From Malacoraja senta (taxonomy: Eukaryota), in contig CM075991.1 of NCBI GenBank assembly GCA_038087875.1, positions 11,224,001 through 11,288,000 on the forward strand: 64,000 nucleotides of DNA. Reading direction: 5' to 3'. The notes beneath the pieces are model-generated. The model did no database searches. It was not told the origin of the DNA and was given only the letters and a program-made list of their open reading frames with translations. Positions 1 to 64,000 of the stretch are shown piece after piece (within the stretch, counting starts at the first letter, position 1; every line of letters starts with the position of its first letter). A program made the translations under genes and the position numbers.

Positions 1-1353
1 AGAATTGACAAGGGAGTTACGGAGGGAGCGGTCTTTGCGGAAGGCAGACATAGGGGGAGATGGGAAGATGTGGCGAGTGGTGGGGTCACGTTGGAGGTGG
101 CGAAACTGACGGAGGATCACTTGTTGTATGTGACGGCTGGTGGGGTGAAAGGTGAGGACTAGGGGGACTCTGCCTTTGTTGTGAGTGGGGGGATGGGGAG
201 AGAGAGCAGTGTTGCGGGGTATGGCAGAGACCCTGGTGCGAGCCTCATCTATGGTGGAGGAGGGGAACCCCCGTTCCCTGAAGAATGAGGACATTTCAGA
301 TGCCCTGGTGTGGAACGCCTCATCCTGGGAGCAGATGCGGCGTAGACGGAGGAATTGGGAGTGGGGGATGGAGTCCTTACAGGAAGCAGGGTGGGAAGAA
401 GTGTAGTCCAGATAGCCATGGGAGTCGGTAGGTTTGTAGTGGATGTCGGTAAGGAGTCTATCACCTGCGATGGAGATAGTGAGGTCAAGGAATGGTAGGG
501 AAGTGTCGGAAATGGTCCAGGTGTATTTAAGTGCCGGATGGAAGTTGGTGGTGAAGCGGATGAAGTCAGTCAGTTGTGTGTGGGTGCAGGATGTGGCACC
601 AAAACAATCATCGATGTAGCGGAGGTAGAGGTCGGGGATGGGGCCCTGGTACGCATTGAACAGGGATTGTTCTACGTACCCGACAAAGAGGCAGGCGTAG
701 CTGGGGCCCATGCGTGTGCCCATAGCTACGCCTTGTATTTGGAGGAAATGGGAGGAGTCGAATGAAAAGTTATTAAGTGTAAGTACCAGCTCCGCTAGGC
801 GGAGGAGGGTGTCAGTGGCCGGGTATAGATTGCTTCTCCGGTCGAGGAAAAAACGGAGGGCTTTGAGACCATCCTGGTGGGGGATGGAGGTGTACAGTGA
901 CTGGACGTCCATGGTGAAGATGAGGGGGTGAGGGCCTAGAGAGTGGAATGCGCGGAGATGACGGAGAGTGTCTGAGGTGTCTTGAACATAGGTGGGGAGG
1001 GATTTAACCAAGGGGGATAGTATGGAGTCGAGGTAGGTGGAGATGAGTTCGGTGGGGCAAGAACAGGCAGAGACAATGGGTCTACCGGGACAGTCAGGTT
1101 TGTGGATTTTGGGGAGAAGGTAAAAGCGGGCTGTGCGGGGCTGGGGAACGATGAGGTTGGAGGCTCGTTCGGGCAGGGCGTGGGAGTGGATGAAGTTGGT
1201 GATGGTGCTGGAGATGGTGGCCTGGTGCTCGTCAGTGGGGTCATGGTCCAGGGGTAAGTAGGAAGAGGTGTCCGAGAGTTGGCGCGTGGCCTCAGCTTTG
1301 TAGAGGTCGACGCGCCAGACTACCACGGCACCTCCCTTGTCGGCGGGTTTGAT
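1..1353 (-). mobile_element. Penelope-like retroelement, 5'-truncated reverse transcriptase region (stop-free, 451 codons, runs off window)
   Basis: Manual translation gives IKPADKGGAVVVW, LLPKIHKP, GRPIVS, FTMDVQSLYT, GVAMG, YLRYIDD (YIDD at 607-618), LPFLD and HYKPTD, with no in-frame stop from 1353 to 1. Confidence 0.93.
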
Positions 1354-1667
1354 GTCGGCGGGAAATCTTTAATGTTAAGAATGAACATTTGTCACAGATT
1401 TCTGTTAATAGATAAATATTATACTGTGATTTTCCATTAATTTTGAGATTTGTTCCTTCCCTAAAAACTCGTGCATCAGTTGCAATACATTTTCTTTGCA
1501 TCGTTGTTGTACTTGTGTGAAAGAGTGGTATAAAAATGTAAGTTGTCCATCAATTAAATTCAGTGTGGATATGCCTTTAATTACAGCTCAACCCCAATTG
1601 TGTGGTTTTAACAGGAGACCGTTTAAAATGACATTTTAGGAGCATTTTTACATGGAAATTGTAGTAC

Positions 1668-1758
1668 CTTTCTTATAAGTGGCAACAATCTGCTGGATTT
1701 CACAATTATTCCGCGAAGCCAAAATTTCAATTATACAACCTTCATCAGTACCAGCACC
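1668..1758 (-). CDS. ANXA4: Annexin A4 exon, 91 nt (GAGTDEGCIIEILASRNNCEIQQIVATYKK); gene continues past window start
   Basis: ccatag acceptor and gtacta donor. GAGTDEGC.IEILASR is the ANXA4 repeat-II motif. Confidence 0.97.
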
Positions 1759-2419
1759 CTATGGATAAACACAGTAAGCCACGTCGATTATATTCAAAAT
1801 ATTGATAGCGCAACAGTTATATTAAATGAATTAATCAAATCCTATAATAATTTCCACATTGAAATATGGAAGCAATTAAATAAGCATCTGTAAAACTAAA
1901 TTGTTGCATTGTCATTTAACATTCCTTGCACAATTAATAATTTCTGGAATATGCCAACTGTTGTTTGATTGATTGTAGCAGTCATTCAGTCCCCGTAATA
2001 TCCAAAATGCAACACACAATAGTGTGAAGGGCAAGTTCCTTGACTTCTGCTATCGTCCTCTAGATTGATGAAGACTCGTTTCCAAAAAGTGAAAGCTAGC
2101 CCAGATATGATTAAGGAAAAAAAGGGTTTAGATCCCAAGATTTATTTGCACGATTTTGTCATGGAGACTGTATCATTCAGAAATAAAGATTTGCATTTAT
2201 ATATAGAAACATAGAAAATAGGTGGAGTAGGCCATTCAATATGATCATGGCTGATCATCCAACTCAGTATCCTGTTACCTGCCTTCTCTCCATACCCCCT
2301 GATCCCTTTAGCCACAAGGGCCACATCTAACTGCTATATGTTTGTCATTGTGTAATATAGAACTTTATAAAGAATGGGATACCTTTGAAGTATAGTTACT
2401 GCCAGTTATATGAGAATGC

Positions 2420-3138
2420 ATCAGCTAATTTGTGCACAGAAAGTTCCCACAGAACAGCAATATTTAATTAAAGATAAAAAAGAACAAGTCTGAATTAGAG
2501 ATAAATGTAAACTGGAAGAATGAAAAACACCTTTGATCTTCAAAATAGTTATCCACCAGTGAGGATTCAGGCCTTGGGTTTAGTCTAACCTCAAAGGTAG
2601 CAAGCGCCTCTGACAAAACACTCCCTCAGCAACACACTTGCAATGTTACTTTGAATTTGTGTTGAATTTCTCAGTTCAGATTCGGTTTTGCTCTGTTTTG
2701 TTTATTTATTTATTTTATTTGTATTCTTATTTTATTATCAATTTATCTTTTCTTTTGTTTCTTTAGTTTAGGGGGGTTTTGTTTTTTTGTTTTTTCTTTT
2801 TCTTATTGCCTTTTTATCTTTGCGTTTTTTAAAAACGTTTATAAGTTTCCTTTGAAAGATTTAACTATATTTACACAGAGGTCTATATTCATTGTGTGTT
2901 TTGACTGGTCTCGTATTAGGTTATACCTGTTATTAATGTAATCCTGATCCCTATGTATCAATACCATTGTTATGTTTATCATTATTCTTTTTGCTCTTTT
3001 TTTATGTTTTATTTTGGGGGGTTTTGTCAAAAAAAAAACAATAAAAAGATTTTAAAAGAAAGAAATAATTTGTGTTTGAAGTGAGGCTCAAATCCTCAAC
3101 TCGGGTGAAATTGCTGCCAGTTGATTCACAACTAACAT
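2420..3138 (-). mobile_element. Degraded DeuSINE/SacSINE1-like relic interrupted by a T-rich L1-like 3' UTR (~2680-3065)
   Basis: CACTCCCTCAG and CTTCAAAATAG segments resemble the Deu domain as remembered. Confidence 0.45.
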
Positions 3139-4334
3139 TTTAGATACATAGATACATAGAAAATAGGTGCAGGAGTAGGCCATTCGGCCCTTCGAGCCTG
3201 CACCGCCATTCAATATGATCATGGCTGATCATCCAACTCAGTATCCCGTAACTCAGTATCCCGTACCTGCCTTCTCTCCATACCCCCTGATCCCCTTAGC
3301 CACAAATTAGTGGATTAGTTTTAATCATTGTATGAAATAAAAGAATTAAGGAAGATGGTAAATCTCAGTTTATGGTGGGTTCTATTAATGGTAGATTATT
3401 GAACCAATTGACAGAGGCTTAATTTTTTTTTAAATCTTTCAGGATAGAAAAAATGTATAAAATTCTTCAATCTATCTTTGCATACTGATCTGACAATATG
3501 AATGTCACTGGCCGCAAGTTTGACACTGTGTCATTCACATTTCAGTAATGTTTAACCAGAGACACTTGTACCTGGTGTCAAGATAAAGGGAGGTATCAAA
3601 GTTGAAACTCTTATCACTGAGTAAATAGTAACTATGAGGAAGAATTGGAGGACAAATACCAAAACGCACATCTTTTTAAAGGGAACCAACTGTTTTTGCC
3701 AGATGGAATAAAGGCCCAAATAGCAATGAGATTGATTCTTGACCAGCCACAATCTTTGACAAAAGTAGAATCAATTAACTTCTGATAAGAGTCTTGGAGG
3801 ACAAGGACAATATTAACAATTTCTTCTTTTTTTTTCCCCCCGTACTTCCCCAGTTCTGAGGAAAAGACACTGACCAGACGTTGGCCAATTTATCTTTCCA
3901 CAGATGAGTTCTACTACAATTTCTGTCTTTGTTTCAGAACCCAGCATGTGTAGTTTTTTTTTCTTTTCCCTATAATCAATTATGATTGGTAGAAGGGGAC
4001 CATGAAGTAGATATTAGGTACCTCTGTTCTGGCACCTCATTCATGGCTATACAAGTTACAAAATCACTGCACTGCCAGAACAATCTACTCCCTTACTTCC
4101 CGTAGCATCCTAGGATACTCCTGGTCACATCCTGTGGATTTATCCACTTGATTCTAGCAGCCTGTACTTGACTGATGTGCATTGCATCTGATTATTCACA
4201 TCTGGGAGCGAGTGACCATCAACCATTGAAGACTTCTGATCAGAAGGGGTCACCCTCTAAGCATGGTCACTGTTGCTCCGTTTCACAATTCTCAAATACA
4301 CTGATCTTTGTTCCCCTTTCCACAGACTGCAGGT

Positions 4335-4388
4335 GGGGTGGAAGATTGCAACCTTCACGTGGTCTGCCCTGTTTCGACTAATGCAATC
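4335..4388 (+). ncRNA. Minimal HDV-like (delta-like) self-cleaving ribozyme motif
   Basis: P1 GGGGTGG/CTGCCCT with G1.U wobble; P2 GATTGCA/TGCAATC; P3 ACC/GGT; L3 TTCACGT; P1.1 G4371; vestigial P4 T-TTCG-A; J4/2 CTAA with catalytic-C equivalent at 4378. Confidence 0.8.
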
Positions 4389-4473
4389 AACCCGGCGTGC
4401 ACAATCAAATAAGATCAAATAGAACAAGTTGTCCTACAACTTTAGGCTGTGCACACCATAAGCAAGAAGAAGA
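4335..4473 (+). mobile_element. ~140-nt short retroelement with 5' HDV-like ribozyme, copy 1
   Basis: TSD agactg(c/a)aggt (4324-4334 and 4474-4484), (GAA)n tail, three further copies in the window. Confidence 0.88.
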
Positions 4474-4575
4474 AGACTGAAGGTCTTTGTCTCGGGATCA
4501 GTAACTTGTTTGAACAGAAATGCTCACTGTCTTTGGTGTGAAATCAGATACAAAAACCTGCTGTGGAACCAATTA

Positions 4576-4866
4576 GGCGGCACAGTGGCATAGTGGTGGA
4601 GCTGCTGCCTTACATCTCCAGAGACCCAGGTTCAATCCTGACTACGGGTGCTTGTCTGTACGTTCTCTCCATGACCTGCGTGGGTTTTCTCCAAGATCTT
4701 CGGATTCCTCCCACACTCCACAGACAGAGGTTTGTAAGTTAATTGGCTTGGTATAAATGTAAAAAAGTGCATGCGTGTGTGTGTTGATTTGCGGGGATCG
4801 CTGGACGATGCATACTCGGCGGGCCAAAGGGCCCATTTCCACACTGTATTTCTAAACTAAACTAAG
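4576..4866 (+). mobile_element. HE1-like tRNA-derived SINE
   Basis: A/B-box head (GGTTCAATCC), V-domain-like core, CR1-like 3' end, (TAAAC)n tail. Confidence 0.85.
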
Positions 4867-6024
4867 TTACTTCTCCCAAACAATCGCTTTTGTAGCAGTA
4901 CTTTGTGCCAAGCACAAAATAAATCCAGGAAATGGTAGACAGGCAAGGCTATGAATATAACAGGCAAATCCATGAACAGAGGACATCTCAAGTCAAGGAC
5001 TCGGGTCCGAAAACATTGATTACCAGTGGATGTGTAACGATAATTACTTATTTAAGACCCAGATGGCTACCAAATGACGGTATAAACTGTGTACTAACAG
5101 CAGGGAGAAGCAGAGCCAGCTGGCTGGGGGAAAGCAGCCAACGTTGTTAATATTTGAATTTTCTTTTGTGCAAGCACTTTATTCAATAGAACAAATAATG
5201 GAATGAGGCCAAGTCTGCATCATGTTCGTGTTCCAGTGCAATAGAAGCTGACAGTGAAGTGGTTAGAGGTGCTTGGTCATTATGTAGGATTAGCTTGGAC
5301 TCCACAAATTTACACCTTTCATGCCGTCAGGATCAACATTGTAGACAAAGGGTCTCAACCAGACAGACTTCCCATTATGTAGGATGGAATGGCAGATGCT
5401 GGTTTAAATTGAAGATAAACCTGGAGTAACAGCGGGACAGGCAGCATCTCTGGCGAGAAGGAATGGGTGACGTTTCGGGTCGAGACCCTTCATACCCGAG
5501 TTTGAGTTCAGAGTCTGAAGAACGGTCTCAACCCGAAACATCACCCATTCCTTCTCTCCAGATAGACTGCCCATTTCTCCCCAGAGATTCAGCCTGACCT
5601 GCTGAGTTCCTCCAGCAACTCCCTCCTTTTTTCCCTTAATATTTTCCTTATTTTACAATAATAAATCAACACCAAGCATTGATGCATACTTCTGTGAGAA
5701 ATTACATCACAGGATTTGTAATAATTGGAACAATTTTGTCCTTTGAAAATTCATCGACAACAATACCGTTAGGATGAGCAGACTTGTTTCCACCTGCCCA
5801 GAGGCTAGCACACAATAACTGAAGCTCAAAAAGAAAGTTTTCATTGTAACTCAGACCGTAGTGTTTCATGAAACTAAGGTGAAACAACGGTTCCAATGTA
5901 GACTACGTTGAAACTATCACAAAGGAAAATTTCAAACTGATCCACTGCTTTAAGTGGAATGTATTAATTTATAAATCAAGGGATTCATCACCAATGTCAG
6001 TTTCTGTATTTTTGTCAGTATCTT

Positions 6025-6345
6025 ATCCCCTCTACCATCAGGCAAAAGGTATAGAAGTGTGAACACACACACCACCAGATTTGGGAAGAGTTTCTTCCCA
6101 GCTGTAATCAGGTAACGGAATTATCCTGTCACAACCAAAGAGCAGTGCTGAACTACTATCTACCTCTGATGACCCTCGGACTATCCTTGATTGGACTTTG
6201 CACTGAACGTTAGTCCTTTATCACGTATCCATACACTGTAAATGGAATTATTGTAATCATGTATTGTCTTTGTTGACTGGTTAACACGCAACAAAAGCTT
6301 TTCTATATACCTCGGTACACGTGACAATAAACTAAACTGAAACTG
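6025..6345 (+). mobile_element. Rex1/Babar-type LINE 3' end
   Basis: PLPSGKRYRS-like coding end and CCTCGGTACACGTGACAATAAA(CTAAA) tail. Confidence 0.72.
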
Positions 6346-6438
6346 CTGACAATGCATTGTTTATCTGCACACACCCACCCATCTCTACCAAGCTATTCAA
6401 ATCTTTATATGGAGTGAGGATCCACAACAGTACCGGAC

Positions 6439-6552
6439 CTTGATTGCATTCTTCAGTTCATGTACGTCATACAGGATAGCAGTCTTCAACAGTCCAAGAA
6501 CCACCTGCTCCAACTTCCCAGATATTTCAGACTTCAGGTCACTGATCAAGTC
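6439..6552 (-). CDS. ANXA4: Annexin A4 exon, 114 nt (DLISDLKSEISGKLEQVVLGLLKTAILYDVHELKNAIK)
   Basis: tatctag acceptor and gt donor. DL..DLKSE.SG and LYDV.EL annexin motifs; 38 complete codons. Confidence 0.97.
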
Positions 6553-7309
6553 CTAGATAAACATGCAAGGGGGAGTGGGAAAGAACCAAAAAGAAAGTTG
6601 TTAGTTAACTGACCTCAGTCCCATCTTGAACAGGACAATTTATTCAACATTTTAATTGGTACACCTGTCCCATCAGGGCAAGTTCAGTTAAATTTACCAT
6701 TTGAAATAAAACAATAACTAGGATGGTCAAGTGAGAACAATTTGTAACTAGATGGTCTTTGAGATGTTCTCTGGCAGCAGAGTACAAGCTGTATGTCCCA
6801 GTACAATACAAACACTACATTTTCTCGGGATTCAGTAAGGTTTGCCCTCAAGTTCATTGTGCAACTTTCCCGGAAATACAAATAAAATAGACACAAATCA
6901 ACTTCACACATAAATGCCCTCCTGAAAATATTCTCAATGTAACCTTAAATGCAGTTCCCAAGCAAACGGAATGGAAAGATTTTTATTAACAAATAAGTAT
7001 TTTCTGTAAAATGGTTGGTTCACTAATAGTTAGTCCACCGCCTTTCACCCACCGCCCAGGATTACCTTACAGATCCATTTGGTGGCCAGGATTCACCAGT
7101 TGGAAATGTCGCAGAACTCTATCATGTACCTCACTGAGTAAGGTACTTCCCTTGCTACTTCTGGGACCAGGTTTCAGAACATATTACTGAGAACATATTA
7201 CCAATGGTCCAGCGACCATGACTGGTGAGAATGTCATTTAAAAACATATAGGTTTACGAAGTAAATCAGGAATTACAGTACCACTGGTGCCACATGGTAG
7301 TGAGGGTCA

Positions 7310-7495
7310 GAACATGAAGATAGGTGGAGGAGCTGGTGCATGGGGCAGGGATTCCGAGTTTAGGACCATTGGGATCCCTTGTAGAGCAGAGATGACCTGG
7401 ATTAGAGGGATGGGTTGCACCTGAACTGGAGGGGAACCAATATCCTGGCAGGCAGGTTTGCTGGTGCTACACGGGTGGATTTAAACTAGATTGGC
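7310..7495 (+). mobile_element. Degraded CR1 ORF1 (SGNH esterase-like) fragment
   Basis: RDGLHLNWRGTNILAGRFA-like translation; a similar relic lies at ~41520-41650. Confidence 0.6.
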
Positions 7496-7900
7496 ATGGG
7501 TGTGGGATCCAATGAAGGACTGAGGCAGATGAGAGGCTGGAATATGCAAAGAGTATGCAAAGTGATGAACAAATGCCTAGTGGACAGGATAGGCAGGCAC
7601 TCTACTAGAATTCTACTGCTCTAATAGATGGAAAATAGAAGTGAGATTTTTATGTGCATGCAATAGAGTAGTTGGGTTTCAGATTAACATCTTGGTCAAA
7701 GATAGAAGAGTACAGCACAGGAACAGGCCTTTCAGCCCACAAGGTTTGCGATTCAACAGGTTACCAAATTAAACTGATCTCACCTATCTTGACGTGATCC
7801 ATATGCCTCTATTCCCTACACTTCCATATGCTTATCCAAAAGCCTTTAAAATGGCACTATGCTATCTGCCTCCACCTTCTCCCTTAAAGTGCGTACCACT

Positions 7901-8054
7901 AAATTACAACAGTTAAAGCAGAAATGGCACAAGCTTTTAAAATTACAACAGTTAAAGCAGAAATGGCACAAGCTTTCAAAATTACAACAGTTAAAGCAGA
8001 AATGGCACAAGCTTTTAAAATTACAACAGTTAAAGCAGAAATGGCACAAGCTTT
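7901..8054. repeat. Minisatellite, 4 x 39 bp (AAATTACAACAGTTAAAGCAGAAATGGCACAAGCTTTYA)
   Basis: Directly visible; units start at 7901, 7940, 7979 and 8018. Confidence 0.97.
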
Positions 8055-8314
8055 GTTCTTCAAAGGAAGTTGAAGGAAAAATACATTTATTGCCACATTC
8101 AGGAAAAGGGTCCATTTAATTATTTTAAAAAGCCAATACTCCATGATGAACAACAGGAACAAAATTCATATTCAATTTAATCCATCCAGTCACTCTTGGT
8201 GTTCACTAGATGTCTCAATTAATACTGCACAGTTGAAATAAGCGCACAGATCAATATACTCTGTATGCTGGTTGAATGTCAGCCAGCCAAGATTGAAATT
8301 CATTAAGGGTTGAA

Positions 8315-8790
8315 AGGATCTGCAGATGCTGGTTTAAACCCAAGACGGACACACAGTGTTGGAGCAACTCAGCGGAACATGCAGCATCTCTGGAGAAAAG
8401 GAATGGGTGACATTTCAGGTTGAGACCCTTTTTCAGACTGAGAGTCAGGGGAAAGGGAAAGGAGCGATAAAGACAGTGACGTAGAGGGATATAGAACAAA
8501 TGAAAGAAAGATATGCAAAAAAGTAATGATAATATAGGAAACAGGCCATTGTTAGCTCGGAGATAATGAGAAGCTGGTGTGACTTGGGTGGGGGAGGGAT
8601 GGAGAGAGAGAAGGATTGCAGGGGTTGCTTGAAGTTCGAGAAATTAATATTAATACCATTGGGTTGTAAGCTGCCCAAGCGAAATACGAGATGCTGTTAC
8701 TCCAATTTGAATTTAGCCTCACTGACAATGGAGGAGGCCGAGGACAGAAAGGTCATTGTGGGAATGGGAAGTGGAATTAAAGTGTTTGGC
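8315..8790 (-). mobile_element. Penelope-like 3' fragment
   Basis: Minus strand encodes QHLVFRLGSLQPNGININFS, followed by the Penelope terminal repeat. Confidence 0.8.
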
Positions 8791-8953
8791 AAATTATTAT
8801 ATCCAGCAAACCAGTTTCCTGGCATCTATCTCCTCCAAAGCCAGCAGTGGATTAAAGTGATCAAAATTAACATTGGCTATTAGTGCATTTCATGGTACTA
8901 TCTGCATCATATATATCTTAATTATATATGGGGATACAGCGGCGAATACATAC

Positions 8954-9048
8954 CTTGCCATAGGCAGTCTTGAAGTCCTGTTTGATCCGCTGCCTCTGGG
9001 CTATAGTTCTTTTGGCCAATACATCAATGATCGCATCTTCATCAGTAC
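8954..9048 (-). CDS. ANXA4: Annexin A4 exon, 95 nt (GTDEDAIIDVLAKRTIAQRQRIKQDFKTAYGK)
   Basis: tgtgtag acceptor and gtatgt donor. Repeat-I endonexin motif GTDE; phase 1 to phase 0. Confidence 0.97.
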
Positions 9049-10637
9049 CTACACAATGGCAGAAAAAAAATGAAGCAACTTCAATTTTATGGTCTAAAGA
9101 GCATAAAATTAAATCCTGTGTTTGGAAACAAAACTAGAAAGAAAGTAGGATTCCAAATGAGTTAGTTGAAGGCAGAATGTAGCAGACCAGATAGTCCCAG
9201 GTTAATGGAACATAGAATAATATAGCACAACACAGGAACAGGTCCTTCAACCCATCACGTCTGTACCGACTATGAAGCCGGACAAAGTAATCCCATCTGC
9301 CTACACATGGGCTATATCCCCCATTTCTGTGCCTGTTTATATATCTCTATCATACCTTGTTCTACCATCTCCCTTAGCAACATGCTCCAGGCACCTTCCA
9401 TTCAGCGTAAGAAAAAGTTTGCCATAAACATTTTCTTTAAACTTTCCCCATCACACGTTAGATCTATGCTTTCTAATATTTGACATTTCCCATCCTGGGA
9501 AAAAGACTCAATCACAATTTTATATACACTTCCAACAGGTCACCTCAAAATCTCCAGAGAAAACAACCCAAGATCGTCCAACCTTCATGTTCGACCAGAT
9601 TCAGGAACAGCTGCTTCCCCACTGTTATCAGATTACTCAATGGTTCTCCCATAAGATAGAGTGTGTGATCTTCCAACATATCTCATTGCTGACCTTGCAC
9701 TTTATTTCTCTAACTGTAATGCTGTAAAATTATATTCTGCACTCTGGGATTTTTCTCTTTGCACTCCCTGTTGTACTTGTGCATGGCTTGATTGAACTTG
9801 CGTATAGTACGATTTGACTTGATCGGATAGCATGCAAACAAAGCTTTTCACTGTATCTCGGTAACGTGACAATAATAAACCAACACCATTACTCTCCCAT
9901 CGGGGCGACATCGTGGCAAATCTCTTCTGTATCCTCTCCAAAGCTTCCTCATCTTTCCAGTGGTGGGGCAACCAGAACTTCCCACAACACTCCAAATGTG
10001 TGCTGGCTAAAGTTTTATACAGAAGCCAAGTTACTTCCTGACTTGATACCCATTGCCCCAACTAACAAAGGCAAGCATGCTGTGACATTACCACCTTCAT
10101 TGCCAGTTGTACATAACATCTGGAGCATAATGGCAGGCCATTTAGCCGGCCTTGTACGCGTTTTCATACAAGCCAATAAACAATGCAAGTAGTCTAAAGT
10201 CAGACAGTATTCATGAAAACAATCCTTCAGGTCAACAATCAACTCCTTTGACTAATTTGAGATCTGTTGGCGTTCTGATGAATTGCCATTAATCTGAAGT
10301 GTCAAACATTTTTCTCTCTGCAGCTGTTCCCCAAACTCGTGAATATGACCCGATTCCTATTATCTGCAGGAATGTGCCGTCTGCAAATCTCCTCTTTTAA
10401 TCATGACAAACCAACCATTGCAGACAAAACATGACTACACGAGTCCATTTTCCTCCACACATGCTGCCTGGCATGCTGTGTTCCTCCAGCATCTGTAGTC
10501 TATTGGGTCTCTTTTATTCCTTCTTTTTCAACGAGCTATGCTTATCCAGCTTCCCTGTAATGTGTGACAAGATGGCTGAAGTCATCTGCAAGAATATTCA
10601 CAAGCAGTGGGCAGGTGGGGAGATATGGTCAACACAT

Positions 10638-10910
10638 GGGTGGCAAGGCAGTTGAGCTACTGCCTTACAGTGCTAGAGACCCGGGTTCGATCCAGACTAC
10701 GGGTGCTGTCTGTACAGAGTTTGTACCTTCTCCCCGTGACCTGCTGAGGTTTTCTCCAAGATCTTCGGTTTCCTCCCACACTCCAAAGACGTACAGGTTT
10801 GTAGGTTAATTGGCTTGGTTATAAATGTAAAATTGTCTCCAGTGTGGTGTAGGATAGTGTTAATATTCAGGCCAAAGGGCCCGTTTCTGCGCTGTATCTC
10901 TAAACTAAAC
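10638..10910 (+). mobile_element. HE1-like SINE
   Basis: Same consensus; GGGTTCGATCC B box and TAAAC tail. Confidence 0.85.
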
Positions 10911-10916
10911 ATTTCT

Positions 10917-11372
10917 TTTTTATTTTTTATTTTTATTTTATTAGAAGTAAGTACAATTGTATACAATCATATTTTCATAATACCTTTTATGTACAGCTTC
11001 TTATTTAAATTTTTTTTGAAATAAAGAAGAAAAAGAAAAAAGTTAGATAATGAAAAATAGAAAAATGTGAGATATATAGTGTGAAAAAGAAAAATAAAGA
11101 ATGAAAAAAGAAAGTTAAGACATAGAAAATAGAAGAAAGAGAATAAAAGAAAAGAAGAGAAGAAAAGAAAATAGGAGATCATTTATAATCTTGACCATCC
11201 GCAGTCACGGATTAGCTTTTACACCTGTTTTGCACCATACGTTTCCAAAAAGACGACAAATGGAGACCAACTCGTTATGAATTGGTCAAATTTATCTATT
11301 AGGAGGAATCGCATTTCCTCAAGATGTGCGGTATCCAACACACTTGCAATCCACATTTTGAGCGTTGGTATT
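10917..11372 (-). mobile_element. L1-like LINE 3' end inserted at an HE1 SINE tail
   Basis: PTLKMWI...WSPF-like C-terminus, T-rich UTR, AATAAA plus A-rich tail, 16-bp TSD TAAACTAAACATTTCT (10901-10916 and 11373-11388). Confidence 0.72.
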
Positions 11373-12824
11373 TAAACTAAACATTTCTATTGCTAGTCAG
11401 CAACATTACACAGGAATGCATGTGGGCAGTGAACAGTAACAGGACTGGCATTTGCGAGGCTCTTTTTTCCCCCTCTGGAGAATACCCTTCCAGGTACAAT
11501 ATCCGTGCCTGGATTAAATAATGATTATTGGAGCAAGAACAATTTAGGGATGGATGATCTGTGTGATGCCTTTAAATTAAATAACGACAAAGTCAAGTTG
11601 TTGTTATTTTCCACATGCACTCAGCACATCTAGTTTACCCCAGAAATCTCATGATTGAAAATGAAGTCAACACATAACTGTGCTCCTCATTCTGAGATCC
11701 AATTTGCCTTTTAAATGCAGGTTCAAAATACTTCCATGCTGTGGCATAGAGTTCAACAGAAAATGAAAGTCTGGGGCCTTATATTTAATACATAAGTAGA
11801 GGGCTTGCTCGTAAACTGCAAATGAATAGTCTTTGCAACAAGTCATCATGATTTCTATTTCTATTTCTATAAACTTGCCACAACATAGTTGGCAGAAAAA
11901 TATTTCTCTGGATATTTATAGTATTTCTCTGGATATTTATAGTGTCTTGCAAGTGCTCACACTCTTGATATCCATTTGATCTCAGAAAGTAGTGACTGTT
12001 GCCAAGATAGTTTTGTTTTGTTACCCCAGTCTCAATTTGTATTTGTGAGATAAGTTAGTGACTTGCTAGGTGAGTTCTGATGTCGGAATGATGCCAGTGC
12101 CATACAGATTAAACGGTTTTCAGCGTCTGGACTTGTATTTCCATCCGCATTGAAGATTAAAAGGGGGAAATAACTGTGATGATCAAGACGGTTACGTTTT
12201 TATTAGGTAGATAGAAAGAAACTATGTCAATAGACAATAGATGCAGGGGTAGGCCATTTGGCCCTTCGTGCCAGCACCGCCATTCAATGTGATCATGGCT
12301 GATCATCCCTAATCAGTACCCCGTTCCTGCCTTCTCCCCATATCCCCTGACTCCGCTATCTTTAAGAGCCGTATCTAGCTCTCTTGAAAGTATCCAGAGG
12401 GTACCCAGTATCTCAGTTTAGTTTATTATCATCTGTACCGAGGATCAGTGAAAAGCTTTTGTTGCGTGCTAACCAGTCATCAGAAAGACAATACATGATT
12501 ACAATCAATCCATTTACAGTGTATAGATACATAAAGAAATCAAGGCACTTGTGTGGAGTGCCAAGAACAATGTGGCATAACGTTAGACCCAAATTAGAGA
12601 TGTCAATGGGAAATATTTCTTCACTCAGAATGAAGTGGAAATCAAGAACTTCCAATAAATAAATGTCATGCTTTGACGGTCAGCATTTCAAAGAAAGACA
12701 TATTTCTATTGGTGATAGGATGAAGATAGAGAGAGAGGAACAGTAGAATTTAGTAAAACCAGAGATTTTTGCTCTTCGCTGGCTCTCAAGAGTTTCTACA
12801 AATAAACCTTGCTGACCTACATAC

Positions 12825-12912
12825 CGAAACCCTTCATTGCTTTTCTTAACTTTGCGGCATCTTCCTCGGGTTTGAACCCAGCAAATTCTTTGACTGTGCC
12901 TCGTCGACCAAC
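12825..12912 (-). CDS. ANXA4: Annexin A4 exon, 88 nt (VGRRGTVKEFAGFKPEEDAAKLRKAMKGF-G)
   Basis: ttttttctacag acceptor and gtatgt donor. Encodes the annexin N-terminal RGTV...DA..LRKAMKG motif. Confidence 0.96.
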
Positions 12913-13194
12913 CTGTAGAAAAAACAAAGTCCGTTGAAAATAATTTAATAAGGGTTAATGTGTGTGGTATTATTTTCTGGTGTGGTCCTCTACCCTATTC
13001 TCAGCTTTCCATTTGAAGATCCATTTCCAAATATTAAGCATGTTCCCCAAACTTACCAACACAAATGCTTCCTTTTGATTTAGAAAACTATCTCTGAAAC
13101 TGTACTGAACCATTCCAAAGTGCATCACAGAACCATATCAAGAAAGGTCAGGATAGATGATGAAAATCGTACTGAAGAGAGGGGAAAGTTACTG

Positions 13195-13978
13195 CAGATA
13201 AGTGGGAGGTATTACATTTTGGGAAGTCAAAACAGGGTAGGACATTCATAGTGAAAAGTAAGGGCTTGAGGAGTGTTGTAGAACAGAGGGATCAAAGAGT
13301 ATAGGTACATAGTTCCCTGAAAGTGGTGTCACAGGTAGATAGGGTGGTAAAGAAGGCCTTTGAGACATTGGAATCAGGAGACAGGTGTTGAAGCGTTATG
13401 TTACAGTTGTACCAGACATTGGAGGCTGCAGTTGGAGTACTGTGTTCAGTTTTGGTCACCCTGCTATAATTAAGCTGGAAAGAATGCTAAGAAGATTTAC
13501 GAGGATGTTGTTAAGACTCGAGGTCCTGATGTACAGTATACGGAACGGTTCAGCAGGCTAGGACTTCATTCCCTGAAGTGCAGGAGGTTGAGAGGTAATG
13601 TACGACTGTAACTCCAAGTCAGAGTAATACAGCCTTGAATCATGCCCTTCAGCCCCACTCATCCATGTCAACCAATGCCCCATCGAAACTAGTCCCACCT
13701 GCCAGTGTTTTGCCCATATATCTTTCTAAACCTGTCCTAGCCATGTACCTGTCCAAATGTCTTAAGTGCTCTTATAGTACCCATCTCAACTACCTTGTCC
13801 AGCAGGTTATTCCATATACCCACTATACTAGGTGAAATAGTTGCCCTTTAGGATTCTATTAATTCTTTTTCCTCTCACCTTAAATCTATGCCCTTTGGTT
13901 CTCGACTCCCCTGCCCTGGGTAAAAAAAATTCTGTGTGTTCACCCTATCTATTCCTTTCAGGATTTTGTACACCTCTA
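13195..13978. mobile_element. Two degraded CR1 fragments (plus ~13195-13597, minus ~13625-13978)
   Basis: Decayed V.HFG, LEYCVQFWSP and CR1 3' end sequence. Confidence 0.7.
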
Positions 13979-15509
13979 AAAATCATTCAATTCATTCCTG
14001 GGTTAGGGCTCAGTATGTAGAGGAACAAACCACAGTAGTAAGGAAAACATCATTTCCCTGCTGACAAACGAGTGTGTCCTACCTCATTTAGAACTATAAT
14101 AATAAAATGATTCCCAAGACATTTCAGCATGATAAAGCTGCCTAAGCCACCAAGATGGTCTCAGTTTACAGTGCAAAATACTGTGTAATCCTTCCATCCA
14201 CCTCGCTAAGTCTGTGCAAACTGCTGTGTGTTTATCCTGTGCAGATTTAAGAGTAAGGAACACAAAAACAAACTACTAGAGAAGCATGTGCAAGTGTTGT
14301 AGGCTTGTTATTTTTTTATACAAAACAGCAGAGTTTGGGAAACGACAATTAACTGAATGATGTAGCTCGGGGTAAAACTAATGCCACCAACAGCAATTCC
14401 ACCTTCCACTCTTCACATCATAAGTATAAAAGCTGTTCTCAGAAATAAAAATAAAGCCAGTTTTGGTCTCCCAGGGACTGCTATAAATATTGTTACCAAC
14501 ACACCAGATTGCGAAGAGACATTCTACAGAATGTGGATAGATCCTACCAGGGATGAGCAGTGCAGGGTCATATCCAAGGAAATGAAACCAAGCAAGCCGA
14601 TGAAGTGATGCTTCTGGTCGAGACCCTTCTTCAGACTGAGAGTCAGGGGTGATAGAGACACAGAGATAAGGAAGAGCAAGGTGAAGGAGGAAGAAGCATA
14701 ACCCATTCCTTCTGTCCAGAGATGCTGCCTGTCCCTCCGAGTTACTCCAGCATTTTGTGTCACACCTTACCCTTCCTTATCTGTGTCTCCCTCTTCCCAG
14801 ACTCTGAAGAAGGGCCTTGACCCAAAACATCACCTATTCCTTCGCTCCATAGATGCTGCCTCACCTGCTGAGTTTCTCCTTTTACCTACATGTGTTAATA
14901 AAGTATTCATTTATTCATGAGGAGTAAACACAGTGAGGAGGTGCTTAAATATAAATTAAGGGAGCAGTAAGGGCCTGAAACACCAGAGCAGGTGGCAACT
15001 TTACCCCACAGTAGAGATGCCCAAAACCAGAAGGTTTAAGGGGAGAAATGGGAGATTGAGGGAATCCAAGGAAGAATATTTTTACCCCAATGGTGGTTGA
15101 AGTCTGGAATGCACTGCCTGGTGCAGAGGCAGTATTTACGAAATATAAGCAACATTCGATGGGCCGAATGGCCTAATTCTGCTCTTATATTTTATGTATT
15201 TTGGCCATGTCCATGTGCAGGTACTTGGGATTAGTATAGAAACCCAAAAATGATACAAGTGCTCAACATCACCTATCCATGATCTCCAGAGAAGCTGCCT
15301 GACCCACTGAGGTTTTTTTTTTTGTAACCCAGCATCTGCAGTTCCTTGCATCTCTAGATAAAGGAGGATGGATTCCTGCAGCTATTATTTACAGACAATA
15401 TTTTCCCTGTTCCATTTACAAATTGAGAACTTCAAGTTCCGAGGTAGAAATATTTCCAATAATTTGACCAGGTCAAACCACATCACAAAGAGGAAGGAAC
15501 ATTTGTGGG

Positions 15510-15730
15510 AAAGAACTGCGGATGCTGGTTTAAATCAAAAGTAGACCAAAAATGCTGGAGTTTGTCAGTGGGACAGGCAGTATCTCTGGGGAGAAGGAAT
15601 GGGTGACGTTTCGGGTAGAAACCCTTCTTCAGGTCTGAAGAAGGGTCTCGACCCGAGACATCACCCATTCCTTCTCTCCAGAAATGCTGCCTGTCCCGCT
15701 GAGTTACTCGAGCATTTTGTGTCTACCTTC
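15510..15730. repeat. Fold-back (inverted) pair of Penelope terminal repeats with hammerhead cores on both strands
   Basis: Arms AATGCTGGAG...GGGTGACGTTTCGGG...CTTCAG and its reverse complement, meeting at ~15633. Confidence 0.8.
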
Positions 15731-16627
15731 ACAAAGAGGAACTCCAGGTAAGCTCGGAGGTAGAAAACTAACAAGACAGTGGATTCCCACCACAAGCCTG
15801 AAGCATTCCCAAACAGCTGAACAATTGGGGAAATACATTTCATTGCACACAAAGGGACAGCACACTGGCGCCAGAGACCCGTGTTCGAGCCCGACTACGG
15901 GTACTGCCTGTACAGAGTTTGTACGTTCTCCCTGGGATCGTGTGTGTTTCCTCCGGGTGCACTGGTTTCCTTCCACATCCCAAAGACGTGCAGGTTTATA
16001 GGTGAATTGGCTTTGGTAATACTGTAAATTGTCCCTAGTGTGCAGGATAGGGCTAGTGTATGGAGTGATCGCGGGTCGCAGTGGACTCAGTGAGCCGAAG
16101 GGCCCGTTTCCATGCTCAATCTCTAACGTCTCCAAAAAATTAACACTTAAAAAGAAACACGAGCAAAAACAGATTTTTTTTTTTATTTTTATTTTTTATT
16201 TTTTTTAAAGTGTGCAATCTTCACAGATCCATTAATGCATAATCCTTTCTAAACAGAAGCATAAATTTCATTCCCCAACTGACAAACCTTTATCACCCAA
16301 TCATTAATGCTCAGCTGTGGACCATTGATCTACTTTCCTGAACATTTGCACAGTTATCTCATCAATAAAGAGTTGACAGCAAACCAAGGTTGGAGCTGAA
16401 CACCAACCAGCACAAGTGTTTGAACAATGGATTTTCCAACTGACAACATAATACAACATGCCAAACATGTGATTAGACTCTAACCGGTAGGAAATCAAGT
16501 CATTGAAGCCCTTCACAGTCTTATGGATCTCAATCAATACTGTTAAGTCTAATCCTTTTTCGTTTACAAGGAGACAATGCACAAATCGAATGGGGGAAGC
16601 AAGGGTGTGAGATATCCACATACTTAC

Positions 16628-16636
16628 AGCTGCCAT
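16628..16636 (-). CDS. ANXA4: Annexin A4, first coding segment (ATG GCA GCT = MAA) within exon 16628-16673
   Basis: Minus strand: pyrimidine tract...aagcag acceptor (16674-16675), Kozak-like GTCATGG, donor GCT|gtaagt. The 9 coding nt join in phase 0 to the next exon, as in the short first coding exon of ANXA4. Confidence 0.88.
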
Positions 16637-16957
16637 GACAACACGAGTTCTTGAGGTGGAGAAAATTATCTACCTGCTTGGGAAGACAAAAAATAGCAAC
16701 GTGAAGTTCCCTGTAGAGTGAAGTGCAAGTATTAGCAAAAAAATCTTTGCTCAGAGATTATTCAGTAACGACTGTGAACTGTTGGTTGAGAATGCGGCAG
16801 CAACAGGTCACATACCTCACTAAATAAACTCATCATTTGTAACTGCCAGCTGTTGCTTAATAGACAGTACTTAGCTCCAAGGGTAGAAGGTTACAAGTTC
16901 AAGTTCCACCCTACAGATTTGGGCACAAACATCTCGGATATTTCAGATAGCACATTT

Positions 16958-17370
16958 CAATAGACAATAGACAATAGGTGCAGGAGTAGGCCATTTGGCC
17001 CTTCGAGCCAGCACCGCCATTCAATGTGATCATGGCTGATCATCCCAATCAGTACCCCGTTCCTGCCTTCTCCCCCATATCCCCCGACTATCTTTAAGAG
17101 CCCTGTCTAGCTGTCTCTTGAAAGTATCCAGAGAACCAGCCTCCACCGCTCTCTGAGGCAGAGAATTCCACACTCACAACTCTGTGAGAAAAAATGTTTC
17201 CTCATCTCTGTTCTAAATGGCTTACCCATTATTCTTAAACTGTGGCCCCTGGTTCTGGACTCCACCAACATCGGGAACATGTTTCCTGCCTTTAGCGTGT
17301 CCAAACCCTTAACAATCTTATATCAATAAGATCCCCTCTCATCCTTCTAAACTCCAGTGTACAAGCCCAT
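16958..17370 (-). mobile_element. CR1 (HER1-like) LINE 3' fragment
   Basis: RTRGHSLRI motif and (ATTGTCT)n tail. Confidence 0.85.
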
Positions 17371-17572
17371 TTCAGATCAGAGGTTAATACAAAGAAGTAC
17401 AAACCATTTATTTTACCCATGTTCTCTTTGTAAGGAGCTTAAATCAAGGGAGGGATAGGTGAAAGGGCACGGGGGGGGGGGGGAGAGTGGGATGTTGGGA
17501 GGTGTCACAGGAAAAAGAGGGATAGGGGAGGTTGTTACTTAAAATTGGAGAATTCAAATGTTCATACCGTCA

Positions 17573-17912
17573 TGGGCCTGTCCCACTTACGCGACTTTTT
17601 CGTCGACTGCCGGCACCCGTCATAGGTTGTTACAGGTCGCCGAAAATTTTCAGCATGTTGAAAATCTAGCGCCGACCAGAACAAGGTACGACTCTTTGGG
17701 CGACTACTCACGACCATACAGGCTTCACCCCGCGACATGTCGCCAGGGTATCGCCTGTATGGTCGTGAGTAGTCTCCTCAGACGCCCAAAGAGTCGTAAC
17801 GGCTTTCTGGTCGCCGCTGAATTTCCAACATGTTGAAAATTTTCGCCGACCTGCAACGACCTATGACGGTGCCGGCAGTCGCCGAATAAGTCGCGTAAGT
17901 GGGACGGGCCCA
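17573..17912. mobile_element. PIF/Harbinger-like MITE (340 bp), inserted in a Penelope fragment
   Basis: Long TIRs TGGGCCTGTCCCACTTACGCGAC / GTCGCGTAAGTGGGACGGGCCCA; flanks TCA and TTA. Confidence 0.8.
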
Positions 17913-19104
17913 TTAGGTTGTAAGCTACGAGGTGCTGTTCCTCCAGTTTGCATGTGGCCTCGCATGGCAATGGAGGAAGGCCAGGACAGAAAGGTCAGTG
18001 TGGGAATACGAAGGGACATTGACATGGTTTTGATCAAACCAGTTAATGTCTTTTATCAGAAAGTGATATTGATCAGTGGATAAATATTTGCTGGATACCA
18101 GGAACATGTTTGTTTTTTGTTCAGAGTCAGGGCAGACAAAGTCTTACTATCACTCAAATCTGTGATATTGGCTCAGTGCTGCATGGCCTCTGTCAGCTAC
18201 ATTATGCCACTTTAATCTTGGTGAGGGACTTGCATCCAAGCCGCCTAATGCAGAAGGCAGTATGGTTCCCACCAGCTCACACACACAACAGATAGTTGCA
18301 GAGTTTCGCAATGTTGCCTTTATCTGCTGTTGCTCAATTTCTAAAGCAGGTGGTGGACAAAGTCAACATGGGAATATTTCCAATTTTTAAGAACTGACAA
18401 TGGACAAACAAAAACCTCAATATTTCCTTTCCTTGGAATAAGTAATGGGAGCAGAATTAGGCCATTCAGCCCATCAAGTCTATTCCACCATTCAAACATG
18501 GCTGATCACTTACCTAACCCAATTCTCCTGCCTTCTCCCCATAACCCCCGACACACCAGAGTTAACACTGATGATGTTTAACAGAAATTCATAAGATGCT
18601 GTCATTGATCAAAAGCTACCCTAAAGAGTGAAATATCTGCACCCTTCTCTAATACTTCAGAAGAAATTTCAAACAGACTTGAAATTAGGCTCTCTCCATT
18701 GCAGACCCATAAAATCCTAAGTCTCGTTAAAGGAAGTTCAAAACAAGCGCGTTTTAAAAAAGAATATATTTAGTTATTGCTTTGCAGATGCTGGTTTATA
18801 CCAAAGATAGACACAAAATGCTGGAGTCACTCCAGTATTTTGTGGATATCTTTGCTATTCTTAAATATTATATTTTACTTTAATTTTGATTTTAATTTAA
18901 CTTCAATTTCAATCTTTTGTGTCCTTTAAGATTGCAAAGCAAAATATTCTGCTGTAAACAGGAGGAACTGCGACCGTGCATTACAAGAGCATTCAGCACA
19001 TCCCAGACGTATTCATTCTTTCCAAATGCTGTCAATGTGTTTGCAGTCTTCAATTTTTTTTAAAAAAATAGTCCCTAAAATTCTAGGCAAACATCTGTGG
19101 ATTT

Positions 19105-19357
19105 TGTTTAGAGATACAGAGCGGAAACAGGCCCTTCGGCCCACCGAGTCCGCACTGAGTGGCGATCCCTGCTCATTAATACTACCCTACACACACACAC
19201 AGGACAATTTTTGAAATTTATACCAAGCCAATTAACCTACAAACCTGTATGTCTTTGGAGTTGGGAGGAAACCGGAGATCTCATGGAAAATCCGCGCAGG
19301 TCACGGGGAGAACGTATAAACTCTGGCGCTGGAAGACGGTAGCTCTACCAGTACGCC
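19105..19357 (-). mobile_element. HE1-like SINE
   Basis: Reverse complement of the SINE consensus, with internal deletion. Confidence 0.8.
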
Positions 19358-22300
19358 CCCAATTATTAACATTGTGAGTAAAGTCAGGTAACTAACTCTT
19401 TGCACCCACCCTTGCTCTTCGGTTACTCCAACTGAACTGTATACAAAAATGAATTTCACTGTAGCTCGGTACATGCGAGAAATAAAGTGCCATACAATAC
19501 CAATGCAACCAGATGGGTCGACATCAAGGCCACCTTGGAGTTGGATTTATACAGCGAGGAAACAGGCCCTTCAGCCCAACTCATCCGTGCCGACCATGTG
19601 GTCTTTCCAAGCTAGTCCATCTGGTTCATATCCCTCAAGACCTTTTCTATCCAAGTATTTGTCCAAATGTCTTTTAAACCTTAGGACCTTGGGAGCAGAA
19701 TTCCCATTTCTGACCATTGCCAGAATATATAAATGTATCTGCTAATACCAGGCTCTGTAATCATATACTTATTTCCCAAGACATACTCAAACTAACTTTC
19801 TCTTCACTCTAACTTTTGGACTATTTGGCTGGATTATATTCATATACAATATTATCTGATTTGATCGGATAGCATAGCCTTTTATTGCATCTTGGTATGC
19901 ACACAATAATAAATCTAAAACTAAACCACCATCACAAATTGTAGTGCTGAGGGCTTGGTTAGTATCTTCAAGTTGAAGTGAAACTACTTTATTAGTCACA
20001 TATTAATGCAAGGAACTGCAGATGCTGGTTTACAAATAAAAAGGCCGAAAGTGCTGGAGTAACTCAGTCCGAAGATGGCTCCCGACCTGAAATGTCGCCT
20101 ATCCATGATCTCCAGAGATGCTGCCTGACCCACTGAGTTACTCCAGAACTTTGTGCCTTTATTCGTTACATAGGTCCTTAGGACATCTTTGTGAAAGACA
20201 CAATATATAAAATGCAAGTTCCCAAATCATTATGGTGAGAAAAAACAAAACCAAAAAAAAGTGGTTCAACATTTTGTGGTGCTGAGCAGCTGTGGAAGTA
20301 AAATATGAGTGAAAAGGCCAATAGTTCATCCAAAAATCAGTTCTCTAATTTGATGATTTAAAATGCAATCTACATTTACGAGATTTCAAAACGAGGATCT
20401 TGGTAAATTGTTGAGGAGGAAGAATGACCACCATTATTAATCATCAATTGTAAACATATCTGAAGAGCACTACAGATTGATACATCCACAGTGACCACCG
20501 TCTGGAGAAAGTCAAAGGAATGACACAAAATGCTGGAGTAACTCAGCTGGTCATGCAGCACCCGTGGAGAACATGGATGGGTGACGTTTTGGTCAGGACC
20601 CTTCTTCACACGGATTACGGGGATGGGGAAGAAAAATTGAAGAGTGGAGGGGCAGGGCCAAAGCAGGAACATTCATTTACCATAGGAAATTGTGCAAAGA
20701 CACCCAAAGCAAAATGAGATTTCCAATGTTAAAACGGTTACAGCTGGAAACAAGGTTCTAAAGACTAAGGGTGGCGGATATTTTCTCCCCATAACTACCC
20801 TAACTATACCCTTCAGGGAGATATTCTCTTATTCTCCAATGATGTTTAGTAGAAGCCATCTCTTAACATCTTTCCTCCTAGGATAATTCCCACAGCCATG
20901 TAAAATTTCCGCATTCTAGAAACGTATATCATAGTTCAGGTCGGTGGGAGAGTTCCTCCCGCCATGGGTACAATGTAATCCCGCACTACATGCTCCATGG
21001 TCGGATAGTCGGCAACTAAACCGTCTTCACAACCTGGTTTGCAGAGCTGTAGCCAAACCAAGCTGTGATACATCCAGTTCCTTCTTAAACATACATCCCG
21101 ATAAGATGCTTTCTGCAGTGCATCTGTAGAAGATGGTGATGGACAACACAGAGCTAGAGACAAGCCGGGCTTGCATCTCAAGCAAGAACGGCAGACTAGA
21201 GTTCAAAATAGTATCTACATTAAGTGGAGTGTAGTAAGAGATATATATATATATTTTTTGAAAACAGCTAGTATTGTAACGTGGCTGAGGGGAACCAAGA
21301 ATCCCTTCAAACCTCAAGTCAACCCGACTTCCACAAACTTTGTACTTAGAGCTTTTAACATAATCAAACATTGCAAGGCGAGTCACAACAAAATTTAACA
21401 CTGAACCACACAAGGATGTTATAGGATGGACAGCCAGATGCTTTAAGAGTTACCTGAAGGAGAGAGAGTAATAGAAAAAGTTGAAAGTTAATGCACAATT
21501 GACGGGTTATTTTAAGTTATTTCTACAAAAAAAAAAAAAATCGCCTCGTTGTCACAGATTCACTTTACAGCTATTTGAGGAATGGGTGCACCTGCACTTT
21601 ATAGTCGATAATATCCTTGTAGCCGTCAAGCAAAGGTCTGCTATTGCCTCCCTACAATCTTGTACAAATGCACTCACACCCCAAACCCAAGACAGCGATC
21701 AACATATTTTTGTCAATGAATAGTAGACAGTAATTGTTCAGATGGTCGTGACCCAAGTGCAGATCATTCAGGATGCGACTGAGAGTCACACAACGAGCTC
21801 TGTATGCTTTCTTATATTCAATGATTTGCACCGACTGGATGTTCACAACTTTGACCAGTTGACAGGAAAAGGAGATTTTAGATTAGAAAAGACGCATTGT
21901 TATAACCGTTAAAATCTTCTCTATTCTAGTTTCTGTCCTAGTTCCAATCCCTGTTCCCCTCCGGGGCTGAATAAAGTTTTATCGTATCGTAACACCCTGA
22001 CCGTCGAAGGCCAATGTACCAAAAGCCGGCGCCTTCACCTCCCCATCCACCAGTCACCCCCATTTTGAAGGAACCATGCACTTGCCCACTCCTGGCTCTC
22101 TCTCTGCCCCACCACACTCCCCAGCGCCCCACTATTCACCGTGAAGGTCTTGACCTCCCCGAAATGCAACACCCCACACCCATCTGCACCAAACTGCAGT
22201 GGAATTCTTTGCTACACAAGGCAGTGGAGGCCAATTCACAGGATGTTTTCAATAGAGAGTTAGATTTAGCTCCAGAGGCTAATGGAATCATGGGATTATG

Positions 22301-22444
22301 GGGAGAAAGCAGGAACGGGGTACTGATTCTGGATGATCAGCCATGATCATATTGAATGGTGGTGCAGGCTTGAAGGGCCGAATGGCCTACTCTTGCACCT
22401 GTTTTCTATGTTTCTATTAATGATCAGCAGCTAAATAATAATAG

Positions 22445-22578
22445 CAGTCTGAAGAAGGGTCTCGACCCGAAACGTCACCCATTTCTTCTCTCCAGAGATG
22501 CTGCCCGTCCCGCTGAGTTACTCCTGTTTTTTGTGTCTATCTTCAGTTTAAACCAGCATCTGCAGTTCCTTCTTACAC
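22445..22578 (+). repeat. Solo Penelope terminal repeat with intact minimal hammerhead core
   Basis: CTGAAGA-AGGG-TCTCGA-CCC-GAAAC-GTC at 22449-22476. Confidence 0.75.
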
Positions 22579-23334
22579 AATAATGATCACAAATTTAGGA
22601 CATTTTGAATAGCAAAGGTTATCGTCCAAAATATCATTTTGGTAATCTGGGCACTGCTGGCAAAAACATGATTTATTGCCCATTCCGTATTGCCCTCAGA
22701 AAAAAGGCAGAGGCACCTTTTGTTTTTAGTTATTTATTAATAATAATAAAAATAATAATAATCAAATACAAAGGAATCCTGACAGTACTACGGGCTAAGC
22801 AGTTCCAAGATTTGGAGCCAGTAGCAATCAGGATCACAACACATTTCCAAGTCAGGGTGGTGTGCGACTCAAACAGGAAACAAAGGTGTTCCAATCCTCC
22901 TGCTGTCCATATTGGTGGTAGATATGACCGGCTTGGGAGGTGCTGTGGCATAACTAAAGTGCTTTTGCATTTTGCAGATGGAACACACTTTAAACACCTT
23001 GTTTGTTGAGTTGAAAAATCCAGAGTGCTTAAGCAACTCAGCGGGTCAGACAGCATCTCTGGAGAGCATGGACACAAATCAGTCTGAAGAAGTTGCAGTC
23101 TTGACCCAAAACATCACCTATCCATGTAATTCAGAGATGCTGCCTGATCTGCTGAGTTACTCCAGCACTGTGTGTTATTTAGCTCAAGGTTCCAGCATCT
23201 GCAGTTCCTTGTGTCTATCTCTTGCTGATTGAATCTGTTTAGTGCTCATCTCAAGCAAACATCAGGGGAAGAAAAAGAATTATATTTAATAGATTGGCAA
23301 GTGGTGAAAATAAGTGAGCAAATTGATGATATTG

Positions 23335-23950
23335 ATGAGTATAAGAGCAGGGAGGTTCTACTGCAGTTGTACAGGGTCTTGGTGAGGCCACACCTGGAGT
23401 ATTACGTACAGTTTTGGTCACCAAATCTGAGGAAAGACATTCTTGCCATAGAGGGAGTACAGAGAAGGTTCACCAGACTGATTCCTGGGATGGCAGGACT
23501 TTCATATGAAGAAAGACTGGATAGACTTGGCTTGTACTCACTAGAATTTAGAAGATTGAGGGGGGGATCTTATAGAAACTTACAAGATTCTTAAGGGGTT
23601 GGACAGGCTAGATGCAGGAAGATTGTTCCCGATGTTGGGGAAGTCCAGAACAAGGGGTCACAGTTTAAGGATAAGGGGGAAGTCTTTTAGGACCGAGATG
23701 AGAAAAACATTTTTCACACAGAGTGGTGAATCTGTGGAATTCTCTGCCACAGAAGGTAGTTGAGGCCAGTTCATTGGCTATATTTAAGAGGGAGTTAGAT
23801 GTGGCCCTTGTGGCTAAAGGGATCAGGGGGTATGGAGAGAAGGCAGGTACAGGATACTGAGTTGGATGATCAGCCATGATCATATTGAATGGCAGTGCAG
23901 GCTCGAAGGGCCGAATGGCTTACTCCTGCACCCATTTTCTATGTTTCTAT
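23335..23950 (+). mobile_element. CR1 LINE 3' fragment
   Basis: [17 protein letters not shown]...VQRRFTR...LEFRRLRG and (ATGTTTCT)n tail. Confidence 0.9.
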
Positions 23951-24682
23951 GATGTTAATTAGTTGGGATACATATCTCCACACATAGTTGTAGAAGCATC
24001 ATGTTGTCAGTTAATGAAGGGCATGTATCCAGAGCTTTCATTCATTTTGCATGCTAAATATTGACATGACAAGTGTACATTTTCCATTGGCAATGCCAAT
24101 TTCTACCAGAGATATTTTATAGTCCCCTATTATAGGTGAATCAATTTTAGTTAACTAAAACCCACAAATCACTTGCCTCACTTTGGCCTGCCCTGACCCC
24201 TCTTCCATCTTTCTCCCCGTTCTCCATCAGTCTGAAGAACAGTCCCGACCCGAATCATCCATCCATTTGTTCCATAGTTGCTGCCTGGCCTGCTGAGTTC
24301 CTCCAGCACTTTGTGTTCTGCTCAACGTTCCAGCACCTGCAGTCCCTTGCATCGCCAAGCTTCAATCACCCCGTCCTTATTCTGCTGCACCCCTACAATT
24401 TATTCCCTCTCAAATACTCATCCACTTCTCGTCCATTGTTTTTGCCAGAGGCTTGCACTCAGGGTAATTTCCAGCACTTGCTTGACATGTACTATGGGGA
24501 CACACCCTTCCTCAGAGAGAATATTGAAACCACTCAGCAAACAGCCAAAATCACAATCCAACCCACATGCCTGGAACCATGCAGTTTAATGAAGGAAACC
24601 CTCGTTGAATATGAACCGTTGCAAGAAGGGTTCTTCAGGGTGGATTGCAGATGTTACTTTATGCGAGGCTGCATTACCTGGA

Positions 24683-24904
24683 AGGTAGACAAAAGTGCTG
24701 GAGAAACTCAGTGGCTGCGGCAGCATCTATGGAACGAAGGAAATAGGCAACGTTTCGGGACGAAACCCTTCTTCAGACTGGAGGAAATAGGCAACGTTTC
24801 GGGCCGAAACCCTTCTGGGTTTCGGCCCGAAACGTTGCCTATTTCCTTCGCTCCATAGATACTGCCGCACCCGCTGAGTTCCTCCAGCACTTTTGTCCAC
24901 CTTC
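24683..24904. repeat. Fold-back Penelope terminal repeat, right arm interrupted by CR1
   Basis: Inverted arms; the right arm resumes at ~25428-25462 after the CR1. Confidence 0.8.
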
Positions 24905-25430
24905 ATAGAAACATAGAAACATAGAAATTAGGTGCAGGAGTAGGCCATTCGGCCCTTCGAGCCTGCACCGCCATTCAATATGATCATGGCTGATCATCCA
25001 ACTCAGTATCCCGTACTTGCCTTCTCTCCATACCTTCTGATCCCTTTAGCCACAAGGGCCACATCTAACTCCCTCTTAAATATAGCCAATGAACTGGCCT
25101 CGACTACCCTCTGTGGCAGAGAGTTACAGAGATTCACCACTCACTGTGTGAAAAAAGTTCTTCTCATCTCGGTTTTAAAGGATTTCCCCCTTATCCTTAA
25201 GCTGTGACCCCTTGTCCTGGACTTCCCCAACATCGGGAGCAATCTTCCTGCATCTAGCCTGTATAACCCCTTAAGAATTTTGTAAGTTTCTATAAGATCC
25301 CCTCTCAATCTCCTAAATTCTAGAGAGTATAAACCAAGTCTATCCAGTCTTTCTTCATAAGACAGTCCTGACATCCCAGGAACCAGTCTGGTGAAACTTC
25401 TCTGCACTCCCTCTATGGCAATAATGTCCT
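24905..25430 (-). mobile_element. CR1 LINE 3' fragment
   Basis: RRLRGDLIETYKILKG...RTRGHSLRI; same subfamily as 23335-23950. Confidence 0.9.
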
Positions 25431-26696
25431 TCGATTTTCCAGCATCTGCAGTTCCTTCTTAAACACAAATGCATTATCTGGAGGCGTGTAGCGAGAACCT
25501 GTGGACCACTTTCCTCCCTCTCTCTTCGCAATCCTCAACTCTTCAAACCCGTCTCACGCTTTGTTCTTATTTCTGGCCTTTGTTCCAACCAGCTACCGAT
25601 CAAAAACCCTTCAGTTTAGTTTATTGCCACGTGTACCGAGGTACAGTGAAAAGCTTTATTCAGCGGAAAGGCAATACATGATTACAATCAAGCCATTTAC
25701 AGTGTATAGATAGATAAGGAAATAATGTTTAGTGCAAGGTAAAGCCAGCAAAGTCCGATCAAGGATAGTCCGAGGGTCATCAATGAAGTACAGTGCCCTC
25801 CATAATGTTTGGGACAAATAGACAATAGCTGCAGGAGTAGGCCATTTGGCCCTTCGAGCCATTCAATGTGATCATGGCTAATCATCCCCAATCAGTACCC
25901 CGTTCCTGCCTTCTCCCCATATCCCCTGACTCCGCTATTTTTAAGAGCCCTATCTAGCTCTCTCTTGAATGCATCCAGAGAACCTGCCTCCACCACCATC
26001 TGAGGCAGAGAATTCCACAGACACACCACTCTCTGTGAGAAAAAGTGTTTCTGTGAAAAAAAGACAAAGACCCATCATTTATGTATTTGCCTCTGTATCC
26101 CACAACCATTGTCACATTGTACTTTACCTGAAAGCTGTGGGATTATCTTCTCCAGAATCCAATCAGGAGAATTGGTTGGATGAGACAGTAAAAGAGGTGC
26201 CTATCCAAAAGTCACCTCCTCTACCATATGGCAGTGTCTACCTCCTCTACACTGGCCGAGAAAACAAACAAGGAGTAACACAATGTGCAGGAAGGACATT
26301 TTTATATGTCCATTGTCTATTTTATATGTCCATTGTCTATTTTTATTGGTACACTGTCTGTCTGTGTTATAAATATTACTTGCACATTGGAGTATGGAGA
26401 AAACGCAATTTCAATCCTCTGTGTAACTACTTGTTACATTATTTGAATTGACAATACAATTACTATTACTATTACTATTACAGATGCTGCTTTCCACCCA
26501 ATTCAGACACAAAATGCTGTAATAACTCGACGTCTGCCCCGCTGAGTTACTCCAGTATTCTGTGTCTATCCAAGGAGTAACACAGGATCAGTTATTCTCA
26601 ATTTTTAAATAACACAACGTATTTTATAAGTATGCTGCACCTGTATCTACCTGCACCTGTAATCTACCTGCACTTCACAGCAGCACACGTACTTAC

Positions 26697-26780
26697 TCCA
26701 AAGTTATCCAAAGTATTTCTGCAGGGGGTCGGAGCCACGGTGTTTAAAGTGACTGACTCAGTGAGAGTGGGTTTAAAAGG
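26697..26780 (-). promoter_or_regulatory. Possible alternative non-coding first exon of ANXA4
   Basis: Minus-strand donor GA|GTAAGT at 26695-26696, AP-1 site TGACTCA at 26754-26760, TATA-like TTTTAAA at 26772-26778. Confidence 0.3.
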
Positions 26781-27061
26781 CAGAGTCTGTTACCAGCGTC
26801 AATGATCAAAACTGGGACACGGACTTGAGTGAGATACCCGTGTCAATTCCCCCCACGTCTACCCGTCCACAATCTGACAGCACAAACTTGACGCCCAACT
26901 TTTTAAACCCAAACAGGCAGAACATTTCACCCTCACCCACCCCCATCCCCACCCCATCTCAATACGACTGCATTGTTTTCTTATATAATTGCGTTTAAAG
27001 TGAAATCTTGATACAAAACTCGCCGGAAAGCGGCCAAACCCCCCCCCCCCCCCCCCCTTAC

Positions 27062-27275
27062 CTGCTTGGTGAGTGTGATATTTGAAAGTGTCCCTGCCCG
27101 AAAATGGCTGCTCGCTTTTCTATCATCAACACAGGGCGGGCACAACTTTGTGTAACCAACGAGCAAGCTCTGCGTGTCTGGAGCAATAAGCCAATGTAGA
27201 CAGGGACAAGAAATGTACAAATACCGCCTTTGTCCAACCAAAGTGAAGTTGCGCCGGAGCCTTGGCCAATTATAA
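27062..27275 (-). promoter_or_regulatory. ANXA4: Candidate ANXA4 promoter and non-coding exon 1
   Basis: Strong minus-strand donor CAG|GTAAG at 27060-27061. Upstream lie a GC box GGGCGGG (27134-27140) and CCAAT at 27191 and 27266, in unique CpG-retaining sequence. Confidence 0.55.
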
Positions 27276-27635
27276 TAAACAACCAAAACATTATCCAACA
27301 AAAGTATTTTGTATAAAAGTCACATGAGTCAAACACGGAAATCAAACATTATTTGACTGGGATTTTCTTTTCCGGCCAGGGTGAATATTTTCAGGCTGGA
27401 AGGATGAGGCAGCTTCTGGTGGAAGTTGCCAGCTCCTCAGAATTACCCGAAAGTTTCCAAGAACTAAGATTAAGCCTCCTGAATTCTACTGGAGTGGAAA
27501 CAAGCCGTAAATGGGGGTGGGAGTAGATCATTAGAATCTTCTTAGGTACACAAAAATGCTGGAGAAATTCAGCGGGTGCAGCAGCATTTATGGAGCAAAG
27601 GAAATAGGCAACGTTTCGGGCCGAAACCCTTAGAA

Positions 27636-27771
27636 TCTTCTTCTTGTGTATGGTGTGCACAGCCTAAAGTTGTAGGACAACTTGTTCTATTTGATCTTAT
27701 TTGATTGTGCACGGCAGGTTGATTGCATTAGTCGAAACAGGGCGGACCACGTGAAGGTTGCAATCTCCCAC
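27636..27771 (-). mobile_element. ~140-nt HDV-like-ribozyme retroelement, copy 2 (first 3 nt missing)
   Basis: Reverse complement of copy 1. TSD gat(c/a)attaga at 27526-27535 and 27772-27781. A Penelope-end fragment sits in its tail. Confidence 0.85.
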
Positions 27772-27874
27772 GATAATTAGAGTGAATTGTGATTTTCCTT
27801 TGCTAACTTGTGTGATAAAAATACTAGAGATGGGAGTAAGGCACAACAAAAACAGACACAAAATGCTGGAGTAA

Positions 27875-28204
27875 TAGCCCTGTCCCACGGTACGAGTTCA
27901 TTCCAAGAGCTCTCCCGAGTTGAAAAAAAAATCTAACTCGTGGTAAGCACGGAGAATGAACGTAGCGGGCACGTCGGAGCTCGGGGACATCTCTTAGCGG
28001 CTCGTAACGCTAACGGCAGGTACTTGGTAATACTCGCTAACGGCAGGGAAGCACGGGAAGACTCGTGAAGATTTTTCAACATGTTGAAAAATGTCCACGA
28101 GAGCCCCGAGTACCGACCAGTGGCCATTACCGTAAATCTCCGAGTTCGAATCGGGGCAAACTCGGGAGAGCTCTTGGAATGAACTCGTACCTTGGACAGG
28201 GCTT
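27875..28204. mobile_element. PIF/Harbinger-like MITE (330 bp), inserted in a Penelope-end repeat
   Basis: ~47-bp TIRs (AGCCCTGTCC...GAGCTCTCCCGAGTT). TAA TSD splits the host sequence GAGTAA|CTCAGC. Confidence 0.85.
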
Positions 28205-28817
28205 TAACTCAGCGGGACAGGCAGCGTCTCTGGAGAGAAGGAATGGGTGACGTTTTGGGTCGAGTCCCTTCTTCAGACAGAGAGTCAAGCGTGAGAGAGA
28301 CAGAGATATGGAAGGGGTAAGGTGTGAAAACGACGGATTAAAGGATACGTGGATCAAATGAAAAGGTAGAGGGGAAGGTGACAACGGAGTTTACAATGTC
28401 TGAAGGGTCTCGACCCGCAACGTCGCCCAATTCCTTCGCTCCATAGATGCTGCCTCACCCGCTGAGTTTCTCCAGCACTTGTGTCTACCTTTGATTATCC
28501 AGCATCTGCAGTTCCTTCTTAAACTTACAATCAGTCTGGTTTTGGTTGATTACTGCACAAGCACATCATAAGTGGTTTACCAAATATTCTCCCCATGACC
28601 TGCGTGGGTTTTCTCCGAGATCTTCCGTTTCCTCCCACACTCCAAAGACGTACAGGGTTGTAGGTTAATTGGCATGGTAAATGTAAAAATTGGCCCTAGT
28701 GGGTGTCGGATAGTGTTAGTGTGCGGGGATCTCTGGTCGGCACGGACTCGGTGGGCCGAAGGGCCTGTTTCCACGCTGTATCTCTAAACTAAAGATTACA
28801 GTGAGAAGGCAGGAGAA

Positions 28818-29017
28818 NNNNNNNNNNNNNNNNNNNNNNNNNNNNNNNNNNNNNNNNNNNNNNNNNNNNNNNNNNNNNNNNNNNNNNNNNNNNNNNNNNN
28901 NNNNNNNNNNNNNNNNNNNNNNNNNNNNNNNNNNNNNNNNNNNNNNNNNNNNNNNNNNNNNNNNNNNNNNNNNNNNNNNNNNNNNNNNNNNNNNNNNNNN
29001 NNNNNNNNNNNNNNNNN
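28818..29017. other. Assembly gap (200 N)
   Basis: Run of N. Confidence 1.
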
Positions 29018-29365
29018 AAATACTCATGGTGGAATTTGGAAAATCTTAAATGGGGAAAGTGAATTTGAGAGATGACGGGTTGTCAGGGGTTACGGGGAGA
29101 AGGCAGGAGAATGGGGTTAGGAGGAAGAGATAGATCAACCATGATTGAATGGCGGAGTAGACTTGATGGGCCGAATGACCTCATTCTACTGTTTAATCCT
29201 ATCATTTTTGACCTTTTGACAAGGCTTGGCAGGGTGAGGTTGGAGGGAAGGTACTGCCAGTGATGGCGAAACATTTAAAATTGTGATCTTCTCGAGGAGA
29301 GATCTGAATGGCGCACTGGACGAGGAATGTAATTGTTCTGGAGATGGTGCAGAAGGAATGATGCT

Positions 29366-31525
29366 TGGAGCGTTAATGTATGCGGAGCGTTTGACGGCTC
29401 TGGGCCTGTACTCATTGGAGTTTAGAAGGTTGAGGGGGACCTCATAGAAACTTACCGAATAGTGCAAGGCCTGGATAGAGTGAATGTGGAGTGGATGTTT
29501 CCACAAGTGGGAGAGTCGAGGACCAGAGGGCACAGCCTCAGAGTAAAAGGATGTACTTTTAGAAAGGAGATGTAGAGGAATCTTTACAGAGGGTGGTGAA
29601 TCTGTGTAAATTCATTGCCACAGACGGCTGTGGAGACCAAGTCCTTGCGCGTTTTTAAAGCATAGATTGACAGGTTTTTGATCAGTAAGGGTGTCAAAGG
29701 TTATGGGGAGAAGGCAGGAGAATGGGGCTGAGAGGGAAAGATAGATCAGCCATGATTGAATGGTGGAGTAGACTTGATGAGCCGAAAGGCCTAATTCTGC
29801 TCCTATCACTTATGAACTATGAAAGTGTCGACATTCCAGGATCTGGGTGACAACGTTCTGGATAAACTGGATAAATTCCGCTGAACTTCAAATTAGAGAT
29901 TTTTTTCCTCTCTCTAACAACAAACTCAGGCGTCTGTGACAACTTCAGGCTTAGAGCAGATACCAGAGTGAAGAGCAACCCTGCATCCCCAGGGTACGTC
30001 TCAGTGGAACTGACTACACGTTTGCATCAATCTGCTTCCACTTTGCGCTCTACACTTCCTCCAGGGCATGATTCATTAGTACACCATGACATCGTCAGCA
30101 GTTCTTGCTGACGTAGATTATTCCAGCAAACTGTTATTTTCAATTCCTCTTTCCCTTCCCCTTTCTTTGTAATGACTTGAGAGTGTGTTCTCCGCTTGCA
30201 CACCCGAATCCTGCCTCCCTTGGGTTTTGTTCACTGTAGTAGGTGCAAATAGAAAGAAGGTGCATTGATGTCTGTGACTTCAGCTGGGGGTCGTATGTAT
30301 GGAGCCTAGATTTTAGTTTAGTTTAGAGATACAGCGCGGAAACGGGCCCTTCGTCCCACCGAGTACGCACCGGCCAGCGCTCCCCTTGCACTAACACTGC
30401 CCCACACTATCCTGGTCAAGTCAAGTCACATTTATTTATATAGCACATTTAAAAAACAACTCTCATTGGCCAAAGTGCTTTACATTTGTTATAAGAATAG
30501 CATAAACAAAACAAACTACATACATATATACATGTAGCCCTCACTCAGAGGACGTCAGGAAAGGCTTGGGAGTATAGATAAGTCTTTAGTCTTGACTTAA
30601 AAGAGTCGATGGAGGGGGCAGTTCTGATGGGAAAGGGGGATGCTGTTCCACAGTCTAGGGGCTGCAACCGCAAAGCCTGCAATCCTAAACACACTGGGGA
30701 CAATTTTACATTTATACCAAGCCAATTAACCAACAAACCTGTACATCTTTAGTGTGTGGGAGGAAACCAAAGTAATGATTGGAGCGTTAATGTATGAGGA
30801 GCATTCTCTGGGCCTAAACTCGCTGGAGTTTAGAAGGTTGAGGGGGGGCCTTGTAGCAACTTACCGAATAGTGAAAGGCCTGGATACAAAGAATGTGGAG
30901 TGGATGTTTCCACTAGTGGTAGAGTCGAGGACCAGAGGGCGCAACCACAGAGTAAATGGATGTACTTTTAGAAAGGAGATGTAGAGGAATCTTTACAGAG
31001 GGTGGTGAATCTGTGGAATTCATTGCCACAGACGGCTGTGGAGGCCAAGTCCTTGCGTATTTTTAAAGCAGAGATTGACAGGTTCTTGATTATTAAGGGT
31101 GTCAAAGGTTATGGGGAGAAGGCAGGAGAATGGGAATGAGAGGGAAAGATAGATCAGCCATGATTGAATGGTGGAGTAGACTTGATGGGCCGAAAGGCCT
31201 AATTCTGCTCCTATCACTTATGAACTATGAAAGTGTCGACATTCCACAATCTGGGTGACAACGTTCTGGATAAACTGGATAAATTCCGATGAACTTCAAA
31301 TGAGAGATTTCTTTTCTCTCTCTCGTAACAACAATCGCAGGCGTCTGTGACAACATCAGGCTTAGAGCAGATACCAGAGGGAAGAGCAGCCCTGCATCCC
31401 CAGGGTACGTCTCTGTGGAACTGACTACATGTTTGCATCAATCTGCTTCCACTTTGCTCTCTATACTTCCTCCAGGCTTCTGGAAATGTTTTATTAGTAC
31501 ACCATGACATCATCAGCAGTTCCTG
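29366..31525 (+). repeat. Local ~740-bp duplication (29366-30106 and 30779-31525)
   Basis: Both copies share the same CR1 truncation point, the same internal variant, and ~280 bp of non-CR1 flank. Confidence 0.88.
30311..30768 (-). mobile_element. HE1-like SINE interrupted by an L2-type LINE 3' end (~30416-30677)
   Basis: SINE halves flank a segment encoding PIRTAPSIDSFKSRLKTYLYSQAF with a (GACTT)n tail on the minus strand. Confidence 0.72.
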
Positions 31526-32165
31526 TTTAAGAATAAGGGGTCAGCCATTTAGAACTGAGATGAGGGAAAACTTTTTCACCCAGGGAATTGTGAATCTGTG
31601 GAATTCTCTGCCACAGAAGGCAGTGGAGGCCAATTCACTGGATTTTTTTTTAGAGACAGAGTTAGATTTAGCTTTTAGGGCTGACGCAATCAAGGGATAT
31701 GGGGAAAAAGCAGGAACGGGGTACTGATTTTGGACGATCAGCCATGATCATATTGAATTGAGGCAGGAAACATGTTCTCGATGTTGGGGGAGTCCAGAAC
31801 CAGGGGCCACAGTTTAAGAATAAGGAGTAAGCCATTTAGAACGGAGACGAGGAAACACTTTTTCTCACAGAGAGTGGTGAGTCTGTGGAATTCTCTGCCT
31901 CAGAGGGTGGTGGAGGCTGGATGCTTTCAAGAGAGAGCTAGATAGGGCTCTTAAAAATAGTGGAGTCAGGGGATATGGGGAGAAGGCAGGAACGGGGTAC
32001 TGATTGGGGATGATCAGCCATGATCACATTGAATGGCGGTGCTGGCTCGAAGGGCCGAATGGCCTACTCCTGCACCTATTGTCTATTGTCTATTGTCTAT
32101 TGAATGGCGGTGCAGGCTCGAAGGGTCGAATGGCCTACTCCTGCACCTATTTTCTATGTTTCTAT
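31526..32165 (+). mobile_element. Nested CR1 3' fragments (one inserted in the 3' UTR of another)
   Basis: ATTGAAT duplicated around the inner copy (~31759-32098); the two copies have different microsatellite tails. Confidence 0.8.
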
Positions 32166-32508
32166 CAGTGGCACAGACCATGGCCAGTGAGTGCAGGTAG
32201 AGGAGGGATCGGCTCAGTAGCGGGTAAGCTGATGGCTCAGCTGGGTGTGGGAGAGATGAAGCAAACTCAGTGGCAGCGGCATTGTGATCTAACGTGGAAA
32301 GAAACCCATGCTGTGCGACTTCAACGCGCGTGGCTGATTGCTCACAAGGTCAATGTCAGCCGTGTTCAGCGTGCGCTTTGGCCTTGAACGATTACACTGA
32401 GGCGATCTCCAGGAATTAGAGCAAGCTGTGGTAATTAGACACATCAGGCAGTGCTGCTGCCCACAGACAGGGGGCATCAGCCAAGTCGGACCTCTGAGCA
32501 AAGGATCA

Positions 32509-32741
32509 AGGGCCTGTCCCACTTTCACGACTTAATTCACGACCTTTTTTACTCGTGGACATTTTTCATCGTGCTAGAAAAAAACGCCCCGACCTACTTG
32601 ATGTACCTACGAGTACCTACGACTAGCATCACGGCCTCCTACGACCTACCTACGACCTCGTGACAACCATGCTGCGAGTATGAGTCAAGGGCAAACTCGG
32701 CAGAGGGTCGTGAATTAGGTCGTGAAAGTGGGACAGGCCCT
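32509..32741. mobile_element. PIF/Harbinger-like MITE (233 bp)
   Basis: TIRs AGGGCCTGTCCCACTTTCACGAC / GTCGTGAAAGTGGGACAGGCCCT; flanks TCA and TTA. Confidence 0.82.
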
Positions 32742-34797
32742 TTATCCTACCCACTGAGCCACCAGCAGCCCAGTGTATCCTGGGACACATGAGCAAACAT
32801 CTTTGCTAATTTCCTTTGAACTTGACTGATGAACCTGTCTCTGCAGCATAAGGCAAGAGACGCTCGTGGGAGGCACAATATTATGCTTCACACGGCTAAT
32901 TAGGAGCCAGCGGGTTCAGAACACCTGCCTATCCCCTCCTCTGTTCCACCACGCAAGTGATATATCTGTACTAAACGCAACTCAGTCAGGATCTGAAGCT
33001 AGAAAGCACAATGCACGATTTGCAATGCCATCACTGCGCAAGAAGCTAGTTCCCTCCCGCAGCGATACCCCCACCACTTGGGCGTTTTCAGTGACAACTT
33101 TCGTCTCATAATGCGTCTGAGAAGTATTTTTGGAAATGTTAATATTTTCAATCCACATGTTTTAATATCCCTGAGCATCTTTAGGAGCTTCATGTGAGTT
33201 AACAAAATGCACAGGGACTGGCAGCGCCAGTTGTGAGAACATTATAAGGAGATGGTGAAATGGCATTGTCACCATGGGTGACATTAGAGTGAGAATGGGT
33301 TCCCTCAAGATACTTTGCCCTGTGTGATAGACAAGAAATGCTCCAAATCATTCCAATACCATTGCCCATAACATGCTTTCAAGAGAGAGCTAGATAGGGC
33401 TCTTAAAAATAGCGGAGTCAGGGGATATGGGGAGAAGGCAGGAACGGGGTACTGATTGGGGATGATCAGCCATGATCACATTGAATGGCGGTGCTGGCTC
33501 GAAGGGCCAAATGGCCTACTCCTGCACCTATTGTCTATTGTCTATTGTCTATTGCCCTGTGTTTGTTTGTTTTTTAAATCAAATGCCATAGATCGGAACC
33601 AGTGATTGGAACCATGAGCTGTGTTTCTCTCCATACTGTTGCTGCCTAATCTGCTGAGGATTCCCACTGCTTGCAATTTCTATTTCTGATCTCAAGGGAG
33701 CAAGGTTAGCAGAAAGGGCGGACAAAGAGAGAGGGGAGGCCGACGTTACACCGCATTTATTTCGATGTTCGAGGCTTAACAGGTTAGGTAGACAACCTCG
33801 GGGTGTGGATGGGCAATATGGGGAGAAAAGATGAAATGAGAAGGTAATTTATCCAATAATATAGTCACAATCATAAACACAATAATACTTTATTAGCCAA
33901 GTATAGTTTGCAACATACGAGGAATTTCATTTGCCAAGTCAGTCATAACAGAGGATAGCAAAAGTTTTTCAGATATATAATGAGTAAAAGATAAGCAAGA
34001 GTGGATATTGGACGCAGAAGAAGTGATAATGGAGAATAAAGATGTATACATTTTTTTGCGCCAGTCTGCACAGCAGAAAACACCAGCGACATGCCTGAGA
34101 TTCAAAAGATTCAGTGGGCGGAAGTTAGTGGAGTGGCTATAACGAAGGAGAAGGTGCTTGGGAAAAGGAAAGGTCTGAAGGTGGACAAGTCACCTGGACC
34201 AGATGGACTACACCCCAGGGTTCTGAAAAGGTGGCTTTAGACATTGTACATGCATTAGTAGTGATCTTTCAAGAGTCAGGAGTGGTTCCAGAGGATTGGA
34301 AAATTGCAAATGTTATTCCTCTGTTCAAGAATGGAATGGATGGAATGGAATTCTGAAATGTATTACATCGCACTCCTTCAGATTGGATTCTAATTGCCAG
34401 TCTTTCGATACTTCCTGCAGTCTCTTTCTTACTATCAAACTTCCCTGTCATCTCTGATGCTATTAGTAAGTTTTCTAACGACAGCTCCTGCATTTCAGAA
34501 GAAATTATTGATGTGTACCATAAAAGAGCAAAATTCTGTACCTGATTCCCGCGGAACACCATTGCAAATGGCTCTCCAGACGCCAAAACGCTTGTTGACC
34601 ATCAGTCTTTCCTGTCAAATCTCGTCAGCAGGTAAGACTGTGTATTTGTCAAATGCACGCCATATAAACCGGAACAGTGAACTCCTTACTTGCAGCAGCT
34701 TTACAGGTGCATTAGAAGCAACAACAACAACTACAAAAATCAGTGATTCTCAGTAAACTGAACCATGATACTCCAAGAGCAAAGTACACAGCGCACA

Positions 34798-35105
34798 GCG
34801 GCACGGTGGCGCAGCGCTACAGTTACTGCCTCACAGCGCCAGAGACCCGGGTTCGATCCTGACTACGGGTGCTGTCTGTAGGGAGATTGAATGTTCTCCC
34901 CGTGACCCGCGTGGGTTCTCTCCGAGATGTTCCTCCAAAGACATACAGGTTTGTAGGTTAATTGGCTTGGTATACGTGTAAATTGTCCCTAGTGTGTGTA
35001 GGATTGTGTTAGTGTGCAGGGATCACTGGCCGGTGCGGACTTGTTGGGTCGAAGGGCCTGTTTCCTCACTGTATCACTAAACTAAAACTAAACTAAACTA
35101 AAACT
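34798..35105 (+). mobile_element. HE1-like SINE
   Basis: Near full-length match to the other copies. Confidence 0.85.
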
Positions 35106-35354
35106 ACATAGGTGCAACAGTCAAGTCTGTGTGGTTTGGTGCTGAGGTCGGTGGTGGAAGTGGTTTCTCAGAGTGGTTCAAGAATCTGACGGTTGATGGA
35201 AGGAAGCTATTCTTGAACCTGCAGGAATAGTTCTCATGCCCCTGAACTGTTTTCCGTTGATAGCAGCAAGAAGAGAACGTGGCCAGGGTGGTGTGGGTCT
35301 TTGATGATAGTACATGTCTTTGCATAGATCGCTTTGATAGTGGCGAGGTCAGTT

Positions 35355-35889
35355 GGGCGGCACGGTGGTGCAGCGGTAGTTGCAGCCTTAAGGGCTTGTC
35401 CCACTTGGGTGTCATTTGCACGTCAGGCAGGTGGCGCACGAAGATTTCGTGAAACCCAAAATCTACGTCACCACGCACCATGCACGCGTAATATGCACCA
35501 TGCGCACATTACGTGCATGTCACGATGTGCGCCTCGTCCATCGTGAAGCGTAAATTATGTCATGTAAATGATGTCATGTAAATGACGCCCAAGTGGGACA
35601 GGCCCTTTACAGCGCTTGGAGTGTCAGAGACCCAGGTTTAATCCCGACTATGGGTGCTGTCTGTTTGTACTTTGTCCCCGTGACCGCGTGGGTTTTCTCC
35701 GAGATATATTCAGTTTACTCCCACACTCCAAAGACGCACAGGTTTGTAGGTTAATTGGCTCGGTACAAATGTAAATTGTCCCTAGTGTGTTTAGGATAGT
35801 GTTAATGTGCTGGGATCGCTGGTCGGTGTGGACTCGGTGGGCCGAAGGGCCTGTTTCCGCACTGTATCTCTAAACTAAACTGAACTAAA
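35355..35889 (+). mobile_element. HE1-like SINE containing MITE 35391-35606
   Basis: Head split at the TTA TSD; body and tail intact. Confidence 0.85.
35391..35606. mobile_element. PIF/Harbinger-like MITE (216 bp), inserted in an HE1 SINE head
   Basis: TIRs AGGGCTTGTCCCACTTGGG / CCCAAGTGGGACAGGCCCT. TTA TSD splits the host sequence GCCTTA|CAGCGC. Confidence 0.85.
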
Positions 35890-37052
35890 CCCCATGATGG
35901 ACGGACCACCACTTTCTGTAGCCTCCTTCGTTCATAAGTGTTCGAATTACAGAGCCAAGTCGTGATGCAACCAGTTAGTGTGTTCTCCATCGTACACTCT
36001 TCCAGGTTTGATAAAGTATCTGGCCACATGCCAAATATCGTCACCTGCTGTGGAAGTCAAGGTGTTAGTGAGCTTTCATTGTGATTGCATCAGTGCTAAG
36101 GCCAAGGCAGATGGTCAGATTATTGTTCCGGCACACAACCAAGTCATCATTTCACCCAATAAACAGCCAACAATGGCCTGTTTCTATCATTCATTGTTCT
36201 ACATCTCTCCACATTATCGTCTATATCTCTCGTTTCCTTTTCCTGTTACTTTCAGTCTGAAGAAGGGTCTCGACCCGAAACGTCACCCTCTCAACTTCAA
36301 CTTCTCTCCAGAGACGCTGCCTGTCCCGCTGAGTTACTCCAGCATTTTGTGTCTATCTTTGGTGTCAACCAGCTTCTGCGGCCAAACCCACCAAAAGGCC
36401 CGGCTTGCAACCGCAGACCGGGGACTCGCTCGCCGCGGTCCGAAGACGGTGGGCCCCCCCTACCACACACCGAGGATTGTCTGGCTCACCCACCGCGGAC
36501 TCCTAACTAGGCCCTGAGCCACGAGCGACGACGGGACCCACGCTGCCAAGATCGAGGAGGGAACTGGGAGTGAGGTGGATCGTTGAGAGTGAGGGGGACG
36601 GTCGAGAGCAACGGGCCGCGGAGAGCTACCTGTCTGGTGTGGGGGGGGGTCGAGGGTAGAGGGGTAGGGGGCGCCAAGAGTGGACAAAGCGGGGTGCACC
36701 CTGTGGCTACGTGCGGCCGCAAGCCTGGTTCGTCGCAGCGAGCAGAAGATAAAACTTCAGTGGACGTTTGCAAACTTTGACAGCGCCAGAAAAGTGGCGC
36801 TCCTCTTGCGTACTGCCTTGGCGTGGTCTGCTGAATGATTTTACCGGGTCGATTGGAAAGCAAAGCATTTCACTGTACCTCGGTACTTGTGACGATAAAA
36901 GCATAATTGAATCATTGAAAGCCGGTGGGGACTTCCCACCGTAGAAGTGAGAGGTTGGAGTTGTCCGAGCAAACTCTAATTCACAGATCTAATTTCAAAT
37001 GCAATTTGACAATTTCCCAGCTTGAGCATTAGGTGCTTTGCCACGGCCATAC

Positions 37053-37568
37053 CAGGGGTGGGGAACCTTTTCACGTTGGAATGCCGCATTAAGTTAGCTG
37101 TAATCTAATAAGGCCGCATCCAAGAAACTTCAATTAGATATACTTCAAAATGTACATTATTTTGTAAAAATCGAACTACTTACTAACTTCAATCAAAATG
37201 AAAAATGTTTGTTAATTCTAAAGTTAACTAACCTTTTAATGACTTTGTTGTGACTGCTTTCTAGAGTATAGAGTCGCATTAGAACTAAATTATCAGCATA
37301 ACAGGTGTTAAAATAGCCCTCATGACTTACTAATGTTTTAATTGTGGCCCTCAGTCGGGGAGGATTGTTTCGTTGAATCTTCTTTTACTCTTTGGTATTT
37401 TAAATACGTTCATTTTAAGATTGAAATAAAAATAATAAAAGACGAACAAAAACATATTAATAAATATAAAAGGATTTGTTCTACAAAATTTGGATTTATT
37501 CAAAAGGCCGCACTTAATGGCCTAGAAGGCCGCATGCGGGCCTTAAGGACGCAGGTTCCCCACCCCCG
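37053..37568. mobile_element. hAT (Charlie-like) non-autonomous DNA transposon
   Basis: TIRs CAGGGGTGGGGAACC / GGTTCCCCACCCCCG, 8-bp flanks GGCCATAC and GTCAATAC (6/8 match), subterminal GGCCGCA repeats, AT-rich middle. Confidence 0.8.
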
Positions 37569-37669
37569 GTCAATACTAAGCAAGGGCTTGCATTTCTGCC
37601 TCAGAAGTGGCAGTGAATGAATCTGACTGCAGCTGCATATTCATTGACGGGGGCATTTCACTTGCTTCA

Positions 37670-37688
37670 TAGCCACCAGAGGGCAGTG
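37670..37688 (+). promoter_or_regulatory. Candidate CTCF-binding site
   Basis: TAGCCACCAGAGGGCAGTG closely matches the CTCF core CCACCAGRGGGC. Confidence 0.45.
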
Positions 37689-38409
37689 ATGTCCTTCAGT
37701 GGCCACTGTTGGATTTCTAAAGTCCTCAAGTGAAAAGATTCTCGAGACGTCAACATATTTCCACTGCTGAGAAGCAGTCACTCACTCTCTATTTTCTTTA
37801 ACTGAATCCATTGGACCCTGACAGTCTTGCACTGTGGCAGGTCTGTGAGAATATAAACAGAAAGCCAAAATATATGGAGCAGATTCCAGAGGCATGAATA
37901 AATCACAAGAGAAGATGAGAGCGACTGAGCAATATAAAAGCATATCCCAGCCCTTTGTTGAAAGGATTAGTGTTTAACAGGGTTTGCACCCTCGAATTAA
38001 GATTGACGATCAAACTCCAGATCAACACCCTGAGTTTCTGTTCTGCACCATCGAAAATGTTTAGTTCAGTTTAGTTTGGAGATACAGCGCGGAAACAGGC
38101 CATTCAGCCCACCGAGTCCGCACCGACCAGCGATCCCCGCACATTAACACTATCCTACACACACTTGGGACAATTTACATTGATACCAAGCCAATTAACC
38201 TACAAACCTGTACGTCTTTGGAGTGTGGTAGGAAAATCTCAGATTTTTTTTGTGATGTATATATTAATGATCTGGATGCAAAGATAAGTGGTCTGATTAC
38301 TACGAGGCAGAGGGCATTGCAATTGGTGGAGTTTTGATGGTGAGAAAGGTCGTCAGAGATTACTAAAATATATAGATCAGTTATAAATTTAGGTGGAGAA
38401 ATGGCAGGT

Positions 38410-39090
38410 GGAGTTTCATCTGAAAGTAAGCATGCAGGTACAGCAGGCAGTGAAGAAAGCTAATGGCATGTTAGCCTTCATAATGAGAGGATTTAAGTAT
38501 AGGAGCAAAGAGGTCCTTCTGCAGGGCACTGGTGAGACCGCACCTGGAGTATTGTGTTCCATTTTGGTCTCCTAATTTGAGGAAGGACATTCTTGCTATT
38601 GAGGGAGTGCAGCGTAGGTTCACGAGGTTAATTCCCGGGATGGCGGGACTGTCAAATGATGAAAGAATGGAACGACTGGGCTTGTATGCACTGGAATTTA
38701 GAAGGACGAGAGGGGATCTTATAGAAATATATCAAATTATTAAGGGAATGGAAATGGAGGAAACATGTTCCTGATGTTGGGGGAGTCCAGAACCAGGGGC
38801 CGAAGTTTAAGAATAAGGGGTAGGCCATTTAGAACTGAGATGAGGAAAAACTGTTTCACCCAGAGAGTTGTGAATTTGTAGAATTCTTTGCCTCAGAAGG
38901 CAGTGGAGGCCGACTCACTGGTTGCATTCAAAAGAGAGTTAGATAGAGCTCTTAGGGCTAGCGGAATCAAGGGATATGGGGAGAAGGCAGGAACGGGGTA
39001 CTGATTGTGGATGATCAGCCATGATCACGTTGAATGGCGGTGCTGGCTCGAAGGGTCGAATGGCCTACTCCCACACCTATTTTTTATGTA
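38410..39090 (+). mobile_element. CR1 LINE 3' fragment
   Basis: VKKANGMLAFI...[12 protein letters not shown]...LEFRR.RGDLIE. Confidence 0.88.
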
Positions 39091-39812
39091 TCTGTGAATA
39101 AGAATGAGGTGATGCATTTTGGGAGGTCAAACGCAAGAAGGAAGTGTTTACGAAATAGGTGACGTTTCGGGTCGAGACCCTTCTTCTGAGAGTCAGTGGA
39201 GAGGGAAACTAGAGACATGAAAAGCTACAAAGAACAAATGAATGAAAGGAATTCAAAAGGACAAATCAAAGCCAGCAACGATGATCATGGAAAGGTTGGA
39301 GCCCTGAGTTTTTGTGTCTATCCGAGACATCGCTTATTCCTTTCCTCCAGAGATGCAGCCTGACCCTCTGAGCTAGTCCAGTATAATTGTGTCTCACAAG
39401 GTACACATGCAGACTGGAGGTTCTCTCTATTTGGGTAAACCAGCATCTGCAGTTCCTTCCTACACGAACTCTATCTTGTTCCGTCTCGTGGGAGGAGGAA
39501 CTGAGCAGAACTGCTGGCCTCTTCTTTTCGTGTCCTTCTTGTTACAAATGTTGACATCGCTGTCATTGTCCGTCCTGAAAAGGACGCAAGCTTCCGGCGA
39601 CAATCAGTGGAAGCCATCACTTGTCGCAATAGATGATGGTGGTAGCAGAATTAGCTCGGGATACTTCCAGTTTCCCAGTCCCGCGATGTGGACACTTCTG
39701 CTGTGGGGCCAGCTGCTGGTTATCATTAGCCTTGCTCTCTCACATGGTTAAAAATGCTATTTGGTTCGGGGTCATCTGGAAGGGATAACAAGTGGTGGCT
39801 GTTGTTCATTGA

Positions 39813-40304
39813 ATAGAAACATAGAAACATAGAAAATAGGTGCAGGAGTAGGCCATTCGGCCCTTCGAGCCTGCACCGCCATTCAATATGATCATGGCTG
39901 ATCATCCAACTCAGTATCCTGTACCTGCTTTCTCTCCATACCCCCTGATCCCTTTAGCCACAAGGGCCACATCTAACTCCCTCTTAAATATAGCCAATGA
40001 ACTGGCTTCAACTACCTTCTGTGGCAGAGAATTCCACAGATTCACCACTCTCTGTGTGAAAAATGATTTTCTCATCTCGGTCCTAAAAGACTCCCCCCTT
40101 ATCCTCAAACTGTGTGACCCCTTGTTCTGGACTTCCCCAACATTGGGAACAATCTGTTAAAGAAGGAACTGCAGATGCTGGAAAATCGAAGGTACACAAA
40201 AATGCTGGAGAAACTCAGCGGGTGCAGCAGCATCTATGGAGCGAAGGAAATAGGCAACGTTTCGGGCCAAAACCCTTCTTCAGACAATCTTCCTGCATCT
40301 AGCC
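39813..40304 (-). mobile_element. CR1 3' fragment with a Penelope terminal repeat inserted at 40156-40283
   Basis: FFTQRVVNLWNSLP motif; TSD ACAATCT around the insert. Confidence 0.85.
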
Positions 40305-43300
40305 TGCATCTAGAATAGGTGGGAGAGACATGCAGGAAGGAGAACCATGTCGACCTGAAGGCTAGCCTCTCAACCAGCTGGGCTCCCAATAGGCACGAGC
40401 CTTCAGCAATGAGAGCTTGTAATATCTCAATGTGGAAACACAATTAACGTGGATTTAAAGCCTACGTGCGACAACGGCTGGTGCTCCAGAATCTAATCCT
40501 TTAATCCCTTCGCACCTGGTTGCCTAGAGCTGTACTCCTTCCACCTCTTTATCAGAACCACTTACAGGGCATCCTCCCAGCTGCTTTTGCTTTTTTTAAA
40601 TTACATTTTCAGTTCCTTATCTCCTCTTTCTTAGAGTAAATGTTGGAGCTCACAATGGCAGGGCAGATACAACAGGAGAAAGGTGGAGGGAGAGGAAGAG
40701 GGTGATTTGATTAAAGGTGGCAATGACCTGCATTTATAACAATTTATTACAATTTCTCGAAGGATCGGGTTGGGCCTTTGTCGAGGTGAATAGTTACCAA
40801 GCCTTGTAAGGAGATATTAGAATAGGTGATTAACGATCTTTTAAGGAGGAAAGAAAAATGGAGAGGCAAATGATTTGTAGACATGCTTTCAAAGCTCAGT
40901 ACCCTATACCTGAAGGTGCAGCCACGGAGATAGATAGAAACATAGAAAATAGGTGCAGGAGGAGGCCATTCAGCCCTTTGAGCCAGCACTGCTAATCATT
41001 CAGATCATGGCTGATCGTCCCCAATCAATAACCCATGCCTGCCTTCTCCCCATGCCCCTTGACTCCACTAGCCCCTAGAGCTCTATCTAACTCTCTCTTA
41101 AATCCATCCAGTGATTTGGCCTCCACTGCCCTCTATGGCAGGGAATTCTACAAATTCACAACCCTCTGGGTGGGAGATAAGTCAAATAAACCTGAGAATG
41201 AAGAAGAGGAGGAACACAAAGATCTCAGAGACCCTAGGACTGGAGGATGTGACATGGTTAGCAATTTAAAGAAATATTAGTACAGGTAACCAAACTGGGT
41301 CAAAAATTCTAAGGGGAATATTAAAGGATGATGGAGTTAAGAGGAAAGATTCATTGAGAGAATTTCAGAACCTAGGAGCTAGTACTTCTGTCGAAGGCAT
41401 GGATAGAGTGGATTGGGAAAGGATGTTTCCACTAGTGGGAGAGTCTGGGACCAGCTGAGTACCTCGAAGGTTGGAATCTCTGGATTGCTTTAAGTGCCAT
41501 GATAGTGTGAGACTAGGGGTGGAAGGATGGATCAGATGAATGTGTGGCTGAAGGTTCAGGACCTTCTGGATCATTGGGAACTTTTCTGGAGAAGAAGGAA
41601 TCTGTACAAGTGGACGGTTTATACCTTTACCAGGTTGAGACCAACCTTCTTACTGGAAGATAGACACAATATGCTGGAGTAACTCAACGAGACAGGCAGC
41701 ATCTCTAGGGAGAAGGAATGGGTGGCGTTTCGGGTGGAGACCCTTCTTCAGACTGATACACCCGCGTTTTGTGTCTATCTTTGGTGTAAACCAGCATCTG
41801 CAGTTCCCTCCCACACTTCTTACTGAATGGTTTGCTGGAACCATTGGGGAAAGTGTAAACTGATTTCTTCAGGGGGAGGGTGTTGAGAGTAGATGTTCAG
41901 AAGGAGAGGTACAGTCACCAGGAGGGGAAAGAGGTTGTACGTCCGATAGGAAGAACAAGCAAGCAAGTGAACGTTGTGGGAATTAAATGCTAAATTGCAT
42001 CTATTTTCATGCAAGGAGTGTAACAGGTAAAGCAGCTGTTAATCATAGATTTAGTTAACTCAGGGTCGAAGATATTCTTGCCATCACTGGGACATGGATG
42101 AAGTAGAGGCAGGGCTGGCAATTCAATGTCCCAGGTTGGAGAATTCTCAGTTGAGACTGGAGGAGAAATAACAGGGCAGGAGGTATTGGACGGTTACTCA
42201 AAGATGAATGTGTTCAGTCTTGAGGGAGGATCTCCTCGAAGGGTCCTCAGACAAAGCCATATATAGGTTGACGTCTGAAGAAGGGTCTTGACCTGAAACA
42301 TCACCCATTCCTTCTCTCCAGAGATGCTGCCTGACCCACTGAGTTATTCCAGCATTTCGTGTTTACCATATAGGTAGAGATTGGAAACAAAAAGAGGGTG
42401 TTGCTATTTTTATGGGGGTGTACATTAGCATCTGTGTACTTCCTTTGCAAATCCTACATTCACATCCAGATCTCTTTACATCTCAGACCGAAGCAATGCC
42501 TCGATACACATTTTTAAAACATTTTGAAAATGGACAATTTCATGCTTTCTCGCCTAATATTCCATTTGCCAGGTCATTGCCTGCTGACTTAATCTATCTA
42601 TATCCCTTTGTAGCATTCCCAACCCACCTATCTCTCCATTATCTACATATGCAGCAAGCAAAGCTTTGGTGCCTGCACCTGCCATTCAGATCAAGTGTGT
42701 CGAAGTTGTGGCTCCAGCCTTGCTCGCTGTGGCACACCATTTGTTAGCCATCCCTTCTTCTTTCCATGCCAATATGTTACTTCCTGCAGCAGTTTCCTTT
42801 TCCTGCAATAACCTTTGTTGCGCTATTTTAATCTCAGTTCATCTCCCAATTGCCTTTTTGCATTCCCACAAAACATTACTTCTTCAAACAGGTTCAATAA
42901 ATTGCTCAGCCACAATTTCCCTTTTAGAAAATCATGTTGACTTTGTGACATATCTTTGGTTTGTCTCTTATTAGCATCAGTTTTTATTTACATTGCATTG
43001 CCTTGATAAATCTTAATGTGGTGGTTCAGTGCTTAATTTGGTCTGATAATGCTTTATAAAGTGCCCTGGCACATTTTGTGTGTTAAAAAATGTTGTATAA
43101 ATGTGAGTTGCCTTCTCCCGATTAAAGCGTTGGTGAGCCGTCCTTAATGATTGAAGACGATAAGAAGAGAGAAGGCCGCAGAGAGATCTTATCGCGACTG
43201 CAATTTGAGATAAGGGGAATCGGGCCACACAACAGGATGGCCCGGAGGTGCTGAGGAGTGTGTGTACTTGGGCGTGTTATGCCAGGAAAGGTATGGGCAG

Positions 43301-43330
43301 CGGAGATTTGGGTGGCCTCATGCACTTGAA

Positions 43331-43639
43331 CTCCCCGTTGGATTGCAACCTTGTCGTGGTCGGGGAGCTTGTGTGTCTCAGTGACCCCTAGAGCTATGCC
43401 AGCGGGAGATTCGTCTCCTGTTAGGGTCTCCCATGCTGGACAGGTCGAAGGGTAGAGGCGAGACGAAGAGCGATCCACTGGTCCTCCAGGTTGGAGGTTG
43501 AGCACAGGGCTAACAACCCTGTCTCGTAAAACAAATATGTTACGGAAACAGCAACTGAAGGAATCAACACTACTGGGTGGAGGACCTTCGTTGCTGCCCT
43601 ACATGGCAGGAGGCATAATAGGCAGTAAGTAAATAAGTA
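43331..43639 (+). mobile_element. Bipartite non-autonomous RTE-derived element (RTE 5' UTR joined to 3' end)
   Basis: TSD atgcac(t/a)tgaa, (TAAG)n-like tail, Expander/RTE-like 5' UTR, RTE-like 3' end TGGAGGACCTTCGTTGCTGCCCTACATG. Confidence 0.72.
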
Positions 43640-45029
43640 ATGCACATGAAGAAGTATGGGAAGCCATTTGGTGAAGTGTTGTGGAGGCCAAGTCAATGGA
43701 TATCTTTAAGCAGAGATAGGTAGATTCTTGATTAGTACGGGTGTCAGGGGCAATGGGGAGAAGGCAGGAGAATGGGGTTAAGAAGGGGAGAGTAGGAGAA
43801 TCTAGGACCTCTAGTGGGAGAGTCTTCACTAGTGGGAGAATCTCGGATCAGAGGTCATAGCCTCAGAATAAAAGGACGTTTCTTTAGGAAGGAGATGAGG
43901 AGGACATTTGGTGAATCTATGGAATTAATTGCCACAGAAAGCTATGGAGGCAAAGTCAATAGGTAGGGATGGGTAGATTCTTGATTAGTACGGGTGTCAG
44001 GGGTTACGGGGAGAAGGCAGGAGAAAGGGGTTGAGAGGGGAAGATAGATCAGCCATGATTGAATGGAGGAGTAGAGTTGATGGGCTGAATGACCTAATTT
44101 TACTCCTATCCCGTATGAAGTTCTGAAAGTGTCCACATACCAGGGTCTGGGTGACAAAGGTCTGGAGAAAGGTTTGATCAATAAACAGGCACGGAAATCA
44201 GAGGGACTGGAAACTTGCCTCAGAGTCAAAGGGAAAACACAACACTTTTGCCCAGTCAGAGATCCTTGACATGCAGCATGTAGATTGATAAAATCAGAAA
44301 CTGAAACAGAACGGTTCAAGATAAGAATCGGAAAGCCGAACGCTGCTGATGTTCTAAATCTTAAATAAAAGCAGAAAAAAATGCTGGAAGCACTCATCTG
44401 GGAATTTGCGTTTATATTTCTGGATCAATAATGCAGGCTTCTAGGTACTAGTCCAGTGACAGAAGCACTGTGTACCAAACTTCATGGTACATCATGAAGC
44501 AGTCCCTCTGGAAGGTAACATGCATAGATGTACAGAGTCTTATTGAGTGCAGGGTGAGAGGAAATCTGCCAGAGCAGTCCATGTGAATGTTGGTACCGAA
44601 GATACACACACACAGTGCTGGAGTGACTCAGCGGGACAGGCAGCATCTCTGGAGAGAAGGAATGGGTGAATGTTTGGGTCGAGACCCTTCTTTGGAATTA
44701 ATGTTGGCACGTTCACTCTGTGTCAGAGCAGTTGGATACTCACTTTTAATTACCTTAGCTCTTGTACAATCATTGTTAATCACATTGGTTGAACTGGGAG
44801 CTGTTTATCCAGATATCTCCATCACTACTAACAAATGATAACTGTTTCTTGGTCTACCTCTGTATCATGGATCTTTCAGTAGATATTTCTGTGGCTTAAA
44901 AAACTTTGAGACATTGATCTCTTTAAAAAATAGCAATATTTAAGCTGAGAGGTACAGTGCAGAGTCCGTGGAGAATATATGTTTTTCTCAATGTTGTACA
45001 TCAGCCTGAAGCATTCTGATTATGAATAC

Positions 45030-45245
45030 TTCATGGGCGTAGAGATTGTGGATTCATAATCCCACTTGAACTCAGCAACCGAGGCCCTCCATTACTGAGG
45101 TAGGTGAAGTATTCTTTTAGATGTGAAGATATCCAGGGTCTAATTTACTCTTTCAGTTGCGAGTGAAAGATCTTGAGACTCCATCAAGGAAGAGCAATGG
45201 AGTCGTTCATTTGATCACGGCTGATATTCATCCCCCACTTAACAT
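45030..45245 (+). mobile_element. Degraded DeuSINE/SacSINE1-like relic
   Basis: GTGAAAGATC...GGAAGAGCA...ATATTCATCCC resembles the Deu domain. Confidence 0.45.
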
Positions 45246-45632
45246 TCTGGCTGTATGATAGCGCAAAGAGGTTGCAGATGCTTGAGTCTGGAGCAGTCCA
45301 ATTGAAGAGTCGTGATGTGAAGTGTCATCTGTCCATTTCCCATCCATAGATGCTGCCTGATGCACTCAGTTCCTCTGGCTGCCCCCTTTCTGCTATTTGT
45401 AAAAAATCGCTGTACTCAACAAGTCTCAATCATTTGCGTGTACTGGAACATGGATGAAAAGTCCCCAAGCAAAATCTCCAAGCACGTTGAAGCGCAAATG
45501 TTGGCATCTTGCAGTAATTCACTGGATGTATTCAAGAGAGAGTTAGATATAGTTCTTAGGGCTAACGGAATCAAGGGATATGGGGAGAAAGAAGGAACAG
45601 GGTACTTATTCTGGATGATCAGCCATGATCAT

Positions 45633-45771
45633 TGGGAGGAAGATTGCAACCTTCACGTGGTCCGCCCTGTTTCGACTAATGCAATCAACTCGACGTGCAC
45701 AAACGGAAGATCAAATAGAACAAGTTGTCCAACAACTTTAGGCTGTGCACGCCACACGAAAGAAGAAGAAG
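45633..45771 (+). mobile_element. ~140-nt HDV-like-ribozyme retroelement, copy 3, inserted in a CR1 3' UTR
   Basis: Perfect 13-bp TSD cagccatgatcat (45620-45632 and 45772-45784). Ribozyme core at 45633-45686. Confidence 0.88.
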
Positions 45772-46612
45772 CAGCCATGATCATATTGAATGGCGGTGTT
45801 GGCTCAAAGGGCCGAATGGCCTACTCCTGCACCTATTTTCAATGTAACAGGCCCTTCAGGCCACCGAGTCTGTGCCGACCTATGATCACCCCGTCGACTT
45901 GTACTATCCTATATAAGACCCTTCTTCAAATTGCCCTCTGGAGTCTGAAGAAGGGTCTTGACCCGAAATGTCACCTCTTCCTTTTCTCCAGAGATGCTGC
46001 CTGACCCGCTGAGTTACTCCAGATTTTTGTGTCGATCTTCAGTTTGAACCAGCATCTGCAGTGCCTTCCTACACAGGTGGTCCATTGTGTCCTATTGTCG
46101 AGGGAGGATTAGTGTTGCATTGTTCGGTTCAAGAACCTGATATTTGTAGGAAAGCGGCTGTTTCTGAACCTGCTGTTGTGGTCAAATTTCTGCCTGTCCA
46201 GCCCGACAGTAGCAGTGGGAAGAGAGCATGTCCTGGACGCTGGGTATCCTTGGTGATAGATGCCGCCTTCCCCAGACTTATTTGGCATTACTTTTAAAAA
46301 ATCGATTCTGTATCAGAATTTAAAATGCAATAAAGTGGGAGCTAAAATGTCCTGATGAAACATTTACTCAGACTATAAAATCTTATGGCAATTCGTTTCA
46401 TTGCTTCGTTTCCTCATGCCTTCGAATGTTATTGCACTGAGGGATTGAAATACTTCCAGAAGAAGATGCTGAATCTATTTTAAAAAAAATGAGATTAAAA
46501 ACTTCGAGGGATATGGGTTTAGTGCAAAAAATGCCTAATAACTCAGCTGCCTGCGTCTTGGTTTTCACATGCTTCTCCCTCTCTGCACTCCCCAGCTAAG
46601 GCCACCAGTCAA

Positions 46613-47400
46613 GGCGGCAACAGTAGTGCAGCAGGGAGAGTCACTGCCTCACAGCGCCTAACAGGGTTCAATCCTAACTGCTGGTGCTGTCTACACGGAG
46701 TCTGTAGTGTTTGAGTTCTCCCTGTGACCGCGTGGGTTTTCTCCAGCAGCTCCGTTTTCATCCGACACTCCGCAGACGTCCAGGTTTGTAGTTTAATTGG
46801 CTTCTGTAAATTGTCCCCAGTGTGTGACAATAGGCAATAGACAATAGGTGCAGGAGTAGGCCATTCGGCCCTTCGAGCCTGCACCGCCATTCAATGTGAT
46901 CATGGCTGATCATCCCCAATCAGTACCCCGTACCTGCCTTCTCCCCATATCCCCTGACTCTGCTATTTTTAAGAGCCCTATCTAGCTCTCTCTTGAAAGC
47001 ATCCAGAGAACCTGCCTCCACCATCCTCTGAGGCAGAGAATTCCACAGACTCACCACTCTCTGTGAGAAAAAGTGTTTCCTCGTCTCTGTTCTAAATGGC
47101 TTACTCCTTATTCTTAAACTGTGGCCCCTGGTTCCGGACTCCCCCAACATCGGGAACATGTTTCCTGCCTCTAGCGTGTCCAAGCCCTTAACAATCTTAC
47201 ATGTTTCAATGAGATACCCTCTCATCCTCCTAAACTCCAGAGTGTACAAGCCCAGCTGCTCCATTCTCTCAGCATATGACAGTCCCGCCATCCCGGGAAT
47301 TAACCTTGTGGGATAGTGTTAGTGTTCGGGGTGGTTGCTGGTTGGCGTGGATGCGTTGGGCCGAAGGACCTGTTTCCGTGCTGTACCACTCAAGTCTAAA
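46613..47400 (+). mobile_element. HE1-like SINE interrupted by a minus-strand CR1 3' fragment (~46826-47307)
   Basis: SINE halves flank a CR1 that encodes [25 protein letters not shown]. Confidence 0.78.
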
Positions 47401-47649
47401 ATCAGGCAATGCCTCCATTTTCAAACCCACATCCTTGCTTTCAGATCAACCTATAGTATTCCCGTTCCACATTCCCTGTAATCCTTTCCAGCAAATTGTT
47501 ATCAATAGATATGTGGCAAAATATATGTATATATCTATGTCCAGTAGGAGGGCTGGCCTTTTTCACACCACCACCTGGATTCTACATTCCACCCCATTTA
47601 ACACACGTTCAGCTGCTTTATTTTACGCATCTTGCAGCCTCACAGAAAC

Positions 47650-48086
47650 AAACTGGATAGACTCGGCTTGTACTCGCTAGAAGATTGAGGGGGGATCTTA
47701 TAGAAACTTACAAAATTCTTAAGGGGTTGGACAGGCTAGATGCAAGAAGATTGTTCCCGATGTTGGGGAAGTCCAGAACAAGAGGTCACAGTTTAAGGAT
47801 AAGGGGGAAGTCTTTTAGGACCGAGATGAGAACAAAAAATTTCACACAGAGAGTGGTGAATCTGTGGAATTCTCTGCCACAGAAGGTAGTTGAGGCCAGT
47901 TCATTGGCTATATTTAAGAGGGAGTTAGATGTGGCCCTTGTGGCTAAAGGGATCAGGGGGTATGGAGAGAAGGCAGGTACAGGATACTGAGTTGGATGAT
48001 CAGCCATGATCATATTGAATGGCGGTGCAGGCTCGAAGGGCCGAATGGCCTACTCCTGCACCTATTTTCTATGTTTCTATGTTTCT
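47650..48086 (+). mobile_element. CR1 LINE 3' fragment
   Basis: RGDLIETYKILKGLD...RVVNLWNSLP. Confidence 0.9.
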
Positions 48087-48518
48087 AAACTCAAATCAAC
48101 GGTGAGCTTGCAGGCGACTGCAACGTCTAATTGACTGAAGTCTGGCTGCCTATGCTCTTCATAATTATGGAATCAAGTGCTATTTTCCCGTGATGATCTC
48201 AGAGGTACCCTCTACAGAAAGGTCAAACGAGGCTTGTTTGCGTATGATCAGCGGTGATATGTTCATCAGAATTGACTGGATGGAACTGTTCATTTTTCAT
48301 TCAAGTAAATTTTTCAAATTCAATTTCATACCAGGCCCCAGCCATTATCTCCTGACTTAGTTAGGCCAGAGTCTCATTCCATGTCGCCAATTGTTGATGA
48401 TAGATCAAGAGATTAACAATTCACCACAAATCAGAACAGAATCAAAAAGGGAATTAATTTTCATTTTGTCTCGTGATCATAAAGTGATGGAAACGTTGAA
48501 AGAAAAAGGATGACAAAT

Positions 48519-48858
48519 GGGCGGCACGGTGGCACAGCGGACAAGTTGCTGCCTTGCAGCACCGGAGACCCGGGTTCGATCCCGACTACGAGTGCTGTCT
48601 GTACGGAGTTTGTACGTTCTCCCCGTGACCTGCGTGGGTTTTCTCCGAGATCTTCGGTTTCCTCCCACACTCCAAAGACGTACAGGTTTGTAGGTTAATT
48701 GGCTTGGTGTATGTGTAAAAAAAAAAATTCCCTAGTGTGTGTAGGATAGTGTTAATGTGCGGATAGTGTAGGATGGTGTTAATGTGCGGGGATCGCTGGT
48801 CGGTGCGGAGTTGGTGGGCTGCAGGGCCTGTTTCCGCACTGTATCTCTAAACTAAACT
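48519..48858 (+). mobile_element. HE1-like SINE (full length)
   Basis: GGGCGGCACGGTGGC head, GGGTTCGATCCC B box, TAAAC tail. Confidence 0.88.
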
Positions 48859-49296
48859 ATTTTCCGTATTCCGTATTCCGTATTCCGCATTCAGTGCTCT
48901 GTGTCAACTCTCAGCCATACGTCTGAGGATGTATTAACAGTGCATTGAATTATGCCAAAGGGGTTAACAGGGTAGGCCTTCCACTCTCATTGGAGATTGG
49001 TCTAAATCTGTGTTAGGAATACTTGCTTAGTTTGTTAGCAGAAATATCTTCGGGAAATTGAAGACGAGGATTGATCTGATGGAGTTCCTTGTGATTATGG
49101 CCGGATCTGAATGGGGAACAAAAGGCTGACTTCATTTTTCTGGGAGCTCGAAACTGGCGACAATTGACGGAGGTTATCGTCTAATAAATGCAGCAATTAA
49201 TTCAGGTGAAACTACCGTTCGTTGACCAGAAAGTGGTGTGAACATGCGACTCACCTCAGAGGGACAGATTGAAGTGCGTGGCAGAGACGCATTTTG

Positions 49297-49625
49297 GTTT
49301 AGTTAACTTTAGTTTAGAAATACAGCGCGGAAACAGGCCCTTCGGCCCATCGAGTCCGCACCGACCAGCGATCCCCGCACACCAACACTATCCTACACCC
49401 AACTAGCGATAAATGTACATTTTACACCAAGCCAATTAACCTACAAACCTGTACGTATTTGGAGTGTGGGAGGAGACCGAAGATCTCGGAGAAAAACCCA
49501 CGCAGGTCACGGGGAGAAGGTAAAACTCTGTACAGAAAGCACCCGTAGTCGGGATCGAACCAGGGTCTCCGGCGCTGCAAGCGCTGTAAGGGAGCAACTC
49601 TACCGCTGCACCAACGTGCCACCCG
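49297..49625 (-). mobile_element. HE1-like SINE (full length)
   Basis: Reverse complement of the consensus; inverted relative to 48519-48858. Confidence 0.88.
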
Positions 49626-51144
49626 ATTAAAGGGGAAGCTGGATAAATATGAGGGGGAAGGAAGTGAGGAATGGGAGAGGGGTGGGTGGAGGCTTCAGTA
49701 ATGCAGAAACACCTTCAGTGAGCAGTTGATTTGAATGTGAGGATTGTGTTCTGTGGACCGTATGTAATCTTTTCCTCCCAAGCTTCCCTATAATTGCATG
49801 TATTGATTCAGCATCAATTTCTTTCAGTGGCTGTACGACCTACATTGCTGCATTCTGTTTAATACACTTTTTAAATGGCTTAATTCTAACTTTAAGACTG
49901 TGACGCCAAGTCAAAGGATATTTGAATTTCATGGAAACTTATTAAATCGGACAATTAATCCATTTGATGTTGCGACCTTCTGGTTGTTCACAGCAAAGGG
50001 CGAAAAGGCAGGAGTTCTCTGTGCAAGTACCAATGCTTTTGTTGTGGACACAAATTTGTCCGCCGCTGGTAATAAGTTTCAGTTAGCTGTGCAATTATGA
50101 CATGTCCACGATATGGCTAAAAATTAGTCTGCACAACCAACAAAAAAATCCCATGGCACAGATAAAAATTATGTAAAAATGGCATAAATTAATTGTCATG
50201 TTTCATAAGGTCATAAGGTCATAAGTGATAGGAGCAGAACTAGGCCAATTGGCCCATCAGGTCTACTCCGCCATTCAATCGTGGCTGATCTATCTTTCCC
50301 TCCTTACCCCATTCTCCTGCCTTCTCCCCATAACCCCTGACACCCATGCTAATCTATCTCTGCCTTAAAAATATCCATTGACGACCTCCACAGCCTTCTG
50401 CGGTGAAGAATTCCACAGATTCACCACCCTCTGACTAAAATTCCTCCTCATTTCCTTCCTAAAGGAACATCCTTTAATTCTGAGGCTATTACCTCTGGTC
50501 CTAGACTCTCCCACCAGCAGAAACATCCTCTATCGATGTTATTGCCAGTTGTTAGTAAGGATGGACTTTAGATACTGTATGAGGAATGTGTGTACATTGA
50601 ACTAATTTCACTGTAGCTCATCTAATCCCAATGACATCAGTAGCAGTGCATGCTTACATATCCTCCGGTGAACTTTTCAAACCACATTGTTTGTAATCAT
50701 GAATGGCACTGTCCACACACAAAAGGATCAGCTTTTAAAGACACGGAAGGCATAATTAAGCACTATTTAAAGAATGAGCACATCTCTCCTACAGAAACAG
50801 AAGTGTGTCGTACAACTCTCAGCCAAATAAGCCCAAGTGAAGCGCCTTGAAGTGGGATTCAGGCACCATGTCACCATGTGGTATCCTCAAGCTCTTCTTC
50901 AAGATTCAGTGGCCAGAAGAAATGCAGCAGAAATGTGAGAAGATTTTTTTTTTTTTCCAAAATAGACTTTATTCAGGTAATAAATATATACAATACATGA
51001 ACCGTGCGAAAAAATTCATCCGACATTTTCAGAGGCTATACAAATTGTTCAATGCAGTCTATATACATTCCTCAAATGTTACGAATCTGTGCCAACACCC
51101 GTGCCACTCATGTGGCCCCCTGGCGTGGGATAGAAGAAATGCAG

Positions 51145-51488
51145 CAAAAGATCTCCCGGTGGCTCAGCACTTCAACTCCCCCTCCCATTCCGAATCCGAC
51201 CTTTCTGTCCAGGGCCTCCACCACGGCCAGAGTGAGGACCACTGGAAATTGGAGGAGCAGCACCTCATATTCCGCTTGGGCAGTTTGTACCCCAGCGGTA
51301 TGAACATTGACTTCCTCCCCTTCTCAGCTCTCCCTCAGCCCTCTGGCTCCTCTTCCTTTCTTCTTCCCGCCCCCCCCCCCCCCCCCCATCAGCCTGAAGA
51401 AGGGTTTTGGCCTGAAACGTTGCCTATTTCCTTCGCTCCATAGATGCTGCTGCACCCGCTGAGTTTCTCCAGCATTTTTGTGTACCTC
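51145..51488 (+). mobile_element. Penelope-like 3' fragment (GIY-YIG endonuclease C-terminus plus terminal repeat)
   Basis: DLPVAQHFNSPSHS...KLEEQHLIFRLGSLYPSGMNIDF, followed by CTGAAGAAGGG...GAAACG. Confidence 0.85.
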
Positions 51489-51654
51489 CGAGATCAAGAG
51501 GCATTCATTTATATCACACTTTTCCTCGCTTAGAGATTGTTTCAAAACACATCACATCAAAATCCATGTCTCTTCCTTGATGTAATGAGGGGGAATAAGG
51601 CATTATATTGTGTTCAGCCCTCTCCCACAAGCACACCTTGCCAAGGACTGGGTC

Positions 51655-51927
51655 TAAGAAGGAACTGCAGATGCTGGAAAATCGAAGGTAGACAAAAATG
51701 CTGGAGGAACTCAGCGGGTGCAGCAGCATCTATGGAGCGAAGGAAATAGGCAACGTTTCGGCCCGAAACCCTTCCGGGTTTCGTCCCGAAACGTCGCCTA
51801 TTTCCTTCAGGGTTTCGGCCCGAAACGTTGCCTATTTCCTTCGCTCCATAGATGCTGCTGCACCCGCTGATGTTTCTCCAGCATTTATGTCTACCTTCGA
51901 TTTTCCAGCATCTGCAGTTCCTTCTTA
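51655..51927. repeat. Near-perfect fold-back Penelope terminal repeat
   Basis: TAAGAAGGAACTGCAGATGCTGG...CCAGCATCTGCAGTTCCTTCTTA; ~115-bp arms around a duplicated core. Confidence 0.85.
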
Positions 51928-52155
51928 AACAGCAAAAGAAGAAGTGGTTCTGTAGTTCCAAGGACTGTGCACCCCGACCTCCAGGTTCAGAACAGCCTCT
52001 TCCCATTAATCAGCTGGGCCTTGAATGCTACACCACACTAACCATTAAAACAGACATAACTATAATACTAAAACAGAATTAATGTTTTAGGTCGATGGCC
52101 TGTCTTATTTCAGAATATTGCCAACTGTTGGTATCTGAGTAATAATCTTGCATTT

Positions 52156-52790
52156 GGTTCAGTTTAGTTTATTGTCACGGGTATATTGTACAGTGAAAAT
52201 CTTTTGTTGCGTGCTAAGCAGCCAGCGGAGAGACAATAGATGATTACAATCGAGCTATTCACAGTGCACAGATACATAAAACCATATAACAGTTACAGCA
52301 CGGAAACAGGCCATCTCGGCCTTTCTAGTCCGTGCCGAACACTTACTCTCACCTAGTCCCATCTACCTGCACTCAGACCATAACCCTCCATTCCTTTCCC
52401 GTCCATATACCTATCCAATTTATTTTTAAATAATAAAATCGAACCTGCCTCCACCACTTCCACTGGAAGCTCATTCCACACGGCTACCACTCTCTGAGTA
52501 AAGAAGTTCCCCCTAATGTTACCCCTAAACTTTCGTCCCTTAATTCTCAAATCATGTCCTCTTGTTTGAATCTTCCCTACTCTCAATGGAAAAAGCTTAT
52601 TAGAGATAATTACATGATAATGGGAATAACGTTTAGTGCAAGGTAAAGCCAGTAAAGTCCGATCCGAGATAGTCCGAGGGTCCCTGATGAGGTAGATAGT
52701 AATTCAGGACTGCTCTCTGGTTGCAGTTGGATGGTTCAGTTGCCTGATAACAGCTGGGAAGAAACTGTCCCTGAATCTGGAGGTGTGGGT
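52156..52790 (-). mobile_element. Rex1/Babar-type 3' end interrupted by a CR1 3' fragment (~52283-52600)
   Basis: Rex1-type tail; the insert encodes TRGHDLRIKG...FFTQRVVAVWNELP. Confidence 0.72.
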
Positions 52791-52858
52791 TGGATCAGAT
52801 ACTTGGCTCTGAACAATGAGGAGACAATTACTTGACTTTAAATGGAGTTGTAGAACTT

Positions 52859-53254
52859 CTCCGTGGATTGTCACCTTGGAGAAGTTTGTGTGGTCCTGAG
52901 ATCCTGAGAGCGATGCCGTCTGGAGCTATGCTCCTGGTAGGGCCACCCATGGCGGTAAGGTCGAGGGGGAGGTCTCTGACAAAGAGCAATCCAACCAAGA
53001 CCTCAACGGTGGAACAGGCGGAGGATGATGGCTGACAAGTGGAGCGTCACAACGGATGGGAAGGCGGATGAAGGCTGCAGCAGAAAAGGGTCTCCGGTCA
53101 TCTTGGACTCCACGCCACTGGATCCTGACCCAGATCTGTCAAGGACCGCGTGGTGGCTGTCTGTGCACCAGTCTCCCCACGTTAAACAAAGTCACGCACA
53201 GGCATCCTCCTTGAGAGGATGGTCATACTCGTTTCGAGTGACCGCCGATGATGA
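52859..53254 (+). mobile_element. Second RTE/BovB-like non-autonomous element
   Basis: TSD tgt(a/g)gaactt (52849-52858 and 53255-53264), (GAT)n tail, TAGGGCCACCCA...TCTGACAAA segment resembling the BovB/Bov-A 5' region. Confidence 0.7.
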
Positions 53255-53782
53255 TGTGGAACTTGGAATGACTGAAAGGAAAATCATGACCCTGCCATTG
53301 ACATTAGTAAGCACGAACAGACAATGTCGGAAGAAGGGTCTCGACTCTAAATGTCGCCCATTCTTTCTCTCCAGAGATGCTGCCTCACCTGCTGAGTTAC
53401 TCCAGCATTTTGTGTCTACCAATGCTTTGTAATAGCCTGTATGCTTTTGCCGGTTTTGTTTCCACCATTGAAACAAACCTTTTTTTCCTGATTGGTGTTG
53501 ACACATGATTGATCTCAATCAATATTCCCGATTTGATTCAGAAAACAACTTACTGAAAAATAAATGATCCAAATGGAATAAAATTGCAAGATGCAGAACC
53601 TGCCAATGATCGGAACCTGAAATGAAAATGGAAACGGGTGGGAGCTGTCAGCAAATACGGTAACGGACTAGAGAGAGGGAGAGAGAAAAGCGGTTTCAAA
53701 CTCTGATGGAATGTTAACGACCTGAAAGATGGACTCCATTTCCCTCTCACTCAATACTGAGGGCTCTTAAAGATAGCGGAGT

Positions 53783-54366
53783 CAATAGACAATAAGTGCA
53801 GGAGTAGGACATTCGGCCCTTCGAGCCAGCACCGCCATTCAATGTGATCATGGCTGAACATCCCCAATCAGTATCCCATTCCATCCTTCTCCCCATATCC
53901 CCTGACACCGCTATCTTTAAGAGCCCTATCTAGCTCTCTCTTGAAAGGATCCAGAGAACCGGCCTCCACCACCCGCTGAGGCAGAGAATTCCACGGACTC
54001 ACCACTCTCTGTGAGAAAAAGTGTTTCCTCGTCTCCGTTCTAAATGGCTTACTCCTTATTCTTAAACTGTGGCCCCTGGTTCTGGACTCCCCCAACATCG
54101 GGAACATGTTTCCTGCCTCTAGCGTGTCCAAACCCATAACAATCTTATATGTTTCAATGAGATCCCCTCTCATCCTTCTAAACTCCAGAGTGTACAAGCC
54201 CAGCTGCTCCATTCTCTCAGCATATGACAGTCCCGCCATCCCGCGAATTAATCTTGTAAACCTACGCTGCACTCCCTCAATAACAAGAATGTCCTTCCTC
54301 AAATTAGGGGACCAAGACTGCACACAATACTCCAGGTGTGGTCTCACTAGGACTCTGTACAACTGC
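53783..54366 (-). mobile_element. CR1 3' fragment inserted in opposite orientation into a short plus-strand CR1 end (~53761-53784 and ~54367-54490)
   Basis: 164-aa CR1 ORF2 C-terminus in the ORF track; host CR1 is split at GGAGTCA|GGGGATATG. Confidence 0.88.
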
Positions 54367-55487
54367 AGGGGATATGGGGAGAAGGCAGGAACGGGGTACT
54401 GATTGGGGATGATCAGCCATGATCACATTGAATGGCGGTGCTGCCTCGAAAGGCCATTTGGCCTACTCCTGCACCTATTGTCTATTGTCTGTCCTTGGCT
54501 TTCCCAGCAATATTGGGCATGCTTTAACGGGGAACACAATTTCTTTGGAGTTGGAACAGGTTTGGTGTTATGTAGAGAAATGAGCAGAAAAGTCCAGTGA
54601 GACTCCACAGTAGTGCTGAGAGATAGCTTCACCCCCAGAGATGCTATTCGATGAATGACACATTACACCGAAGCACCTTCTGTAGTCTCAAGTGGACAAC
54701 AAAGATCCCATGCCCTGGTTTTTGAGGAGCGGCAGGGAATATGCTCCTCACAGCATCCACCCTGTGTGTTCCTCGGAACTTTATATCGCTCAATGAGAAA
54801 ATTTCTCCATGGAGATCAAAGCCCCATCCAACTTTCCCCATAAAACAAACCCATCTCAAAAATCTGTCCAATGGCTTTCACTGCATTGCCTAGAAAGAAA
54901 GTATATCCTTCTTCAAATAACGAGATCAAAAGAGTAAGTAGTTCTACTTGACAGCAGTGAGTCCATTTTATTGACAGTACAATACTCTTTGAGACATCCA
55001 GCAAGGGACACTAAACTTGCTGCAGAAATGCTCATCTTTATTTCTTTAACACAACGTTTTGCTCTCCTTTGCTTTCCCCTCTCATCTTAGACATAGGAAT
55101 AAGATGAGAGGGGAAAGATTTAATAGGAACCCGAGGAGCAACGTTTTCACACAGAGGGTGTTGCGTATATGGAGCGAGCTGCCAGAGGAGGTAGTTGAGG
55201 CAGGTACTATAACAATATTGAAAAGACATTTGGACAGATACATGGAAAGGAAAGGTTTAGAGGGATATGGGCCAAACGCCGGCAGGCGGGACTAGTGTAG
55301 ATGGGGTACCTCGGTCGGCATGGGCAAATTGGACCGATGGGCCTGTTTCCACGCTGTATGACTCTGTGACTCTTGTCTCCTCCATCACCATCATGGTTGA
55401 ATTTCTCACTACTTAAAAAATACACTGCATTCATTTACCTAGAAGATTCCCCACAACACATCCTAAACCCAGCAGGGCAGAGACATC

Positions 55488-56132
55488 AGGGTGGCACAGT
55501 GGCGCAAAGGTAGAGCAACTGCCTCACAGCGCCAGAGACCCGGGTTCAATCCTGACTACGGGTGCATGTCTGTATGGAGTTTATACGTTCTCCCCGTGAC
55601 CTGCGTGGATTTTCTCCGAGAACTTCGGTTTCCTCCCACACTCCAAAGACGTACAGGTTTGTAGGTTAATTGTGGCCACAAACTCTTTGAATCACTTCCC
55701 TCTGGAAGGCGACTCCGGACCGTCAAAGCTGCCACAGCCAGACATAAAAACTGTTTTTATCCACGAGTAGTTGCTCTACTCAACAGCCAAAAATCTGTAG
55801 CCTCCCTTTGATCTGGTATTTTGTTGGTTCGCACGCTTGATCAATGGTGTTTTATCATTAATGTCTTATTATTATTAATGTTTAGTGTTTTCGGAGTCAT
55901 TCGTAACTGTCACTGTATGTCATGTTGTTACTTGTGGGCGGAGCACCAAGGCAAATTCCTTGTATGTGAATACTTGGCCAATAAACTTACTTACTTACTT
56001 ACTGAATTGGCTTGGTGTAAATGTAAAAACATTATCCCTAGTGTGTTAATGTGTGATGATCGCTGGTCGGTGCGGGCTCGGTGGGCCGAAGAGACGATTT
56101 CCACGCTGCGTCTCGAAATTAAACTAAACAAA
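55488..56132 (+). mobile_element. HE1-like SINE interrupted by a Rex1/Babar-type 3' end (~55672-56002)
   Basis: Insert ends AATAAA(CTTA)n; the SINE resumes at AATTGGCTTGG. Confidence 0.75.
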
Positions 56133-57124
56133 ACAGAAAAGCTAGCAGATGCACACAGCCTGCTGATAGATAGAAGCAAAGCACCATCTTCACCTCCAGT
56201 CCATGATTTTAATTATACTGTTCTTGGCAGTGGTAGTTGGTCTGAAAATCCCTCCCTTAAAAATGCCAACCCTTTACCTCCCTGGCCCGAGTTCACAACT
56301 TCCTTAAGACAACTTTAACTAAGCTTAGGGTTTAAGAAGGAACTGCAGATGCTGGAACAATCGAAGGTAGACAAAAATGCTGGAGAAACTCAGCGGGTGC
56401 GACAGCATCTATGGAGCGAAGGAATAATCTGAAGAAGAGTCTCGACCCGAAACGTCACCCATTCCTTCGCTCCATAGATGCTGCCTGACCCGCTGAGTTT
56501 CTCCAGCATTTTCGTCTACCTTAGTGTGTGTAGGATAGTGTTAATGTGCGGGGATCGCTAGTCGGCGCGGACCCGGTGGGCAAAGGGGCCTGTTTCCGCA
56601 CTGTGTGTCTCTAAACACAAACACTCTAATCCTTAGGTCAGCTAATCTAACTTTCTTTAGGCAGCTTTGAGTTAGCCTTTTTATTTGATAATATTCCTGT
56701 ATAATGTGCTGAGATATTTTATTTTGCAAACAACGTTGTGCAAATGCATGTTAGGTTAAATGCATTAGTAGGCAATAAGATCAGCTAAATCTTATGACAT
56801 GACTGTAATGTGTGCATGGTCTTTCATGTACACAGCATGATAAATGGTAGTCAATGCATGTTGGAAGGCTTCAAAAACAAGTAACGTGACAAAATAAATT
56901 CTACTGTAAATATTGGGAGTTTTTCTGCATAAATACAATAATTATAATAGATTTTCATCCCAGAGATTTTGTTCTTCACTTACCTGTTGGCTTCTTGAAG
57001 GGGGGAAAGAGGGGATCAAAAGAGGGGAAATTCTGGATGACTTCCTCCAGCTAACAAGCACGCAGCTGGCATTGTGATAATTGGCACTGATCACATCACA
57101 CATACTGGTCCCATTGACATCTGT

Positions 57125-57935
57125 AAGTTCATAAGTGATAGGAGCAGAATTAGGTTATTCGGTCCATCAAGTCTACTCCACCGATCATTCATGGATGATC
57201 TATCTTTCCCTCTCAACCCCATTCTCCTGCCTTCTACCCATAACCCCTGACACCTATACTAATCAGGAATCTATCTGTCTCTCCATGAAAATATGCATTG
57301 ACTTGGCCTCCAAAGCCTTCTGTGGCAATGAAATCACACTCTCTGACAAAATAAATTCTTCTTCATTTCGTTCCTAAAGGAACATCCTCTAATTCTGAGG
57401 CTATGACCTCTGGTCCGAGACTCTCCCACTACTGGAATCATCCTCTCCACATCCACTCTATCCAAGCCTTTCGCTATTTGGTAAGTTTCAATGAGGTCCC
57501 CCCCTCATCCTTCTAAACTCCAGTGAGTAGAGGACCAGTGCCGACAAACTAATCATATGTTAACCCACTCATTCCTGGGATCATTCTTGTAAACCTCCTC
57601 TGGACCCACTCCAGAGCCAACACATCCTTCCTCAGATATGCTGCCCAAATTTGCTCACAGTACTCCAAATGCAGCCAGACCAGCGCCTTATGGAGTCTCA
57701 GCATTACATCCCTGTTTTTGGGGTGGGAGATTGCAACCTTTACGTGGTCCGCCCTGTTTCAACGAATGCAATCAACCTGGCGTGCACAATCAAATAAGAT
57801 CAAATAGAACAAGTTGTCCTACAACTTTAGGCTGTGCACGCCACATGCCAGAAGAAGAAGAACCTTGTTTTTTTATTCTAGCCCTCTTGAAATAAATGCT
57901 AGAATTGCGTTTGCCTTTCTTACTACCAATTCAAC
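57125..57935 (-). mobile_element. Older CR1 3' fragment hosting ribozyme element copy 4
   Basis: CR1 ORF2 end and (CTTATGAA)-type tail. Confidence 0.8.
57720..57862 (+). mobile_element. ~140-nt HDV-like-ribozyme retroelement, copy 4, inserted in a CR1
   Basis: TSD cc(c/t)tgttttt (57710-57719 and 57863-57872). Starts GGGGTGG; core at 57720-57773. Confidence 0.88.
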
Positions 57936-59859
57936 TTGTACTAATGGAAACTTCCTCTCCACATCCACTCTATCCAGGCCTTTCATCCATGCCGTTAGAT
58001 CAGGGAATCAGCAAATTATGCCTCTCCTGCCTGTTGTACCATAGACGCAAACGTTATCACCGCATCTCATCACACTTCCGTCACTTACATATGATCTGAT
58101 GACTGTGCAGGAAGGAACTGCAGATGCTGGCTTAAACCGAAGGTAGACACAAAAAGCAGGAGTAATCCAGCGGGTCGAACAGCATCTCTGGAGAAAAGGA
58201 ACAGGTGATGTTTTGGGTCTGGACCCTACCACAGACTGAGAGACGGGGGGGGGGGGGGGGGTGATTGAGAAGGTACGGAACAAAGCAGAGACTGCATTGA
58301 TGACTCAGGAAGGGTAGAGGCCACAATGGTCCATTGTGGCTGGGGCCTCGGTGATAACAAAATGCTGAGCCTGAAATTAAGCTTTACCTGCCCGCCAGGT
58401 GAATATTAATAATGGCATGGAACTGCTTGGAAGCACAGGAGGACCCTTTTATTCAATATTTATCCCTTGTCCATTATTGCCACAAAAAAAATTTAATTGC
58501 TATTGGTGGCATTTCCATCTCTAATAAGGTGTTACATTTTTCCATCATAACATTAGCTACACTTCAAGTACAGCCATTCCACCAGCCGTGAAGCTCAGTG
58601 GGATTTCCTGATATTACTCGCCATGTTCCAGAGATGTGCGTCTCTCTCTCTTCATGAAACACTTTGAGACACAGTGAGACATTTCCCCCGGCAACCCAGA
58701 GCATTTGGTGCACACTGTGGCTGCACAACATGGGTAATAATGTTCTAATCTGTTTGAAGGAGCCTGAGAGACAGACCGCCTTCTGAAACAATTCACTTGT
58801 GGCACTGATCTATCAATAGCCAACGGCAAAAACGTTGTCGCGGAGGGAAAAAACGGATATTAGTATCACAGGAAGCAAGTGGGAGCATCAGGAGAAGCAA
58901 AATAAGAGCAGAAAAGGATTGGCGACTTGATTTCTTTAATCAAAGGACATGTACTGTTTGCAAGCAAAGCAAATTTTGAATCGGCTAGCAAGACCAGGAA
59001 GACTTGTATTTCAATGGCACCTTGCATATGTTAGCATCCATAAGGATCCAGGTTAGAGCTGTGTAGATGCTGGTTTACACCGAGGATAGACGCAAAATGC
59101 TGGAGTAACTCAGTGGGATAGGTAGCATCTCTGGATAGAACGAATGGCTTTTGGGTTGAGACCCTTCTTCTGAAACGTCACCCACTCCTTCTAGCCAGAG
59201 ATGCTGCCTGTCCCGCTGAGTTACTCCAGCATTTTGTGTCTATATCCAGGTTAAGGCTGGCTCTTCATGGGATCAGTGGAGAACTCAAGTTTTCTATATC
59301 CCGTTTGTTTCCGAGATCGTATCTTCCAGCGTTCATTCTGAACAATTTCCACCTTGCTCTCATCTGCACATGATACAAATCTGACTGTTATCTGTCGAAA
59401 GAAGGGTGCTGATAAAAATGTCATCTGTCTATTCTCTCCACAGATGCTGCCTACATGCCGTGTTCCTCCAACACTTTGCTGTTTGCTCAAGATTTCAGCA
59501 TCTGCAGTCTCTTGTGTCTCCCTGACTCTGTCTTCCTTTCAGGATGCTGGCTGGTTTCCACTTCAGGCCACAACACTGTAAAGAACAGAGTGTAGAAACA
59601 TGGAACTGCAGATGCTGGTTGATATACAAGAACACAAAAGGAATAACTCAGCGCATCAGGCAAGATATCCAGGAGAACATGGATAGGTGACGTTCTAGAT
59701 CATGTCTGAGAAAGGATCCCGACCTGAAACATCACCTACCTGTGTTCTTCAGAGATGCTGCCTGACCTGCTGAGTTACTTCAGCATTTTGTGTCCTACCC
59801 TGTAAAGAACTTAACTTTTCTTATCTTCTGCATTTCTGTTGCATTTGTTCTGAAAATGT

Positions 59860-60452
59860 CACAGTTGTACAGAGCCCTAGTGAGACCACACCTGGAGTAT
59901 TGTGTGCGGTTTTGGTACCCTAATTTGAGGAAGGACATTCTTGCTATTGAGGGAGTGCAGCGTAGGTTTACAAGGTTAATCCCCGCGATGGCGGGACTGT
60001 CTATATGCTGAGAGAATGGAGCAGCTGGGCTTGTACACTCTGGAGTTTAGAAGGATGAGAGGGCATCTCATTGAAACATATAAGATTGTTAAGGGCTTGG
60101 ACACGCTAGAGGCAGGAAACATGTTCCCGATGTTGGGGGAGTCCAGAACCAGGGGCCACAGTTTAAGAATAAGGAGTAAGCAATTAAAAACGGAGATGAG
60201 GAAACACTTTTTCTCACAGAGAGTGGTGAGTCTGTGGAATTCTCGCCTTCAGAGGGCGGTGGCGGCGGGTTCTCTGGATACTTTCAAGAGAGAGCTAGAT
60301 AGGGCTCATAAAAATAGCAGAGTCAGGGGATATGGGGAGAAGGCAGGAACGGGGTACTGATTGGGGTGATCAGCCATGATCACATTGAATGGTGGTGCTG
60401 GCTCGAAGGGCCGAATGGCCTACTCCTGCACCTATTGTCTATTGTCTATTGT
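59860..60452 (+). mobile_element. CR1 LINE 3' fragment
   Basis: [14 protein letters not shown]...LEFRRMRG...RTRGHSLRI. Confidence 0.9.
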
Positions 60453-60709
60453 CACATACCACACCAGTGATGCTCAACAAGCACCAAGGTAGATGATTTG
60501 GTCATTGTGATATTGGGTTTTCATTGGGACTTGCTTTGTGCTGATCATTTACAATGTCTCGAACAATAAAATGATGTACATAAGTTTCAAAAAGCACTTG
60601 ATTGGGTGACGGTGCTGTTGGTGGTTGGTTAATGTTAGTCTTTACTCCAGCATGACCCTCACCAACTCTTAATACCCTCTGCATGTCCAAGCAAGGGATT
60701 CCTCGAACT

Positions 60710-61362
60710 TTAGTTTGGTTTAGTTTAGTTTATGGTCACGTGTACCGAGGAAAATCTTTGTAGTTGCGTGCTATCCAGTCAGCGGAAAAACGATGCATGA
60801 TTACTATCAAGCCATCACAGTATACACTTACATGATAAAGGGAATAACATTTACTGCAAGATAAACTCCAGTAAAGTTTGATCAAAGATAAATTCTGAGG
60901 GTCTGTAATAAGGTTGATGGAAGCTGAGAACCGCTCTCTAGTTGGTGATAGGATGGTTCACTTGCTTGGTAACAAGTGTGAAGAAACTGTCCCTGAATCT
61001 GGAGGTGTTCGTTTTCACACTTCTGTACCTCTTGCCTGATGGAAGAGGGGAGAAGAGGGAGTAACTGGGGTGACTCTCTCTTGATTATGTTGGTGGCCTT
61101 GCCGAGGCAGTGTGAAGTGTAGATGGAGTCTAGTGTAGGCGTGAAGTGTAGATGGTGTAGAAGGGAGGTTGGTTTGCCGGATGGTCTGGGTTGCGTCCAC
61201 AACTCTCTGTAATTTCTTGCGGTCTTTGATGGAGCTGTTCCCAAACCAGGCTGTGCTGCATCCCGATAAAATGCTTTCCACGGCGCATCTGTAGAACTTG
61301 GTGAGAGTTATTGGAGACATGCCGTGCTTCCTACGTCTTCTAAGGAAGTGGAGGCATTGGTG
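60710..61362 (-). mobile_element. Rex1/Babar-type LINE 3' fragment
   Basis: LTKFYRCAVESILSGCSTAWFGN...RKKLQRVV and a GGTACACGTGAC.ATAAA(CTAAA)n tail. Confidence 0.8.
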
Positions 61363-62533
61363 TACAAGGGTAGAGTAATCATGACAGCCTTGTGATTAAG
61401 TGCATATTCCATGATTGCTGTTCACGGATAGTCCTTTTTAAACAATTATTGATTTTTCCGGTTCTGGCCTTTAAAAGTCAGCATTTACCGCCCACCTCAG
61501 TTGTCTTTACGATTCACCTTTAACATCTGAAGTCCTTCCGCTTGAAGGTACTCTCAATGCAGTTGGTGAGTGGGGAGCTCCAGAATTTAGAGGCAGTGTT
61601 AATGAACAAACTGCCCTGTATTTCTCACACCACAGCAGTGACTAAAAATAAAAAAAAATAAGTAATTGTGAATTCCTCTGGGATGATATGAGATTAGGTA
61701 AGATGCTATAGAAATGCGAGGTTTTCACCTTAAAATGTGTCTCACCAGCAATATATTCTGGTTTAATTGCTTTTGATGTTCGTCACAAATCCACGCTTTT
61801 TCTCCTGGCCTGCTTCGGCTGACTAAACAGAATAACAGTGAATTGGAATCTGCCTTTTCCAGGCTGGAAGGCTTTTGAATTAATGGGTTTAGGCTGCAGC
61901 TGACTCTGAGAAACATTCACTGCGTGAGCAAATTCCTGGACGCGCAACAGTCTGGCTCAGTGGGGAAATCCAGTCTTGGGAGGAACGAAAATTAGACATA
62001 CCATTTGGTACCTTCACCGGGAGAAAATTAAACGTAATGCACTGGGAAAATTCTCCTGGCACCACAATATTAAGATTTCGATTTTTAGCCGGTCTTGGCT
62101 AGATGCGGATGCGCTGGATGAAATATAACAGCTGGGAAGAAACTGCAGATAGACACGAAAAGCTGGAGTACCTCAGCGGGACAGGCAGCATCTTTGGAGA
62201 GAAAGGCCTCGACCCCAAAACGTTACCCATTCCTTCTCTCCAGAAATGCTGCCTGTCCCGCTGAGGTACTCCAGCGTTTTGTGTCTGCATCTGGGCGAGG
62301 TGCACATTAAATAACACGTAGTGATCAACTCTGCTCAGTGTGAGGGCTGACTTACAGTGTCTGATGGGGCGCTGATTGTCCTGCACCAGGTGCTTGTCGA
62401 GTCCCATTGTTTGTAGTGATTTCTGCAACATTCTCTGTCGCTGCTCCCTCTCTGTGATTCCTCCTGCTCTCCGACTCCACGCGTCTTGTTGAGTCTCATT
62501 GTCTATACTCGTTCTCACCGAGCAAACAGCTAA

Positions 62534-63073
62534 AGGCTCTGTCTTACGTGTTTGCGGTCATCGGCGGTGAAGCGCGGCTTCGCCTGTAGAGTGGACCGCA
62601 CGGCAACGGCGAGAGCGCCGAGCCTATCCACGGGAGCGCCACACGGATGCTGCGCGGGGGCCGAGTGATTCAAATACGGCTGGTCCCACGTGCTTGCAGT
62701 AAGTAAAAAAAAGGGCGGGCCGACTGCGATGACGTCGGCACGCCGCACGTGACTCACCAGCGGCGGCTGTGGCGGCGGCCGTGCCGCACACGTGCCTCAC
62801 TGGCGGAGGCTGTGGCAGTGCAAGTTTGACGAACGGCGCTCGAGCCACACTGGCGGCAGCCCGTGCGGGCGGCCGTGCCCCACTCGTGCATCACTGGTGG
62901 AGGCTGTGCGGTAGGAAAATATTTTTCAACAGTGTAGGTTTTATTTTAGCACCGTGCGGTGTTGGGAGCACCGCCGCACGGCTCCGGAATTGTGCGTTCT
63001 CACGAGTGCGCGGTCTATGGCGGCAGATTCTTCCCGTTTCGCCGCCAATGACCGCACTCGTGAGACAGGCCTT
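62534..63073. mobile_element. GC-rich PIF/Harbinger-like non-autonomous element (540 bp)
   Basis: Imperfect ~37-bp TIRs AGGCTCTGTCTTACG..TGCGGTCATCGGCGG / CCGCCAATGACCGCACTCGTGAGACAGGCCTT; TAA on both sides. Confidence 0.75.
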
Positions 63074-63587
63074 TAACAATGGCTTGTTTCTTTAACATTG
63101 TTACTTTTTGCATTTCTTTCATTCATTCCAAGTCACAGAGTGATACAGTGTGGAAACAGGTCCTTCGGTCCAACGCCCACACTGTCCAACATGTCCAGCT
63201 ATACTGGTCCCACCTGCCCACGTTTAGTCCATATCCCTCCAAACCAGTCCTATCCATGTACCTGTAACTATTTCTTAAATGATGGGATAGTCCCTGCCTC
63301 AACTACCTCCTCTGGCTGCTTGACCCAAATGTCACCTATCCACGTCCTCCAGAGATGCTGCCTGTCCCGCTGAGTTACTCCAGCATTTTGTGTTTATATT
63401 TGGAAATCTCAATGGTTTAGCATTTGGGTTCCAGGCCCAAGCTTCCTGTGCTCCCTATAAACTCCCAGCTGCTGTTTTCCATGCTCCTTTTAAACACACC
63501 AGAGACCCACTTCTGACGAACCCTCCTCAACACTAGCAGGCTCTGGGTACAAAAACACAAGGCTGCCTTCAGCATCAAATGTAGAAG

Positions 63588-63820
63588 GCATTTTATCGGG
63601 ATGCGTCGCAGCTTGGTTTGGGAACAGCTTCAACCAGGACCACAAGAAATTGCAGAGAATTGTGGACGCAGCCCAGAACATCACACAAACCAACCTCCCC
63701 CTTCCATTGACTCCATTTATACCTGATGCTGCCCTGACGTCCACCAGTATAATCAAGGACAAGTCGCACCCTCTTCTCCCCTCTCCCATCTGGCAAAAGG
63801 TATAGAAGTGTGAAAATGCA
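63588..63820 (+). mobile_element. Rex1/Babar-type LINE fragment
   Basis: ILSGCVAAWFGNS..QDHKKLQRIV-like translation. Confidence 0.7.
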
Positions 63821-64000
63821 CTGGGATCTTTGGTGTAAACCAGCATCTGCAGTTCCTTCCTACAGATTTCAAAATAATCAGATATCAGATTATTGCAGCT
63901 TTGGGTTACAAATTCCACTTGCTGTAGATCACAGCGAGCCTTGAGACTGCCTTCTGTAAATGAATCTAATCTCTGTAAATTGGATACTATGATGAGATCC

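Follow-up and report, generated by a model that had tools for sequence, protein, structure and literature searches.

Copies of a short (GAA)n-tailed retroposon begin at the cleavage site of a predicted HDV-like ribozyme

Introduction

Ribozyme-headed, internally deleted elements are already known from trypanosomes and insects, namely NARTc, RIME and the R2 SIDEs. NARTc and RIME are non-autonomous derivatives of L1Tc and ingi and carry the Pr77 HDV-like ribozyme (PMC4035085; PMC3185411), and Ingi and Vingi are sister clades (PMC5786205). In PMC5786205, Vingi is named among the clades that make bipartite derivatives and stands outside the six listed with a 5′ ribozyme. Many HDV-like ribozymes are followed by sequence that they have in common and preceded by sequence that differs (PMC6765202), and R2 elements whose cleavage falls at their own 5′ terminus have variable junctions of the microhomology type (PMC3774820). 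HDV-like ribozymes that have no P4 are active in vitro (10.1101/2023.06.13.544163).

In this study, we analysed a 64-kb stretch of DNA (the window) and the genome to which it belongs (1.94 Gb), whose repeats seem to be of a cartilaginous-fish kind, for a (GAA)n-tailed element of ~128 nt, here labelled F1 (family 1), with G1 denoting the first base of its predicted ribozyme. Since ribozyme-headed elements should have their 5′ end at the cleavage site, such an arrangement is in itself not surprising; the value of the case would lie in genomic evidence that such a ribozyme works in vivo, in a vertebrate-type genome and in the Vingi clade. No literature on a Vingi ribozyme, on F1 or on a link between CPEB3 and Vingi was found in a search whose scope excluded subscription journals, patents, Repbase and supplements, which may hold one.

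Results

F1 copies in the window

Four F1 copies are present in the window, three on the plus strand and one on the minus strand (Table 1). The earlier note on this DNA had described their 5′ ends correctly: the left TSDs of copies 1 and 4 end right before G1 (4334 and 57719, with one mismatch per TSD), copy 3 begins at the equivalent position with T instead of G, after an exact TSD, and copy 2 is short by 3 nt, its TSD being weak (7 bp, one mismatch, 5 nt off the start). Copy 4 lies within an abundant host repeat (57400-57990). Its empty site is represented by contigs from other copies of the host repeat, which join near 57720/57874, and unrelated loose ends before 57718-57720 occur in 201 and 202 contigs of runs X23 and X24 (agreement 0.33-0.35). 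Because these loose ends come from the contigs of other runs (8 of 24 sequencing runs were compared, all from other organisms), the boundary of copy 4 is not peculiar to one assembly. The density of F1 in the window is ~6 times the genome average (4 per 64 kb vs ~10 per Mb); the window, which includes 200 N, is otherwise rich in LINE and SINE fragments.

Table 1 Positions of F1 features in the window, and of the two F3 copies elsewhere in the genome
Feature	Position	Strand	Basis or remark
Copy 4, F1 subfamily A, from G1 through the (GAA)n tail	57720..57862	+	sequence; other host-repeat copies join across it
Copy 4, left TSD, flush with G1	57710..57719	+	10 bp, 1 mismatch vs right; T-rich
Copy 4, right TSD	57863..57872	+	10 bp, 1 mismatch vs left
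Copy 4, predicted P4-less HDV/CPEB3-type ribozyme	57720..57773	+	descriptor parse, column counts
Copy 4, predicted P1 (G1-U36)	57720-26/57749-55	+	descriptor parse
Copy 4, predicted P2	57729-35/57767-73	+	descriptor parse
Copy 4, predicted P3	57736-38/57746-48	+	descriptor parse
Copy 4, predicted L3	57739-45	+	descriptor parse
Copy 4, G37	57756	+	descriptor parse
Copy 4, predicted catalytic-C position	57763	+	descriptor parse
Copy 4, 5′ arm of predicted 11-bp long-range stem	57778..57788	+	directly after ribozyme
Copy 4, predicted 7-bp hairpin in 3′ part	57811..57827	+	
Copy 4, 3′ arm of predicted long-range stem	57833..57843	+	directly before tail
Copy 4, (GAA)n tail	57850..57862	+	
Copy 1, G1 = 4335	4335..4473	+	sole window copy matching the strict ribozyme descriptor
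Copy 1, TSD	4324-4334 / 4474-4484	+	11 bp, 1 mismatch
Copy 2, start 27771, first 3 nt missing	27637..27771	-	
Copy 3, subfamily B, T replacing G1 at position 1	45633..45771	+	
Copy 3, TSD	45620-45632 / 45772-45784	+	exact, 13 bp
F3 copies	L105:316-505 and L373:365-554		n = 2 found

Start positions across the genome

Start positions were sampled through a 23-mer at element positions 77-99, which has 4,620 exact matches genome-wide. The first 70 matches were used, all from the first 27 Mb of contig C1, and removal of 4 segmental duplicates left 66 copies; 30 earlier loci that had been selected as full-length were kept out of this count. The alignment of F1 starts at position 1 in 50 of the 66 copies, at position 2 in 9 and at position 3 in 2, so that 61 begin within 3 nt of the G1 end, and the other five begin at positions 5, 6, 7, 20 and 76, one copy each. 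No common sequence upstream of G1 was seen in the 66 copies: the columns from -30 to -2 hold at most 0.33 bits, and those from +1 to +7 hold 1.2-2.0 bits. Thus, neither of the two outcomes that the earlier note had named as contrary to its reading, common upstream sequence and scattered starts, appeared when the junctions were aligned and the starts plotted as it had proposed. TSDs of 8-18 bp (mode 11-12) flank 54 of the 66 copies, compared with 0-1 when the flanks of different copies were paired (five shuffles).

A second sample of 80 evenly spaced 10-kb stretches (799 kb) held 8 F1 copies, 6 of which begin at G1; scaled to the genome, this gives roughly 20,000 copies, with a wide error. The tail pattern of F1 has 6,064 matches vs 73 in the control, a lower bound on the copy number. 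Being short, non-coding, flanked by TSDs, tailed by a repeat and present in many copies, F1 has the general features of a bipartite non-autonomous LINE of the SIDE type. One F1 copy has its head adjoining an oppositely oriented (GAA)n run (L241, C1:77.9567 Mb), and a look-alike of the F1 tail at C1:22.187 Mb (L361) proved to be no element.

What the clustering of starts shows

As a truncation control we used V1, a Vingi-like LINE of the same genome, for which 27 truncations among 29 loci give a rate of 0.0035 per nt. This rate predicts that 0.8% of copies would start in any 3-nt window, vs the 61 of 66 seen, and random 5′ truncation of a longer LINE, which the earlier note had discounted, is therefore excluded as the origin of the F1 ends. 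Consistently, four pattern searches that excluded the short form (118 matches, 100 of them listed; 79; 184, 100 of them listed; and 50) revealed, among the matches listed, no LINE body joined to either side of F1; those listed were indels, truncations and duplicates. At the V1 rate, a template as short as F1 would be copied as far as G1 in about 77% of cases, so the clustering demonstrates that the template ends at G1, without naming the cause. Of the further claim in the earlier note, that the copies come from reverse transcription of a self-cleaved RNA, the template end at G1 stands, and self-cleavage is the best and a supported reading of it; the cleavage itself we only infer.

Any fixed start would cluster the 5′ ends on so short a template, and the main rival to self-cleavage, which we consider unlikely, is a Pol II promoter within the head that starts at G1, with the fold serving as a back-up or as a protein-binding element in the manner of Pr77. 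Such an arrangement has precedents, as Pr77 of L1Tc and NARTc combines a promoter and a ribozyme that share their start (PMC4035085) and Pol II is considered to transcribe bipartite LINEs (PMC5786205). The junctions and the divergence of related heads, both described below, count against it.

The predicted ribozyme head

The intact F1 head (positions 1-54) can be read as P1 of 7 bp, P2 of 7 bp and P3 of 3 bp with a 7-nt L3, where C22 and G37 form P1.1, 6 nt replace P4 and C44 opens a 4-nt J4/2; the strand order is that of the nested P1, P2 and P3 of an HDV-like ribozyme. Among 61 copies, the expected base is present at G1 in 52, T20 in 59, C22 in 58, G25 in 56, T36 in 60, G37 in 61 and C44 in 57. 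The common variants of F1 fall in J1/2, L4, position 2 of J4/2 and downstream of the ribozyme, and the sole common helix variant, at position 31, is at a CpG and keeps a G-U pair. A P4 stem is absent: in F1, and likewise in the related family F2 (see below), just 6 nt separate G37 from C44, which fits the minimal HDV-like subclass. In copy 4, C22 is T (57741), so the C-G pair of P1.1 is lost, and the predicted ribozyme of this copy is probably impaired by the core mutation. The strict descriptor is passed by 19 of the 66 F1 copies and by 1 of the 4 window copies, and its five matches in 799 kb of random genome are all heads of such elements. Rfam at the gathering threshold gave no match on the window, and at E <= 10 none for the F1 and V1 heads. 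Energy folding of copy 4, a method blind to pseudoknots, was unremarkable (z -1.9 for 126 nt and +0.5 for the head).

In its short, non-coding and TSD-flanked form, its purine start and a body without a run of four T, F1 also resembles a Pol III (tRNA-type) SINE that starts at G1 and is like a ribozyme by chance. However, none of 20,000 dinucleotide shuffles meets the ribozyme descriptor, and the head shares ancestry with the 5′ end of a protein-coding LINE. Neither ARAGORN nor Rfam revealed a tRNA, and the best A box has 3 mismatches and the best B box 1 by the generally known consensus, a result equalled by 1,855 of 5,000 shuffles. The Pol III reading is thus largely refuted, and we regard it as extremely improbable.

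Junctions

Among the 61 F1 copies that start within 3 nt, 52 have a TSD, and the junction is flush in 25, overlaps the element by 1-2 nt in 15 and contains 1-5 extra bases in 12. The -1 column is T in 37 of 61 (0.42 bits); T precedes the start in 23 of the 40 junctions that are flush or overlap the element (against 0.28, p 9e-5), and the same holds for 16 of 30 F2 loci. This bias would follow from a nick preference or from an A that is added without template at run-off, and a templated U at -1 is a further possible source.

Capped templates leave an extra G at the junction, a signature familiar from L1 work. Of 50 full-length F1 copies, 1 has a G at -1 for which the target does not account. 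A copied cap is thus not indicated, in a test weakened by the GGGG start, which masks an extra G. This lack of an excess of untemplated G speaks against the internal promoter. Together with the lack of Pol III boxes above chance, it adds further weight to self-cleavage.

Four further lineages with ribozyme-like heads

Four further lineages with (GAA)n tails were found in the same genome. F2 (family 2; L246, on the minus strand, and L392-L421) is a short element of about 155-170 nt with a GAA tail and 752 exact core matches; of 30 loci examined, 1 was a duplicate and 23 of the remaining 29 start at G1. Its 3′ part reads like the final residues of a Vingi-type ORF. F3 (family 3) is about 190 nt in length and has a two-pair P1.1 and a P4; both copies start at G1, with TSDs flush with it, and the end of the tail resembles a LINE family, V3 (L477, L478). 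V1 is an APE-RT LINE of 3.1-3.2 kb with one ORF, whose product has a Cys/His knuckle at the C-terminus. V1 copies are broken and 89-97% alike; 8 of 16 heads (17 loci, 1 duplicate) start at G1 and the rest are 1-5 nt short. The F2 and V1 heads were selected by a core motif, which left only 13-15 nt for extension. V2 is a Vingi-like LINE with intact ORFs of 1,008 and 1,014 aa and is younger than V1 (98.6% over 600 nt, 6 copies; loci L472, L473 on the minus strand, L474, L476 and L480, and C4:35.487 Mb and C8:0.935 Mb); 3 of 5 heads start at G1 and two are 1-2 nt short. The V2 head matches the Rfam CPEB3_ribozyme model (RF00622) with 57.1 and 63.8 bits, above the gathering score of 35, and the F2 head reaches 30.2 bits, below it.

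When one real copy each of the F1, F2, F3, V1 and V2 heads was compared, 81 of 83 helix cells were paired and 13 of 17 base pairs had changed on both sides, with G1-U and the C of J4/2 invariant and the single C-G pair of P1.1 turned into CC/GG in F3. That five heads, all starting at G1, keep the fold by compensatory change gives weight to the ribozyme reading. It also stands against an internal promoter: the heads diverge widely yet keep their pairs and catalytic positions, which is more in keeping with selection for an RNA fold than with selection for a DNA motif.

At the 5′ end of the full-length V2 copies L472 and L473, and also in the head of L440, the P1-to-P3 segment is tandemly repeated, apparently through RT slippage between the two P1 strands. 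The repeats of L472 and L473, which suggest that RT slipped within the head, can be cited, along with some V1 copies that end 1-5 nt inside P1, in favour of another explanation, in which the RNA is longer, RT stalls at the strong pseudoknot and copies end near G1 without cleavage. However, RT must unwind the entire fold before it arrives at G1, and a stall would therefore be expected 3′ of the fold rather than at G1; common upstream sequence was present in 0 of 66 F1 copies. We hold such stalling to be very improbable.

Kinship of F1 with Vingi-like LINEs

F1 and V1 share 22 of 26 core nucleotides in the head (E 0.001) and 15 of 16 nt at the end of the tail (E 0.05). The 3′ part of F1 has no alignment with V1, V2 or V3 beyond these last 16 nt, so the LINE that drives F1 can only be presumed. 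The exact parent of F1 was likewise not found among the matches listed in the four pattern searches. A single V1 copy (L450, C6:8.6335 Mb) consists of ribozyme head and tail only, between TSDs, and is a birth event of a bipartite element, of the kind that founds such families. F1 itself appears to have arisen in the same manner, from the two ends of a Vingi-like parent through internal deletion. The tail of subfamily A ends like that of V1 and the tail of subfamily B like those of V2 and V3, which hints at a change of driver.

Both V1 and V2 have a single ORF of ~1,000 aa with APE and RT and without RNase H in ~3.1-3.3 kb, as in the definition of the Vingi architecture (PMC13708176). Their homologues are APE-RT proteins of ~1,000 aa without RNase H, on contigs of ~3.2 kb. 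V2 is 49% identical over 92% to the Anolis protein P0132, which we take to be Vingi-1_Acar-like. On the strength of this presumed identity and of the architecture, V1 and V2 are named Vingi-like here.

A predicted stem between the two ends

The 30 nt after the ribozyme were compared with the 30 nt before the tail in the five lineages, and a perfect complementary run was found in all five: 11 bp in F1 subfamily A and 9 bp in V2 (0 of 4,000 shuffles each), with weaker runs of 7 bp in F2 and F3 and 8 bp in V1 (p 0.02-0.03). By duplex energy, the long-range stem is significant for F1 subfamily A (0 of 1,000 shuffles as good) and V2 (1 of 1,000) and not for F2 (103) or V1 (152). In F1 subfamily B, the stem is 8 bp, a length given without shuffles, and one pair is broken without compensation. 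Many independent F1 copies have lost the 5′ arm of the stem through a recurrent internal deletion at positions 51-72, bounded by two short direct repeats.

Discussion

The sharp start at G1 with no common upstream sequence, the TSDs, the tail, the conservation of the fold and the kinship with a Vingi-like LINE are all observed for F1, and from them we infer its source of transcription, its cleavage and its driver. Taking these results together, we consider it likely that the predicted ribozyme cuts F1 out of read-through transcripts at G1 and that the uncapped RNA serves as template for a Vingi-like protein, from the (GAA)n tail to the cut. An F1 copy would be transcribed from an outside promoter, and its head would fold as a nested double pseudoknot and cleave 5′ of G1, giving an uncapped RNA with a 5′-OH. 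An APE-RT protein of the V1/V2 type would then prime on the GAA tail (TPRT) and run off at G1, and the end of the cDNA would join the target via microhomology of 1-2 nt or with a few bases added without template. Joining of this kind would lead to the T bias at -1 and to the occasional loss of 1-2 nt.

More tentatively, and at somewhat less than even confidence, we suggest that the Vingi clade starts with an active HDV-type ribozyme, that the short derivatives carry the smallest natural P4-less form in animals, that the paired ends of the RNA are the handle for the Vingi protein, and that the CPEB3 ribozyme is a domesticated Vingi 5′ end. The match of V2 to the CPEB3 model makes the origin of the mammalian CPEB3 ribozyme testable, and the five naturally diverged heads provide a ready covariation set together with a 54-nt assay substrate. 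The stem between the 5′ and 3′ ends may help to explain why two-ended derivatives arise in some LINE clades and not in others, a question raised in PMC5786205. Vingi is, in addition, a clade under development for gene insertion (PMC13708176).

Among described systems, NARTc and RIME resemble F1 in being short, internally deleted, dispersed and flanked by TSDs, with G1 of an HDV-like ribozyme as the first base (PMC4035085; PMC3185411). F1 differs from them in its vertebrate-type genome, its Vingi-like partners without RNase H, its (GAA)n tail and its 54-nt P4-less head; promoter activity is a feature described for Pr77. The R2 SIDEs join a ribozyme head to the 3′ end of a LINE (PMC3414825), and R2 elements that cleave at their own end have 5′ junctions with microhomology and untemplated bases like those of F1 (PMC3774820). 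However, R2 is site-specific in 28S rDNA, its endonuclease is restriction-like and R2 SIDEs are rare, whereas F1 is dispersed in about 20,000 copies. The non-autonomous derivatives of Vingi-1_EE (cited in PMC5786205) are, as F1 probably is, internal deletions of a single-ORF APE-RT LINE without RNase H.

With regard to the ribozyme itself, the CPEB3 ribozyme has G1-U36, U20, C22, G25 and G37 at the same numbers as F1 and also has one G-C pair in P1.1 (PMC4836649). F1 differs in the sequences of its helices, in having no P4 and in giving no match to RF00622, and the CPEB3 ribozyme is a single intronic copy in mammals, whereas F1 is multicopy. The minimal HDV-like ribozymes, including the theta ribozymes, share with F1 the absence of P4, cleavage at G1 (predicted for F1) and the catalytic C as first base of J4/2 (10.1101/2023.06.13.544163). 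These minimal forms are described there from metagenomes and phages, next to tRNAs, whereas the predicted ribozyme of F1 heads an animal retroposon.
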